In this document: one piece after another, positions 1 to 64,000 of the stretch | Numbering within the stretch: the first letter of the stretch is position 1 | How the letters are laid out: every line of letters starts with the position of its first letter | Position numbers and translations under genes: made by a program | Notes under the pieces: generated by a model | The model's database searches: none | What the model was told of the DNA's origin: nothing | What the model saw: only the letters and a program-made list of their open reading frames with translations | Virus record (IMG/VR): IMGVR_UViG_3300028129_000010 | Coordinates: 1-64,000 of that record | Reading direction: 5' to 3' (one strand) | DNA from: a virus | Lineage: Duplodnaviria > Caudoviricetes | Length of the DNA stretch: 64,000 bases

Positions 1-579
1 ATTGGTTACATTCCAACCGCCTTTTCTTTTTGGTTTTCTTTCTAACCTTCTTTCAATTATTAAATCATCTTCACCTTCAATGTTTATCATACCTCTAACC
101 ACTAAATCCTTCTCTTCATTGAATTGATTAAATACTTCTTCGTTCTTATCGGTCTTGGTTGTCTTACCAAAGAAAAGAAATTTAATTGCATCAACCGTAA
201 GTGTTGTGTTATGCGATACTATACCATTAGAATAATACTGATGAACTTTATCAACTTGGATATCATATAATGTATCTTTATCATTTAATAACTCAACACT
301 CTTAACTTTAGAAACACCATTAATTGTTTGTACTGGTTCACCAATTTCAATATCTTTAAGAACAATAAACTCACCATCCTCATTTTTTAATCTATGATAG
401 TCAGCACCCTCAACATATTTACCATCTTCAAGTTCACACCTATACACATCAGCATTCTCTTCTGTAATACCGCACCATGTAATATCATGATACCCATAAG
501 GTGTGTCAACTTGAAAACCTAAATCCCCATATTTTTCGTAAATTTCATTTAATTTACCAATTTCAATCTCTTTCTCCAT
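1..579 (-). CDS. C-terminal half of fractured gp46/SbcC/Rad50-like ATPase: IntC (124 aa) fused to C-extein; runs off window end
   Basis: Not in ORF track (no stop inside window). Hand translation from ATG at 579: MEKEIEIGKL...LYDIQVDKVHQYYSNGIVSHN|TTLTVDAIKFLFFGKTTKTDKNEEVFNQFNEEKDLVVRG...IIERRLERK. The part after HN is the SbcC/gp46 sequence that follows Walker A. Confidence 0.92.
   Translation of the reverse strand, partial: MEKEIEIGKLNEIYEKYGDLGFQVDTPYGYHDITWCGITEENADVYRCELEDGKYVEGADYHRLKNEDGEFIVLKDIEIGEPVQTINGVSKVKSVELLNDKDTLYDIQVDKVHQYYSNGIVSHNTTLTVDAIKFLFFGKTTKTDKNEEVFNQFNEEKDLVVRGMINIEGEDDLIIERRLERKPKRKGGWNVTN
208..579 (-). other. Split-intein C fragment (IntC, 124 aa)
   Basis: Block B-like GADYH (AxxH), block F LYDIQVD..HQYYSNG, block G VSHN followed by Thr +1 nucleophile. 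Confidence 0.9.
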
Positions 580-583
580 ATAA

Positions 584-616
584 CAAATATATTATTTTTT
601 ACCTAAAAATTCCAAA
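584..616 (-). promoter_or_regulatory. Bacteroidota-type sigma70 promoter for the IntC half-gene
   Basis: TTTG (616-613), 21-nt spacer, TATATTTG (591-584); ATG follows after 4 nt. Confidence 0.65.
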
Positions 617-1602
617 CATTTATTTAAAATGTTAATTTTATCTTTTTTATATTCTGAGTCCCAAATAGTTAACACTTCAAAACCATTTTCATTGGCTAAT
701 GTTATCTTATTTTTGTCTTTAACCCAAATTTCTTTAGCTGTGAGTTCTTTTCTAAAAGGGTTAGGTCTGTCTTCAGCTAAATATTTTTTAGGGTTACCAT
801 GATAATCATCACCATTATATTCAATAATTTTATTAGTATTTAAATCAGTAAAGTCGAACCTAAAAAATGATTTATTGTTGTATAATGTGTATTCACCATT
901 ATGTAATGCAAAATTTATTTTACGATTCTCCAATGGTGTGTATTCTTTTAAGATTTTAAAAAATAATTCTTGGGATATTTTAGAATATCCAGATTTAAGA
1001 TTACCATTTCTATATAATGATTTTTGCCATTTATTTTGTCTTTCGGTGAAAATCCTTAAACCTTCTTCTTCACCATGTTCCTTAATACATATTTCTTTTG
1101 AAAATGTTTGTTGTCTCTCGCTACGTTTAATTTTAGCTTCTTCTAAAGTATAACCCTTATTCATCCAGTATTCTAAACCAGCACTACCTTTCTTACCAAC
1201 TGCACTTCTCTTCCCCTCTCTTTCATCCCAAACTTTAGTGCCCTCTTCTTCACCAAATCTAGCTATACATCCTCTCAATGATACTAATTTTTGACCTTCA
1301 ATTTGAAGTATTGCTTCTTCCTTAGAATAACCTAACTTAACCCAATATTCAATATTAACTGGTCTTAGAGTTTTAATATGTTCTTCTATTAACTCCTCTC
1401 CCATACCTCTTTCTAACCAATATTCCTTAGAGTAGGCTGAACCTTTAGCCAAATTTACACCCACTTTCTTTAACCTACTAATTATAACGCTAGGGTCAAC
1501 ATTGAAGACCCTAGCTATATTGTTGGTTGATTCAAAATCATTAGTATACATCTTTACCATTTTATTAATTTCTTCTTCACTAAATTTATAAACTTTACCC
1601 AT
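592..1602 (-). mobile_element. Free-standing homing endonuclease, Vsr-like/PD-(D/E)XK (EDxHD-type) nuclease domain
   Basis: C-terminal FDF...KIIEYNGDDYH...KITLANENGFEVLTIWDSEY; N-terminal HTH-like segment and repeats EYWxxxGyxxEEA (x3) and CIxxxGEEEGxxxx (x2); sits between the two intein halves. Confidence 0.8.
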
Positions 1603-1642
1603 GATTAATTATATTTACAATTTATTATCAATAATAAATATA

Positions 1643-1661
1643 ACCTTTTAACCAAAAAGGT
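1643..1661 (-). terminator. Weak hairpin followed by U-rich run, between N-half stop and endonuclease gene
   Basis: ACCTTTT-TGGTT-AAAAGGT then TATATTTATTATT. Confidence 0.35.
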
Positions 1662-1676
1662 AAACTATTAGTAAGA

Positions 1677-2273
1677 TTATTTTAATTCATCTGGTAAAAA
1701 CCCTAATTTTTTAACTATTTCATCAACATTATACTTAACTTTAATCTTAGTGTCATACCTAACGCACTTACCACCTTGATTACTTGGCTCTGAATTAACC
1801 ACTGTAAACCCATTATAATTCTCAACAGGGAAATAGTTGTTAGGACCAAAAGATAAAAAGTTATTAACTAATAACCAAGATAATTTATATTTCTTATGTA
1901 ACTTCTCTTCTAAATCAATTGTTAATTCACCATTAACCTTATCATCTAAAGCTATGATTCTATTAAAATCTACATTCTTACCTTCTCTATCTAACCATTC
2001 TTTAAATAAACCTCTTTGGTAAGGTACGCTCATGATGTTGTTTATGTTAGCACCATCAATCTCTACAGCCTCACCCTTACTATTTGTTCTTACTGGTCTA
2101 TAAACCACATTAACATTTTGTGGTGGAATACCATATTTCTTAGAAAAATACTTCTTAACTCTAGACCTTGATTCTCTTGAGTAATTCTCAGGTTTATCAT
2201 CCCAATAAACTTTAATCTTAGCATATGGTGGTACCTTAACCACATCATTTAATATCATTTCTTTTTGTTCCAT
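1677..2273 (-). CDS. N-terminal half of fractured gp46/SbcC/Rad50 (N-extein + IntN)
   Basis: LSWLLVNNFLSFG (SbcC/SMC first strand motif) and Walker A NSEPSNQGGK, broken before the T by CVRYDTKIKV..., then stop. Confidence 0.92.
   Translation of the reverse strand: MEQKEMILNDVVKVPPYAKIKVYWDDKPENYSRESRSRVKKYFSKKYGIPPQNVNVVYRPVRTNSKGEAVEIDGANINNIMSVPYQRGLFKEWLDREGKNVDFNRIIALDDKVNGELTIDLEEKLHKKYKLSWLLVNNFLSFGPNNYFPVENYNGFTVVNSEPSNQGGKCVRYDTKIKVKYNVDEIVKKLGFLPDELK
1680..1766 (-). other. Split-intein N fragment (IntN, 29 aa)
   Basis: CVRYDTKIKVKYNVDEIVKKLGFLPDELK: Cys1 and a block A-like pattern directly after the Walker A Lys. Confidence 0.85.
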
Positions 2274-3409
2274 ATATCACTTGTGTTTGAGCCGAATAAT
2301 CCTTTTTTATTATCACCGTAGATGTCGTCATCCTCATCTTCTTTGTTTGTTGTATTATCTTGAGATTCTAACTCATCTATCTTATCATTTAATTCTTTAA
2401 TTGTTTTACCTCTCTCTTTAGATTCATCTTTGAATAACTTCAAATTATCTTTTAATTCAGTAATCTCTTCCTTTAAATCATTTATTTCTTCAGTCTTACT
2501 TTTCAAAGATTTTTTATGTTTCTTTTCATTATTATATAGAGAATTAATCTCTTCTTCTTTGAACTTTAATTCTGATTCTAAATTTTTAATTTTATTATCT
2601 TTTGTTGTATCATTAACATTATTTGATAATTCTTCCTCTAGTTCTTTAATCCTATCATCTTTAGTGGTGTTATTCTTTAAATGTGAAATATTCTTATTTA
2701 AATCGGTTATTTTCCGATTAAGTGTTTTAATTTCAACATTCTTTTCATCTTCTAATTCAGACAACATATCTTTGTACAAGATTACTTCATCTTCCAAGTC
2801 TTTAATCTTAGTTTCATTAGAATCACTATCAGCATTCATAGACTCTATGATTTCTTGATGATTTTCTTTTGTGGATTCTAACTCCTTTTGTAGGTTATTA
2901 ATTGTTTCATCGTCTGTCACATAAATTTCTTTCTCAACAATCTTTTCAACCTCCTTGATAGTTTCAATAGGTACTTCCTTTTCTACCACAATCTCTTTGA
3001 TGATTTCCACAGGAACTTCCTTTTCTACCACAATCTCCTTAATTACTTCGATTGGAACTTCCTTTTCAATAATCTTTTCAACTGGAACTTCTTTAATCAC
3101 TTCCTTCTCAATAATTTTTTCTACTGGAACTTCGATTTTCTTGATAACTTCGATTGGTACTTCTACCCTCTTCTCTACTATCCTTTCAACTTCCTTAATA
3201 ACTTCAACAGGAACCTCTTTAATGACTTCCTTTTCTACTATCTTTTCAACTTCTTTAATCTGTGCTGGTTTTTCCCATGGTACCGAACCAAACTTTTCAG
3301 ATGTAAATCCTCTAGTAACCATACTAGTTATAAACTCATCAACATTTGTTATGTTGTTAGCTTTACAGTATTCCCAGATTTCATTTTTTATTTCTTTAGG
3401 TAGTTCCAT
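2255..3409 (-). CDS. Hypothetical protein with E/K/V/I/P repeats (EVIKEVPVEK) and long coiled coil
   Basis: ORF 384 aa; residues ~50-165 are degenerate VEKEVPIEVIKE repeats; heptad-rich C-terminal half. Confidence 0.75.
   Translation of the reverse strand: MELPKEIKNEIWEYCKANNITNVDEFITSMVTRGFTSEKFGSVPWEKPAQIKEVEKIVEKEVIKEVPVEVIKEVERIVEKRVEVPIEVIKKIEVPVEKIIEKEVIKEVPVEKIIEKEVPIEVIKEIVVEKEVPVEIIKEIVVEKEVPIETIKEVEKIVEKEIYVTDDETINNLQKELESTKENHQEIIESMNADSDSNETKIKDLEDEVILYKDMLSELEDEKNVEIKTLNRKITDLNKNISHLKNNTTKDDRIKELEEELSNNVNDTTKDNKIKNLESELKFKEEEINSLYNNEKKHKKSLKSKTEEINDLKEEITELKDNLKLFKDESKERGKTIKELNDKIDELESQDNTTNKEDEDDDIYGDNKKGLFGSNTSDIWNKKK
2940..3250 (-). repeat. Degenerate coding tandem repeats (alveolin/articulin-like VPV units)
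   Basis: Repeated ggaacttc/acttccttttc units on + strand. Confidence 0.75.
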
Positions 3410-4239
3410 TATCCGTTTGTTAATTTCTCTTCACCTAACTCTAATTGTTCTAGTGAATTAATCTTAAATTGATAGAACCCATAATCAGTTTCGATATCAT
3501 GTTCTGTAAATGACTTAGATTCAATATCCCAAAATAAGAATCCATGTTTACCTACAGATTCTCCAAAGTTCTGTTGAACAAGTGAGCTAGGCATTGCTAT
3601 CGGTGTGCCTTTGTAGTCTAAAATTTGACGCTTATGTATATCTCCACACATTACAATGTTGCAACCCTCAAAGTGTTCTAAGGATGTTGCTTCTGTAAAT
3701 TCATAACCAATATCTGTTGTAGCACCAATAATAGGTGCATGATATAACCCTATATAAGTCTTATCATCACCATACTCAGCCCTGGCAGATTCAATGTCTG
3801 GTCTAGAGTTTTCATCAAAAATAGAATACACGCACCAAACAATATTATCATCTAAGATACATTCAGACTTTTTATAATATCTTATATCTAAGTCTGGTAA
3901 TAATTGTACCATTGGTGTGATTGAATCCATTCTGTCTTTGTTGTTCTCTAATAAATCATGATTACCAGCAATAATAACCACTGGTGCAATCTTTTCTAAC
4001 TTCCTTAAGAACCAGGTACCTAGTATTAATAATTCATTGGATATTGTAATTTTCTGATGCACATAGTCACCAGCAATAACAATCCTAACTTCTTCTCTAT
4101 CGTACCCAGATACTAATTCTCTAATCTTTTTTAGTGTTGTCTTAAACGCTTCACCGTACTCATCATGCATTCGATAAGTTCTGATGTGTATATCAGCTAA
4201 ATGCACAACGAATCTTACTTTTTTATTACTCATAATCAT
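3409..4239 (-). CDS. gp47/SbcD/Mre11-like metallophosphoesterase nuclease
   Basis: Motifs LADIH, AGD, AGNHD, GLYH, CGDIH; next to gp46. Confidence 0.92.
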   Translation of the reverse strand: MIMSNKKVRFVVHLADIHIRTYRMHDEYGEAFKTTLKKIRELVSGYDREEVRIVIAGDYVHQKITISNELLILGTWFLRKLEKIAPVVIIAGNHDLLENNKDRMDSITPMVQLLPDLDIRYYKKSECILDDNIVWCVYSIFDENSRPDIESARAEYGDDKTYIGLYHAPIIGATTDIGYEFTEATSLEHFEGCNIVMCGDIHKRQILDYKGTPIAMPSSLVQQNFGESVGKHGFLFWDIESKSFTEHDIETDYGFYQFKINSLEQLELGEEKLTNG

Positions 4240-4270
4240 ATAATTTTACACAAATATATTATTTTATAAT

Positions 4271-4537
4271 TTATAAGGTGAGTCTTAATACATCACCATC
4301 TTCTAAAGAAAGTGGTTTAAGTGTATAAGCTGATATTATCTCACCATTCTTAATTTCTATCAAGGTTTGGTTTGAAATGTGGAAACCATCTTCCCAATCA
4401 CCATGTAGTTTCCAAGAAACTGGGTTTAATACTGGCGTATTTTTGGGTAGATTAAATGGTGACCAAGCCACCCCTCTAGTATCAATTATTTTTGATAGTT
4501 TTATTTCACCTTTTACTATGTTACTATATGGTATCAT
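4271..4537 (-). CDS. Hypothetical protein
   Basis: 88-aa ORF tiling the - strand operon. Confidence 0.55.
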   Translation of the reverse strand: MIPYSNIVKGEIKLSKIIDTRGVAWSPFNLPKNTPVLNPVSWKLHGDWEDGFHISNQTLIEIKNGEIISAYTLKPLSLEDGDVLRLTL

Positions 4538-4554
4538 TTTATTTTATTTTTTTT

Positions 4555-4797
4555 TTAATCTTTATCATAAGTTGTATTTCCTTTTCTTAAATGTCTCAAT
4601 TCTTCCAATTTACCATTATCTCGGTTTATATCATATGTAAAATCACCTATCTCTAAAACGAACCTTTCCTTTTTCATTGGTTCATGGAAAATACCATTTA
4701 TTAATTCTCTTTTTACTGGTTCTACGAAAGTTAATTCTATTATTTCTTCCTTTTCAATATCACCAACTGGATTAACTTGCATTACTTTAATTTCCAT
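4555..4797 (-). CDS. Hypothetical protein
   Basis: 80-aa ORF overlapping the neighbouring stop; operon context. Confidence 0.55.
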   Translation of the reverse strand: MEIKVMQVNPVGDIEKEEIIELTFVEPVKRELINGIFHEPMKKERFVLEIGDFTYDINRDNGKLEELRHLRKGNTTYDKD

Positions 4798-5740
4798 TAT
4801 TTATCTTTTTTAATTCTTCTTTTAGTAATTGTTCTCTTTTCTTATTACGCTTAATTTGTAAGTACTTATAATCAAATACTTCTTGTATTCTAGGTAATGG
4901 GTCCATAGTTAAAACTCTGTTAATAAAATCATCTTCAACAAGATACTCTTTATATTTACCATCAGAAGTTAAATGAACTATAATACAACCATCAAGTTTA
5001 ATGTTTTCAAATTTAGTTCCTTTAAGCATATCTAGTATCAGTCTACCGTAAAGTGGTAATTGTATCATATAATGACTTAGTGCTGTATCCATGTAGTCTT
5101 CAAATGGTTCTAACATTGGTTCTGTATATGCGTGTACTTCAAAATTCTTGGGCTTATTCGTTTTCCAGTCACTTATTAGGAACCCTAATACACCATCAAT
5201 AAATCTAACCCATACTTTATCTGGTTGTCCTGTATACTCAAGTTCTGGGCTACCTAAAACCATTTCAGTATCTAATAAAACCCATCCATTTCTGTGCATA
5301 CTTCTTATAAAATTATGGCCAGCATCAATCATTGCGTTACCGTCAGCTGTTTGTTGCTCATCACACTCAAATATAGGTTTTCTAACGTCTTTATAAGACC
5401 CATACATGTCCAACAGGTCTGTTTCTAGTAAATAGTGGACCCTAGACCCTTTATTGTTAGCATAATCAGCTGTAGCCCTCCATTGTTTGAGTAATTCGTC
5501 TTGTTCTATTAAGTCACCATTACACATTTGCCAAGATTTGTTTAATTCTGGGAATTCTGTGTAAAATTGTTTAATGACTGTTGACACACTGGGATAATTA
5601 GACCTAACAACACCGTTTAAGTCTTTCATATAGTACGTATGTGTATCCTCAACAAAGGATAACTCTAATTCTTTTTGTCTATCAGAAATTACATCTCTGA
5701 TTTCCTTAGCAATTTTATTTAAATCGTCTTTATTTTCCAA
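4787..5740 (-). CDS. PD-(D/E)XK (RecB-like) nuclease
   Basis: H in GSRVHYLLE; E in LDTE; GQPD...ISDWKT; QLPLYG motif; likely TTG start. Confidence 0.75.
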   Translation of the reverse strand: MENKDDLNKIAKEIRDVISDRQKELELSFVEDTHTYYMKDLNGVVRSNYPSVSTVIKQFYTEFPELNKSWQMCNGDLIEQDELLKQWRATADYANNKGSRVHYLLETDLLDMYGSYKDVRKPIFECDEQQTADGNAMIDAGHNFIRSMHRNGWVLLDTEMVLGSPELEYTGQPDKVWVRFIDGVLGFLISDWKTNKPKNFEVHAYTEPMLEPFEDYMDTALSHYMIQLPLYGRLILDMLKGTKFENIKLDGCIIVHLTSDGKYKEYLVEDDFINRVLTMDPLPRIQEVFDYKYLQIKRNKKREQLLKEELKKINNGN

Positions 5741-5777
5741 AATAAAAAATTATATATTATATTATTATTTATTCAGA

Positions 5778-5809
5778 CTAATATAACACAATTTTACTAA
5801 AAAAACAAG
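5778..5809 (-). promoter_or_regulatory. Bacteroidota-type promoter variant
   Basis: CTTG, 20-nt spacer, TATATTAG upstream of 4787..5740. Confidence 0.4.
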
Positions 5810-5830
5810 TATTTATTATAAAACAGAGTT

Positions 5831-6385
5831 ATGAGAAAATTCATAAAACAAAAACTTAGAGAGAGTTTAAGATATAGTCATGTAATAGGTGATGCGACCA
5901 AAGATAATTATAAATTATCCGAGTATAACCTACCTATGTTGTCATTAACTAAAAAAGTTAATACTACTGAAGAAGAAAGGGATATTATAAAACAATTAGA
6001 CTATACCGATATTGTTTTAGAACCTCAAAATGAAACATCACCAGTAAAAATAAAAGTATCTTTACCTTTAGAAAGAGATTTAAGCCCAGGAATAGCTTTA
6101 GACATTGATTTGGTTGGTGAAATGTTCTACCAAATACATATTTCATTAGATGAAAGTCTTAGAAAACTAGGTTTAGGGTATAAGATATATAAGGCTCTTA
6201 TAATGAATTTTGGTCATGTTTATTCTGGTAAGGGTAGAAGGCTTAATACTTCTGAAGTACCTAGGATTTGGGAAAAATTAAATAATGAACCAGGTATGAC
6301 ATGTGTCTCAAACGATATTGCTGATATGTGTGTTGCTAATAACACACCTAATAAGGATGAATTGTTATCAGCGTTCAATAATTAA
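5831..6385 (+). CDS. Putative GNAT-fold protein with basic N-terminal leader
   Basis: HISLDESLRKLGLGYKIYKAL resembles GNAT motif A (R..G.G); TATTTAT motif at 5810-5816 upstream. Confidence 0.55.
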   Translation: MRKFIKQKLRESLRYSHVIGDATKDNYKLSEYNLPMLSLTKKVNTTEEERDIIKQLDYTDIVLEPQNETSPVKIKVSLPLERDLSPGIALDIDLVGEMFYQIHISLDESLRKLGLGYKIYKALIMNFGHVYSGKGRRLNTSEVPRIWEKLNNEPGMTCVSNDIADMCVANNTPNKDELLSAFNN

Positions 6386-7326
6386 TACAATTTACTTTCT
6401 GGTATCTTGTGTGAATTTCTAAGTAACTTTATAATACCATTAGAACCTAATTTTTCAAATATAGATGATGGGTCATGCCTATATGGTGGAACACAAATCA
6501 TTATTCTATTATATAGATTCCCAGAATTCAAATCCTTATATACTTCTATAGCATCTTCATAAGCATCATCATCTAATAATATAACAATCTTTGATTTTGC
6601 TTTGGTATGTAATAAGTATTTAAGTTTTTCTGGTAATACTTTACCTAGCATTGGTATTGAATTAGGTATTGTTATATGGTCAAACGCACCCTCAACTAAA
6701 TATATTGTCGAATCCCAATTAATTTTATCCTCATTAAATATTATTAATTCTTTTTGTGCTACTGGGTTTAAGTATTTTGGACTTTTCCATTTATCCCATG
6801 CTCTAGCAACAAAATAATTTACATCACCAAACTCATCATATGATGGTAATATAATTCTATCGTGATACTTACCTACAACAGTATAACCAATATTATAATA
6901 TTCAATCATTTCATCAGTTATACCCCTATCAGTAACATACTTATATGCTGATTCAAAATTAAATTTATCTGAATTGTCTTGAGTTAGTTTTGTGAAACCT
7001 TTAGGTAGGTCTATCTTGGTTGGTGTGGCTTCCTTAAAGTCTCTAACATAGTCATTATCTGGTTTTAATAACTTATAGTCTTTTAATATATTCTTATTAC
7101 CATACCTCTTAATAAGATACGGTATTTTACCATGCATATTGTTTTCTAAACCACACACCCAACACCTAAAGATGTTTTTCTTATAATTTACCGCTAGTTT
7201 ATGTTTACCTTTACCCTTACCTTGTTCCGCACAAGATGGGCAATCGAATGACATCTGACCTGTCTCTTCGTTGTGTTCGTGAGGGTCACCTAGAAAGCGT
7301 TTAAATATGTTTGCAATAATTGACAT
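6382..7326 (-). CDS. dnaG: DNA primase (Zn finger + TOPRIM)
   Basis: CPSC...CWVC zinc finger, YLVEGAFD and LLDDDA TOPRIM motifs; ATG at 7326 preferred over GTG at 7332. Confidence 0.88.
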   Translation of the reverse strand: MSIIANIFKRFLGDPHEHNEETGQMSFDCPSCAEQGKGKGKHKLAVNYKKNIFRCWVCGLENNMHGKIPYLIKRYGNKNILKDYKLLKPDNDYVRDFKEATPTKIDLPKGFTKLTQDNSDKFNFESAYKYVTDRGITDEMIEYYNIGYTVVGKYHDRIILPSYDEFGDVNYFVARAWDKWKSPKYLNPVAQKELIIFNEDKINWDSTIYLVEGAFDHITIPNSIPMLGKVLPEKLKYLLHTKAKSKIVILLDDDAYEDAIEVYKDLNSGNLYNRIMICVPPYRHDPSSIFEKLGSNGIIKLLRNSHKIPESKLY

Positions 7327-7331
7327 TATCA

Positions 7332-7363
7332 CAAATATATAAACTTTATTTTAAATTTGCAAA
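7332..7363 (-). promoter_or_regulatory. Bacteroidota-type sigma70 promoter
   Basis: TTTG-N20-TATATTTG, exact consensus; ATG follows after 5 nt. Confidence 0.7.
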
Positions 7364-7373
7364 TATATTTTAA

Positions 7374-8030
7374 CTATACTGCCCACTCACCTACTTTAGA
7401 CATGTAACCTCTTACCGCACAATACGCATCAGTCATGTCAAAATTCTCTTTCTTTAGGGTTTTTGTTCTAGTGTATAACCATGTGATTTGTGGTTCTAAG
7501 TCTGCTACCTTTTCCCAAACAACAATCTTTTTATCTATATCCCAATCATAACCACCAAATAATACTGGATTCTTTTTGGCGATTTCTTTTTCAGTATATG
7601 GTTCACCTTTTTTGTTAAACCTTCTTATCTCCATTAATTCTGGGAAAGCATACTTTCTTGAGTCATATGATGATATAAATTCTGGTACAATACCTAATGT
7701 GTCATAAACTGACCTAGATATCATTCCGTTAAATCTAAGAAGTGTTGCTACTGTATTTACGTTATTAGAACGAAGAAGTGGTTCTTCTATAACTACTCTT
7801 GTTATACCTACGTCAGCATACTTATTTAAGAATTCTTCTTCAAATATCCTAGCCTTCTCGAAAAGCTCTTGTAGTTTATCTTTTGGTTGCGGTTTAATTT
7901 TTGGAGATACATGGTGTAATAATTTTAATTTACCCTTACCATTAATATTTTCAAATAATGCTATACCTATAGTTTTTGTAGATACATCTAAACCTAATAT
8001 TAAATCATTTTTACTCTCATTTAAGTTCAT
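7374..8030 (-). CDS. ruvC: RuvC-like Holliday junction resolvase
   Basis: ILGLDVS, VVIEE, DMTDA catalytic pattern. Confidence 0.8.
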   Translation of the reverse strand: MNLNESKNDLILGLDVSTKTIGIALFENINGKGKLKLLHHVSPKIKPQPKDKLQELFEKARIFEEEFLNKYADVGITRVVIEEPLLRSNNVNTVATLLRFNGMISRSVYDTLGIVPEFISSYDSRKYAFPELMEIRRFNKKGEPYTEKEIAKKNPVLFGGYDWDIDKKIVVWEKVADLEPQITWLYTRTKTLKKENFDMTDAYCAVRGYMSKVGEWAV

Positions 8031-8082
8031 ATAACTAAAATTTATAATTAAAAATAACTTAAGAATAGTAAATGTAAAGTCT

Positions 8083-9285
8083 TTAGTAGTCTATTTTAAC
8101 ATTAAATGCAACCATATCATCAAATGGTTTATAATACGTACCATTTAACTTAGCAATAGCTATTAAATCATTAGAATTATCGTAAAGACCTAACTCAGTA
8201 ATTCTAGGTATATCACCATTATTCCAAGTCTTATTTGTAGATACCCCGAACTCACCTCTCTTAGCTAAACAAGTAATAGATTGTGATACAACCGTTCTAC
8301 TATGGTCATAATTAATTGTTGTACCAGTAGATGTTGGGTCACCTATAACAAAATCATTAACTATTGTTGGTTCTGTTATAACTAGGAATCCTTTGTCTAA
8401 ATAAGCAATACCAACTGGTGTGTCAGCTGTAAGACTTAGGTTATCATTTGTTGTGAAATTATATCTTTCCTTACCATTAATACTAAATGGTTTGTTTGTT
8501 GCATATCCTGTACCCCAACTCTTAGTTGCATCGCCACCGTTAGGTCTAACAACACCGTCTGAGAATAATAATACTCTATTAGGACCAAAAATACTTATGT
8601 TACTTGATGTTTCTCTTATATCAGAATCTAATAAAGATGTTGCTCTAGTATTTCTTTCGTAAGTACTATAAACACTGAATGTAGATGCTGTAGTTTCTAA
8701 GTCTAATTTTATTGATTTACCATCAATAAGTTCAGAATACTCATTATCATCTATACCAATAACTAAAATTTTTGTTTGAGCTAAACCACTATATGCTGTA
8801 TCTTGTAAACCACCAATATTAAGCGTTTTACCAGTGAATAAATCAAAATCTGTAGATGTTATAGGTAAATCAAAAGAATGGAACAAGTTAGTTAACGTAT
8901 CTGAATTAACATCAGCTAAATCAACAATATTTTGTGTTATACTTCCACCACTATAATCCAAAGACTTGTAACCTAAATTACTGAATGATGTGGATATGGC
9001 GATTGAAGCTGGGTCAACTGATTTTAATGTAGATGATGGTGAAGCAACTACAAGACTTCTAAGAGAATAACCAACACCCCCATTATTAACATCTAAACCA
9101 TTATTGTCACCACCCATACTAGGTACTTGACCTATGGTTAGACCACTATAAGAACCATAATAAGCATCTGAGTCACCTAATGCAAAGTTCTTAATAAGTG
9201 TATTATCATTACTAACTAATTTTCTCCTACCTGTAGGAGTTAATTTAGCTTTAAGTTCTATTGTTGTTCCAGTTAAAAATCCCAT
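8083..9285 (-). CDS. Baseplate/tail-fibre attachment protein (DUF3751/P2 gpH-N-like termini)
   Basis: N-term LTPTGRRKL...FALGDSD; C-term ITELGLYDNSNDLIAIAKL. Confidence 0.6.
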   Translation of the reverse strand: MGFLTGTTIELKAKLTPTGRRKLVSNDNTLIKNFALGDSDAYYGSYSGLTIGQVPSMGGDNNGLDVNNGGVGYSLRSLVVASPSSTLKSVDPASIAISTSFSNLGYKSLDYSGGSITQNIVDLADVNSDTLTNLFHSFDLPITSTDFDLFTGKTLNIGGLQDTAYSGLAQTKILVIGIDDNEYSELIDGKSIKLDLETTASTFSVYSTYERNTRATSLLDSDIRETSSNISIFGPNRVLLFSDGVVRPNGGDATKSWGTGYATNKPFSINGKERYNFTTNDNLSLTADTPVGIAYLDKGFLVITEPTIVNDFVIGDPTSTGTTINYDHSRTVVSQSITCLAKRGEFGVSTNKTWNNGDIPRITELGLYDNSNDLIAIAKLNGTYYKPFDDMVAFNVKIDY

Positions 9286-9297
9286 AATTAAATTTTA

Positions 9298-11475
9298 TTA
9301 GAAATCCATCGCTAATTCAAGCATTATTGTTTTACCAGATTCTAAAGTAACTGGTTTACTTAATTTACCAATCATAATTAACGAACCAGTAGTATCATAA
9401 ATACCTATCTCACTAACTCTAATGTCTGGTTCATTTACAGATGAATTATCTCTAGTTGTGTTTCCAGTTCTTTTAAAATCATCACCGTCAATCTCTAAGT
9501 TAAATATAGTCTTATATATTGTAGCACCAATATATGTTTCTAAATTACCATAGAAGAATCTTTCATCACCAAACTGTAGTAAATCTGTATTGTTGTTTGG
9601 TGCCATGCTTAATGAATCTATAATACTGAATGTTGTTGAACCTGTAACAACGTTAGTGTCAATTAAGAAATCATTTGCAGTAGGGTTTTGATTTTCTAAT
9701 AACTTAGGGTCAATAGTTTCACCAGGGTTTGTAGTTATACCGCTAGTAGTGAAATCATAAACATTCCAACCATCAGATAATGGTCTTGTATTTATTCCAG
9801 ATACAATCTGATATAATAGTTTAAATTCTCTAGCAGAGAATCCCATTCCATCATAACCAGACTTCTCTTCTTTTCTCATGTAAGGTAATAAATCAATATC
9901 AGATAATCTAAATTGAATATCCTTAGAGTTAGAAGTGTTATTAGTTATCTTAGTATAATATTGACAAGGTAGTGTAGTTGTTAAACCAGTACCCGTACTA
10001 TTTTCAAAAGTATATGTTAAATACATTGTTTCATTAGAATCTAACACACCATTATTAGCACCATTGGATGAACTAACCATGTTAGCGGCAAGTGATGGTA
10101 GTGTCCAGTTTCTATTTGATTTATATGACATTGCAGCAACAATCTCATCATCATCGAATACAACAGTCTTTAATTGTGTAAATACCTTACCAACAACTCT
10201 AGGTGTATCACTAACCATTGTTGGGTCTTCAATAAGGTCAACATATTTAATTTCAGAATCAGTAATTAATTTAGTTGTACCTGTAGCTATGAATGTCATA
10301 CCCATTGTTGTACCACTCTCAGTCGAGTAGTCTCTTCTATGGTACATAAGGTCTGGTAAATGTAATTTAAGTGATTTATTATTATCACCATCAATAAAGA
10401 AATACTCACCATAATAATTTGATATTGTGTTATTTGTATAATGTAAAATCGATATTGATTTTTTAACATTATCAATTACTGATTCACCAGGCGTAGCACA
10501 AATGTCAGTATCATTCTCTGTATCACCAGAACAACCATAACTAAAGTATGGATACTTTTGACCAGCATACTCATTTGAACCAAACTTCTCATATGATTCA
10601 TTAGGTGTTGCTACCGTATTATTAATACTAGTACCAGTCATACCAGCTAAGTTTTCACACCAAACATTATTCATGTTCCAAACAGGAACATCTGAACATG
10701 AAATATCACAACAAGATGAGAAATCTAAAACGTTAGAATTCCAATATGGTGTTGTGTTTTCAGAACCAAACCCATTATATACTTCATTACTAGTGTAAAC
10801 AATATATTCTGTTGTTGCTGTTGTTGAATTGACATTTGGTAATTCTCTATCAAGGGTTAATGTATCACCAGGTGAAACTGTTGTACCACTTGATTGAATC
10901 TTATACCATAAGTGTGGTGTTGGTGTGGTGTTCCCGTTAACAACTTGACTACCAACTGTGTCGTTACCAATCTTTAATAAGATATAATCACCGACATTAT
11001 ATGTTGCACCGCTATCAATAACTAGAGTAGTACCACCAGTAATACTTGAACCACTGATAGTTCCAAAATATTTTGTGTAGTCATCACCTGTTTTAGTTGT
11101 AAAAGTTGTGTGAGTTGAGTTTGGTGTAAAGAATCCTCTTTCAGTTGCTTCATTATTAACAATAGCTTTAATAGTTCTTATTTGGTTGGCGTTTAAGTTA
11201 TTAAGATTGTCATTGTTATTACTATTTGCAGTAACAAAATGTCTAATATCTGGTTGTTGGTCGACAGGTCTAAGTATTTTAGAAGTACCACTTAATGGTC
11301 CACCATAAGTTATTGATGATGATAAATCAAAATTACCTTCTCTATCGTAGTTAATTTCAGAATCACCAATTGCCCAAGAACTAAAATTTAATTGCCCTTG
11401 CGCTAATTTTTGCCTACCAACCTCTGTTAATTTTATATTAACGAAAGCACTTGTATTGTTTATAATGTAACTCAT
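9298..11475 (-). CDS. Baseplate/tail-fibre attachment protein, paralog of 8083..9285
   Basis: N-term LTEVGRQKL...WAIGDSE; C-term VSEIGIYDTTGSLIMIGKL. Confidence 0.6.
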   Translation of the reverse strand: MSYIINNTSAFVNIKLTEVGRQKLAQGQLNFSSWAIGDSEINYDREGNFDLSSSITYGGPLSGTSKILRPVDQQPDIRHFVTANSNNNDNLNNLNANQIRTIKAIVNNEATERGFFTPNSTHTTFTTKTGDDYTKYFGTISGSSITGGTTLVIDSGATYNVGDYILLKIGNDTVGSQVVNGNTTPTPHLWYKIQSSGTTVSPGDTLTLDRELPNVNSTTATTEYIVYTSNEVYNGFGSENTTPYWNSNVLDFSSCCDISCSDVPVWNMNNVWCENLAGMTGTSINNTVATPNESYEKFGSNEYAGQKYPYFSYGCSGDTENDTDICATPGESVIDNVKKSISILHYTNNTISNYYGEYFFIDGDNNKSLKLHLPDLMYHRRDYSTESGTTMGMTFIATGTTKLITDSEIKYVDLIEDPTMVSDTPRVVGKVFTQLKTVVFDDDEIVAAMSYKSNRNWTLPSLAANMVSSSNGANNGVLDSNETMYLTYTFENSTGTGLTTTLPCQYYTKITNNTSNSKDIQFRLSDIDLLPYMRKEEKSGYDGMGFSAREFKLLYQIVSGINTRPLSDGWNVYDFTTSGITTNPGETIDPKLLENQNPTANDFLIDTNVVTGSTTFSIIDSLSMAPNNNTDLLQFGDERFFYGNLETYIGATIYKTIFNLEIDGDDFKRTGNTTRDNSSVNEPDIRVSEIGIYDTTGSLIMIGKLSKPVTLESGKTIMLELAMDF

Positions 11476-11532
11476 ATCTTATAAATATTCTCTTTTACCT
11501 TATTTTAATAATAAATACTAAAAAATAAACAT

Positions 11533-14265
11533 TTAGTACGAATTATATGCATTTGTTTGTATTGTTATTTCATTAACTTCACTATAAGCTGTAGTAATTA
11601 TAGGATTACCACATAAATCTATATAACGTTTTTTATTTTTAACTCTATAGTATTGAGTATCACCAACAGAACCAGATAAAGGAATTGTTGCTGAATATCC
11701 AACTTGGTTTATTGTATAGTCTACATCAGTACTACTTAATATAGTTCCAAAATTATCACTATCACTAATCTCAACACTAAACAAACCTTCAGTTGTTTGT
11801 GGTGGTATTACTATTGACCAGTTAACACCAAACGATGTTGTAAATACATCACCAACTAGTGAACCGTTTGAATTATAGAATACATTAATTATATCACCTA
11901 GAACTAACCCACCTTGGAATATAATTCTCTTAGGATTACTAGTTGATAAGTAGTAATCTATATTGTTTGCTAACGTAATACCATTTAATGTTACAATAAC
12001 ATCATTTCCTGGTACTACAGTATATGTTGTATAGAATTCATACCTACCAGTTGTTGTATTAAAGTAAACTGTTTCACTACCTTGGTTATTTGTAGTACCA
12101 CTTGTTATTGCTGAGTCTATGCTGTACCCATCGAACCTAATACCATTTTTTTCTTGGTTATTAACCAAAGCGTATGTTAACACATCACCATCATAAGTAT
12201 CACCACTAAGTGTTAATACAGCAACAGTTTGAGCAGCACCTGTTATTGGTGCTATAGTTTGTATCGAATAGTCTTCATTTTGAGAAAGTGTTAAACCATT
12301 TAATGATACAATATAACCACTATTAGCTAATGGCACATCATATTGATTAGTAGTACCATCAAGTATAAGACTATTAACTATTAACGAACCTATTTCTCTA
12401 TCACCACTATCAACTTCACCTAACAATGGTGTTTCAGCTTTTGTGAAACTTACAAGGTGAAAGTCCTTATACGGTTGGTACATTAAGTATTCAGTACCAC
12501 TCTTTATAGGTGGACTAACTTTTCTATCACCATTTAAATTGGCAAACTGAGTACAAACATCGTGTATATAATAACCCTTAACTAAATAGTCACCATCTAA
12601 ATCTAATGAACTAACTGGTACTGTAGTTGTGAAAGCACTAGTCCCACTAAAGTTAGACCAATAGAATTCTTCAGACCTGTATGATGGGTTACTAAAAAAG
12701 TAACCAACGGTTTTATTAAATTTATATATATCAAACTTAAATGTCGTATTACCTGTAAGACTATTTGTGTTTGCTGTAAATGTGAAGTCTAATGGTATAG
12801 TTGTTTGACCAGTTATTACGTGAACATTCGTATCACCACTAGTTAAACCGTTAAAATCTAAATCACAAACTATTTCTGTGTTACCACTACATGTTCCAGT
12901 AAATACACAAACCGTGTCTGTATAATTTAACTGAGTACATGTATATCCAGTACCACAAACATCTAAAGAGTAACCAGCTGGACATGAATATCCAGAAGAT
13001 TCACCTAAATCTAATACCTGTATTCCAGTAGTACCACTAACCACATCACTCCTATAATCAGCTGTGGTAAATATTGTTACAGCACTCAACTGAGATTCGG
13101 TTGTCATACTAGTAAGACTAGAAATACCAACATTATATATTTCAGCACCAAATGACGCATAACTACCATTATTTTTACCTTCCATCTCAATGATGTGTTT
13201 ACCAGATGTTAATTGGACTTCAAATACCCTCCAATAACTAAGTGATTCTGTACCACCAGCAGCATTTTCAGATGTAAAAAACGTCTCTCCATCGAGTCTA
13301 AATCTAGCCCAATTATCGGCAGAAAGACCTATAGAATAAGTTCCACTTGTGTTTATATCAATACAAGCTGAAAATCCTATCCATTCTAAGTTTGGTTGTC
13401 CTATACCAGGTTCTGTTGTCCATATACCACAATTATTAAGTCTACCATAAAGAGTACTACCATTTGCATCCCATAATTGATTTGTTGAGGAAGCATTAGG
13501 TGATATTGCTGTACCACCACTTGTTCTAAGTGTTGTTGAAGTACCTGTAAGAATATACGGTATTTCACCTGTAAGATTAGTACTAAAAAAATGGGTACCA
13601 TTATTGGCATAACCAGCATTAAGGTTACCAGTAGTCGCTGTATAAATTGTACCATTAAGTGTTGCGGCAGTTGTTGTTGTAAAAACACAACTATCGTCTT
13701 CTGGTGTTGGGGTGTATCCGACTGGGCATGAGCAGAATGTCTCACCTATAGTACTACCAGTTACTGGACAGTTATTATCATAATTAATTTCAGTTACAAT
13801 ACTTAAATTAAAGTTTTTAAAATCTTTTTGATTTAATGTATATTGAGTACCGTTAATTGAATAGTCATATCCTAAACTATCAAATGCTGTTACAACAGAA
13901 CCAGTAAAACTACTTTCAGTTGCGGCATCACCTATATTTGATGAAGTATAAAATATATTAGAATAAACTAATTCACTATCTTCATATATATTTGTACTCC
14001 ATTCTATGTTATTAAAACATGTACCACTTAACTCATTAGATATGAAACAATCTGTAGTCGCTGTTAATACATTATTGTATGAAACACCACTTAAGTCACA
14101 TGTTAGTTCAATACAGTCTATCTTACTACCACCAGTCATGGTAAATAAAGGGATATCGAATGTGCAGATATCTGAACTAGTGTTAGGTAATGCTATTGTA
14201 TGATTCCTAACATTATTTGTGTTTTGATTATATATTCTATCTTGATATCTCATCTTATATAACAT
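11533..14265 (-). CDS. Thr/Ser/Gly-rich virion fibre protein with PA14-like domain
   Basis: SGTYSIGLSADNWARFRLDG...VQLTSGKHIIEME (PA14-like); VSLNGLTL/VTLNGITL..DY repeats; Fn3-like end YYRVK. Confidence 0.6.
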   Translation of the reverse strand: MLYKMRYQDRIYNQNTNNVRNHTIALPNTSSDICTFDIPLFTMTGGSKIDCIELTCDLSGVSYNNVLTATTDCFISNELSGTCFNNIEWSTNIYEDSELVYSNIFYTSSNIGDAATESSFTGSVVTAFDSLGYDYSINGTQYTLNQKDFKNFNLSIVTEINYDNNCPVTGSTIGETFCSCPVGYTPTPEDDSCVFTTTTAATLNGTIYTATTGNLNAGYANNGTHFFSTNLTGEIPYILTGTSTTLRTSGGTAISPNASSTNQLWDANGSTLYGRLNNCGIWTTEPGIGQPNLEWIGFSACIDINTSGTYSIGLSADNWARFRLDGETFFTSENAAGGTESLSYWRVFEVQLTSGKHIIEMEGKNNGSYASFGAEIYNVGISSLTSMTTESQLSAVTIFTTADYRSDVVSGTTGIQVLDLGESSGYSCPAGYSLDVCGTGYTCTQLNYTDTVCVFTGTCSGNTEIVCDLDFNGLTSGDTNVHVITGQTTIPLDFTFTANTNSLTGNTTFKFDIYKFNKTVGYFFSNPSYRSEEFYWSNFSGTSAFTTTVPVSSLDLDGDYLVKGYYIHDVCTQFANLNGDRKVSPPIKSGTEYLMYQPYKDFHLVSFTKAETPLLGEVDSGDREIGSLIVNSLILDGTTNQYDVPLANSGYIVSLNGLTLSQNEDYSIQTIAPITGAAQTVAVLTLSGDTYDGDVLTYALVNNQEKNGIRFDGYSIDSAITSGTTNNQGSETVYFNTTTGRYEFYTTYTVVPGNDVIVTLNGITLANNIDYYLSTSNPKRIIFQGGLVLGDIINVFYNSNGSLVGDVFTTSFGVNWSIVIPPQTTEGLFSVEISDSDNFGTILSSTDVDYTINQVGYSATIPLSGSVGDTQYYRVKNKKRYIDLCGNPIITTAYSEVNEITIQTNAYNSY

Positions 14266-14779
14266 TTAATTGTAGTGTGCTAGTACTGAAACAACCTGGA
14301 CTAGTTATTACTTTAACATATATTAGTGCAGTTGCACTCACATATGATGATGTAGTTAAAATAGGTATTGTTAATGTAATATCTTCATACCATTCAAAAG
14401 TAGCTGTTGTATAATCAAATGGGGCAACACTAGATTCAGTTGAGTCTAGGTCAAAAGTAGACAAACCTCCACCCTCATCAGCATTATCATATACTCCATT
14501 AAATATTGTTGGTGGTGTGCATGGTATTACTGAACTAGCTTCTGATACTTCTACAACTTTAAACTCACTATCTCTATTATAACTAAGACCAAAATCTCTA
14601 GTCTTATTTAAATCTTCACTAGCAATAACCTTCATTAAGTTTTGTATATATGCCTCGTAACAACCAACTTCAAACCAATCACCATAACCAAAAGAACCCT
14701 TAACTAGTTTAAACATACTAGTAGTGTCTTTTAAGTTATCAATTATATTTGCATTTATATTTTGTATTAAAACTGGCAT
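14255..14779 (-). CDS. Hypothetical structural protein
   Basis: 174-aa ORF in structural cluster, TATTTAT motif upstream. Confidence 0.55.
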   Translation of the reverse strand: MPVLIQNINANIIDNLKDTTSMFKLVKGSFGYGDWFEVGCYEAYIQNLMKVIASEDLNKTRDFGLSYNRDSEFKVVEVSEASSVIPCTPPTIFNGVYDNADEGGGLSTFDLDSTESSVAPFDYTTATFEWYEDITLTIPILTTSSYVSATALIYVKVITSPGCFSTSTLQLNVI

Positions 14780-14791
14780 ACCTATAAATAT

Positions 14792-15859
14792 TTAAAGTCT
14801 AGAATAAAATGAAGACTCACCGTCATTATTAATTATATCTATTGTACCTAAAAATTCTGGTGAACAAGTGTGTTGCATTTCCCATACACCAGTAACTTCT
14901 CTAGTTTCTCTATTACAATCAAATGTTTCCGTACCTCCAGTAGCGTTTGGTAGTGTTTCAAGTATAACACTAACCGAGTTGTCAGTAGACACCGCACTGA
15001 AAGGAAAATCGTTTGATGGGTCTTTCGCCCAATAAATATTATTGTGTCTATATTTATACTTCTGAGTATCAAATACAGTGTTTCTATATTCGTAAGTCGA
15101 TTCCCATATTGTAGTTGCTGGAATAACTTGCTCTATTAAATCAACCCAATAATTATTTACATTTAAACCAAAGCTATCCATATCAAAATAATCATATTGA
15201 CTACTTTGATAAACTGAGAAATCTAATGCGTTGTATCTATATCTCTCATAAAGCATTTTAAGTGTCGGGTAAGCACTTATAGTTTGTCTATTCTTAACAT
15301 CTATTAATTCACTACTAATAGTGTTTGTAAATTCTTCAACAGAATCAACTTCAACTAAATCAGTAGTTAATTTACCACTAAGGTCTATACAGTCATCACC
15401 ACATTGTGGTAATGGACAACAAGCTATGCCCCAATAATCCCTTTTCCATTGTTCTGGGTATGACCAATATGTTGTAATTTCTTGACCGCTGAAATAATAA
15501 AATATTTCATTAGTGGCACACATCACTTCATTTATTAGTTGGGTGTAGTTATCATATATTTGAGGTGTTAACTCATCCATTCTGTATTGGTTAGCTAAAT
15601 CCCAAAAGTTGGTATATCTGACATCTGTTGTCATTCCACTAATTGTTTGCCATGCTGTAGTGTAACCAGTACAACCACTAAGACCAGGTTCAGCTGATAA
15701 TGCCAATCTAAGTTCATTCATAGCCTTAACAAAAGCATCTTTAGTAGCTCTAGCGGTTGTTTGAAGGTCACTCCAATCACCAATAAGTCTATAATCTTGG
15801 TTATCGCAACCAATAACATCGCTAACTGTATAATCACATAAATCAAAAAATAGTATCAT
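14792..15859 (-). CDS. Putative baseplate-associated structural protein
   Basis: 355-aa ORF; WVDLIEQVIPATTIW...YRNTVFDTQKYKY motif; cluster context. Confidence 0.55.
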   Translation of the reverse strand: MILFFDLCDYTVSDVIGCDNQDYRLIGDWSDLQTTARATKDAFVKAMNELRLALSAEPGLSGCTGYTTAWQTISGMTTDVRYTNFWDLANQYRMDELTPQIYDNYTQLINEVMCATNEIFYYFSGQEITTYWSYPEQWKRDYWGIACCPLPQCGDDCIDLSGKLTTDLVEVDSVEEFTNTISSELIDVKNRQTISAYPTLKMLYERYRYNALDFSVYQSSQYDYFDMDSFGLNVNNYWVDLIEQVIPATTIWESTYEYRNTVFDTQKYKYRHNNIYWAKDPSNDFPFSAVSTDNSVSVILETLPNATGGTETFDCNRETREVTGVWEMQHTCSPEFLGTIDIINNDGESSFYSRL

Positions 15860-15871
15860 ATTGTATCTTGT

Positions 15872-17962
15872 TTATTCACCATCACCTATTATGTATTTTT
15901 TTACCTGGAAATCTGGTATATATTTATTTGCAAATAAGAATGGTTTAATTGCTAGTATAGCTTCATTATAGGTTTTAAGTCTAGCATCCCTCCTAGCCCT
16001 TCTTGTTATTTGCAAATCTTCTATAAGGTTTGCAATGTCATTCGTACCATCACTTGTGTCTTCCCAATCATTTGTTAATGGGTTCCAGAAATAATATGTT
16101 GCGGCTGAATATGGTTCAACACCTCTTATATCACCTGGATTACCAGTTATACCTGTAAGTGTTGTTAGACTATCAACTACTGGTTGATATGTTACATCAC
16201 TGCCACTAAACACAACATTTAAAGAATTACCACTAGGGCTAACTGTGTAATATTCAGTATATGCTGATGCATGATACCAATAAACCATTGGTATATTCTT
16301 AATGTCAGCTATACTGTAACCACCTAATACAGATGTATCTTGTTGCAGACCACTAATACTAGTTACTGGGTATTCTGGATTCTGAGCGTCACTCCAACCT
16401 ATAGACTTAATAAGATTATACTCGTTTAAATCTTTTGCATAACTATCTCTATTAGCCCTGTACAAAATAGATTCATCTTCATCACAACCATATAAATAGA
16501 ATGGGTTGTATAATGATGTTGTATCACATGCACCAAACGTTTCAAAAATATCCTTAGTCCATATACCAGAATAATCTGTCATTGTATCATGTGGTAATGG
16601 GTAATCTACTATATTTTTAACAACATCACATGTTGCTGAATAAGAACATTCAACTGGATGTGAATAATACTCATCACTAGTTATACCTGTTGTTGTACCA
16701 GTAGTTGCACTACAAGTAAGTATGTTATTATCTTGCATATAACACCAAATATCTTGTTCAACAGCTCTAGCTGGTGAAAGATTTAAATCAACTTCCTTAG
16801 TGTTAATAACTAATTTATGATGATTAACATCGTATTCTGCTGGTCTATATTTTAAATCATAGAACCTTTCATCCTTTGTATCTAAAGCTACCCATGATTT
16901 CTTATTATCAATAATCTTGGTTACTTCAAACTTAGGTGGTTCTGAAATAAATGTTTCAACATTATTAACAGTCTCACATCTCTTATTTAATTTAACTCTA
17001 TCTAATAGTATTTGGAAATCAGTACATGTATTATTAACATAGAAAGCCATGTTGATATCCTGATTAATAATCTGATTAATCGTTTCTTGGTCACATATTG
17101 TTTTCTCAAACTTTAACCAACAAGAATCCCACCAACCACTAATTAGACTTTCTAGATTAGGTATATCTCTTTCTTCTTCTGGAACTATATCGTATATTTC
17201 GTTAGCTAAAAGTTTTAACAAATATTTGTTACAAGCGGTTTTTTCGTTAGTTTGTTCATCACAAAGGGTGTTTAATGTTGTATTTTGGTCACCTATTATA
17301 ATACCTGTGGCACCACTACTGGATTTAATATATTCCCATAAGTTACCCTCACCAATATTAAATATATTTTCTTGGTATACTGGTTGACTATCAACTTCAA
17401 TAGCAAAAGAAATGCTGAAATTCTCAAACAAGTCAACATACGATGTACAAGAAGCTTCATTTGTGATTGTAGTTGTTTGACTTTCTAGAAATTCTATTTC
17501 TTCAGTTATTTCTTCATTTTCTCTTTCTAATTCTTTAATTACTTTTTTATAATATTCTATTTGTTCTTCAGCTTCACTTCTAGAGTATATAGTATACTCA
17601 CAATCTGTTGTATATAATTCTTCATTTATTGTTGCTTGAATCCCTTCTAATTCAGTTATCTCAGAGCAACCGTATAATGTTGTGTTTGAACCGTGTGCGT
17701 TAAACCAAGTTTGATACGTTGATGACCCTAACACCTCTTCCCAATAAACAAGACCTCCATCTGTTAAACATAGTTTCTTGTTTATTGATTCTCCAGTTCC
17801 AGGGTCTATTGTACCATCTATTGGGTCATCTATTGGGACTCTCCCACCACAACAGTAAATACTATCGTGTATATCTATGACTCTACCTGGGTATTCTGAA
17901 ACTCCATAACAAACATCACCTTGTGTTTTACACCCTCTATTTGGTTCTACATCTTTAGCCAT
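15872..17962 (-). CDS. Putative baseplate-associated structural protein
   Basis: 696-aa ORF, Cys/Thr-rich with a short coiled coil; cluster context. Confidence 0.55.
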   Translation of the reverse strand: MAKDVEPNRGCKTQGDVCYGVSEYPGRVIDIHDSIYCCGGRVPIDDPIDGTIDPGTGESINKKLCLTDGGLVYWEEVLGSSTYQTWFNAHGSNTTLYGCSEITELEGIQATINEELYTTDCEYTIYSRSEAEEQIEYYKKVIKELERENEEITEEIEFLESQTTTITNEASCTSYVDLFENFSISFAIEVDSQPVYQENIFNIGEGNLWEYIKSSSGATGIIIGDQNTTLNTLCDEQTNEKTACNKYLLKLLANEIYDIVPEEERDIPNLESLISGWWDSCWLKFEKTICDQETINQIINQDINMAFYVNNTCTDFQILLDRVKLNKRCETVNNVETFISEPPKFEVTKIIDNKKSWVALDTKDERFYDLKYRPAEYDVNHHKLVINTKEVDLNLSPARAVEQDIWCYMQDNNILTCSATTGTTTGITSDEYYSHPVECSYSATCDVVKNIVDYPLPHDTMTDYSGIWTKDIFETFGACDTTSLYNPFYLYGCDEDESILYRANRDSYAKDLNEYNLIKSIGWSDAQNPEYPVTSISGLQQDTSVLGGYSIADIKNIPMVYWYHASAYTEYYTVSPSGNSLNVVFSGSDVTYQPVVDSLTTLTGITGNPGDIRGVEPYSAATYYFWNPLTNDWEDTSDGTNDIANLIEDLQITRRARRDARLKTYNEAILAIKPFLFANKYIPDFQVKKYIIGDGE

Positions 17963-17967
17963 AATTA

Positions 17968-18579
17968 TTAACTGATACCATCATTGTTATATGCACTTTT
18001 AATTTTAACACCATCATACAGTTGAACGCCTTCACCAAAACTGTCAATATTAGAGGAGCTTTCGTTACATTCAACAACATACGGTGTTTTTTCTAATTCT
18101 TCTATTAATTCTTTATACCTAGCAATAATTTTTTGATTTTCTTTAAGTTTTTCTGTTAATTTAGTCACTTGTTCTTCATTAACATTTGATACTGTTGTAG
18201 TTGTTTCACTTGTTGCTTCAAGTAAATCGGCACAATCAAACTTAAACATATAATCAAATGATACATCTAAACAACATGTTTGGTTTTCATCAATATTAAA
18301 TAAAGTACCATGGTTACCTTCTGGGTTTAATATGATTTTAAAATCATTTTTACCTTCACTTTCTGTTTTCCATAAACATTTTTGATTAACTATATCAAAA
18401 TTGTAACCTAAAGCTTCACAACAAGGTTTAGTGTTGATTCTATATGTCATATTCCTATTTTCATAATCAAATAGAAAAACAGAGCCACTAGTATCTTCAA
18501 CTAGTGTTAACTTGTTACTTACTATACTTTTTCGTGTTAAACAACTGGTCCTATAATCTTTTAAATCAAACTTAAACAT
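17968..18579 (-). CDS. Hypothetical structural protein
   Basis: 203-aa ORF with CCEALGY..CLW motif and coiled coil. Confidence 0.5.
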   Translation of the reverse strand: MFKFDLKDYRTSCLTRKSIVSNKLTLVEDTSGSVFLFDYENRNMTYRINTKPCCEALGYNFDIVNQKCLWKTESEGKNDFKIILNPEGNHGTLFNIDENQTCCLDVSFDYMFKFDCADLLEATSETTTTVSNVNEEQVTKLTEKLKENQKIIARYKELIEELEKTPYVVECNESSSNIDSFGEGVQLYDGVKIKSAYNNDGIS

Positions 18580-18631
18580 TTCTTTTATATAATTATCTTT
18601 TAATATACTTTATTTTGTCATTTAGTAAATC

Positions 18632-21376
18632 TTATTCATAAAGAGATTTAACAAAGCTAGGTATTGTTTCACTATTACAATTAATCTTACCAGCTTTTCT
18701 ATATCTAAATAGTTTATAATAATAATTAGTTTCTTTAGTTTTTCTTTCACCAAATTCAAATAACCCTTTTTCATTTAATTTACAAGCATACCCATTTTTA
18801 TTTGTATATGGGTCTAAAATAACTTCTGGGTTTGTATTTGTTGGACAGAAACATGAATCAGCTTCATTAACAACTCTATTATTACCTTCTGGGTCTATGA
18901 ATTTTAAGTAATAAAAACCATTAAGTTCGTATTGGTCTTGTATTGTTGGTCCAGCTAACTCCCACTTACAAGAAAGTGTACAACCACAACCCCTTTTACT
19001 AATATCTTTTATAATACCTGGTGATTGGCAACAAATGTAACCTGTATTTACTTCGGTTAATGGCATTCTACGAGTAGTTATTTGAGTGTTATCGTTCCCT
19101 ATGAAATATGATGTTACATAATTTGTGTGTAGGTAAGAATACCCCTGAGCTTTCGCATCACAACATACTGGGTTTACAAATTCAGTATTAATATAAAATG
19201 GCGTACCTAAATTATAAAATGTTTGTTGCCAGTAAAAGTAATTTTCACCTCTTATGGTAATATATTTATTTTCTGGGTCTAAATTAACATTTTCACAATC
19301 AACAACCTCCGTAGTTTCTTGCTTAAGAAGTGTTACATCAATAAAAAGTGATTCATCATCTTCTGGGACATCACACCCACAATCAGTTAATTCAGGTTCT
19401 GGACATAAATCTTCATCTATATTAGTTTCTAATAAAACAACATCTGATAAATCAGCACCATCAAAGCTCTGAGCGTCAACATAAGTGTTGCCACTATATT
19501 GATTCATTAAACCACTATTGTAATTTGTAAATAAATTTGTTGTTCCAGTAGTAACTGTTGTTGATGTAAGTGTAAATGCCGAAAAATTAGGTATTATATT
19601 ATCTAACTGAGCGATATATTCCTTACCGCTATCATATGGACCAACATGAGGGTTATTACCTACTAATGTGTATTGAGTTGCAGCTGAACCAGCTGTTTCT
19701 CTATACCATCCACCACCTTTTTGGAAGTACATATCTGGTGTATCTCTAAAAAACTTAGGATAACCTTCACTATCAACATTATAATTTTCTAAATCAGTAT
19801 CTAAATCATTATATTCTAATACCTTATAGAATAAATCCATATCAATAGGTTCTTTAACCCTGTATATATACTCATTGAAGTTAATTAGACCATCTGGCGT
19901 ACCAATTAATTTAAAAAAGAACTCAATAGGGTTTCTAGTACCCTTAGTTTTCCATATATGAGCTGAATTTAATACAAGTCTTCTCCATAATTCAACTTCA
20001 GCCTCTTGTGGTGTATATCCCCTACTATAACCTGGATATGTTGCTGTACCAACCTTCAAGTAGTTAGTTATTAAATCATTACCAACTAAAGAAGATGTTA
20101 ATTCCCAACCAAGTATTCTAGCTAAATACTTAACCAGTTGGTCTGGCATATTATTTTTCTTATCGTATGTTACAATATTAGCGAATTTAATACCATCAAT
20201 GTATTTTTTAATTTCATCAAACTCTCTACCATATATTCTTAGAGTTTTATTTACTTTTTCACCTTCGCTATCGATAGTACCACCATCACATGTTGGTGCT
20301 GTATCGAAGTCAGTTATAGAATCAGACGTTAAGAATCTAATTATTAAATCTGAACATGTAGAATCCTTAGCGTTTGTTACCTCTAATAAATCTGAAACAT
20401 AATTTATGTACTCAGTAGTGTTAAAATCAATATTATAACCATCTGTTACTGGCCAAGTAAGTTTCTTACTAGTACTAATTATATCACCACCATCCGTTTC
20501 AATTTTGTATTTATACGTTGAACTGTATTTTGGTGATGTAAACCTGTTTAATAGGTTGTTCTCAAACTCACTTAATGAATTAAAATATTTTTCCTCTGTT
20601 AATTCATTTGGTTTTATATGATATTCTATTTGTCCACTAGTAGAACCACTAAATGGGTCACCTATAACTCTAAAATGGATAAAGTCATCTGTATTACTAG
20701 TTGAACCTGTAAACTCTATAACGCTATACTCTTTATCATTAGTTAAAACAGAGTAACTATCATAACTAACCGATAAATTTCTTAACATATTATCTTGGTT
20801 AAATGTGTTAAGGGTTGTACCGTTTTGCTTATAATTTATATTAAAATTATTAATTATAAAATTAACATCAACTCTAAATGTAGAAGTGTCTGTTATAACA
20901 TCATAAGAATAATTGTCAAAAGTATTACCAACTACCGTTTGAAAACCACTATCTCTTAATGGGTTTAAATATAATGATGCTGGCCAATTAGTTATTATAT
21001 TCTCTAAACTAACCCTTATGTATTCAGTTGCTGAACCAAAATAAGCAAAACTACATAATTCAGAACCGTCTAGGTTAAGAGTAGTTTTAATGTTATTATT
21101 TAATAATGTATTTGATGAATCGCTAGTTAGGTCTAAGGTTTGTAATGTATAAAATTTAGTAAATTTCTTCATACTAAATAATCTACTTATTCTACCTTCA
21201 GTATTTACTGTAGTTACAAAATTACCAAACGTAAATGTTGAGTCAGTTCCGTCAGCATCACTTGTTAACTGATTACCAACTAAATCATCACTAAAGTTTC
21301 TATACTCAATTCCGTTATCGTAAAAAACTCTTTGAGCGTAACCAACTACTTTTATTCTATCATTATTATTAGGCAT
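18632..21376 (-). CDS. Baseplate wedge protein (T4 gp7/P2 gpI-like domain)
   Basis: LVKYLARILGW...LWRRLVLNSAHIWKTKGTRNPIEFFFKLIG resembles the gpI/gp7 KGT motif. Confidence 0.65.
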   Translation of the reverse strand: MPNNNDRIKVVGYAQRVFYDNGIEYRNFSDDLVGNQLTSDADGTDSTFTFGNFVTTVNTEGRISRLFSMKKFTKFYTLQTLDLTSDSSNTLLNNNIKTTLNLDGSELCSFAYFGSATEYIRVSLENIITNWPASLYLNPLRDSGFQTVVGNTFDNYSYDVITDTSTFRVDVNFIINNFNINYKQNGTTLNTFNQDNMLRNLSVSYDSYSVLTNDKEYSVIEFTGSTSNTDDFIHFRVIGDPFSGSTSGQIEYHIKPNELTEEKYFNSLSEFENNLLNRFTSPKYSSTYKYKIETDGGDIISTSKKLTWPVTDGYNIDFNTTEYINYVSDLLEVTNAKDSTCSDLIIRFLTSDSITDFDTAPTCDGGTIDSEGEKVNKTLRIYGREFDEIKKYIDGIKFANIVTYDKKNNMPDQLVKYLARILGWELTSSLVGNDLITNYLKVGTATYPGYSRGYTPQEAEVELWRRLVLNSAHIWKTKGTRNPIEFFFKLIGTPDGLINFNEYIYRVKEPIDMDLFYKVLEYNDLDTDLENYNVDSEGYPKFFRDTPDMYFQKGGGWYRETAGSAATQYTLVGNNPHVGPYDSGKEYIAQLDNIIPNFSAFTLTSTTVTTGTTNLFTNYNSGLMNQYSGNTYVDAQSFDGADLSDVVLLETNIDEDLCPEPELTDCGCDVPEDDESLFIDVTLLKQETTEVVDCENVNLDPENKYITIRGENYFYWQQTFYNLGTPFYINTEFVNPVCCDAKAQGYSYLHTNYVTSYFIGNDNTQITTRRMPLTEVNTGYICCQSPGIIKDISKRGCGCTLSCKWELAGPTIQDQYELNGFYYLKFIDPEGNNRVVNEADSCFCPTNTNPEVILDPYTNKNGYACKLNEKGLFEFGERKTKETNYYYKLFRYRKAGKINCNSETIPSFVKSLYE

Positions 21377-21380
21377 ACAA

Positions 21381-22295
21381 TTATACGTTTGCTATATCAT
21401 CAAATCCCTTAGTGAAATCAATGTTATTAAATCTATTTTCTTTAACCTCAAATAATGGTTTACCGTCAAACCTATCCTTAATTTCAAATAGGTTAAATTG
21501 TTTATAAATATCATTATTAAAGTTGTAGACAGTATAAATACCATCTTCAAGACTCTTAGTCTGATTACCAAATAATCCAATAGCTAATGACTCAACATCG
21601 TAATCAACCATTTCAACCTCTAAAACAAATGGTGTAAAAAATGTATTCGTTATTATTACATCCTGATTTGGTGTGCCAATGAATGGTAATACATTTGGTT
21701 TAACATTCGTAGGTGAAGACGGTGAAACTGTACAAAACACTAAATTAGACGAATCCTCAAACCTATATCTAATAGCTTTTTGACTTGTATCTGATAAGTT
21801 CTGATTAACAGGTTCTGATTTATTATTTGAAGTAATTATTCTAAAAGTATTTTTAATTTTTCTATCTTCAGTAGTTGTGTTTGTTGTAATATACTCAACC
21901 CTATAACCAATAAGATTATTGTTTTGGAATTTATCTAGGAATGGTGCTAAATTAATATCTGTTGTATCAAAAACAATACCCTTAACATCTGGAAATGCTG
22001 ATAGTACACCACAATCTGAAATTCTAGTTCTTATTTCAACAGGTTTAAATACTATAGTGTATATCCCTTTATCACCAAATTCAGTTACAGGTAATCTAAG
22101 TGTGTATAAACCACCAAATATCTCAAATGTATTTGAGAGGTTATTTGGGTTATTAATAGGTATTAAATTACCAGAATCTAGTTTAAAAACATTAGTATTT
22201 TGACTCTGCCTATTTGGTGCGTAAAACACAGTTATCTCCACGTCACTTGGTGACATGTCTGCGGGTCTAACTGTTCCGTAAATTCCTGTTGCCAT
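21381..22295 (-). CDS. Phage structural protein, function unknown
   Basis: 304-aa ORF in baseplate cluster; TATTTAT motif upstream. Confidence 0.6.
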   Translation of the reverse strand: MATGIYGTVRPADMSPSDVEITVFYAPNRQSQNTNVFKLDSGNLIPINNPNNLSNTFEIFGGLYTLRLPVTEFGDKGIYTIVFKPVEIRTRISDCGVLSAFPDVKGIVFDTTDINLAPFLDKFQNNNLIGYRVEYITTNTTTEDRKIKNTFRIITSNNKSEPVNQNLSDTSQKAIRYRFEDSSNLVFCTVSPSSPTNVKPNVLPFIGTPNQDVIITNTFFTPFVLEVEMVDYDVESLAIGLFGNQTKSLEDGIYTVYNFNNDIYKQFNLFEIKDRFDGKPLFEVKENRFNNIDFTKGFDDIANV

Positions 22296-22330
22296 CTTTT
22301 ATTAATTTTAACTCTTTTATATAAATATCA

Positions 22331-23116
22331 TTACTTTATTATTTTATAGTAACCATTACCATAATTTATTAAATCAGACATATTCTTAATCTCACCCATC
22401 TGTAGGTGACTTTGGAATGCCGAATTTATACCTCTATCTATATCAACATCACTATACACTGTAGGTGTTGTTGTTATACCAAAAAGATATTCTTGTTTCG
22501 TTATAGCTGAAAGTGTTGTGTTTGTATTATTAAAACCTTCACCTTTATAATACATCTCAGTTACTGGTATGTCTATATTACCATTAATACTATCTACTAT
22601 AGGTCTTGTTAACCCACTATATGTTTTATAAAATATACCTCTAGTTTGATTTGGGTTATTTGGGTTTATTGTATAACTATCATCACCACCAATAACATAT
22701 GTAATTGGCATCTGATTATCGTCACTAACCACTCTGTCTACAGCTGTATATGAATTACCTTGGTAGTCGTCAACAGTATTATTAGACATATTAAGACCTG
22801 GTTGATATACTTGTGTAAATGAATAAGATTTAACTAAATCTAATTTATCTCTGGTATACCCAGTTATAAATAAAGATGGTGTGAAATAATCTGATAGTGT
22901 TTTATTTACATATCTAACATCTGGAGTGTATGGGTCCATTATTGTTGTTGTATTAGTGTCTGCTGTAAATTCTACATTAGTACCAATACCCATATCATCC
23001 ATATCTTGTTTGAAAAATACATTAACATAGAATGTTGTTGCGGTCATTTGACCCCAAGTATTCTTTTTCCTACTAGTGTAGTTATCTAATGATATTTTTC
23101 TTTTTATTATCTCCAT
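22331..23116 (-). CDS. Hypothetical structural protein
   Basis: 261-aa ORF, translationally coupled to upstream gene. Confidence 0.55.
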   Translation of the reverse strand: MEIIKRKISLDNYTSRKKNTWGQMTATTFYVNVFFKQDMDDMGIGTNVEFTADTNTTTIMDPYTPDVRYVNKTLSDYFTPSLFITGYTRDKLDLVKSYSFTQVYQPGLNMSNNTVDDYQGNSYTAVDRVVSDDNQMPITYVIGGDDSYTINPNNPNQTRGIFYKTYSGLTRPIVDSINGNIDIPVTEMYYKGEGFNNTNTTLSAITKQEYLFGITTTPTVYSDVDIDRGINSAFQSHLQMGEIKNMSDLINYGNGYYKIIK

Positions 23117-23934
23117 TATTGAACCTTTATCCTATATAATTGTACTTGTACCTCCCTTTGGTTATTTGAATTAACATTACTACTATAACCTTTATCTATG
23201 TAATATCTATACCCATCAACCTCTCTAGTTAATATATATTTTGTGTATAACCTATTGATAGGACCTGGTTCTATCAATTCGTTTATTGGTAATTCAACGT
23301 CTGTACTCATTAAATTATGTGCCTCACCAGTCTTAGCGTTTAAAAAACTTGCTCTCATATATATCTCTTTACCAACAGTTGGTAATACTTCGTCTTTAAA
23401 ATAATATAAAAAGAAGCCTTCACCGTTCTTATCTCTATTTTTAAGTGAATCACCAAGTTTAAACTCTAAGTTTATATTGTTAGGGTCTTGTTCTGTTTCA
23501 CCAATAAGTACCTTAGGGAATAGTGTTATAAAAAATAATAAATTTTGTTTTGTATTAGAATCACTATCATAAAAATCTAACCTTAAAAATGTTTTAGTAA
23601 ATGAATTTTTAAGGTTTTGTATATCTTCTAATACAAACTCAGCATTACCCCATGTAGTTGTTGCATAATAATCTTTGTTATCATCATATAAGTTAACCAC
23701 ATATGTTACATCATCAATTAGATTTTTGTCAATATTAATTGGTAAGAACTTTACTTTTTCATAATCAATTATTTCATTTATTGATTTCTTAACTTCAACA
23801 TCAACAAATTCATTTTCAATAATCTCTGTTTGACCAGCTAAACCAGGGACTTGACTAGTAGGTAAGTTTATGTTGATACTACTATCATCATTTAATGGTC
23901 TAATTATTTTATACTTATTAACAAACATCTTCAC
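23116..23934 (-). CDS. Hypothetical structural protein
   Basis: 272-aa ORF, overlaps neighbours. Confidence 0.55.
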   Translation of the reverse strand: MKMFVNKYKIIRPLNDDSSININLPTSQVPGLAGQTEIIENEFVDVEVKKSINEIIDYEKVKFLPINIDKNLIDDVTYVVNLYDDNKDYYATTTWGNAEFVLEDIQNLKNSFTKTFLRLDFYDSDSNTKQNLLFFITLFPKVLIGETEQDPNNINLEFKLGDSLKNRDKNGEGFFLYYFKDEVLPTVGKEIYMRASFLNAKTGEAHNLMSTDVELPINELIEPGPINRLYTKYILTREVDGYRYYIDKGYSSNVNSNNQREVQVQLYRIKVQ

Positions 23935-25645
23935 TATTTTTAGTTATAAACTTATCTGTTATTCTTTCACCTCTTGGGTCTGCTGGGTCATCTTTATCAG
24001 AATCACCCCCATAATACAACCCATATAAGTTAAATGGGTCTTGTCTTTTCATAACAAAACATATGTTATCATAAATATAATGAGAATTGTTTGTGAAAGG
24101 ATATTCTAATGTTTCACCATTAGCTAATGAAGCACCAATCGTTAATAAATCTCTCCAAATATACTTACCACCATTTAACTCTTCAGAATAATCTGGTATA
24201 TTACCAGTAGTAGCTGTATACCCTTGCTCTATGAAACTAGAATAAAGTCTTATAGGTATTTCATAATGTGGTTTATACATGTACCCTTCTCTTCTAGGTC
24301 CCTTTGCTAATGTATTACTTTGTGTACTACTATCTCTTTTACTAGTGTTAAATCTATGTAACACATCACTAAGAATATTCTCAACTAATTCAGTCTTATT
24401 ATATTCAACAACATCACCGTAAAACTCAGTATCTGCTGATAGGTCCCCCATCTTTACATCTGGGTTTAATGGTGTGTGTGTTGTAAATGGTGTGGAACTA
24501 CCATTATGTATTCTCCTTATATTAGATAACTTTATATCATTTAAGTTCCCAGATAGATATTCTAAGTCTAAACCAGATTTAATTTTTGACATAAAGTTAT
24601 CATCTCTAGTCTTAACAATCGTTAAATATAATTCACTTAATGGTCTACCTAAATTATCTTTAAGGTCAGATATATCAACTTCTTTATTAAATGTTACTTG
24701 ATAATTTTGGTCATTAAATATTGTGTTACTAAAAGCCAATGGGTCTATAGAATAATCTATATCAGTAAATTTTTTAAACTTTCTTAAATAATACTCAGAT
24801 TCATATCCATTCACATATCTAACCATTCTACCAGATATGGTGTTAGTGGTGATAACGGTTGGGTCTACATCTATTGCAAAATAATTTTCTTTATAATCAC
24901 CATTATCTAACCCAACCCTCTTAACAGTAAATTCACCGTTTAATTGGTTATCACTCATAGCGCTAATTCTAACTTTTTCACCAGTACTTAATCCATGTCT
25001 TGTTGCGGTACCTAACGCAACCATTGATTTACCACCAACTTCAACCTCTTCAATATTAACGATTAATAAACCGTCTTTAACTATATGGTGTTGGTCATCA
25101 ATGCTTGATGGATAAGTAATACATATATCCCAATTCTTTTTAGTATTTGAATTTAAATCAAACCTTTTTTTTGTTGGTTCGATATTAAAAAATTTTTTAA
25201 TACCTGGTTTAGTTATATCTGGGTCTATAAACCCAAACCAACCATCTCTTTCTATTAAATTTTCATTTACAGATTCAAGATAATTTAGTTTTTTATACTT
25301 TGAATCAAATTGTTCATTAGAATACGCATTTCTTTTAAAAGTGTCTTGGTCGAATATATCAAGTCCATTACCATTTTCACTACCCCCATTATCAGAATCC
25401 CAGTTTGTGGTACCCGCTGGGTTCATTAATACGTTACTAAAAAGTGGGTTAATAGTAAAAATAAAACGATATCTAGTACATAAATTTCTTTCAATATTAA
25501 GTTGTTCACCTACATTAAGAACATAGTTTATCTCACCTGGTGGTAATTCTTTGTCATTAGCAACAAAGTTTACATTTGTGAATGTATTTATATTCACATC
25601 ACTCTTAGATTTACTACTATTTAAATTAATCTTCTTCCTTTCCAT
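23918..25645 (-). CDS. Hypothetical structural protein
   Basis: 575-aa ORF, coupled start/stop with 25645..29631. Confidence 0.6.
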   Translation of the reverse strand: MERKKINLNSSKSKSDVNINTFTNVNFVANDKELPPGEINYVLNVGEQLNIERNLCTRYRFIFTINPLFSNVLMNPAGTTNWDSDNGGSENGNGLDIFDQDTFKRNAYSNEQFDSKYKKLNYLESVNENLIERDGWFGFIDPDITKPGIKKFFNIEPTKKRFDLNSNTKKNWDICITYPSSIDDQHHIVKDGLLIVNIEEVEVGGKSMVALGTATRHGLSTGEKVRISAMSDNQLNGEFTVKRVGLDNGDYKENYFAIDVDPTVITTNTISGRMVRYVNGYESEYYLRKFKKFTDIDYSIDPLAFSNTIFNDQNYQVTFNKEVDISDLKDNLGRPLSELYLTIVKTRDDNFMSKIKSGLDLEYLSGNLNDIKLSNIRRIHNGSSTPFTTHTPLNPDVKMGDLSADTEFYGDVVEYNKTELVENILSDVLHRFNTSKRDSSTQSNTLAKGPRREGYMYKPHYEIPIRLYSSFIEQGYTATTGNIPDYSEELNGGKYIWRDLLTIGASLANGETLEYPFTNNSHYIYDNICFVMKRQDPFNLYGLYYGGDSDKDDPADPRGERITDKFITKNSEDVC

Positions 25646-28600
25646 TATGGTAAATTAATATATTGCTCTTTATTACAGCCATTATCATCTGTAATATCTA
25701 TAACAGCAGCATTAACACCTTGTTTACTTAAAGATATTAGTTCTATAAAAGTATGTGAACCAGCACTAATATCATTTAATTCATCTATTGGTGCATCAGA
25801 AGGGTTAGTTATATAATCATAGTCATATAAATCAACATAATATGGTGGTGTACCACCATTAATTGTGAATGAAACTTCATATCCAGTACTTCCAGAGATA
25901 ACTGAGGGTGTTATAGTAATAGCTGGTGGTTCGGTTATTGTAAACCCTTCTGTAACTGATTGGTTTAACGAGTCAGTATATGTAACTTCGTAATCACCAG
26001 CATATAAATTAAATATTTGAGTATCACCTGTTAGTATGATACTTCCATTTGAGTCTTTCCATTCAATTGTTGAGTCTCCAGTACCACTACCATCTTGTGG
26101 ATAAAGCGTTGCTGAACCTGTTTGGTTAAAACACGTTGGTGATTCACCTGAAACAGTTATACTAGGTAAGTCTGGTTCAGAAAATGATACTAATTCTTCA
26201 CATTGTGTTTGTATTATACCATTATCTTTAACAACAACTTTATAATCACCAACACCTATATTAGAAAAAGTTGTACCCATTGCTACTGTTGTTGTGTTAT
26301 TAATAAGGTTATTTGTGTCGTTATCATATAATTCATATGTGTACCCTGGCACACCACCTTCAACATCAATTATTATTTTACCATCATCTTCACCGTTTTT
26401 TGTTATAGGTTCAATTGTTACGTTACATTGAACACCAGTAGGTCCGCTTACTTGAAATGAACATTCTATTACATTACCGACATTATCAGTAGTTTTAAGG
26501 TTATATGTTCCAGAATACAATTCAGTTATTGTTGTAATTCTACCGTTATTATTTATATTATTACTAAGTGGGTATTGTTGACCACCAAATGTTGGTCCAT
26601 TCCATTCATAAGTTAATGGTTCAACACCACCAATAATTTCAACCTCAAGTGCACCTGTTGGATTATTACCATCATCATCTGCTATTGAGTATTCTAGTTG
26701 GCATTGGAAGTTATCATCAACTTCCTTAATACAAGGTGTCAAAAATTCTTTATTTAACTTAGTTAGTGCAGTATTATTAGACCTTAAACCAAAATAAAAA
26801 TAATATGAGTTTTCGTATTGCCAAATAGAGTCACTATCGTCTGGGAAAACTCTAAAACTTCGATAGTTTTCATCATTGTAGTCGCTACTACTGCTACCAT
26901 CAGCGGCTAGACTACCACTATCAATATAAACTAGAGGTACACTTGTACTCCCAGTTGAATTTAAATAAGAAAAAAGACCTCTAACAAATGGGTTTTCAAC
27001 ATCTTGATTATTTATTTTACCGTTTATTGGTCCTTTACCTTCATCTTCTCTATTTTCATCAAGACCCATACCTAATTCACATAATCTTTTCACATTATTA
27101 CAATTTCTATAGTCACCCTTTAGGTAAATTCCTATTGGAAATAGATACCCAAATTTAAATAATAATGTTTCACTATCACTAATACCAGAAGTTTCTATTG
27201 TAAAATCTACTTTTTCATCAAGTAATGGTGGTATATTAAATGTCGTGTCAACTAAAAATCTAGACATCTGTGGTTTACCTTCCCAGTCATATTTATTTAT
27301 GGAACCTAAATTAATAATATCTGTAGCAAACAACTTATATTTACTGTGCTTTGAGTGTGATGCATAATATAATTCACTATCAGGGGTTCTCTTTATATAC
27401 CCTTCTTTTATCTTTTCTGCTCCACCATCACCAAAACTACTTAATGAATCAATATTACTAAAATTAAATTGTTCGGGTGATTGTGGGCAACTATCAATAA
27501 TAAAATTATTTTTACATTTATTATCTATTTCACTATCATCATTGTAGTCGCCTAAATCTATATTACCACATTCTATGTCACAAAATTTTTCACCATTACT
27601 TTTATATTTATACTGTAATAAGAATAAATATAGAGAACCGTTAACCCAGTCATTATAAAAATCAAGTTTAAACATGTTTAAAGAATCTGCAAGACTAACA
27701 GCAGAACATCTTAAATATTCACCTACTATAATAGAACCATTTTCACCACAGGCTTTAGTACAATCAATCTTTTGACCAGCTTCATTATTTAGCTGGTAAC
27801 AGTAGATTTTATTTGGGTCATCCTCACTCCCTGGGTCTCCATTGGCGAGCGACCATATAAAATATTTTACATTACCACAGCTTAATTTAAAGTAAGGGAT
27901 TAAAGAATCAGCTTGATATTTTTTACAGGCTTTTTTATCACAATCACTACAATCCAAATTTGGATTATTACATAAATCACTTTTATCGATATCTGATAAA
28001 TCAGCATCTAAATCTTCATAATAAGCTTTAGCACAATCAATATCAGTTTGATTTTCATCTTTTTGATATAATTTATAACACCTACAAGCAGCTCTCTTTT
28101 TCTTATTAGTTGGCCACTGTATTAAACAACCTAATTTTTGTATTCCCCAAACTGCCTTAACTAATGGGGTTAATATAAGGTTTAATAAATATATTACCGA
28201 CCTATTTAGTATCCAAACAATAGTAGTTATAGTGCTTAGTATTGCCAATAAAAAAAACGCTAAAACATCTACATTAACATCAATTCTATTAAATGGGAAT
28301 GGACTGTTACTCCCTGGGTCATCGGTAACTTTAATACCAATAAAATTTCTATTATCAATCTGCTTATTTGGTTGAACTCTAGTTATTAGATTTTTAACAC
28401 TATATAGTTTATTCCAAGATAATTCTGTAAAACTTTCATCTTTGGTTGTACTATCAAAAGTATAATCAGCCTCTTGATGTGATTCTGGGTTGTTTGGTAT
28501 CAAGAATTTAGCTCTTCTCCTTAATTTACCTTCTGTTCCTGAAACATCCATACCGATTCTAAACCTAACTTTTGATTTGGTAGGTATACCAATCTTAGGG

Positions 28601-29631
28601 TTATTAGAAGGAACTAATTCTCCAGATTCAGACGTTACCTTATATTCTAAGTTCATTGGTATCTGATAACACCAAACACCATTTTCATCAATAACCCTAC
28701 CACCTTCAACATCATACCTTTCTATAGACCCTGTAGGTGTTTTCCTAATCATTTCAATTTTACCTGGACCAGTTGTTAATTCGTCCATTTTACCTAAATT
28801 TTTTCTAGGTCTACAATTCTTATTGACACTATTTTTTTCGCTGTCTGTAATAACAGAGCCCATAAATATAGCTACAGGGTTTATGTTTGTTAATAAATCA
28901 ACATCAAGCCTTGTTATACCAATTTCAAATTGTTCTTCATCACCCCAAAATGGTATTACATTAACAGAAACTGGTGATACTTTTTTTAATTGCACTGGTG
29001 TTACGGTTTCTTCTGTATTTTTAAATTGACTAGGTGATTTGAATAAGTTTTCATTTGACCCTTCACTAATTAAATTATACGGTTTTTGACTTAAGAAACC
29101 TATGTCAGATAAATCAGCTTCAACATGTAGGTTATACGAACCAACTGGAATACCAAAAATCATATAGTCACCAGAATCGTTTGTTGTAGTTGTAAACTTA
29201 TAATATTTACAATAAATCATTTCACTTTCTGGGTTATCTTGTATTTGTCTTTTTGATTCAAATCTACCTACCGTAGAATAACATTCGTCCTTACCTACAT
29301 TGTTTGATGGTAAAAGACTATAAGGTAAACCTTCATCATCCTTATCAGTCACAACTTCAAATGGGTATAAACCAAATATTTCTGGGTCTAGTTTATCTTC
29401 TTCATCTATCGGTATAAAAATAGATACTTTAGCGTTAGGTACTCCAACACCATTATTAACTATTACTCTACCAATAACAACACCATAGTCAGAACTAAAC
29501 CTTCTATAGGTTTCATCTTGGGATATTTTTAACGACAAAACCTCAATAAAGTCAAAGTCTTGATTTATTGAGATATTAATATTTTGATTTACACCTCCTG
29601 GTGTTGTTCTTAACCTGATATTATTAGACAT
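25645..29631 (-). CDS. Large multidomain protein: carboxypeptidase-regulatory-like beta domain, hydrophobic helix, Cys-rich region, C-terminal SprB-like repeats
   Basis: GRVIVNNGVGVPNAKV..TTTNDSGDY; VLAFFLLAILSTITTIVWIL; GGVEPLTYEW/GGVPGYTYEL/GGTPPYY, LYSGTY/LYAGDYEVT, ITDDNGC. Confidence 0.65.
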   Translation of the reverse strand: MSNNIRLRTTPGGVNQNINISINQDFDFIEVLSLKISQDETYRRFSSDYGVVIGRVIVNNGVGVPNAKVSIFIPIDEEDKLDPEIFGLYPFEVVTDKDDEGLPYSLLPSNNVGKDECYSTVGRFESKRQIQDNPESEMIYCKYYKFTTTTNDSGDYMIFGIPVGSYNLHVEADLSDIGFLSQKPYNLISEGSNENLFKSPSQFKNTEETVTPVQLKKVSPVSVNVIPFWGDEEQFEIGITRLDVDLLTNINPVAIFMGSVITDSEKNSVNKNCRPRKNLGKMDELTTGPGKIEMIRKTPTGSIERYDVEGGRVIDENGVWCYQIPMNLEYKVTSESGELVPSNNPKIGIPTKSKVRFRIGMDVSGTEGKLRRRAKFLIPNNPESHQEADYTFDSTTKDESFTELSWNKLYSVKNLITRVQPNKQIDNRNFIGIKVTDDPGSNSPFPFNRIDVNVDVLAFFLLAILSTITTIVWILNRSVIYLLNLILTPLVKAVWGIQKLGCLIQWPTNKKKRAACRCYKLYQKDENQTDIDCAKAYYEDLDADLSDIDKSDLCNNPNLDCSDCDKKACKKYQADSLIPYFKLSCGNVKYFIWSLANGDPGSEDDPNKIYCYQLNNEAGQKIDCTKACGENGSIIVGEYLRCSAVSLADSLNMFKLDFYNDWVNGSLYLFLLQYKYKSNGEKFCDIECGNIDLGDYNDDSEIDNKCKNNFIIDSCPQSPEQFNFSNIDSLSSFGDGGAEKIKEGYIKRTPDSELYYASHSKHSKYKLFATDIINLGSINKYDWEGKPQMSRFLVDTTFNIPPLLDEKVDFTIETSGISDSETLLFKFGYLFPIGIYLKGDYRNCNNVKRLCELGMGLDENREDEGKGPINGKINNQDVENPFVRGLFSYLNSTGSTSVPLVYIDSGSLAADGSSSSDYNDENYRSFRVFPDDSDSIWQYENSYYFYFGLRSNNTALTKLNKEFLTPCIKEVDDNFQCQLEYSIADDDGNNPTGALEVEIIGGVEPLTYEWNGPTFGGQQYPLSNNINNNGRITTITELYSGTYNLKTTDNVGNVIECSFQVSGPTGVQCNVTIEPITKNGEDDGKIIIDVEGGVPGYTYELYDNDTNNLINNTTTVAMGTTFSNIGVGDYKVVVKDNGIIQTQCEELVSFSEPDLPSITVSGESPTCFNQTGSATLYPQDGSGTGDSTIEWKDSNGSIILTGDTQIFNLYAGDYEVTYTDSLNQSVTEGFTITEPPAITITPSVISGSTGYEVSFTINGGTPPYYVDLYDYDYITNPSDAPIDELNDISAGSHTFIELISLSKQGVNAAVIDITDDNGCNKEQYINLP

Positions 29632-29633
29632 AT

Positions 29634-29990
29634 TTAACTTTTAACATCATCCACATATAACAATTCGATTTCAGATTCATCTAATACACCATCGTCATCA
29701 TCATCATCATCATCATCATCATCGTGTTCATCTTCTTTATTTTTTTTCTTAAACATATTAGTTAGTTTTGATATGTCTTTAGCAACATCCATAATACCGT
29801 TACTGAATGATACCTTAATTGACATATACAAACCAATAGGTATTGCTAATACTGTAATAATAGCAAATAAAAAAACTGATAATAAAATTCTTAAAACAAA
29901 ATGTGTTACTTTGGTTATAGGACCTCTTTCAATCTTTAACTCATTTAAACTAGTAACACTATTATTCTTATTTTTACAATTACAACCCAT
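29634..29990 (-). CDS. Small membrane protein (MGCNCK start, long hydrophobic segment, poly-Asp tail)
   Basis: 118-aa ORF; ILLSVFLFAIITVLAIPIGLYMSI; (GAT)n run at ~29691-29722. Confidence 0.65.
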   Translation of the reverse strand: MGCNCKNKNNSVTSLNELKIERGPITKVTHFVLRILLSVFLFAIITVLAIPIGLYMSIKVSFSNGIMDVAKDISKLTNMFKKKNKEDEHDDDDDDDDDDDGVLDESEIELLYVDDVKS

Positions 29991-30052
29991 AACTTAATTT
30001 TTATACCTTAATTATAACAATATTTAACCAAAAGTGAATAATACCGTATGAT

Positions 30053-31870
30053 TTACTTTACCCTTATTTTCACGTCAGTTTCTGGATATTTTATCTCAAA
30101 CATACCTATTGGGTCACCGAAAAGTGTGTATTCACCCAATAAATCTATTTGTCTTGTTGCATCATCAATGTATGGTTGTGGTATCTCATTTGATGAGTAT
30201 TTACCTTGACCAACCTTATTATAAACTCTAAGGTCAACAACATTTAAAACACCAGGAACATTATTAATATCCTCAATTAGTTGAGCTAAATAAATGTTAT
30301 CACCCATACCCCACTTATTTATATCAAAATAACTTGTTATCGTTGATATAGCTTGAGTTATTATTTCTGATTGTGAAAACTGCTTATCAACAAATAAATC
30401 AACTTCAAATCCTAAATTATATACTCTACCATTATCAACTTCAACATAATCATTAAGCATTCTATAATCAGATAAATATGTTGCTATATTTCTCTTAAGT
30501 GTTGTTGTTGATGTTGTACTTAATTTTGAACCGCTATCAAGAGTTAATGTATATATTTTAACCTTATTTTGTTCTTCGATAACATTATTTCTAAAAGGAA
30601 TTCCAAATTCACCTGGCATTAATGCTATTCTTGTTTTATAATCTTCAATAGTTACACATCTTTCTTGAGATGCGAAATTATATCTAACTAAGTTTCTTAA
30701 TTCTTCAATACTAGGTTCATCTTTACCACCTAAAGCTGGTAACGGGTTATTTACTTTCAATGAATTAATTACTTGTTGGTTTATTGTAGTATTTGACCCA
30801 TTAACAAACATTTCTTTTTTAGTTACAGTAGATATTGTGTTAGGTCCAACATTAGTGTCTGAACCACCACCAACTCTATAAGAAATAAACATGGTTTTAT
30901 TAGCACTAAGTGTAAGCCCTAACGCTGTATTATTAATAAAATCACCAATTCTATCAACCAACTGCTTATTTACGTCAAAATCACACAATGATGAAATATC
31001 TTCAGTACCACCACCAAAAATTATCTTAGTAAAACCATTATCTGTATATTCTCTTATAAATCTTTGGTCTATTCTTTTAAATTTACCTGGTTTTACTGTT
31101 GAATTATCACTTAATTTTGTATTATCTGGCACAAAAATTAAATCATCAGCTAATGCGTTAACCTCATACCATCTAAGGTCTTCATTGTAAAATTGACCTG
31201 TACTAGGTGTGGTTGTATAGTTTGTACCATCTAGCGTTATGATTGAATTAATAGATAAAACATTATCATCTGGTAAAACAACCTCAAAGAATGGTCTAAC
31301 ATCAGCGGCACTTATAGTTCTACTGAATATCTTAGTTATACCATTATAAACCATTTCCCTCTTTGTAATAGTATAATTTATTATGTTATCATTATTATCT
31401 AAATTAGGTACTACGAGTCTATTTGGTATTCCTCCAGTTGTAAATGGAGATGAGAAATCAATTTCTTCCATTGTTTCGAATATCTTACCAGCACCACTAA
31501 CTTGAGCCCCAATAGATAATACTGGACAATAAGAAATATCAAACGTATCACCAAGTACTGGCACTGTTACTGAAAAGTCTACTATAGTTACTGACGGTTT
31601 CTTACCTGGGACTCTTAACCCAAAAGTTCTAGCCATAGCTAGTAATGAATTTCTTTCTTGAGCAAAATCGATTTGTGTCTCTTGGAACATTCTGTCAGTA
31701 TGGAATGATAACATATCACCAACAGCAGCATTTAATTCTAAAAGCATCATACCAACTGACGCATCATTAAAATCATTAAAAATATCTGGGTAATATTCTC
31801 TTACAAAATTAACTAATTCTGTTCTTACATCAGCAAAGTTTCTACTATAATAATTTATTTTACGTGCCAT
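30053..31870 (-). CDS. Baseplate wedge subunit (T4 gp6 / baseplate J-like)
   Basis: NYYSRNFADVRTEL...DFNDASVGMMLLELNAAVGD; YRVGGG; GGKDEPSIEELR..ASQERCVTIEDY; ATG at 31870 preferred. Confidence 0.9.
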   Translation of the reverse strand: MARKINYYSRNFADVRTELVNFVREYYPDIFNDFNDASVGMMLLELNAAVGDMLSFHTDRMFQETQIDFAQERNSLLAMARTFGLRVPGKKPSVTIVDFSVTVPVLGDTFDISYCPVLSIGAQVSGAGKIFETMEEIDFSSPFTTGGIPNRLVVPNLDNNDNIINYTITKREMVYNGITKIFSRTISAADVRPFFEVVLPDDNVLSINSIITLDGTNYTTTPSTGQFYNEDLRWYEVNALADDLIFVPDNTKLSDNSTVKPGKFKRIDQRFIREYTDNGFTKIIFGGGTEDISSLCDFDVNKQLVDRIGDFINNTALGLTLSANKTMFISYRVGGGSDTNVGPNTISTVTKKEMFVNGSNTTINQQVINSLKVNNPLPALGGKDEPSIEELRNLVRYNFASQERCVTIEDYKTRIALMPGEFGIPFRNNVIEEQNKVKIYTLTLDSGSKLSTTSTTTLKRNIATYLSDYRMLNDYVEVDNGRVYNLGFEVDLFVDKQFSQSEIITQAISTITSYFDINKWGMGDNIYLAQLIEDINNVPGVLNVVDLRVYNKVGQGKYSSNEIPQPYIDDATRQIDLLGEYTLFGDPIGMFEIKYPETDVKIRVK

Positions 31871-31909
31871 AACATTTCTTTTTACAATAAATATCAATAT
31901 AACGATAAA

Positions 31910-31941
31910 TTTGTAAAAATAAATATTTTTAATTATATTTG
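31910..31941 (+). promoter_or_regulatory. Bacteroidota-type sigma70 promoter for the inverted endonuclease gene
   Basis: TTTG-N20-TATATTTG. Confidence 0.65.
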
Positions 31942-31975
31942 TTAATAGTTATAAGTACGTAACATTAGGAATGAT

Positions 31976-33601
31976 ATGAAAAAAAAGTCTCAGGAAGAAT
32001 TTATTAAGGAAATTATGAATATCCATAGTGATAAGTATGATTATTCAAAAGTTAAATATATAAATAACAATACTAACGTTATTGTTATATGTCCAGAGCA
32101 TGGTGAATTTTTAAAAAAACCAATACACTTGATTAATAGGGGACAAGGTTGTCCTTTATGTTCAAGAGATGAGATAAGTTCTAAACAAAGAATGGGTTTA
32201 AATAATTTTATAACCAAAGCTAAAGAAATACATGGTGATAAGTATGATTATTCTTTAGTTAATTATAAAAATAATAGAACTAAGGTTAAGATTGTGTGTC
32301 CAGAACATGGTGAGTTTGAGCAATTACCAACTAATCATTTAAGAGGTAAAGGGTGTAAGTATTGTGGTGGAACTAGTAAAATGGATACAAAACTTTTCAT
32401 AATTAAGGCTAAAGAAATACATGGGGATAAATATGATTACTCTTTAGTTAATTATAAAGTAAGTAGAGACCCAGTAACCATAATATGTTCAGAACATGGT
32501 GAGTTTGAACAAACACCTAATAATCATTTATCTAAGGGTCAAGGTTGTCCAAAATGTTTAGGTAAGATAATTGACACTGAAACTTTTATTAATAAAGCTA
32601 AGGTTATTCATGGAGATAAATATGATTACTCTAAGGTAGAGTATTCTAGTCAATTTGAAAAAATTAAAATAATCTGTCCAGAACATGGTGAAATTAACGT
32701 AACACCTCATTATCATATAAATGGGTTTGGTTGTAAATCTTGTTCTAATAGTTTGTCTTTATTAGAAAAGTCTATACATTCTTTTATAACTGATTTAAAA
32801 ATTAATTGTATTGAAAATGATAAAGCAGTGCTTAACGGTAAAGAGTTAGACATATATATACCATCACATAAGGTAGCCATTGAATTTAATGGTCTTTATT
32901 GGCATTCTAATTTATTTGTTGATAATGACTATCATTTAAATAAAACTGAAGAATGTGAGAAGTTAGGTATTCAACTTGTTCATATATTTGAAGATGAATG
33001 GCTCCATAATGAAGGTATTGTTAAATCTAGAATTAAGAATATACTAGGTCTTACTAAAAATAAATTTTATGCTAGAAAGTGTGAAATTAAGGAAGTACCA
33101 GTAAAGGTTAAAACTAAATTCTTAAATGATAATCACATACAAGGTGCCATTGGTAGTAAAGTAAATTTAGGTTTGTATCATAATGATGAATTACTATCTA
33201 TTATGACTTTTGGTAAAAGACCTATATTAAATTCGTTAGAATTTGAATTATTAAGGTTTTGTAATAAATTAGATACAAGTGTTGTTGGTGGTGCTTCTAA
33301 GTTACTTAAACACTTTATTAAACATTATCAACCGAAAGAAATAATAAGTTATGCTGATAGAAGGTGGAGTCAAGGTAATATGTATGAACAGTTAAAATTT
33401 AAGTTTATTGAAAATACACAACCTAATTGGTTTGTAGTTAAAGGTAAATATAGAGAAAATAGAGTTAATTATCAAAAACACAGGTTAGTTGAAATGGGTT
33501 ATGATAAAAATAAAACAGCTAACCAAATACTTAATGAAAATAATATGTATAAAATATATGATTGTGGAACTAAAAAATTTACTTTATATTTACAATATTA
33601 A
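31976..33601 (+). mobile_element. Putative homing endonuclease: 4 Zn-finger repeats + Vsr/DUF559-like nuclease + Mom-like GNAT domain
   Basis: Four FIxKAxxIHGDKYDYS..ICPEHGEF..H..GxGCxxC repeats; LDIYIP..AIEFNGLYWH..HIFEDEW; ELLRFC..GGASKLL..SYADRRWS; inverted insertion between gp25 and gp6. Confidence 0.8.
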
Positions 33602-33606
33602 TTTTT

Positions 33607-33996
33607 TTAAATCTCTATAATGATAAAGTTTGTTTCTTGGAAAACACCCTCTGTAACTGTATAATCAATCCTAACCTTAGCAGCGTGTTCACTTCTTTCG
33701 CTTTGTTCAACACTAACTTCGTTTATTTGTAGGTTAGGTAAGTATTTTTTCACTGTTTCAGTTATTTCATTTTTTATATCGTTTCTAGTTAATGTATCGT
33801 TTGGTTCAAATATGTATTTTAATAAATTAGTTCCGAAGTCTGGCATATAAAGTCTTTCACCTTTCTTAGTTAGGATTAAATGCATTAGGTCTGACTTAAT
33901 AGCCTTACTATCTTCATTATTTAATAATATGAAATCACCTCTATTACTTTCTTTAAATGGAAATGCTATATTTATAAACTTACCTTTTTGAGCCAT
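33607..33996 (-). CDS. Baseplate wedge subunit gp25-like
   Basis: AIKSDLMHLILTKKGERLYMPDFGTNL..IFEP..YLP; immediately upstream of gp6 once the insert is removed. Confidence 0.92.
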   Translation of the reverse strand: MAQKGKFINIAFPFKESNRGDFILLNNEDSKAIKSDLMHLILTKKGERLYMPDFGTNLLKYIFEPNDTLTRNDIKNEITETVKKYLPNLQINEVSVEQSERSEHAAKVRIDYTVTEGVFQETNFIIIEI

Positions 33997-34061
33997 AACA
34001 ATTACTTTATAGATAAATATGATAATAAAAATTTTTGAAAAATAAATAGAACTATAAAAAC

Positions 34062-34095
34062 AAAAAAAGGGAAATCTTTCGAAATCCCCTCTTTT
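34062..34095 (-). terminator. Rho-independent terminator after nrdA
   Basis: Imperfect GGGGAT...ATTTCCC stem followed by T7. Confidence 0.55.
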
Positions 34096-34111
34096 ATTAT
34101 CTTAATAACAT

Positions 34112-36280
34112 CTACGCAGAGCATCCACCACCCGCACAGTCGAACATTGAGTTCTCTGGTTTCTTAACAATATTAACTTTTGCATTATCAGAAGCTGATA
34201 GTTTCTTATTCTTACCTAATTTGGATTCGGTTCTGGTATAATAAGCACCAGTCTTAAGTCCGTTTTTCCAAGCGAATACTAAAGCACTAGATATCTTACT
34301 GTATTTAGCATCTCTATGATAAACATTCATACTTTGGGATTGGTCTACGAATTTATTTCTAATAATAGCCAAATCTAACAAAACTTTTTGTGGTATTTCC
34401 CAAACTGTTTTATATCTATACCTAATATCTTGTGGTATTTCTTGTATTTCTTGCACACTACCTTCATTTGCGATAATTTGGTCTCTAATATCTGCTGTCC
34501 AAAGACCTAATTCATCTAATTCTCTAGCTAAGTATTTATTTACCACAATAAACTCACCATCACCAACCATTCTTGTGAATATATTAGATGTTACAGGTTC
34601 AAAACATTCAAAAGAACCTAAAAGTATAGCACTTGATGCCGTAGGCATTAAACCAATTAAAAGAGAATTTCTCATAGGAATTGGTACACCTTTTTCCATT
34701 GGAGACCATCCATCAACATATGTTTCACCTTTAGAATACTTAGAACCTTCCCATGCTGGGTAGTTTTTACCTTCTTCCATGGCTAATTCCATACTTTCTT
34801 CAACAGCAGCCTTATACATTGTTTCAAATATGTCATGATTCCATTGTTTAGCCTCTTCACTTTCAAAAGAAATCTTTTTCTTAGCAAAGAAATCTGCTAA
34901 ACCAGCAACACCGACAGCAATTGCTCTTTGGTCTTCACCAGCTTTCTTACTCCAATCATCTGACCATTTATTATTATCAATAACTTTATTTAATGCTCTT
35001 ACTAAAACCTTAACAGATTTAGCAATACTCTTTAAAGAATCATGTTCAGCTAAATTAACTGATGCAAGTGTACATTGAGGTGTATACCCTGGTAAACTTG
35101 CTTGCATGATTTCAATACATAAATTACTTTGGTTGATAATACCGATATTATCTTGCATATTAATTTTATTAGCATTGTCTTTAAAGAAAACGTATGGTGT
35201 TCCACTCTCTACTTGAGAGCGAATAATAGAATCCCAAATCTTTTTAGGGTCAACTTCTTCACCCAACCCTAACATTACTGCTTCATTATAAACTTCTTTA
35301 AATTCTTCACCATGAATTTCATAAAATGGTTTTAATCCCGCTTTTTTAATGTCGTTAGGACAAAATAAGTAGTATTTATTACCATTTATTAAAGCATTCA
35401 TGAATACATCATCTATGGTTACAGCAGTAAATAAATCTCTAGCTCTATTTAATTCTTCACCAATAGGTAGTCTTAACTCTAAGAATGGTAAAATATCTTT
35501 ATGCCATGTCGATAGATATAAAGCACAACTACCTGACCTATTACCTTGCTTAAAGAATCTCATTTTAGATTGTACCATATCTGCAAATCTAACAACACCA
35601 CCAGCATAACCTTTAAAACTACTTACCATGCTCTTAGAGCTCCTAAGTCTATCAATACAAAGACCAATACCAGAACCTTCTTTAGAACCATGAGCAATCT
35701 TATCTAGAGTAGCGTTAATACCTTCAATACTATCATCCATTAATGTAGTTAAATTACAACTAATTAAACCATTTCTACCTTCAATACCAGAGTTTGATAA
35801 AATAGGTGTAGCAAAATTAACTTTTTTTTCGTATAGTTCATTAAGTAACTTTCTTCTTTCTTTAAAAGAATCTGGATATAAATGGTTTGCCACTCTACCG
35901 TGCATCATAGAGGGGATTTCAATAGGTTTTTTATCTTGATTTTTTTGGGAGTATTTTGTTAAAAATGTAGAAGCAGCAAAAGAGTCAAATTTTTCATCAA
36001 CTTCTTTTGTTTCCACTTCAAGTATCTTAGCTTGTCTAGAGATAAGTATTCTACCACCCAATATAGCGTAATCTGGATGTTCAATCTGTAAATCAGCAGA
36101 TTGGAACGCTATAATCTCATCGATATCTGTAGCGGTCATCTCATCCTTAATATGTGGGACAACTTTTTGAAACAATTTATCAGCCTTAATATTTAAATCT
36201 TTAGATTGTTGTTTAATCCTAGTCAATATTTTATTAGGCATAAACGATTGTTTCGAGCCATCTCTTTTTATAATTTTCAT
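34112..36280 (-). CDS. nrdA: Ribonucleotide reductase class Ia alpha subunit
   Basis: N-terminal ATP cone (IIKRDG), SCNL, NLCIE, MPTASSA, C-terminal CAGGGCSA; no intein. Confidence 0.97.
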   Translation of the reverse strand: MKIIKRDGSKQSFMPNKILTRIKQQSKDLNIKADKLFQKVVPHIKDEMTATDIDEIIAFQSADLQIEHPDYAILGGRILISRQAKILEVETKEVDEKFDSFAASTFLTKYSQKNQDKKPIEIPSMMHGRVANHLYPDSFKERRKLLNELYEKKVNFATPILSNSGIEGRNGLISCNLTTLMDDSIEGINATLDKIAHGSKEGSGIGLCIDRLRSSKSMVSSFKGYAGGVVRFADMVQSKMRFFKQGNRSGSCALYLSTWHKDILPFLELRLPIGEELNRARDLFTAVTIDDVFMNALINGNKYYLFCPNDIKKAGLKPFYEIHGEEFKEVYNEAVMLGLGEEVDPKKIWDSIIRSQVESGTPYVFFKDNANKINMQDNIGIINQSNLCIEIMQASLPGYTPQCTLASVNLAEHDSLKSIAKSVKVLVRALNKVIDNNKWSDDWSKKAGEDQRAIAVGVAGLADFFAKKKISFESEEAKQWNHDIFETMYKAAVEESMELAMEEGKNYPAWEGSKYSKGETYVDGWSPMEKGVPIPMRNSLLIGLMPTASSAILLGSFECFEPVTSNIFTRMVGDGEFIVVNKYLARELDELGLWTADIRDQIIANEGSVQEIQEIPQDIRYRYKTVWEIPQKVLLDLAIIRNKFVDQSQSMNVYHRDAKYSKISSALVFAWKNGLKTGAYYTRTESKLGKNKKLSASDNAKVNIVKKPENSMFDCAGGGCSA

Positions 36281-36309
36281 AAATTTATTTTTTTTGTATT
36301 AGTTACTAA

Positions 36310-37269
36310 TTAAAAATCTGCATCATCAAAAATACCTACATTACTAGTAGGGATATCAACTCTAGTGTATCCACCACCAGTTCTTCTTTCGAAGAAATTG
36401 TTTTTAGATGATAACCCAATCTTTTTCATAAAATCAAGTGGGTTTTTAGTTTTAAATTCTGTTTCACCAACAAAATCATTTAAAACAACATCAGTTACGA
36501 ATTCAACATACTCAACCATCATTTCTTTTGTCATACCTTGTAAACCGTCTGGTAGACTTTCCTCAACAAATTTCTTTTCAGTATCAAAACAAGAAAGAAT
36601 TACCTCTCTTATTCTATCTTCAGATGGTTTATATTCATCCTTAATATAGTTTTTAAACATTTGTACTGCGAATTCATAATGAAATGATTCATCTCTAAGG
36701 ATAAGTTCATTCATTTCAGCTAATCCTGGCATCTTGTTTCTGCTTCTAAACCAGAATACCCCAGCAAAAACTGATGAAAATGCAATACCCTCAACGCAAG
36801 CAAAAGCGATTAGTTTTTCAACAAATGTACCATTATTTAACCAATTCTCAGCCCAAGCTGCTTTAGATTTAACCGCATCGTTTGTTAACATTGAATTAAA
36901 TAAGTCTGATTTTTCATTAGGGTCTTTAATATATGTGTCAATTAATAATGAGTATCCATTAGCGTGTACTTGTTCCATGAACATCTGGTGGTTATAATAA
37001 TATTTAGCTTCTGCTATTTCAACATTATCAATAACGTTATCACATAGGTTGTCAATAACTAACCCATCCGATATTGTAAAAAATGCTAAGATGTTTTTTA
37101 AATAAAACTTCTCGTCATCGTTTAATGATTCGTAATCATCTTGAGCTAAATTAACTTCTTCAGCTACCCAAGTTTGTTTTTCAGCTGCCTTGTAGGCATC
37201 CCATAAGTCTTGGTTCTTAATTGGGAAGATAGAATATCTTTTTTCTGTGTCTGAATTTTTTAAATACAT
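36310..37269 (-). CDS. nrdB: Ribonucleotide reductase beta subunit
   Basis: WVAEE, SDG, EQVHANGY (radical Tyr), VEG..F, RDESFH, NFFE. Confidence 0.97.
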   Translation of the reverse strand: MYLKNSDTEKRYSIFPIKNQDLWDAYKAAEKQTWVAEEVNLAQDDYESLNDDEKFYLKNILAFFTISDGLVIDNLCDNVIDNVEIAEAKYYYNHQMFMEQVHANGYSLLIDTYIKDPNEKSDLFNSMLTNDAVKSKAAWAENWLNNGTFVEKLIAFACVEGIAFSSVFAGVFWFRSRNKMPGLAEMNELILRDESFHYEFAVQMFKNYIKDEYKPSEDRIREVILSCFDTEKKFVEESLPDGLQGMTKEMMVEYVEFVTDVVLNDFVGETEFKTKNPLDFMKKIGLSSKNNFFERRTGGGYTRVDIPTSNVGIFDDADF

Positions 37270-37290
37270 ATTTTTTTTAAAAATTAAAAT

Positions 37291-38718
37291 TTAATTATTA
37301 TTTTCTGTGTCGCCACTTTGTCTATTAAGCATTGCTAATCTCATAGTGTTTGCTCTTTCATTTTCTCTCTTTTCTTTCATTTCATTGGTTTGTAAGAATG
37401 TCATACCTTGGTCTCCACCTTCGGTCATGTCAATCTTTATTCTACCATTATCAAAAACAATATCTTCGAATACAATACCATCCTTACCAAATCTAGATTT
37501 AAGAATAGCCATATTAGCATGACCACTTTCTTTTTGGTCTAATGACTTAGCAATAGAAACAATGAAGTGTCCAATTTGACCCTTTTTGATAGAACCACCA
37601 ATCATTGTTGAGTCAACTGTTTCGGCATTAATAGCACTCCTATTACCTTGTACCGCTGTCCATCCAGCAAGATTTAATTCAGCTAACATAGTTTCAAATT
37701 GTCTCATAACATTACCTTCACCACTCCACTCATCATTAAATGATTTTGTTGGTACAACACAATCAATATAATCAACCAACACAATATCTGGTCTAAAACC
37801 TTGTGAAATTAATTTTTTAATATATTGCTTTATGTGTGGTATTGTAGTACCATCACTTGGGAACTTTTTCAACTTAATAACACCTGGTTGTTCTTTCCTT
37901 CGTTTAGCGATATCAAAAACATAATCACTATTCTCAGATAAATCATTAAGTGTTATATCGGTATCTGGTTCTAAGTTGGCCCAACATGTAATATGTTTCC
38001 TTTGTATTACCTTTGGGTTGTCTTCGAAAAATATCTGTAAAACGTTTTGTCCTACGTTCTTAGCATGATTTGCTATCTTTGTGAACATTGTTGTCTTACC
38101 AACACCAAAAGCTGCTAAAATAACAGCTAATTCACCTTTAGATAGTCCACCATCCATGTATGAATCAAGACCATTAATACCAGTCGGGATTGGTTTTCTA
38201 AAGTCTTCAGATAAAACATCTTCTAAATCATCGAAAACATCAATACCATCATCCTTATTCTCACCAACCTCTAAGGCTTTCTTAAGAATCTCTTCACACT
38301 TAATATAGTCATCTAAATCACCCTTATCAATAATCTTCTGAATCTCAACAACAGATTTTTTAAGTTCCTGTTGTTTACAGAATTTCATTGCGGTGTCTTG
38401 TATCCTTAAACCATTATTAAGATTAGCATTTTTAACCATATCTAAATGGTCTAAATACATCTTCTTATCTATATCATCATTAGCGTTAGCTAATACAATT
38501 GATTCTAAATTTACAATGTCTGGAATTGTACCATACTCATCATAATTATTAATGATTTCACTAGATAAAGCTCTTAAAAAACTATCATCAAAATAATTAG
38601 GTTTTAGTATATCAACAATAGACTCACCAAACTTTGGGTCAACAATGATTTGTTGTATAAGTCTGTATTGAAAGTCCTTACCTAAATAACCTAAATTTTC
38701 TTTATCTATTTTACTCAT
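37291..38718 (-). CDS. dnaB: Replicative DnaB/gp41-like helicase
   Basis: PIPTGI..LD..GG; Walker A AAFGVGKT; VDYID; LKSRFG; no intein. Confidence 0.93.
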   Translation of the reverse strand: MSKIDKENLGYLGKDFQYRLIQQIIVDPKFGESIVDILKPNYFDDSFLRALSSEIINNYDEYGTIPDIVNLESIVLANANDDIDKKMYLDHLDMVKNANLNNGLRIQDTAMKFCKQQELKKSVVEIQKIIDKGDLDDYIKCEEILKKALEVGENKDDGIDVFDDLEDVLSEDFRKPIPTGINGLDSYMDGGLSKGELAVILAAFGVGKTTMFTKIANHAKNVGQNVLQIFFEDNPKVIQRKHITCWANLEPDTDITLNDLSENSDYVFDIAKRRKEQPGVIKLKKFPSDGTTIPHIKQYIKKLISQGFRPDIVLVDYIDCVVPTKSFNDEWSGEGNVMRQFETMLAELNLAGWTAVQGNRSAINAETVDSTMIGGSIKKGQIGHFIVSIAKSLDQKESGHANMAILKSRFGKDGIVFEDIVFDNGRIKIDMTEGGDQGMTFLQTNEMKEKRENERANTMRLAMLNRQSGDTENNN

Positions 38719-38747
38719 TTTTTTAAAACTTATATTTAATAAATATA

Positions 38748-39311
38748 TTAATCTACTTTAAAGTCAGCCTCTTCTATAACTCTTTTTAAGTCATGTTGCC
38801 CATACGTAGTTGTATAGTCATTTCTAGAAAAAGTTTTTTGAATTTCATCAATAATTTCTGGTATAATATCTCTGATATTAACCGAATATCTGACATCAGT
38901 TTGGAACCAATTTCCAGAAAACACTGACTTAGATACAGTTTCTTTATCCACCTTAATTTCAAAAGTGAATAAATCTTCATTCTCAAAAATATCTTTTGTA
39001 TCATTTTTACTAATTAAATATGGTTTATATTGTTTCCAACAAACCTCTTTAGATTGTTCTTTAAAGAAGCTAGGGATAATACCCATATGACCGTATGTAC
39101 CATTATGAATACCAGCAATATCATCCATTAACTCCTTCAATTCTAAAGAACCTATAACTTCATCATTATAGTTCTTAACATCGAAAAGTCTTTGACAAAT
39201 AATGTGGTCACTCTCTTGCTCATTTCTTCCGTTATTAATGTATAGTACAAACTCAAACCTAAAGTTTTCCCAAAAATTCTTTCTTTTTCCTTTTTGATTT
39301 TTCATAAACAT
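38748..39311 (-). CDS. Hypothetical protein
   Basis: 187-aa ORF between exonuclease and helicase. Confidence 0.65.
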   Translation of the reverse strand: MFMKNQKGKRKNFWENFRFEFVLYINNGRNEQESDHIICQRLFDVKNYNDEVIGSLELKELMDDIAGIHNGTYGHMGIIPSFFKEQSKEVCWKQYKPYLISKNDTKDIFENEDLFTFEIKVDKETVSKSVFSGNWFQTDVRYSVNIRDIIPEIIDEIQKTFSRNDYTTTYGQHDLKRVIEEADFKVD

Positions 39312-39315
39312 AAAT

Positions 39316-40374
39316 TTAATTTAAAATTTCATTATTTTTCTTTTCCCTTTCTATTAATTTTTTAAAGGGTAAAAGATAATTATCATATCTACTTTCACCT
39401 AACATGATATCAATACCATCATCTTTAAGCATCTTGTAAACATTCTTTATACTTCTATCATCACTAAGTGGGTTATCTATAAGTTCATTTACTTCTTCAA
39501 TAGCACTTTCAGTTAGAAGAGGATTTTCCAAGTCCACCAACTTTTTATTTATCTCATATAGTTGGTCACCTTGTACACCATCTGTTATTCCATTAATGAT
39601 GTTTGTTAGTACCGCAAGAGGTTTCTTTTTCTCACTTAATCTAACATCTTGTAATTCTTTAGCTCTTTCAATTATTTCATATAACTCCATTTTTTTCTCA
39701 GTGATTTTTGGGAAAAATTTAATAAGGGTTCCCTCACCAAGTCGTTTAACACCTTTTATACTATCACTCACATCACCTGTAAGTATCTTAACTAATGCAA
39801 CATTTTCATAATGGTATTTGAAGTATTCATTAAAGTTCTCATGTGTTACATAAGTTTTTAAATCTAATAAGTACATTCTTACATCATTATTAACTAGTTG
39901 ACATAAATCTCTATCACTTGTTACTATAGTGATTTTTTGATTTTCTTTCTTAGTTTTACAAATATAGGCAATAAAATCGTCAGCTTCAACTTTTTCATCA
40001 ACTAATTGTCTAATATATAATTCTTCTAGATAATTAAATACAACTCCTCTTTGCGTAACTTCCTCTAAGTCCTCTGGTTTTGTACCATTTATATAATCCT
40101 TACCTCTACCACTCTTGTAGTCTTTGTAGATTTCCCATCTTAATTTACCAGAGAATTCTCCATCCCAAAAAACGAAAACCCTATGATAAAGATTTTCGTC
40201 TAATAATTTTCTTAATACAGTAATAAATTGATAGATACCACCGATATGTTGGCCTTTCCTATTGTATTCGTCTCTGGCACCGATAAAGCCCCTTTTATAA
40301 AGGGCATTACCGTCTACCAATAGAACATTTTCTGTTTGTATTACTTTACCGTTTTTTGGTGGTCTTCTTTTCAT
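39316..40374 (-). CDS. 5'-3' exonuclease / T4 RNase H-like flap nuclease
   Basis: LLVDGNAL, VFWDG..R..YK..R, EADDFIA, SDRDL.QL, GDVSDSIKGV..LGE. Confidence 0.92.
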   Translation of the reverse strand: MKRRPPKNGKVIQTENVLLVDGNALYKRGFIGARDEYNRKGQHIGGIYQFITVLRKLLDENLYHRVFVFWDGEFSGKLRWEIYKDYKSGRGKDYINGTKPEDLEEVTQRGVVFNYLEELYIRQLVDEKVEADDFIAYICKTKKENQKITIVTSDRDLCQLVNNDVRMYLLDLKTYVTHENFNEYFKYHYENVALVKILTGDVSDSIKGVKRLGEGTLIKFFPKITEKKMELYEIIERAKELQDVRLSEKKKPLAVLTNIINGITDGVQGDQLYEINKKLVDLENPLLTESAIEEVNELIDNPLSDDRSIKNVYKMLKDDGIDIMLGESRYDNYLLPFKKLIEREKKNNEILN

Positions 40375-40406
40375 TCATATTAATTAGAATGTTAATAAAA
40401 ATTGTA

Positions 40407-41510
40407 TTAAGCACTTGTGTCAGCCTTTTCTTCAACAACTTCTCTTTCAATTGTGAAATCAGCTGCTTCTGAATTAAGCCTAGAAAGGATATAATCCTTA
40501 TGCTCTTTTTTGTAAGTATCAATTTTTCCTGGGTTCCAATATCCATGTGGTGTTGATGCTAATTTACCATGTTCTTCTACACCGTTAACTTGATTCTTTT
40601 CACATCTAACTTTAGTTTCAATACCAAACTGGTATGTCTCACCACCAGATGTAGCTTTCAATTTAACAGTTGAGTGAGTTAAGATACCACCAAAGTGAAC
40701 AATAACTCTTGGTGAATAGAAAAACGCTTCTCCACCCTTGTGTTTGATAACTGTATTTATGTTGTCTAACCAAATCTTTTGAACAACAGCAAAAGTATTA
40801 GTATACTGTTTACCCATTCTTCTAGATGCTGGTAATCTATGGTTTACCAATGATTTAAATGCAGTCTCCATAGAACCAGCATTCCATTGATTATTGCTAG
40901 ATTTAGACATAACTGATTGGAATCCATTAAGTGAACCTACAGAATCCCAAAGGAAACATAAATTTCTATCTAAATCACCAACTTCTTGAGCGTCTAATAA
41001 CTCAGTCATAAGTCTAGCAATGTCTTCAATAATAGGTTCAAATCTAAGTGGTTTAGTTCCAACTTTACCATTAGAGTAATCAACATTTTGGTAACGTTTT
41101 AAAAGGTCATCACCATTTAAGAAAATAAAGTCACCTTCATAATCTATAATCTCACCAGTCTCCTCATCAACAACTTCTTCAAATTGTACCCCGATATTTC
41201 TAGCGTGCTCCCAAGACCAGTTACCTTCAGTTTCCATAATAACTGGTAAATCACCAATCTTTTGTGCTCCAGCAACAGCTTCGTAAATAGCTGTAGATTT
41301 ACCTGTATTAGAATATCCTCTAAATGATGTAAAATATCCTCTAGCTAAACCTGGAATCTTAAGTGCTTCATGAAATGATTCTGATAACGGAATCCAAGTA
41401 AGGTCTTTCTCTTTAACAGTAATGTCCATTCCATTTGTCTTTTTAAAACTAGATAAATCAAAATTCTTTTTTTCAATACTTTTTTTAGGTGCTTTTTTAG
41501 CCATAATCAT
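40407..41510 (-). CDS. uvsX: UvsX/RecA-like recombinase
   Basis: Walker A GYSNTGKST, WDSVGS, GGEAFFY; no intein. Confidence 0.88.
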   Translation of the reverse strand: MIMAKKAPKKSIEKKNFDLSSFKKTNGMDITVKEKDLTWIPLSESFHEALKIPGLARGYFTSFRGYSNTGKSTAIYEAVAGAQKIGDLPVIMETEGNWSWEHARNIGVQFEEVVDEETGEIIDYEGDFIFLNGDDLLKRYQNVDYSNGKVGTKPLRFEPIIEDIARLMTELLDAQEVGDLDRNLCFLWDSVGSLNGFQSVMSKSSNNQWNAGSMETAFKSLVNHRLPASRRMGKQYTNTFAVVQKIWLDNINTVIKHKGGEAFFYSPRVIVHFGGILTHSTVKLKATSGGETYQFGIETKVRCEKNQVNGVEEHGKLASTPHGYWNPGKIDTYKKEHKDYILSRLNSEAADFTIEREVVEEKADTSA

Positions 41511-41529
41511 ATTAATTAAATTCTTAGTT

Positions 41530-41556
41530 AAAAAAGGTGACCCAAAAGAGTCACCC
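41530..41556 (-). terminator. Rho-independent terminator after SSB gene
   Basis: GGTGACTC-TTTT-GGGTCACC followed by T6. Confidence 0.8.
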
Positions 41557-41574
41557 AGTTATAGTTTATAACCA

Positions 41575-42525
41575 TTAAAATGGTAAATCATCATCTTCTC
41601 CAGAATCATATGAAGAAGTAGTATTAGATTCAACAACGGCTGTTGCAACGCTAGGCGCTTCAGTTGTTGTTGTATTTTCTACAGTTGTATTTCTTGTATT
41701 TGTTGTATTAACATCATTACCCATAGTTAATTCAGAGTCTAAATCATCAATCTCATTCTGATTAACTTCAGCGTTTTGTTTTTCTTTAGATACAAACTTT
41801 TCCTTTTCTTTACTCCATACTGGAGTTTCACCACCAACAACGATTGCTAGATAATCATAGTTCCTAGTGCTATAAACATCTCTCCAAGTTCTTTTATCTG
41901 AAACCAAAGAATTTTTAGTGGTCTCATCTGAACTTAGTGGTACTGACTCAATAGGGTAAGTAATTGATTGTACAACTGGTCTATTGTTCTGGTCTCTTGC
42001 GATGTTAATTAATAAATCTCTACCAGTTTCGGTGTCTGTAATATCATGTTGTACAGCCTTAATAGCTCCCATGATTTTATCCATAGTACCAGTTTTTCTG
42101 TAATCGTGGTTAAATCTCCAAAACTTAACACCTTCAGATTCTTTGTCTCTGTCAATTACCTTAACTACATACATCATTCTAGGCGAATACTTCTTAGCTA
42201 ATTCTTTATCACTTTCTTTTCCTGTAGAAAGTAATGCTTGTCTAGCCTCACAAAATGGACATGCTTCACCTTCTTCATGTTTAAGACAAGGAAATGTTTT
42301 CCACTCACCTTCAACTTGTGCTTTGTGACCCCATAATACCGTGAAAGATGTTTCTTGACCTTCTTCTGGTGGGAGAATTCTAATTCTCTTAGTTTCTTGG
42401 TTTACACCCTTAGGTAAATAAGTACTGAAATAATTTTTCAAATCGTACTTTTTTGCAGTTGTTCTAGCCCCACCATTGTGAGAATTCTCATACTGCTTCA
42501 TCATTGCTTCAAAAACGTTACTCAT
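41575..42525 (-). CDS. Single-stranded DNA-binding protein (T4 gp32-like)
   Basis: RIRILP, C..H..CPFC, GVKFWRF, D.ETGRDL, acidic C-tail ending DDDLPF. Confidence 0.88.
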   Translation of the reverse strand: MSNVFEAMMKQYENSHNGGARTTAKKYDLKNYFSTYLPKGVNQETKRIRILPPEEGQETSFTVLWGHKAQVEGEWKTFPCLKHEEGEACPFCEARQALLSTGKESDKELAKKYSPRMMYVVKVIDRDKESEGVKFWRFNHDYRKTGTMDKIMGAIKAVQHDITDTETGRDLLINIARDQNNRPVVQSITYPIESVPLSSDETTKNSLVSDKRTWRDVYSTRNYDYLAIVVGGETPVWSKEKEKFVSKEKQNAEVNQNEIDDLDSELTMGNDVNTTNTRNTTVENTTTTEAPSVATAVVESNTTSSYDSGEDDDLPF

Positions 42526-42677
42526 AATAATTTAATTTTAATTTTTGTTTTGTTATTTAATAATTTTTTTCGTAATAAAGCGTAATATTTATAATTTGTA
42601 ATATTCGTATTAGTAATAGTTTTCGTAATATTCTTATTAATAATATTTTTGCATTATCATGAACATTTTTGTTATCC

Positions 42678-42771
42678 CAAATATACTATAATTTTTTTAA
42701 AAGTAAAGTAGTTTTAAGATATTTTTTTATTCTTATTTACAAAGTTAACATATACTTTAACTTAATGCAAC
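42678..42771 (-). promoter_or_regulatory. Tandem Bacteroidota-type promoters upstream of gp32
   Basis: TATATTTG at 42685-42678; GTTG-N20-TAACTTTG at 42771-42740. Confidence 0.6.
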
Positions 42772-42780
42772 TATTATATA

Positions 42781-42815
42781 AAAAAAAATGGGAATTATTA
42801 AATAACCCCCATTTT
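42781..42815 (-). terminator. Rho-independent terminator
   Basis: AAAATGGGGGTTAT-TTA-ATAATTCCCATTTT followed by T run. Confidence 0.75.
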
Positions 42816-42840
42816 ATTATAGTTTTATAATTATATTTAA

Positions 42841-43587
42841 TTATATCTCATCTTCAATATAATCATTATCATCTAATGATGTTTTCATATCAACTTCACT
42901 GTAATCAGAATCAACATCATCTTTAGTTAATAAATATTCTTTTGGTTCTTCTTCACCTTCTTTATCCATAATATCATACTTACCTTCTTGACTACCCCAG
43001 AAATCAGTTAATTTTAAATTATATGGATAAGAGTCAAGTGAACGCATTTCAATCTTCTCTTCTGGAGTTGGTGCTCTTTTTTCTAATTCACCTTCTAATG
43101 ATTCAATCTTATCTGAAATTGCTTCCATTGACTGTAATTGCCCTTCAAGGTTTCCAACCATACTCATTAGTTGGTCAATCTTTTCATTTGCAGCATCCGC
43201 TGATACTTTAGCTTCTTCTGAACCCTTAACTAATTCTGTTACGTCTAATTCAACTTCGTCACCAGATGGTTCTTCCATGTCTAATTCAACTTCGTCACCA
43301 GATGGTTCTTCCATGTCTAATTCAACTTCGTCACCAGATGGTTCTTCCATGTCTAATTCATCTTCAGGTGCTTCTTCATCACCAAACCCTAAATCTGCTT
43401 CAGGTGCTTCTTCATCAGATGGTTCTTCCATGTCTAATTCATCTTCAGGTGCTTCTTCATCTTCTTCATTCATACCTAGAATTAGATTTTCATCTTCTTC
43501 TTTATCTTCGTAGAATGAATATTCAGATATTAATTTAAATTTCTTAATTTCTTCATTAAGTAATTCTTTGTTTATTTTTTTTCTCAT
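42841..43587 (-). CDS. Highly acidic protein with tandem repeats and coiled coil (possible head scaffold/internal protein)
   Basis: DEVELDMEEPSG repeats; leader MRKKINKELLNEE. Confidence 0.65.
   Translation of the reverse strand: MRKKINKELLNEEIKKFKLISEYSFYEDKEEDENLILGMNEEDEEAPEDELDMEEPSDEEAPEADLGFGDEEAPEDELDMEEPSGDEVELDMEEPSGDEVELDMEEPSGDEVELDVTELVKGSEEAKVSADAANEKIDQLMSMVGNLEGQLQSMEAISDKIESLEGELEKRAPTPEEKIEMRSLDSYPYNLKLTDFWGSQEGKYDIMDKEGEEEPKEYLLTKDDVDSDYSEVDMKTSLDDNDYIEDEI
43243..43460. repeat. Coding tandem repeat: three perfect 36-bp units plus degenerate copies
   Basis: gtctaattcaacttcgtcaccagatggttcttccat x3 (43243-43350). Confidence 0.9.
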
Positions 43588-43606
43588 CTTTAAAAACTAT
43601 TTTTAA

Positions 43607-43792
43607 TTAGAAAAGAAGTTGTCTACCATCTTCTGTAATTATTTTTTTATTAATTCTTTCTACAAGGCTCTTATCATCTTTAATTACACATGTACCAGAA
43701 CTACAATCCATTTCTTGATTTTCTAATTGTTTTTGTTTTTCCTCGTCAGTTAGAAAATTATCTAATCCTTTTTTTAAATTTTTATCATTCAT
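43607..43792 (-). CDS. Small hypothetical protein
   Basis: 61 aa, TATTTAT motif at 43823-43829; ends KIITEDGRQLLF. Confidence 0.6.
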   Translation of the reverse strand: MNDKNLKKGLDNFLTDEEKQKQLENQEMDCSSGTCVIKDDKSLVERINKKIITEDGRQLLF

Positions 43793-43839
43793 ATCTAATA
43801 AATTTAATATATAGTTATACTAATAAATATATGAGAATA

Positions 43840-44241
43840 TTAAAAAATCCTCTTTATAGGGGATATGTTCAATGTATCATTACTATATAATAATACTTTA
43901 CCTTGATAGTCATCCCAATTGATTTTAACTGATTTATAATCTATATTACCCAAATAACCACCACTTTGTATTTCAATCAGCTTATTTAATGCGTTAATGG
44001 TATAGATACAATCACCTTTCTTATGGATTGGTATTGCGCTTGGGAATAAATTTTTAAGGTTTAATTTTCTACCTTCTCTTATAACAAATTTAAATGTTAC
44101 AATTAATTTTGATTCGTCATCTTCGTTTTTATATACAAAAACTCTATCTCTTGGTATTGAGAATCTATTTTCTAAGTAGTCTAAAAACCATTCAAGTCTT
44201 TCTGGAAATATAAAAGATGCTAATAATATTGTCTTATCCAT
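43840..44241 (-). CDS. Hypothetical protein
   Basis: 133-aa ORF overlapping upstream gene. Confidence 0.6.
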   Translation of the reverse strand: MDKTILLASFIFPERLEWFLDYLENRFSIPRDRVFVYKNEDDESKLIVTFKFVIREGRKLNLKNLFPSAIPIHKKGDCIYTINALNKLIEIQSGGYLGNIDYKSVKINWDDYQGKVLLYSNDTLNISPIKRIF

Positions 44242-44830
44242 GTTTTCTTATCGAATATAAAACTGGGATAAACTTGAGTTCATCGTCAAGCATCCCTATG
44301 TTATTCTTATATTCTATAAGTATCTCGTTATTGGATAAAAAATCAATTGATGCAGTTTTAATCTTATCAATGAATTTATCAACATCACCGTTAATGAATT
44401 TTATTTGTCTTAAATCAAAACCAAATATATATTTATCTGAATATATATAGAGCATCTTATCTGTAAGAAATGATATATTTTTATCGAAGCTTTTTATTTT
44501 ATCAAAAATCTTTTTGATTTTTCTTTCATTAAAAAGTATTACATCAACAAAGATGTATTCTATTGTATTCGTTAAATGTTTATATGAATTTTCTATGAAG
44601 TAGAATAGGTCTTCTTCGAATAACCCTCTCTTTTCTTTCTTTGAGAACGTCCAGTAATTTAAATCATTTATTTTTCTATCAATATAATTTAAATCACCAT
44701 ATGATTGTGTGGCATTATCTATGCCAATAACCAACGTTGGGATTCCTTCAATAATCTTATCAAAAGAATCCACAACATTAAAGTTTTCATCTACCTTAAT
44801 ATTATCTATTGTTACAATATTACCAATCAT
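44234..44830 (-). CDS. Hypothetical protein
   Basis: 198-aa ORF with its own host-type promoter. Confidence 0.6.
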   Translation of the reverse strand: MIGNIVTIDNIKVDENFNVVDSFDKIIEGIPTLVIGIDNATQSYGDLNYIDRKINDLNYWTFSKKEKRGLFEEDLFYFIENSYKHLTNTIEYIFVDVILFNERKIKKIFDKIKSFDKNISFLTDKMLYIYSDKYIFGFDLRQIKFINGDVDKFIDKIKTASIDFLSNNEILIEYKNNIGMLDDELKFIPVLYSIRKHG

Positions 44831-44835
44831 TAAGG

Positions 44836-44867
44836 CAAATATAATAAAAAATAACTAAAAATACAAA
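44836..44867 (-). promoter_or_regulatory. Bacteroidota-type sigma70 promoter
   Basis: TTTG-N20-TATATTTG; ATG follows after 5 nt. Confidence 0.7.
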
Positions 44868-45617
44868 TTATTTGTTGCTACCATTACCTCCACCTCCAGA
44901 TTTTAAATCTGATGTGAAACTTAAGTCAGAAACTTCATTACTTAAATCCCTTTCTGAATATCCATATCTTGTACCGTTTTCACTTTTACCTGGTCCTTTA
45001 CAACCACCACTTGATTGTTTACAACCACCACCACTTCTTTCTTTTATACATCTACAATCGTCTAGCTTTTCTGGGAATGGTGCATAACCAGTTTTCCAAA
45101 GTTCAAAACCAGCACTCTTAATTTTTGGTCTTCTAATAAATTCATCAAATGGGAATGTGTATGGGTCTATTTTTCTACCAGGTGAAATCCAATGATGCCC
45201 AGTAATATATTTTAAATTAGGTATTGATTCTTTTAAATCTAAAATTAAGTTAGCACAAGCCGTTATCTGTTGATTATTAAATTTATTATTACCTTCAGTA
45301 CCTAACATACTAAATGATATACCAATACTATAAGAATTAACAAATCTACCTTTAGGTCCGTATGAATTACCAGCATGACTAAGTTTTCTAGTAGCTGGGG
45401 CACCCTGATATATCTTACCTTGTTTATCTATTAAAAAATGATAACCATAACCCTTACTTTTAAGTGTTGTAACATCACTAGTAATACTAGCACCAGCAGT
45501 CCAATGTAATACAATAGTGTTAATATCATCTATATCCATACTTTTTTTATTTAAAAAATATGGTTGTATTAATTTAAAATCTTCATTTTTAACATTCTCA
45601 AATGGTTGTATTGCCAT
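44868..45617 (-). CDS. N-acetylmuramoyl-L-alanine amidase (Amidase_2)
   Basis: IVLHWTA, GYHFLIDKQGKIYQ, HAG..N..SIGI, ITGHHWISPGRKIDP. Confidence 0.9.
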   Translation of the reverse strand: MAIQPFENVKNEDFKLIQPYFLNKKSMDIDDINTIVLHWTAGASITSDVTTLKSKGYGYHFLIDKQGKIYQGAPATRKLSHAGNSYGPKGRFVNSYSIGISFSMLGTEGNNKFNNQQITACANLILDLKESIPNLKYITGHHWISPGRKIDPYTFPFDEFIRRPKIKSAGFELWKTGYAPFPEKLDDCRCIKERSGGGCKQSSGGCKGPGKSENGTRYGYSERDLSNEVSDLSFTSDLKSGGGGNGSNK

Positions 45618-45631
45618 AACATTATAATTTA

Positions 45632-48600
45632 TTAAATTATTATTCCTCCACTACTTTCTTGTAATGTAAAGTTACTATCATAAACTTTTCCAGTTCTACC
45701 TTTTTTAGTTTCTACTTGATTTAAGTAACCTAAAAGACCACTAAATAATTCACTCTTAGTTATTAATGGTGTTTTTGTTCTTTTAACTCTAACACCCTTA
45801 AAATTAGTTTGCATATTGTGTGGTGTTATACTGTGAGTCACTTTAAATATATTATATGTACCTCTAAACATAGGCACATTTGATAATTGAAAGTACATGA
45901 ATGGTTGAATCATAGCATTACCCATCATATCAACTTCACATGTGTATGCTCTATTTTGATATACATTCCATAAATTCTGACCATTATATGATGGTTTTGT
46001 TTTATCCCCTAATTTAGTTAAATTTTCAACAGTATTTAAACTTTCAAGTGTTGCTGTAAATTCGCTTTGGTCTAATTTAAGATTTTTGAAATATGACTGA
46101 TTTTGTTTAGCGTAACTAACTAAGAAATAAGGTATATTCGTATTATTATCATTTTTCTCTGTTAGAAAATCATTTGGTAATTTTGTAGTTGAATATCCGT
46201 TATTATCATAATCAATAATAAATGAATCGTCTGGGTGTGATGAATCTTCACCCATATCTAAGTGATTAGATATTTGACCAGAATACATACAAACAAATGA
46301 AGGTCCTTGAGATATTGATTTAGCCTTACTATATGGGTATGGTTTAAAAACATCTATAACATCATTAATATCACTATAATTTATAAAATTAGGTAGAGGT
46401 ATAAAGTTAAAGTTATTATCCCTTAATATTGTATCTAGTAAATTAAAGACTGATTTATTTGGTTTACCTAAAATTAATTCTTTAACCATATATGGGTTTA
46501 TATAAAATTTATCACCAATATCATTATATGACCTGTCAATAAATCTAAATGTATTAAATAAACCTTCTTTTTTAATATTACTACTGCATGATGCTACTGG
46601 TAGGTTAGAGTCATTACCAGCAATCCATTTATTATATACTGAAGATAATTCCCTATATATTGTTAGTTTTATTAAATCATCATCAATAGTATTAAATATT
46701 TGTTGTTCTATTTTATCTTGTTCTTTTTCTAATACTTTATCATAATCTTTAGCTAATGTTTTAAATCTAGATAAGAATCCGTTTAGATATACATCAAATT
46801 GGTCTTTATTAACCCATAGTTTTGAATATCTTTTTTTTGTACTAATATAATTATTATACCTAAATATTTCTGGTTTACCATTTAAAATCCAGACATATTC
46901 AGCTATTAAATTTTTAATTAAATCAGCACCTTTTGTTCCATTTCTATTTACTAGTGTAAATTGATAAGCATTAAGTTGGTCCCATGTACCCCATCCTGGA
47001 TAATTAGCACTACTAATAAAATCCGCTTGTGCAGTAATATTAACATAGTTTTTAATACCATCACCTTGTGTATAAACCTTATCATCAAAAATATTTCTTA
47101 AATCTGATACCTTAACTTTTTTAGTGTAATCTGTAACAAGAGCATTTGTTGGTTTATGTTGAATAATTTTTAAATCATTATATAGTTTTTCCCATTCACT
47201 AAATTCCCAGTCCTCTGGTTTTTCAGTATATAATAATTCATATTGTCTTCTAACTTCAACAAACGCACCTTTAGAGAAATCTTGAAAAACTTTTTTAAAT
47301 TTATCTTTAACTTCTTTTGGTAGATTTATAATAGTTTTGTCAATATCTGGATATTTGTCAGCTCCAATATTAAAATTCATACCAGATATTCTTTCTTCAC
47401 TGGTTTCATATAGGTACTCATAGTACTTTGGTAATACTGTGTCTTCATCTTGCCATGGTAAAAAATATTTTTCTGAGGTGTTACCAGTAAACCTTAATAT
47501 ATCATTACCTTTTGAACCTTCTTCATATCTATAAATTATACCACCTATAAATGCACACCATAATTTAGGTGCTTTTATGAATGACCCATAGTTTGAAAAC
47601 AATCCCTTTAGTGTTGGTGAGTCGTCTTCTTCATAAAAAGATTCATCTTTATTTATTTCATTATATCTATCAAATAAACTAACATCTATAGTATCATATG
47701 CATTAGCACTTAAATCACCAATATCACCTATAAGTCCTTGCCATCCAAAACTATGTAAGAATAAGAAGGCTCTAGCTTCATTAGTCTCTTGTTCATAATA
47801 AAATCTAGACCCAAATAAACTAAAATAACGTAAACCGTTTTGATTGGTTAAGTCATCTTGTATTCCAAACTCTATAAAAGGAACATATGTTTTATCTCTA
47901 TTTTCAACACTATAATTTTTATGTTCTTCAGTTAAATAACCTAACAACTCTCTTTGTTTTACGTAATTATTTGGTTGTAAATCTTCGTTATTATTAGTAT
48001 TGTAATTCCTAGAAGTTACAAGGTTAAAGTTTATACCATCATATTCTGAATTTAAATTATCATAATCATATTGATAACGTTTTTTTAATTTATCATAACC
48101 ATCACATAAGTATGTACCAAAATTATCAGCAAAAGACCCAACTCTTTGAGACCAATAAGCACATAATACTGATGATACATTAGATGGTACATCTCTTTTT
48201 GGGAAATGTTTTGCATCTAATTTTCTATCTCTATCACCACCACCGCTTGAATCATATTGTATATCTGATATTTCAGTAGTTTTTACTCTACCGTTATAAG
48301 TGAATAAATCTGTACCTTCAGAATATGTATCAAAATCTTCTATAATAGCTGTTGGTTCAGGATATATTTCATTATATGTTGGTTTTCTTAATGTAAATTG
48401 TTTTATATATGCTTCACTATCAACACCAAAAGCATTTAATATAGATTTTTTTTCTTTATCAAAAAATGTTGTAGCAAAGTCTGGTAATGTTCTTTGTTCT
48501 TCATAGTCGTCTTTATCAAGTATTTTAAAATATTCATCACTACCAACACTTGTTGTGATGCTTTTATTTGTAATGCTATTAACATTACTATCAATAAATA

Positions 48601-50923
48601 AATATTCACTCTTTAACGCTGATAATTCACCATCACTTTTTAATTTATCACCATTCTTAAATATTTGACCATTAAAACCACCATTAACTGGTAGTATAGC
48701 CATTTCACCATCACCTATTAAGTATCTGTATTTGTAGTATTCTCCTTTAATACTCGTATTATCATCAATATTTTCGTCAGTAAAAGATACTGTATTCATA
48801 ACGTATTTACCGTTTATATCCTCATTCTTTTTTCCTAGGAAATTAGATATTAAATCTTCTATAGTATTTTTACCTTTTATTGTATCTACAATATCTCGTT
48901 TTTTTTCATCTTCAAAATCAACTATGGCGTTAAATAAATTTTCAGCTTCCATTTCACCCATTATTTCAGCCATTCTGCTACTGAATAAACTATAGTTAGA
49001 AACTCTTAAACCTAAGAATCCCCTTAATAGTAATGTTGTAACAGCTTCTTCCCAAACTGTTCTACTACCAACATCTTCTTTTAATGCTATTGTGTATGGG
49101 TTATTTTTTATTGCTGAATCACCACTTGATAAAGTTGTTAATTGAGTTTCTATTGGTGATATTGGATAAAAATTAGCCGCACTATTTTGACCTTGCGCAT
49201 CTATTTCTTGAATATCTTCTTTAGTTTGTTCTATTAGTATTTTTAATAATTCCTCAACAAATTTAACTTCTTGCATTTGTGGTACCTTTTTACCAATCCA
49301 TGATTCTGTAGAAGTTTGTTGTCCTTCAGAATCTTCTTTAGTTTCGTAATATTCTGGCCATGGATATACTTTATTTTTATCTGTATTATTTTGGTTTATA
49401 TTATTATTCTTATCTTTGGTTAGAATATCCCTTATTTTCTGACTTCTTTCACCATCTTCGTATGCTTCTTTTGAAACCTGACCTAACGTTTTTATAAAAA
49501 CCTCAGAATGTGTTATTATCATTTTGGTTATATTTCTAATTGTTGGTTTAAAATTTAGGTTTTCTTCAGCTTTGGCTGCTAATTCATCAGCTAACGCTTC
49601 AGTTAATTTTTTATTTTGTTCATTTATTTTATCTTCTTTTTCATTTAATAATTTAAATTGATTTCTTAAATCAAAAACATAAAATTCATTTGATTCTGGT
49701 GCGTAGTTTTTAACTTCTTTAGCTAATTCTTCATTTGAGTTTTTGGTTACTGAACCTTCTGCTGTGCTACCATTTAAAGAATTTATTGTTTTAGCCAATT
49801 CGTCTTGAGATTGTTTTGAAGCAGTTTTAGTGATAGGACCAATACCATCATCTTTAAAAGATGTTATGTCAGATGATTTTATCTTTAAATCTTCACTTGA
49901 AACCTTAGTGTTAAACCCATCTTTTTTATCATCTAATAGTTTTATAATACCTTCTTTTTCTTTTTTTATTAAATTTTCTAAAACTTTATTATTATCTTTA
50001 ACTTTCTTTTTTGATGAAAATACAATACCTAATTCAGTGTCAATTATATAGTCTCCAGTCTCACCCTTCATTGATTTCATTAGGTTAGTTAACCTTTCTC
50101 TTAGTCTGTTAATGATATCTATAGTTTCTTTTGATTCATCTAGTTTTTTTACATTAACATCATCATTTTTTATTTTATCAAATTCTTCAGCTAGGTTTTC
50201 AACAGAATCCATGAATTCATCAATACTCATTAATTCTGGGTCTTTATCTGTTTCTTCTTTCCAAAGAACCTTACCCTTTTCAGTTTTAATTACAGCTCTA
50301 ATAATACCTAAAAGCATATCAGTTAATAAAGCATATGTATAACCGATAAATTCTGTATTAATTTCAAAGTTACCAGTTTCACTATTAAAAACACTATTCC
50401 ATTTATATAAGTGTAGACAATAAGTAACTGGTTTACCATAAAACCCCTTAACCTTTAATTCAAATATTGGGTATGGCATATCAAAAAAAGCATTATATTT
50501 ACTATGGTTACCTTGTTGGAATATTGCATTACCTCTGATATCAACAAATTTTATTGTTATTCTTGGGGTATATGCTGTATCAAAATTTATATGAATATTT
50601 TCAATACCAAGAGTTTCTAAGTCTCTATTTTGGTCATTTTTATCAAAGGAAGTTGTTGCATTAGTATAGTTTGTTGTTAAGTTATAAACATCTTTCCCAT
50701 TATCATCAACACCAGTTTTGCTACCACCTATAAATTTAATAGGCTTACTAGCACCTTCCGAGCTATTAGTAACAACACCATTATTAATAACACTTCTATT
50801 TTTTCTAACACTATTTAATTCAACATATATCGATAAATCTTCTGTTGAATATAATCTATTGTCATTTGGGTTTGGTTCAAAAACTAATAACCTATTTTTT
50901 CTTTGTGCTTCTTCTCTAGCCAT
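45632..50923 (-). CDS. Large baseplate hub protein (gp27/gpD-like C-terminus)
   Basis: 1763 aa; ends CEVDMMGNAMIQPFMYFQL..F.GTY.I..VTHSI..MQTNFKGVR; follows the LysM wedge gene. Confidence 0.7.
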   Translation of the reverse strand: MAREEAQRKNRLLVFEPNPNDNRLYSTEDLSIYVELNSVRKNRSVINNGVVTNSSEGASKPIKFIGGSKTGVDDNGKDVYNLTTNYTNATTSFDKNDQNRDLETLGIENIHINFDTAYTPRITIKFVDIRGNAIFQQGNHSKYNAFFDMPYPIFELKVKGFYGKPVTYCLHLYKWNSVFNSETGNFEINTEFIGYTYALLTDMLLGIIRAVIKTEKGKVLWKEETDKDPELMSIDEFMDSVENLAEEFDKIKNDDVNVKKLDESKETIDIINRLRERLTNLMKSMKGETGDYIIDTELGIVFSSKKKVKDNNKVLENLIKKEKEGIIKLLDDKKDGFNTKVSSEDLKIKSSDITSFKDDGIGPITKTASKQSQDELAKTINSLNGSTAEGSVTKNSNEELAKEVKNYAPESNEFYVFDLRNQFKLLNEKEDKINEQNKKLTEALADELAAKAEENLNFKPTIRNITKMIITHSEVFIKTLGQVSKEAYEDGERSQKIRDILTKDKNNNINQNNTDKNKVYPWPEYYETKEDSEGQQTSTESWIGKKVPQMQEVKFVEELLKILIEQTKEDIQEIDAQGQNSAANFYPISPIETQLTTLSSGDSAIKNNPYTIALKEDVGSRTVWEEAVTTLLLRGFLGLRVSNYSLFSSRMAEIMGEMEAENLFNAIVDFEDEKKRDIVDTIKGKNTIEDLISNFLGKKNEDINGKYVMNTVSFTDENIDDNTSIKGEYYKYRYLIGDGEMAILPVNGGFNGQIFKNGDKLKSDGELSALKSEYLFIDSNVNSITNKSITTSVGSDEYFKILDKDDYEEQRTLPDFATTFFDKEKKSILNAFGVDSEAYIKQFTLRKPTYNEIYPEPTAIIEDFDTYSEGTDLFTYNGRVKTTEISDIQYDSSGGGDRDRKLDAKHFPKRDVPSNVSSVLCAYWSQRVGSFADNFGTYLCDGYDKLKKRYQYDYDNLNSEYDGINFNLVTSRNYNTNNNEDLQPNNYVKQRELLGYLTEEHKNYSVENRDKTYVPFIEFGIQDDLTNQNGLRYFSLFGSRFYYEQETNEARAFLFLHSFGWQGLIGDIGDLSANAYDTIDVSLFDRYNEINKDESFYEEDDSPTLKGLFSNYGSFIKAPKLWCAFIGGIIYRYEEGSKGNDILRFTGNTSEKYFLPWQDEDTVLPKYYEYLYETSEERISGMNFNIGADKYPDIDKTIINLPKEVKDKFKKVFQDFSKGAFVEVRRQYELLYTEKPEDWEFSEWEKLYNDLKIIQHKPTNALVTDYTKKVKVSDLRNIFDDKVYTQGDGIKNYVNITAQADFISSANYPGWGTWDQLNAYQFTLVNRNGTKGADLIKNLIAEYVWILNGKPEIFRYNNYISTKKRYSKLWVNKDQFDVYLNGFLSRFKTLAKDYDKVLEKEQDKIEQQIFNTIDDDLIKLTIYRELSSVYNKWIAGNDSNLPVASCSSNIKKEGLFNTFRFIDRSYNDIGDKFYINPYMVKELILGKPNKSVFNLLDTILRDNNFNFIPLPNFINYSDINDVIDVFKPYPYSKAKSISQGPSFVCMYSGQISNHLDMGEDSSHPDDSFIIDYDNNGYSTTKLPNDFLTEKNDNNTNIPYFLVSYAKQNQSYFKNLKLDQSEFTATLESLNTVENLTKLGDKTKPSYNGQNLWNVYQNRAYTCEVDMMGNAMIQPFMYFQLSNVPMFRGTYNIFKVTHSITPHNMQTNFKGVRVKRTKTPLITKSELFSGLLGYLNQVETKKGRTGKVYDSNFTLQESSGGIII

Positions 50924-51233
50924 ATAATTCTTTATAAATGTTGACTGAATTTATATATCTGTCTATCGCATCTTCAAATGGATATGGTATCCTTATAATA
51001 TCTCTATCTTTTATTTCAAATTCTAATCCACCATATTGTGGATTAGCTAACAAAATAAGCCAACCATGATATGGGTTATTATAATACCTTTGACTTAAAA
51101 TGTCAAGCCTAGTTTCTCCAGTCTTATAAATAACAGTTTTATCATTAGAACCTACAGGTATTCTTATACCAGGTATTGGTTTCATTTCTCCATTATCTCT
51201 AAAAGATTCGTATCTATCAAAATATGTTGCCAT
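50916..51233 (-). CDS. LysM-like baseplate wedge protein (gp53/gpX-like)
   Basis: YKTGETRLDILSQRYYNNPYHGWLILLANP..IRIP. Confidence 0.85.
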   Translation of the reverse strand: MATYFDRYESFRDNGEMKPIPGIRIPVGSNDKTVIYKTGETRLDILSQRYYNNPYHGWLILLANPQYGGLEFEIKDRDIIRIPYPFEDAIDRYINSVNIYKELYG

Positions 51234-51263
51234 AATTATCTTTTTTTATATTGTGATATAAGT

Positions 51264-54200
51264 TTATAGTATTATTGGTTGTCTATTTTGACCAACTTTT
51301 GTTGTTACAGAAATCTTATTATTACCATCAGAACTAGTAACAATAAATGAAACTAAATAATCAACATTTGATTCATTTTCTTTATAATCAATAATAACAT
51401 TATTAACCTTATATTGACTAAACTTAACTGAAGTTAGTATTTCAAAATCATCCTTACCAGAAGTAATTGTTTCATCACTTACAGGTACTTCAAAATATAC
51501 CTTATCATTAATAGTACCATCTTCATTAAAAATAAGTTTTTCAACCCTTAATTTTTTAACTGTATAGTCTTGACTAATATCTTTCTTGAGTTGTACGCCA
51601 ATACTTAAACTATTAACACCACTTTCAACTAACTTTGCTGTTACAGGTTTTATTATATCATTTTCATATTGATTTACTTGAGTATTTTCAGTCTTATTAG
51701 CTTCGTTATTAGATTCAACTTCTTGATTATTGGTAGAATCGTTTGTATTATTACTTAAACCTAATTTATTTTGTGGTTCTTCTAATGGTGTTTTTGGTGA
51801 ATTTACTTTTTCACCTGGAACAAGTTCACCATAACCCTTACCTTCATCATTTGCTTGAAGTCCTTGTTTAATTTTAATTCTATCAGCTCTTGCATCGTAT
51901 ATCTCAGTATTAGCAAAGAAGTTATATGATACAGCGTTTTGTAGTTTATTAATTGGGCCTTCTAAACTTGAGCCACCTATAAATGCAAAATTAATTGTTA
52001 CATTAGCAATCATTGGTTGTACACCTACACCTTCTGGGTTTAAATCCCAAACAAGTGGTTCAAAGTCTAAAGACATTGAATCGATTGCTATCTTAGTATG
52101 ATAAAAATCACCAATTCTAAGTATAGACACTGGTGGTCTACCAAAAGCTAAGTTATCAGGTATTCCTTGGTCATGTTTAGTAGGACCTTGTCTAGTACAC
52201 TGATGTAAGAAATTAAGTCTTGAGTTAAATCCTTCTGGTGTTATACTATGAAATGATGGGTGAAAATATTTGAGTTTTTCTCTTATATTATCATAAACAA
52301 AATTATTATTCTCTTCTATCTTCTTAAAATAATGACATTCAGTAAAGAATCTACTTGCTGGTATACTAACATCAGAGAATGGATTAGTATTAGGGTTTTC
52401 GTATTGACTATCTATTAACTCATCTTCTTTTAAAGAAGCATCATAACTAATCGTAACTTCAACCTTTCTAGCTTTTTTACAACCTAATCTGTCTTGACCG
52501 TTATCACCAGAACAACCATCACCAACACTAACAGAACCAGAACCACTAGTTTTATATCTCTTATTAACTAACTTATCATCAAATATTGAACTACCGTTTG
52601 GTGTTATAGTTACTTGTGTCATAACTTGATTTTTAAACCAATTTTCAACATTTTTAGCCCTTTCTTCAGATAAAGTTTGGTTATTACTTGAATTATCATT
52701 ATTACTTGCTGATTGATTTCCTTGTGTACTTGCATAACCAGTTATATTAACTCTACAATACTTACACTTTTCAATCATAAATGTATTTAACTCAGCAAAG
52801 AAATCATTATCTTTTATCCAACCCTCAGTTGTAACCCCGTCAATAGTTATAGGTTGTTTCCAACCATTAAGACCAAAATTAGTATTATTAGGGTATACAA
52901 AAGAACCACCACCTACTGTACCATCACCAGTGGTTGTTCCATTTTGTTCCGTCATAGCTGAAACTGGTAATTTATTTCCACCACTATCTAAACCATCTTC
53001 ATAAGTTATTGGTATTGAAGATTCGTCATTTGGGAAATAAACAGTAAAGGTAACATCTGGTGGAAGAGTATCATCAACCTTTTCTGGTTTTTTAGTGTTA
53101 TCTTTTTTCTCAATATCATCTCTTTGTTGTTGAGTTAATACTAGATTTCTAACATCTTCGTATTCTAAACAACCAGCAAAGAAAGACGCTATATCATCAT
53201 TATCAAAATTGTCAGGAAAGAAGTTAGCATAATTTGGATGGTCAATAATAACTTTCCATGAAAGAGTTCCAGTTCTTTCAGTATTGTTGTAAGTATATAT
53301 TGGTTCACCTCTACCTATAAAATTGCTTTTATCCCAGCTTACAGACGTTGTCTCGTTAAAACTGATGTCATATGGTGGAAACCACATAATTCTTCCTCTA
53401 AGACCACTTAACGGGTCTCCTGGACCCTTTTCACACTCTAATAGATTAGTTAAATCATCAGCCCATGCTAAATTCTCTATTGAGAACATATATCTTTTTA
53501 TATCATCTAGATTACCTTCTTCATCTGTAGTTGGACCTATATTAACAAAACCAGTACTATTTAAAACTGAAGATTTTAAATTATTCGCGTTTGGTCTATT
53601 TGGGAAGTTTGGTCCACCAATAAGTCCAGAATGTTTTTGTAAGTCTTGTACATTGTTATATTTTCTAACTGGTGACCATGTTCTACAAAATACATTATCA
53701 TCTTCTGATGTATTCCCAGCAAGTGCATCAGCACTCAAAACACCAGAACCCTTAGATATTTTATTAGCAACTGTACCTACAGCTCTAACACCACTTTGTA
53801 TTTCAGTTTTAGTTTCTTTACCGAAACGACCAGAAACAAGTGTTTTAATTTTATTATTTTTAAATAATTTTTGAGTCTTGGTTAAAATACTATTTTTATT
53901 TTCTGTTTTTAAACTGTATACACCATTAGTTGGTTTATTATTATTTTCATCACCCCAAATAAATTTACCTAAACCATCATTATCACCACTTATGTTATCT
54001 TCACTCTCAGTAACATTATCGATTAAAGAAGGAAATCCTTCAGATATATCAGCTATATTTTCTAAATTACCACCATTGTTAAGTTTAGAACCATAAGCAT
54101 ATATTGAACCACCACTAAGTGGTCCTTGGTTATAACCTCTTCCAGTTCTTTCATCAATAAATTCTGGGACAAAACCTTGTCTTGCACCTTTACCTGTAAA

Positions 54201-55220
54201 TTTAGGGTCTATATTTGCATTCATGTTAGCAAACATTTGTAACACTTGACCTTTACCAGTATTACTAATCATACTATTAGCTCTAGTTATGTTACCTGTT
54301 TCATTTCCACTATCAGCTGCAAATATTGAAGATTCATTCCCTAAAAGACTAAATGGTATTTTAGCGCCACTCATTCTTTCTAATAAATCACCAGCTGTAC
54401 CTAAAGTACCTTGACCTACTGTAATCTTATAATTTGGTACTATAAGACTATTACCTTTAGCAAGACTAATTGGGTTTAAATTAACTCTACCTAATGTATT
54501 TTCTTGTAACTCAAATGCTATATTATTACCAATAGCTGTTGCTAGGTATCCAGCAGCAAGTTGACCTAATCTTGTATCATTTATTACACCTGTTGCAGTA
54601 AGTACTCTACCAGCTAATGAACTTCTAACATCAAAGTCAGATGTTAATCCACCGCCATTTGGGTCAAATCCAATACCACCACCTTGAGTAACGCTACCAA
54701 TTATATCTAACGGTTGAGTTGAAGGACCGCCAACATTTAAGTTATTATTTTCATCTAAATAAGAACCTGTTTGATTTCCAAATTTCTTATAAACTATATC
54801 AACTGGTGTTAACTTAGTAACATCTAAATATTGGTTGTTGATAACATTTGACTCTAAGTTATCTTCATTAGCTTCTAATAATTGAGCAGCAATATTACTA
54901 TAAGGTTCATTATTCCATACATTACCAGCAATTGTTGAATTTGTATTACCTGGAAGGAAATTAACATTATATTGTTGGTAATCAATATTATCACCTTGGT
55001 ATTTATTAACAGATATATTACCATCCTTATAAAAAACACCATCATCTTCTATATTAGGTGAACTTTGGACTGATAAAGGTTGTGTTGATGGGTCTGCTGG
55101 ATACCCAATACCAACTAATTCTGATAATAAACCATTATCGGTTATTGTATCAGTAATTACATTTCTATTAAGTAATATATCCCTAAAAGTTGGTGATAAC
55201 GTATTTATTCCATTTGGCAT
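51264..55220 (-). CDS. Tail tube initiator-like baseplate protein with internal OmpA-like domain
   Basis: WFPPYDISF.E..SW....IGRGEPIYTY..TER.GTLSW; VYF..D...ITGYAS.QG..N..LSEERA..V..RKVEV. Confidence 0.65.
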   Translation of the reverse strand: MPNGINTLSPTFRDILLNRNVITDTITDNGLLSELVGIGYPADPSTQPLSVQSSPNIEDDGVFYKDGNISVNKYQGDNIDYQQYNVNFLPGNTNSTIAGNVWNNEPYSNIAAQLLEANEDNLESNVINNQYLDVTKLTPVDIVYKKFGNQTGSYLDENNNLNVGGPSTQPLDIIGSVTQGGGIGFDPNGGGLTSDFDVRSSLAGRVLTATGVINDTRLGQLAAGYLATAIGNNIAFELQENTLGRVNLNPISLAKGNSLIVPNYKITVGQGTLGTAGDLLERMSGAKIPFSLLGNESSIFAADSGNETGNITRANSMISNTGKGQVLQMFANMNANIDPKFTGKGARQGFVPEFIDERTGRGYNQGPLSGGSIYAYGSKLNNGGNLENIADISEGFPSLIDNVTESEDNISGDNDGLGKFIWGDENNNKPTNGVYSLKTENKNSILTKTQKLFKNNKIKTLVSGRFGKETKTEIQSGVRAVGTVANKISKGSGVLSADALAGNTSEDDNVFCRTWSPVRKYNNVQDLQKHSGLIGGPNFPNRPNANNLKSSVLNSTGFVNIGPTTDEEGNLDDIKRYMFSIENLAWADDLTNLLECEKGPGDPLSGLRGRIMWFPPYDISFNETTSVSWDKSNFIGRGEPIYTYNNTERTGTLSWKVIIDHPNYANFFPDNFDNDDIASFFAGCLEYEDVRNLVLTQQQRDDIEKKDNTKKPEKVDDTLPPDVTFTVYFPNDESSIPITYEDGLDSGGNKLPVSAMTEQNGTTTGDGTVGGGSFVYPNNTNFGLNGWKQPITIDGVTTEGWIKDNDFFAELNTFMIEKCKYCRVNITGYASTQGNQSASNNDNSSNNQTLSEERAKNVENWFKNQVMTQVTITPNGSSIFDDKLVNKRYKTSGSGSVSVGDGCSGDNGQDRLGCKKARKVEVTISYDASLKEDELIDSQYENPNTNPFSDVSIPASRFFTECHYFKKIEENNNFVYDNIREKLKYFHPSFHSITPEGFNSRLNFLHQCTRQGPTKHDQGIPDNLAFGRPPVSILRIGDFYHTKIAIDSMSLDFEPLVWDLNPEGVGVQPMIANVTINFAFIGGSSLEGPINKLQNAVSYNFFANTEIYDARADRIKIKQGLQANDEGKGYGELVPGEKVNSPKTPLEEPQNKLGLSNNTNDSTNNQEVESNNEANKTENTQVNQYENDIIKPVTAKLVESGVNSLSIGVQLKKDISQDYTVKKLRVEKLIFNEDGTINDKVYFEVPVSDETITSGKDDFEILTSVKFSQYKVNNVIIDYKENESNVDYLVSFIVTSSDGNNKISVTTKVGQNRQPIIL

Positions 55221-55298
55221 AATAAAATCTTTTTATTATAAATACTATGTTAACTAAAAATTTTAGAAAATAAATAGTTGATAAAATGAAAAAAATAC

Positions 55299-55450
55299 TA
55301 TATATTATATAAATTATATTATATTAATTATATTATATAGTTATATTATATTAATTATATTATATAGTTATATTATATTATATTATATAGTTATATTATA
55401 TTATATAGTTATATTATAGTTAATATATATATTATATTATATATATAATA
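55299..55450. repeat. AT-only low-complexity tract built from TTATATTATATAG-type units
   Basis: ~150 bp with no C and five G on + strand; intergenic. Confidence 0.9.
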
Positions 55451-55482
55451 CAAAAATAATAGGATAAAACTTGAAAAGCAAC
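55451..55482 (-). promoter_or_regulatory. Bacteroidota-type promoter pointing into the AT tract
   Basis: GTTG (55482-55479), 20-nt spacer, TATTTTTG (55458-55451). Confidence 0.5.
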
Positions 55483-55516
55483 TTTTTTATAAACTTTTTT
55501 TTTATTTTTTTTTAGA

Positions 55517-58045
55517 TTATCCAAATTGAGGGTTAGGAGTTAGTTTATTTTCATTTCTATTTCCAGCAATTCGTTGTGCTATCATTGATATTAATCTTTC
55601 TTGTGTATCTGGATTGTTAAGATGTTCCGCACCATCACCTTCAAACCTAATAGTTCCTTTAATATCATCAAATTTATGTTTAACTTCTGATGAACCACCA
55701 TTACCAAAATGCTTATCAGCAACTTTACTCAATTGGTTTTCTGATGTGGATGCCATCATAACATCATTAACTTTCATAAATTTATCTCTAGGATTAAATT
55801 CTATTATAGCATCATTAGCTGATACTGTTTTTGCTTGTGGAATCATTGCTTGTGGTCCTCTTCCATTATTACCAGTATCAGAGTTTTTACCAAATTCATT
55901 ATAAAGGCCGTATAAAGCACCTAAACCACCACCAACTAAACCACCTAATGGACCAAGAAGCATACCTAATGAAGCACCTGTTAAAGCTGAACTACCAACA
56001 CCTAAAGCTTTACCAGCACCACTATTATAAAATTCTTCATCTTCACTACCTCTAAGATAATCCACTCCCATACCAGCTAAACCAAGACCCATACCACCAA
56101 CAAGTGAACCCATGCTACCAGCTGCAAATCTAGAACCACCACCAGCCAATTTAGCTAATGTCTTATTGCCACCAAACCTATTTAATGTAGCAGCACCTCT
56201 ACTCATTCTAGAACCGCCTAAACCCATAAATCCAGTACCTCTAGAAGCAACACCACCAGCAACTCCAGAACCACCTCCGAAGCCACCTCCTAAGCCACCA
56301 CCCATATTAAATCCCGTTCTGAGTAATTTACCAGTAGCTATCCAAGACGCAGCTTTAAATAACCCAATACCTAAAAGTGATTTAATAGGGTTTTCTATAA
56401 TAAATTTACCGATACTACCAGCTAATTTAGCAGCCCCACCAGCAAAATTTCTAAGAGTAGTATAAAACCCTTCTTTATTCCATTTCTCTTGTAAATCCTG
56501 TAATGGTTTACCTAAAAATTCTTTTAAGTCTTTAGCTACAGGAACTAATACTTGCTTAAGTGTCATTGTCAAGTCTGTAATAACTTCTTCAAATGTTCTT
56601 GCAGCTTTAGCCCTTTTTTCAAGTGTTTCTTTTTCATTTCTAATTGAATCTAATTGACTTGCTTCTAAATTTTTAACTAATTCGTCTTTACCATCAATAT
56701 TAATATAAAACTCACCATTTTTTAATTCAGCTACACTTGATATAAACTCCTTATCTTTATCTTCAAAATTTATTGGTGTTATTGAACCTATGGATTCTAT
56801 CTTCTTTTGCTGAACAGCCATTTCTTGAAGTTTCTCAACACTAAGACCTGTCATCTTAGATATTTCCCTCATTCTATCTCTTGCAAGACCTCCCATAACC
56901 TCGAAAGAGCCCGTCTCCTTGTTGAACTCAACAAATTCAGAGGTAGCCTTACCAATATCCTTAGCGAAGCCTTCCATGTCATTTCTAGCCTTAAACATAA
57001 GTGTCATAGGGTCACCTAGTTTTGCGAACTCTCCACCCATTACAGATAGTTGTGCTGCCATTTCTATAGCACCTTCTGGTCTAAACACCTTATCAGCTAG
57101 ACTGGCGATGCCATCCATATCTAATTTAAGTCTAAGAGCATCAGACGACATTTTACCTAATGCCTTAACACCACCCTTAAAGTTATATTTTTGAGCTAAT
57201 TTAAGATTCTTTTGTAATGCTTGTGAAGCCGCTGCACCATTAACACCCATTTCACCAGCGATGTTCATAGTGTCTTCAACCATCTTAGCACTAGCTTCAG
57301 CACCAACACCAAAATTATCCATAGCTGAAGCCATACCTATAGCAAACTGTTCGCCAAGTCCAGTACCTTCAGCCATTCCAGCCATAGCTTTAAGACCACC
57401 TTCTGTAAGTCTTACACTTCTACCAATTTCTTTACTATAACCACCTTGTAATATTGCTAACTTTTTCAAGTTAACACCCATCATTGTGGTACTATCAGCT
57501 GCGGAATATAAATTTTTTGAGAAAGAATCAAACTGGGAACTACCAAGAGCCATGCTTCTTGATGCGTTACGGATTTCTTTATCCATATCAAACACACCAT
57601 AAGACCTAAGCTTATCCCAACCCCACTTTTTAACAAAGTTACCTGTTGAATTAGCTATTGATTTAAGCTTATTAGCTTCTTTAACTGATTCTTTTAAATT
57701 TTTAAGAGCCTCTTTATGTTCTTTGTTTTGTTGATTTAAGTAACCAATTCTAGATTTTATATATGGTTCCTGTTCTTTTAAGACAGCTAAAGTCTTTTTT
57801 TCTTGGTCGGTTAGTTTTGAAGCTTCTTTTTTTCTTAATTTAGTTAAAGTTTCTAATTCTTTCTCACTAGCCTTAATTTGTTTTTGAGTATTAATTATAT
57901 CCTTCTCTACTTCATTAATCTTTTTAGTAGCTTCATACCATTTACCAATACCCTTCTCAACTTCTTGAGAACCCTTACGAACATCAGCTAAGTTTCTTTT
58001 AAACTTATCAAATTCGTCATTAAAATCTTTAAAATTATCAGCCAT
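55517..58045 (-). CDS. Tape measure protein
   Basis: Helical Ala/Lys-rich protein with Gly-rich hydrophobic C-terminal region; lies between chaperone and tube-initiator genes. Confidence 0.85.
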   Translation of the reverse strand: MADNFKDFNDEFDKFKRNLADVRKGSQEVEKGIGKWYEATKKINEVEKDIINTQKQIKASEKELETLTKLRKKEASKLTDQEKKTLAVLKEQEPYIKSRIGYLNQQNKEHKEALKNLKESVKEANKLKSIANSTGNFVKKWGWDKLRSYGVFDMDKEIRNASRSMALGSSQFDSFSKNLYSAADSTTMMGVNLKKLAILQGGYSKEIGRSVRLTEGGLKAMAGMAEGTGLGEQFAIGMASAMDNFGVGAEASAKMVEDTMNIAGEMGVNGAAASQALQKNLKLAQKYNFKGGVKALGKMSSDALRLKLDMDGIASLADKVFRPEGAIEMAAQLSVMGGEFAKLGDPMTLMFKARNDMEGFAKDIGKATSEFVEFNKETGSFEVMGGLARDRMREISKMTGLSVEKLQEMAVQQKKIESIGSITPINFEDKDKEFISSVAELKNGEFYINIDGKDELVKNLEASQLDSIRNEKETLEKRAKAARTFEEVITDLTMTLKQVLVPVAKDLKEFLGKPLQDLQEKWNKEGFYTTLRNFAGGAAKLAGSIGKFIIENPIKSLLGIGLFKAASWIATGKLLRTGFNMGGGLGGGFGGGSGVAGGVASRGTGFMGLGGSRMSRGAATLNRFGGNKTLAKLAGGGSRFAAGSMGSLVGGMGLGLAGMGVDYLRGSEDEEFYNSGAGKALGVGSSALTGASLGMLLGPLGGLVGGGLGALYGLYNEFGKNSDTGNNGRGPQAMIPQAKTVSANDAIIEFNPRDKFMKVNDVMMASTSENQLSKVADKHFGNGGSSEVKHKFDDIKGTIRFEGDGAEHLNNPDTQERLISMIAQRIAGNRNENKLTPNPQFG

Positions 58046-58068
58046 TAGAACTTATACTTAAATTAATC

Positions 58069-59616
58069 TTACTTTTTTTCTTTATTTTTATTCTTACTAG
58101 ATTTAACTATTTTAATCTTACCTTCACCAATATCTACCAATTTTTTACCCTTATCTAGTTTTCCTTTTAAAATGACTTCATATATTTTGAAATTATCATT
58201 ATCTTGTAATTCCTTTAATATATCTATTCTGTATTTAAAAGCACCACTAGTTCTTTTATCTTGAAAGTTAGTTGCTAGGTTAGGATAAATATCACCAGGA
58301 CCTCTTTTTTTAACAATTGTGTAATATCTTCTACCTTCTTTCATAGGCATATCTTTAGTATTACTATCTGTAACTCTAAACTGAGTAAACTCAATCATCT
58401 TCTGTTCACCAGTTTTAAAATCCTTTAATAACTTTGAATTTTTTTCAGCTGACTTAAGCCATCCAGATAATTTTTCATCAGCTGGTATAATACCTCTTTC
58501 TTTAGCAACGCCTATAAATTCTAAAAATGCGTTAGGTTTTCTCCAAAGAGCATTCCTAAGGATTTTATCATCTTTCATGAATTCTTTAAACTGAGCTTCT
58601 ATTTCATCATCAGACAAACCATTAAACTCATCTTCTTCAGAATCTATTTGACTCTTAATATCTGATGATATGTAATTATCTATAGCATAAATTACAAAAT
58701 CTTCTGACTTAGATTTAACATTACCACCATCTTCAGCACCACCAACATACTTTTTCATTTTTATATCAGCGTAATCGGGTTTGAATATAACTTTACCAGT
58801 TTTATCATCCTTAACTTCTTTAACCTTTAAATCTATATTTTTAGAGTCTAATTTAAATTCTATTTGATTACCAACTAATTCTTTATACCTATCAGCCTCT
58901 TCACTTCCGTAAGCACTATCAATCTCCCAAGAAACACTACTTGAATCTTTACTAGTAACAATTAGATTTAATTGCCCACCACCCTTAAATTCAAATAGAT
59001 AAGTATTATCTAATTTAGACTCTCTAATAGTATTTAATAAATCATTTACAGCATCAGTTCTAGTATCTTCTTCAGTTGGTTCTGAATTATCTATATTATC
59101 TTGTCCAGGCTCTTCAATTGCACCAGTATCAACATTAACATTAAACTTAGCTTTTAAATTAGAATCTAAATTACAATTTAAATCAGTACCAGCACCCTCA
59201 AAAACTTTAAAATCTTTAATTTTATTATTTTTTTGTTTCCAGTTTTTAACGTCTGATTTAATAGATTTTATAGAACTAGTATCCTTTATATTCTTATGTT
59301 GTTCAATATCTGCTGATAACTTACCATCACCTTGTAAACTAGAAGCAGTTAAGAACCAGAATTCATTCTTATGAACACCATTATTACAATTAATCATTAA
59401 TATTTGACCACTAAAAGCATCAATAACTTTGAAATGTAATTCACTACCACCCAATGTAGTAACCATTATAGCATCACCAGCTTTGATTTTTCTAATAGCA
59501 TCGGACATATTCTGTTCCAATATCAATCTATTATACTGGGATTCAGTAATAACTAACTTAGTTTTGGGTTTATTGAATACCCTGTTATATTGTGATTCAT
59601 TAATAACTAACTTCAT
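58069..59616 (-). CDS. Hypothetical protein with duplicated KLVI(N/T)ESQYNR leader
   Basis: 515-aa ORF; own TATTTAT motif at 59635-59641. Confidence 0.7.
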   Translation of the reverse strand: MKLVINESQYNRVFNKPKTKLVITESQYNRLILEQNMSDAIRKIKAGDAIMVTTLGGSELHFKVIDAFSGQILMINCNNGVHKNEFWFLTASSLQGDGKLSADIEQHKNIKDTSSIKSIKSDVKNWKQKNNKIKDFKVFEGAGTDLNCNLDSNLKAKFNVNVDTGAIEEPGQDNIDNSEPTEEDTRTDAVNDLLNTIRESKLDNTYLFEFKGGGQLNLIVTSKDSSSVSWEIDSAYGSEEADRYKELVGNQIEFKLDSKNIDLKVKEVKDDKTGKVIFKPDYADIKMKKYVGGAEDGGNVKSKSEDFVIYAIDNYISSDIKSQIDSEEDEFNGLSDDEIEAQFKEFMKDDKILRNALWRKPNAFLEFIGVAKERGIIPADEKLSGWLKSAEKNSKLLKDFKTGEQKMIEFTQFRVTDSNTKDMPMKEGRRYYTIVKKRGPGDIYPNLATNFQDKRTSGAFKYRIDILKELQDNDNFKIYEVILKGKLDKGKKLVDIGEGKIKIVKSSKNKNKEKK

Positions 59617-59651
59617 AAAGATGTCTTTTTTATAATAAATATCTAAAACAT

Positions 59652-59687
59652 AAAAAAATACCCAACTATTTAATTAGTTAGGTATTT
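59652..59687 (-). terminator. Rho-independent terminator overlapping the stop of the chaperone extension
   Basis: AATACCTAACTA-ATTAAA-TAGTTGGGTATT followed by T run. Confidence 0.75.
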
Positions 59688-59946
59688 GTCCTGTTTTTAA
59701 TTTAGACTTTAATTGTTCACCACCTATCCTTGTGGTTCTAGAACCCTTAGCGTTTTTATTCCTAGCACTCTGCATTTGCTCCTCCATCATTTCATTTTTC
59801 TTATTATTTTCATTAATAAGTGTTAATAAGAAAAACTTTCTTTCATGGGTTGGTGCTGATAAAACGTCTTGATAAGTCATACCTAAATGTTTTATACAAA
59901 TATATATCTCCTCTAATAGTCCTGGTTTATATTCTGGCGTTAGGCC
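59674..59946 (-). CDS. Out-of-frame extension of tail/hub assembly chaperone (gp51/GT-like)
   Basis: Frame open from 59979; GLTPEYKPGLLEEIYICIKHLG precedes the first ATG (59880); MTYQDVLSAPTHERKFF. Confidence 0.65.
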   Translation of the reverse strand, partial: GLTPEYKPGLLEEIYICIKHLGMTYQDVLSAPTHERKFFLLTLINENNKKNEMMEEQMQSARNKNAKGSRTTRIGGEQLKSKLKTGQIPN

Positions 59947-61051
59947 AAAAAAACCTTGGCGTAATGGGAAGAAACATATTTATGGACCCACCTCCAGGAG
60001 TCCTTACATCGATATTCATATCAATGCCACATTCTATCTTAGATATGTAATTTCTTAGACCTTGAGCATCTCCTACTCTCATAGAGTTTGCGAACTCTTT
60101 TATGTATGTTCTGTCTTTATTTCCATCAATATCAACTAACTGCCTTTCCAAAATAAGTGTTTGTTCTTCATTAATTGGATTATCTTTATTTTCTTCTACT
60201 AATTTCTCAAGATTCTCTAACTCACCAACTGTAAGCATCTTAAACCTAACAGTTTTTTTACTTAACGGTAATTCATAAGTGAAAAGACCATCAGATTCTG
60301 GCTCAACACTTAAATTAACCGTCTTAAGGTCAGATAAGTTAACTTCAGTCTCAAAAGGTTCATCATTCTCATCATAAGCTAATATTGGATACATTTCACC
60401 ATACCCTGTAGCTCTAAGCCAAATCATAATTGCATTTCTATCACCAGGCACCAAATTCTCATACCTTAAATCTGGTTCAAGTAATTTTCTATTAATAAGA
60501 ATCTCTAAAAATTCACCACTTTCAACTAAGTTTGGTGAAGTAAGAATATTTTCATCTGCTGTGGTTAAATAAGCAACCTTAACACCTTTCTTTTTAGTTT
60601 TATATAATTTACCCTCAGAAGGTAATGGAATAACATCAAATGGTTGATTAAATTGAGGCTGACTAATAGATTCAATGTAAGCATCATTATTATCCTTATT
60701 AGGTTCTTCATTAGAATCACCAGAATTATTATTATTATTATTATTATTTGTTGGTGGTGGGGTTGTTGGAGGAGGTGTTCTATCAGCTCTCTTTTGTTCC
60801 ATTTTTTTAGCTCTTTTCTCATCCATCTGTCTAGCAATTTCTTCTTGTTTTCTTAATTGCTCATCCCTATTCCTTATTAACTCTTCATTATTCTTTCTCA
60901 TTTCAGCAGCAGCTTCAGCTTCTTTTTGAGAACCATAATCTGTTTCAAGATTATTTTCACTAGCTAATTGATTAGCAATTCTTTCACCAGTATCATTAGC
61001 TTCATTGATTTGTTCTTTTGTTGGAAAAACATTAGGTTTTACATCACTCAT
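59927..61051 (-). CDS. T4 gp26-like baseplate hub / tail assembly chaperone
   Basis: VIPLPSEG..Y, AYLTTADENILTS, GDRNAIMIWLR..GYG, LPLSKK.V.FKMLT; ends FFWP on a T7 run. Confidence 0.8.
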   Translation of the reverse strand: MSDVKPNVFPTKEQINEANDTGERIANQLASENNLETDYGSQKEAEAAAEMRKNNEELIRNRDEQLRKQEEIARQMDEKRAKKMEQKRADRTPPPTTPPPTNNNNNNNNSGDSNEEPNKDNNDAYIESISQPQFNQPFDVIPLPSEGKLYKTKKKGVKVAYLTTADENILTSPNLVESGEFLEILINRKLLEPDLRYENLVPGDRNAIMIWLRATGYGEMYPILAYDENDEPFETEVNLSDLKTVNLSVEPESDGLFTYELPLSKKTVRFKMLTVGELENLEKLVEENKDNPINEEQTLILERQLVDIDGNKDRTYIKEFANSMRVGDAQGLRNYISKIECGIDMNIDVRTPGGGSINMFLPITPRFFWPNARI

Positions 61052-61119
61052 AATTAAAACGTTTTAATAAATTTTTATATCCTAAATCTACTTAATAAAT
61101 ATCCTAAGTAAAGTTTTTT

Positions 61120-61151
61120 ATTGCTTTTTTAATCATATAGTATTATATTTG
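61120..61151 (+). promoter_or_regulatory. Bacteroidota-type promoter
   Basis: ATTG-N20-TATATTTG upstream of 61175. Confidence 0.55.
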
Positions 61152-61174
61152 GTTTAATATTAAAATTAATTATT

Positions 61175-61390
61175 ATGGAAATAAACGATATTAAAAAAGA
61201 ATTATACAAACAAAAACCTACAGCTAACATTCTTTTTATTAGAAAAGGTGTTGCATATTACACAACAATAATTGAATTTGAAGAACAAACACATTCTGTT
61301 AGATTTGAAGTACCTGTAGACGATATGGGTGATGCTGATTTTTTCCCAGAAATGGATGGTAAATTATTAATTAGGTATATAAGTAAATAA
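61175..61390 (+). CDS. Small hypothetical protein in inverted orientation
   Basis: 71 aa with its own promoter and a bidirectional terminator. Confidence 0.7.
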   Translation: MEINDIKKELYKQKPTANILFIRKGVAYYTTIIEFEEQTHSVRFEVPVDDMGDADFFPEMDGKLLIRYISK

Positions 61391-61418
61391 AAAAAGACCT
61401 CTTAATTGAGGTCTTTTT
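61389..61418. terminator. Bidirectional terminator (copy 1)
   Basis: AAAAAAAGACCTC-TTAATT-GAGGTCTTTTT. Confidence 0.85.
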
Positions 61419-61431
61419 ATTTATTTTTTTT

Positions 61432-62067
61432 TTAATTACTAGGTATAGTACCGTTAGTTGTTGCTATATCACCACGTTTAGATTGACCCATGTATTCTAA
61501 TTTATAATCAGTAATGGTATAATCTGCATTATTACCTTCAAGTCTACCTTTTTCTTTAAGATATAATTTTTCTTCTTCAGCTTTTCTTTCTGCTTCTGAT
61601 AATTTATGGTCTTCTAGTTCATACCATGAACCCCTAGTTTTTGCAGCATAGGGTTGCATTGTCATTGTACCCCCATCATCTGTTGCTAATGTTGCATATT
61701 GATTTGGTGAAGTAGGTTCTGCTACGTCTTCGGTTCCATAAGAAAATTTATAAACATGTGGGGTTTTCTTTTGACATGAAGCGGCACCACCAACAATAGC
61801 ACAAACAACTAAAGTTTTAGCTACAGCATCTTTATAAGATTTAAATTTTTCCCCAACACCTTTAATCAAATCTTCACCTAACATATCTTCTTTAATCATT
61901 AGATTAATTTCATTTGGGTTAACACCTAATTTATCCAATTCAAGTTTAATAACATCTGGTATATCACTATTAACATCTTCATTTATTAAACCCTTTGAAG
62001 TCAAATATCTTTGTTCAGCTAATAAATTAGCCTTTCTCATGTTTTTTGTTTTATCAAATCTTCTCAT
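61432..62067 (-). CDS. Accessory protein with leader and internal lipoprotein-like signal
   Basis: MRRFDKTKNMRKANLLAEQRYLTSKGLINE; KSYKDAVAKTLVVCAIVGGAASC(98). Confidence 0.65.
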   Translation of the reverse strand: MRRFDKTKNMRKANLLAEQRYLTSKGLINEDVNSDIPDVIKLELDKLGVNPNEINLMIKEDMLGEDLIKGVGEKFKSYKDAVAKTLVVCAIVGGAASCQKKTPHVYKFSYGTEDVAEPTSPNQYATLATDDGGTMTMQPYAAKTRGSWYELEDHKLSEAERKAEEEKLYLKEKGRLEGNNADYTITDYKLEYMGQSKRGDIATTNGTIPSN

Positions 62068-62100
62068 AACAGTTTTTATTTATAAATATTAACAATATAT

Positions 62101-62130
62101 AAAAAAAGACCCCTTAATTGAGGTCTTTTT
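62101..62130 (-). terminator. Terminator after tail tube gene (copy 2, 29/30 identical to copy 1)
   Basis: AAAAAAAGACCCC-TTAATT-GAGGTCTTTTT on + strand. Confidence 0.85.
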
Positions 62131-62163
62131 AAAATATTTAAATGTTTTAATTTTAAAAATTAA

Positions 62164-62652
62164 TTAGAATAATAAAATCGCTCTATCAAACCTTAAATCA
62201 GCTGTGATATCAGCGATAGCATCATCATCCATTGATAAGTCACCAAAGTTAACGTTAGTCAACATAGTTCCTTGTAGTAACCACTTTTCAATAACAACAC
62301 CTGTTGGGTCAAGCATTTCTAAATCAACTTCTTTTTTATAACCAGCAGCATAACCTTGCCTACCAGTGATTGATTCTGATTGCAAACGCACCCATTCCAT
62401 AATAGCTTGCGCAGCTGAAGGACCAATAGGGTCTCTAAATGTAACTGAAATTGATTCCCAAGTAAATCTACCGATTACCCAGGTAGATGTGTTAAGAAAT
62501 GGAATTTCTACTTCATTTTGTGTGATTGATGGTCTAGAAGCAGACGCTAACCACCATTCTTGAATACCTAATTCAGCTGGAAATCTTAAAAGCCATCTAT
62601 TCTTTTTCTTTGGTTCGTACTGAAAGGGCATTTTCATCAATAAATCTGCCAT
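62164..62652 (-). CDS. Tail tube protein (T4 gp19-like)
   Basis: EPKKKNRW, RPSIT, GRFTWESISVTFRDPI, W.L.G..., LRFD.A. Confidence 0.93.
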   Translation of the reverse strand: MADLLMKMPFQYEPKKKNRWLLRFPAELGIQEWWLASASRPSITQNEVEIPFLNTSTWVIGRFTWESISVTFRDPIGPSAAQAIMEWVRLQSESITGRQGYAAGYKKEVDLEMLDPTGVVIEKWLLQGTMLTNVNFGDLSMDDDAIADITADLRFDRAILLF

Positions 62653-62755
62653 GTTTTATAATTTTTTTTCTTTTATTTATTATTCTTTATTAATAAATAT
62701 GTGATTTGATTTTTTTTATCTATTTTATCACATTTTATATTTATTTTTTTTAATA

Positions 62756-62779
62756 TTAAGGCTCAATTAAGAGCCCTAA
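62756..62779. other. 9-bp stem-loop between sheath and tube genes, no U tract
   Basis: TTAGGGCTC-TTAATT-GAGCCTTAA on - strand. Confidence 0.6.
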
Positions 62780-62797
62780 GATTAAATATTATATCGA

Positions 62798-64000
62798 TTA
62801 AATATCATCGAAACTTGCACCAGTGTTCATAATGTTGAACTCAACACAAATGAATTCTAAAGCTCTTGTTGGTTTCAAGAAGATTCTACCACATAATTCG
62901 TTTCTATCTCTAGATTCTGGAGAATCATCAAGAACCACTCTAAAGTCTGTAAGACCTCTATCAGCTCTAATGTTATCTAAGATTGGGTTAACAAGACCTA
63001 AGAACTGGTTTCTTACGATATCATCATTTTGTTCGAATAACAATCTGATTGATACAGCAGAAATTAATTTTCTAGCTTGTAATAAAAGTCTTCTAACATT
63101 AATTCTATTAAGAGCAGTATCTTTAACTTGAAGTGTTTTGTTACCCCAAATCTTAATACCTTCTGAAGCGAAAGTAGCAATTGGGTTAACTCTACCATCG
63201 TAAAGAGTATCTCTTTCTGCAAGTGTTAATTTCTTTCTTGCTTTAATAGCTTGAACATCACCTCTGTTTACACCAGCAACTGCGAACCATGGGAATGAAA
63301 TGTTGTCTGTAAGTGCAATGTTTCTTACTACGTCTCTTGTAGGTGGAACGTAAATGTAAACATTGTTTTCAGCATCATTAATCTGAATCCAAGGCCAGTA
63401 AGTAGCTGTATAGTTAGAGTCAAATTGACTATCAAGTGTATCAACAACATCCTCTGGTAATAAAACATCACCAGCAGCATCTGTATCTGGAGTAGTAACA
63501 ATATAAAGTGAATCCGCTCTATCTTGTTCTACCATTTCGATAGCTTCCTCTACTAAGTTACTATTATCAAAAGTATCGATACCTGGTGTAGAGAATATAT
63601 TAACATTTGTAGCTTCTGGGTTTTTGAAAGTCCAAATAGCCTCTAAATATGCGTAGTAATCAGAGTTAATACCTGTATCACCATTTGTTAATGCTCTTTG
63701 TGTAAATACATCACTTGATAAACCAGCTTGACCAGCAGTACCATTTATAATATACTTATCTCTATTTGTTCTTCTTGTTCTATGTACATCCCATCCATCA
63801 AAACCACCATATGGTGCGAATGTGAATTTTCTAGCATATACTTTTTCATAGTCAGTACCAACAACACCAGAATCACTCCTAAATTCAGCGTTACCTGTGT
63901 CAAATTCGTAAACTGGACTATAAGTACCACCAGTATTATTAATTACGATTTCAACATTATCAATAGTTGCACCAGTAGCGTCAACATCCATATGGAAACC
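62798..64000 (-). CDS. Tail sheath protein (T4 gp18-like), 5' part outside window
   Basis: YWPW, VPPT, WFAVAG..RG, NPI..F..GIKIWGNKTL..ALNRINVRRLL, FEQND. Confidence 0.96.
   Translation of the reverse strand, partial: GFHMDVDATGATIDNVEIVINNTGGTYSPVYEFDTGNAEFRSDSGVVGTDYEKVYARKFTFAPYGGFDGWDVHRTRRTNRDKYIINGTAGQAGLSSDVFTQRALTNGDTGINSDYYAYLEAIWTFKNPEATNVNIFSTPGIDTFDNSNLVEEAIEMVEQDRADSLYIVTTPDTDAAGDVLLPEDVVDTLDSQFDSNYTATYWPWIQINDAENNVYIYVPPTRDVVRNIALTDNISFPWFAVAGVNRGDVQAIKARKKLTLAERDTLYDGRVNPIATFASEGIKIWGNKTLQVKDTALNRINVRRLLLQARKLISAVSIRLLFEQNDDIVRNQFLGLVNPILDNIRADRGLTDFRVVLDDSPESRDRNELCGRIFLKPTRALEFICVEFNIMNTGASFDDI

Follow-up and report, generated by a model that had tools for sequence, protein, structure and literature searches.

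A putative atypically split intein and a Vsr-like endonuclease gene in the Walker A motif of a phage gp46/Rad50-type ATPase gene

Fractured phage genes that carry the two halves of an intein were described by Dassa, London, Stoddard, Schueler-Furman and Pietrokovski in 2009 (PMC2677866). In the accessible part of that paper, these are DNA-metabolism genes in two pieces, with intein halves at the break and a free-standing Vsr-like homing endonuclease gene on the same strand between them; the hosts named there are gp41, IMPDH, DnaE, NrdA, NrdJ, DNA ligase, terminase and one unknown, the inteins are mostly split at the canonical site, and neither gp46 nor Rad50 nor SbcC is mentioned. The locus described here lies at one end of the window, the whole 64,000-nucleotide stretch of DNA that was analysed. 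It shares this layout, but its host gene appears to be gp46 and its intein to be split atypically. We regard it as a real instance of the known type of fractured gene, with an atypically split class-1 intein in a gene that none of the searchable papers names as a host. Very probably, the gp46 gene is fractured by a split class-1 intein in Walker A, with the Vsr-like endonuclease gene in the cut and the two halves joined by trans-splicing.

Atypically split inteins of the TerL type are inserted in an ATPase P-loop; AceL-TerL combines Cys1 with Ser+1, and GOS-TerL Ser1 with Cys+1. Together with the consensus Cat intein they share with the window a short IntN and a long IntC, whereas the host of GOS-TerL and AceL-TerL is the large terminase and not gp46, the match to CatC is weak (E 8.7e-4, with the intein of the contiguous relative L015 as query), and the combination of Cys1 and Thr+1 found here is unlike either of the two. 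As a +1 nucleophile, Thr is weaker than Cys or Ser. The closest solved structure is that of VidaL (6vgv/6vgw; sequence E 1.6e-7 for 6vgv), which is about 26% identical over 146 columns and, like the window, carries Ala where block B usually has Thr; gp41-1 is matched with E 1.4e-4. VidaL (Burton et al. 2020) is reportedly a naturally split intein with a very short IntN of 16 aa and a different phage protein as its host; the IntN here has 29 aa, of which residues 14-21 form a short helix in the model of L022, another contiguous relative. The best match in cultured phages is a contiguous mini-intein in Walker A of the Ackermannviridae TerL, for example in Serratia phage IME250 (KY073123), with 26-33% identity and E about 1e-8 over 345 records. 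Its junctions, ...SGK/CVRGDS...LSHN/TT..., have the same context as those of the window; however, this intein is contiguous, sits in terminase and comes without an endonuclease gene, while that of the window is split, sits in gp46 and is accompanied by one.

All genes of the locus are encoded on the minus strand. Upstream of gp46 lies a gene for a gp47/Mre11/SbcD-like phosphoesterase, the partner nuclease (3409..4239; Pfam Metallophos, E 4.2e-10; phrog_100, SbcD-like, E 1.4e-14), and between the two is a 384-aa Glu/Lys/Val-rich ORF with 42-nt tandem repeats (2255..3409), which shares 19 nt with the beginning of the N fragment and has a 266-aa orthologue at the matching place in L001, the closest intein-free relative. 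The N fragment (ORF 2273..1677, 198 aa) comprises a 169-aa N-extein (1767..2273), ending ...NSEPSNQGGK with the first half of Walker A, and a 29-aa IntN (1680..1766; CVRYDT...PDELK, in full CVRYDTKIKVKYNVDEIVKKLGFLPDELK), which holds block A only and is closed by a TAA stop codon (1677-1679). The endonuclease ORF (1602..592, 336 aa) follows on the same strand. Twelve nucleotides past its stop codon, with no obvious Shine-Dalgarno sequence in front, the ATG at 579 opens a frame that encodes the 124-aa IntC (208..579), with block B (GADYH), block F (LYDIQVD..H) and block G (VSHN), and continues as TTLTVDAIKFLFFGK. At VSHN/TTLTVDAIKF the frame passes into the C-extein (1..207; TTLTVDAIKFLFFGKTTKTD...), which begins with the second half of Walker A and leaves the window at base 1. 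The initial annotation had proposed a gp46 gene split into ORFs with a 29-aa IntN and a 124-aa IntC, the latter in an unlisted frame from ATG 579 with GADYH, YDIQVD and VSHN, and every one of these features is present. HMM searches found no second copy of the intein or the endonuclease elsewhere in the 64-kb window, and megablast of positions 1-4300 against cultured phages gave no match; the source is a large uncultured phage.

The host protein was identified with PHROGs, Pfam giving no match for the N fragment or for full-length intein-free gp46. The full-length intein-free protein of L001 matches phrog_77 (SbcC-like) with E 3.9e-47 and the short C-extein piece of the window does so with E 9e-4; in relatives with complete C fragments (745-747 aa), the match to phrog_77 always resumes at profile position 334. 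As the window edge cuts the C fragment, its Walker B and signature motifs can be traced only in relatives, and two full-length relatives, L015 and L022, have a CxxC zinc-hook motif, in a region that the window stops short of. Judged by its sequence, the host is a Rad50/SbcC/gp46-type ATPase, with the intein between the K and the T of Walker A. The exteins of the window are 85% (N-extein) and 91% (C-extein) identical to those of L001, which reads through the junction uninterrupted (...NQGGKTTLTVDAIKF...). The intein-free set consists of ten alleles (L001-L010), nine of them printed and the tenth, L006, matched like L004; in all nine printed alleles the residue after NQGGK, at +1, is T or S, and seven of them read NQGGKTT. 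Because intein-free alleles are uninterrupted over this site, the insertion is exact and in frame. Joining the exteins yields NQGGKTT, a complete Walker A, and the earlier claim that the P-loop would be restored in this way agrees with the intein-free alleles.

The intein itself is recognisable at several levels. An intein HMM search, which the initial annotation had suggested, matches IntC to Pfam Intein_splicing (PF14890, E 2.4e-6), and since this match is joined by that to VidaL and by intein-free relatives that are uninterrupted over the proposed junction, the intein pieces are not a chance resemblance. The expected Hint fold is seen in a contiguous relative, L022, which stands in for the two chains of the window (80% identical in IntC and 52% in IntN) and was modelled as a Hint domain with pLDDT 95.2, from an alignment that left out the 29-aa IntN pieces, as MAFFT set them on the first IntC helix. 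With this model as query, Foldseek listed inteins or Hint domains for all of its first 50 hits, VidaL leading (TM 0.83, E 7.5e-11). The split falls in the loop past helix 14-21 of the model. Residue 15 of CatC (6dsl) aligns with residue 47 of the contiguous relative L015, which puts the first residue of CatC at most about 5 residues from the split site; the short-N, atypical kind of split named earlier is upheld. The element is best classed as a class-1 mini-intein of 153 residues, atypically split into 29 and 124.

The predicted splicing residues are highly conserved. In the window, as in each of the 104 split N-fragment clusters, NQGGK is directly followed by Cys, and among 87 related IntC the block B His is kept in 86, the block F Asp in 86, the penultimate His in 85 and the terminal Asn in all 87, with Ser, Thr or Cys at +1 throughout and Thr in the window. 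The Ala at the usual Thr position of block B and the Thr at +1, both remarked on at the outset, are indeed there; of the same 87 sequences, 45 have Ser, 38 have Ala and 3 have Thr at this block B position, so the Ala is a family trait. With dN/dS of 0.18 for IntN and 0.19 for IntC (dS about 1), both intein halves are under purifying selection. These data bear on the possibility that the halves no longer splice, gp46 being either a decaying pseudogene or a protein whose fragments the halves hold together non-covalently, as in the fragmented NrdA of phage Aeh1. Non-covalent assembly of the product of a gene that a mobile endonuclease has broken up is on record (PMC3045599), and block B does lack its usual Thr; against this, selection is purifying on both halves and both exteins, the splicing residues are conserved in more than 80 diverged relatives, the same layout is kept in more than 100 alleles, and a 153-residue domain left between the K and the T of Walker A would, from P-loop structure, be expected to block nucleotide binding. 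We therefore hold a loss of splicing to be very unlikely and favour halves that still trans-splice.

A survey of related contigs, as had been recommended, turned up both intein-free and contiguous alleles; in all, four states are found at the one insertion site: the intein can be absent, contiguous or split, and in the split state the endonuclease gene is either present or missing. IntN ends 104 of the 120 listed homologue clusters (90% identity) and is exactly 29 aa long in 100 of these, 90 of which end in PDELK; when clustering is at 50% identity, 86 of the 150 best-matching representatives start with a related IntC. The stop (after ...ELK) and the Met start fall at identical positions in 14 distinct loci, and they recur where the endonuclease is present as well as where the gap is 27, 45 or 96 nt; the 27-nt gap, that of L013, is in frame. 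Given at least 104 IntN-ended clusters and a stop and start shared by endonuclease and short-gap loci, the split is real and old. The suggestion that this might be a new allele holds with regard to the host, as no paper was found in the searchable literature with gp46, Rad50 or SbcC as a split-intein host, but not with regard to rarity, as at least 104 clusters have the same split N fragment.

The short-gap loci are also informative about a different way in which the gene could be mended. The endonuclease gene and its flanks could be removed from the RNA as a group I intron, or the gap could be bypassed or read through, and a contiguous precursor would then splice in cis. Vsr-like endonucleases are known inside group I introns, as the accessible text of Dassa 2009 (PMC2677866) notes, large phages may contain many small group I introns (PMC12880540), and contiguous alleles of the intein do exist. 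However, a gap of 27, 45 or 96 nt leaves no room for a group I intron, no Rfam family, group I intron included, matched either strand of positions 1-2600 at E up to 1, and the element upstream of the endonuclease gene is promoter-like, with a hairpin potential that is not kept between loci. Repair at the RNA level is thus extremely improbable, and trans-splicing of two separate polypeptides remains the preferred reading.

The endonuclease ORF (592..1602), a homing endonuclease gene of the I-Bth0305I type, matches phrog_22677 (E 6e-24). Its sequence profile gave nothing significant against PDB chains, and Foldseek with the whole model gave no match at E 0.001 or better; the Vsr-like domain was resolved by VIA-align only, which superposes residues about 200-336 both on Vsr (1cw0; Z 10.8, 117 aligned, rmsd 3.8) and on the catalytic domain of I-Bth0305I (3r3p; Z 10.2, 94/97 aligned, rmsd 2.8). 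The proposal of a free-standing endonuclease between the halves is thereby given a Vsr/I-Bth0305I fold. The order of the acidic and His residues is also shared with these proteins, although identity is 14-19% and the endonuclease of the window stands free between intein halves instead of being intron-encoded. D250/D253, E261, D265, H268 and D315 are invariant and may correspond to the catalytic residues of Vsr. The N-terminus (residues 1-49) forms a helix-turn-helix and resembles the DNA-binding domain of GcrA (Z 8.7). In 11 loci, this position between the halves is taken by an orthologue with 62-66% identity. Upstream of the gene, a promoter-like element (1635..1666; TTTACC, 16 nt, TATATT; hexamers placed at 1664..1637 by a consensus scan) hardly varies among the ten loci that carry the endonuclease and is kept in L026, the sole endonuclease-less locus that was aligned for it; it may act as a promoter. 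A hairpin in the window 5' of the endonuclease gene (ACCTTTT..AAAAGGT) was considered as a conserved stem and rejected, its pairing being lost in other loci.

IntC is 69-84% identical over loci whose N-exteins are 41-62% identical, and the nearest exteins to those of the window (72-85% identical) belong to intein-free alleles. An intein so much better conserved than its exteins, in a gene whose nearest relatives are intein-free, is or was mobile, and the passage of the element from one gp46 allele to another is, or was, probably driven by the endonuclease. According to a review of phage T4 (PMC2988022), the gp46-type nuclease complex is possibly active in the double-strand-break repair that homing needs, and the element would then sit in the gene of a complex that may serve its own homing-dependent repair.

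On this reading, two polypeptides would be made, N-extein-IntN of 198 aa and IntC-C-extein of about 745 aa, the latter size taken from relatives. The mildly basic IntN (net charge +2, pI 8.9) and the strongly acidic IntC (net charge -15, pI 4.4) would associate into one Hint domain, Cys1 would form a thioester that is attacked by Thr+1, and the terminal Asn would cyclise. The exteins would thereby be joined as ...NQGGK-TTLTVDAIKF..., with NQGGKTTLTVDAIK as the predicted junction peptide, and completion of the P-loop would yield an active gp46 of about 790 aa.

Contiguous alleles are 80-81% identical to the IntC of the window, and as they exist, the split state is not obligatory for the intein. 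In the IntC tree they are nested among split alleles; the outgroup branch of the outgroup-rooted tree is very long, however, and so the tree does not fix which of the two forms gave rise to the other. The split may be more than a scar left by the endonuclease, in that trans-splicing could have been co-opted to set the timing or amount of active gp46, and the nested contiguous alleles may be re-fusions. This reading, which draws on a split that outlasts endonuclease loss in many lineages (gaps of 27-96 nt) and on the promoter-like element retained before the C fragment in L026, strikes us as unlikely. With all states present at one site, the breakage of an intein by an endonuclease, and its reversibility, become directly testable. 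The natural set of split inteins is enlarged by a group with Cys1 and Thr, Ser or Cys at +1, comprising at least 100 alleles with a 29-aa IntN and 86 diverged representatives that lead with IntC. Fragments of split gp46 homologues are at present annotated as 'hypothetical protein'.

The gp46 gene, which encodes a Rad50/SbcC-type ATPase, is carried as two separate open reading frames with an endonuclease gene between them. The N fragment (2273..1677, minus strand, 198 aa) consists of an N-extein, residues 1-169, closing with ...NSEPSNQGGK, and a tail of 29 residues, CVRYDTKIKVKYNVDEIVKKLGFLPDELK, followed by a stop. A spacer of 74 nt separates it from the 336-aa endonuclease ORF (1602..592, minus strand). 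The C fragment starts at ATG 579, 12 nt past the endonuclease stop, and continues on the minus strand past the window edge; its first 124 residues contain GADYH, LYDIQVDKVH and a terminal VSHN, directly after which the C-extein begins with TTLTVDAIKFLFFGKTT.... Since the ORFs, the 29-residue tail and the 124-residue IntC with its motifs are all present on the minus strand, the initial annotation, which had proposed a Rad50/gp46 gene fractured inside Walker A by a split intein, described the parts of the locus exactly. Upstream of the N fragment lies the Metallophos/SbcD-like gene of the partner nuclease gp47 (4239..3409, minus strand). The 384-aa ORF between gp47 and gp46 (3409..2255, minus strand) carries 42-nt (14-aa) tandem repeats of the EKEVIKEVPVE type and a coiled-coil tail; the orthologue in the related locus L001 has only 266 aa, and the repeat number thus varies.

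The identity of the host protein follows from its uninterrupted relatives. The L001 gp46 (789 aa), the closest to the window exteins (85% identity for N, 91% for C), matches the SbcC-like subunit PHROG 77 (E 3.9e-47), the match in relatives' C fragments always resumes at profile position 334, and full-length relatives possess the CxxC zinc-hook motif. Together these results identify the host as a Rad50/SbcC/gp46-type ATPase. Both intein-free and contiguous alleles, for which the initial annotation had suggested a survey, occur among IMG/VR loci (ten and four, respectively). Nine of the ten uninterrupted gp46 sequences were compared, and all have T or S as the +1 residue after ...NQGGK; across the junction L001 reads ...NQGGKTTLTVDAIKF.... 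The natural protein thus results when the 29 IntN and 124 IntC residues are excised and the ends are joined, and the intein is inserted between K and T of Walker A. In this phage group gp46 also has an N-terminal extension of ~130 aa (YWDDKPENYS...; N-extein residues 1-130, within 1767-2273, minus strand) ahead of the point where Rad50 usually begins; no Pfam family matches this extension, and the PHROG 77 alignment to L001 starts only at residue 80. Elsewhere in the window (4787-38718, minus strand) there are genes for an exonuclease (phrog_298), a baseplate wedge protein, the RNR large subunit and a DnaB-like helicase, besides six large ORFs of 400-914 aa with no PHROG match. The phage is probably a jumbo myovirus, given the 350-380 kb contigs in which its relatives are found.

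The assignment of the insert to the inteins is borne out by Pfam Intein_splicing, which matches C-fragment residues 8-124 (E 2.4e-6). The best sequence matches among solved structures are the VidaL intein (E 1.6e-7), gp41-1 and DnaE inteins; CatC, a consensus atypical intein half, was matched with the contiguous L015 intein as query (E 8.7e-4). The four contiguous loci hold two distinct sequences, L015/16 (151 aa) and L022/23 (147 aa). The fold was modelled on the contiguous L022 intein (80% identical to the window IntC, 52% to IntN) from a 14-row alignment, standing in for the two window chains. In a Foldseek search with this model (mean pLDDT 95.2) the top ranks were all inteins, VidaL first (TM 0.83, E 7.5e-11), then NrdJ-1, RecA, DnaB and gp41-1, and by way of this relative a Hint fold is inferred for IntN plus IntC. 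The natural break maps to a loop past a short helix (14-21), ahead of a strand (27-29) and a helix (30-40). The start of CatC lies at most about five residues away, which places the split in the known 'atypical' region. IntC also contains two non-catalytic cysteines, at residues 36 (WCG) and 48 (RCE), invariant in 14 close relatives; across the broader family, 32/87 sequences have Cys36 and Cys is not among the top three residues at position 48. A disulfide between the two is possible.

The split state is widespread. Among 21 intein-bearing IMG/VR loci, 11 have an endonuclease gene between the halves, three a different 139-aa ORF, three a gap of only 27, 45 or 96 nt between stop and start, and four a contiguous intein; all split alleles stop after ...(D/E)ELK and restart at Met. 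It is very improbable that a group I intron removes the endonuclease gene and its flanks at the RNA level, or that ribosomes bypass or read through the gap: Rfam yielded no group I intron or other family in window 1-2600, and such an intron cannot fit in gaps of 27-96 nt. Among the N-fragment homologue clusters listed from a 5.8-billion-protein collection, 104 of 120 end in IntN, which is 29 aa long in 100 of these and ends in PDELK in 90. Of the best 150 representatives (50% identity) in an IntC search, 86 start with an intein half, and all ten IntC-leading representatives sampled have an SbcC-like host. IntC relatives conserve the block B His (86/87), block F Asp (86/87), penultimate His (85/87) and terminal Asn (87/87), with Ser, Thr or Cys at +1. 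Pairwise dN/dS is ~0.19 for IntC and ~0.18 for IntN, with dS near 1.

The N fragment would probably be produced from the gp47 operon, because it overlaps the preceding ORF, and the C fragment would probably be translated from the same transcript as the endonuclease gene, 12 nt ahead of it. IntN (net charge +2) and IntC (-15) would then associate into the Hint fold, and Cys1, Thr+1 and Asn124 would complete the P-loop by standard class-1 splicing. In its gene arrangement the locus corresponds to the fractured genes of Dassa et al. 2009, and its intein is split at the site used in the TerL/VidaL/Cat group. No gp46/Rad50/SbcC host of a split or any other intein was found in the freely accessible literature searched, including Dassa et al. 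2009 (PMC2677866) and Novikova 2015. The split gp46 intein is real, widespread and useful; its presumed mechanism is not surprising.

IntC is 69-84% identical between loci with N-exteins only 41-62% identical, and the window's nearest gp46 relatives are without intein, a pattern consistent with an intein spread horizontally through homing or lost precisely more than once. L026, which has no endonuclease, is placed in the IntC tree as the sister of L029, which has one (support 100/99), and the contiguous alleles fall within a supported clade (95/93) of otherwise split alleles; because the outgroup that roots the tree has a very long branch, the contiguous forms may be either ancestral or re-fused. 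The best matches from cultured phages (345 records, 26-33% identity) come from Ackermannviridae and other phages, in which a contiguous mini-intein interrupts the Walker A of TerL; their junction context, SGK/CVRGDS...LSHN/TT, is as in the window.

The endonuclease matches PHROG 22677, a family with no known function (E 6e-24), and a profile search against the PDB returned nothing. Its model has a confident C-terminal domain resembling Vsr (1cw0; Z 10.8, 117 residues aligned, rmsd 3.8) and the I-Bth0305I catalytic domain (3r3p; Z 10.2, 94/97 residues, rmsd 2.8), and a helix-turn-helix N-terminus matching the GcrA DNA-binding domain (Z 8.7). On this predicted structure the enzyme is of the Vsr-like family, which occurs in half of the fractured genes described by Dassa et al. 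(PMC2677866). A 30-nt element upstream of its gene (TTTACC, 16 nt, TATATT) hardly varies across all loci with an endonuclease and is kept in L026, which lacks one; it is probably a promoter travelling with the endonuclease. Several related loci have a small ORF (71-170 aa) directly before IntC and ending at its start (L014:5582-6001; L019:5490-6002; L024:5496-5999; L029:5787-6002). These ORFs, found both with and without the endonuclease, share the C-terminal motif NKNTRL...TPF...GTV...F and may ride on the element as a second passenger. L011 (1888-3546) has a gp47/SbcD-like ORF of only 226 aa, and a Cys-rich ORF of 305 aa (MYKKCEKCGNEY...) lies between it and the next conserved gene; by analogy with one SbcD-like gene fractured by an endonuclease in Dassa et al. 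2009 (PMC2677866), another endonuclease may have fractured the gene for the partner nuclease as well.
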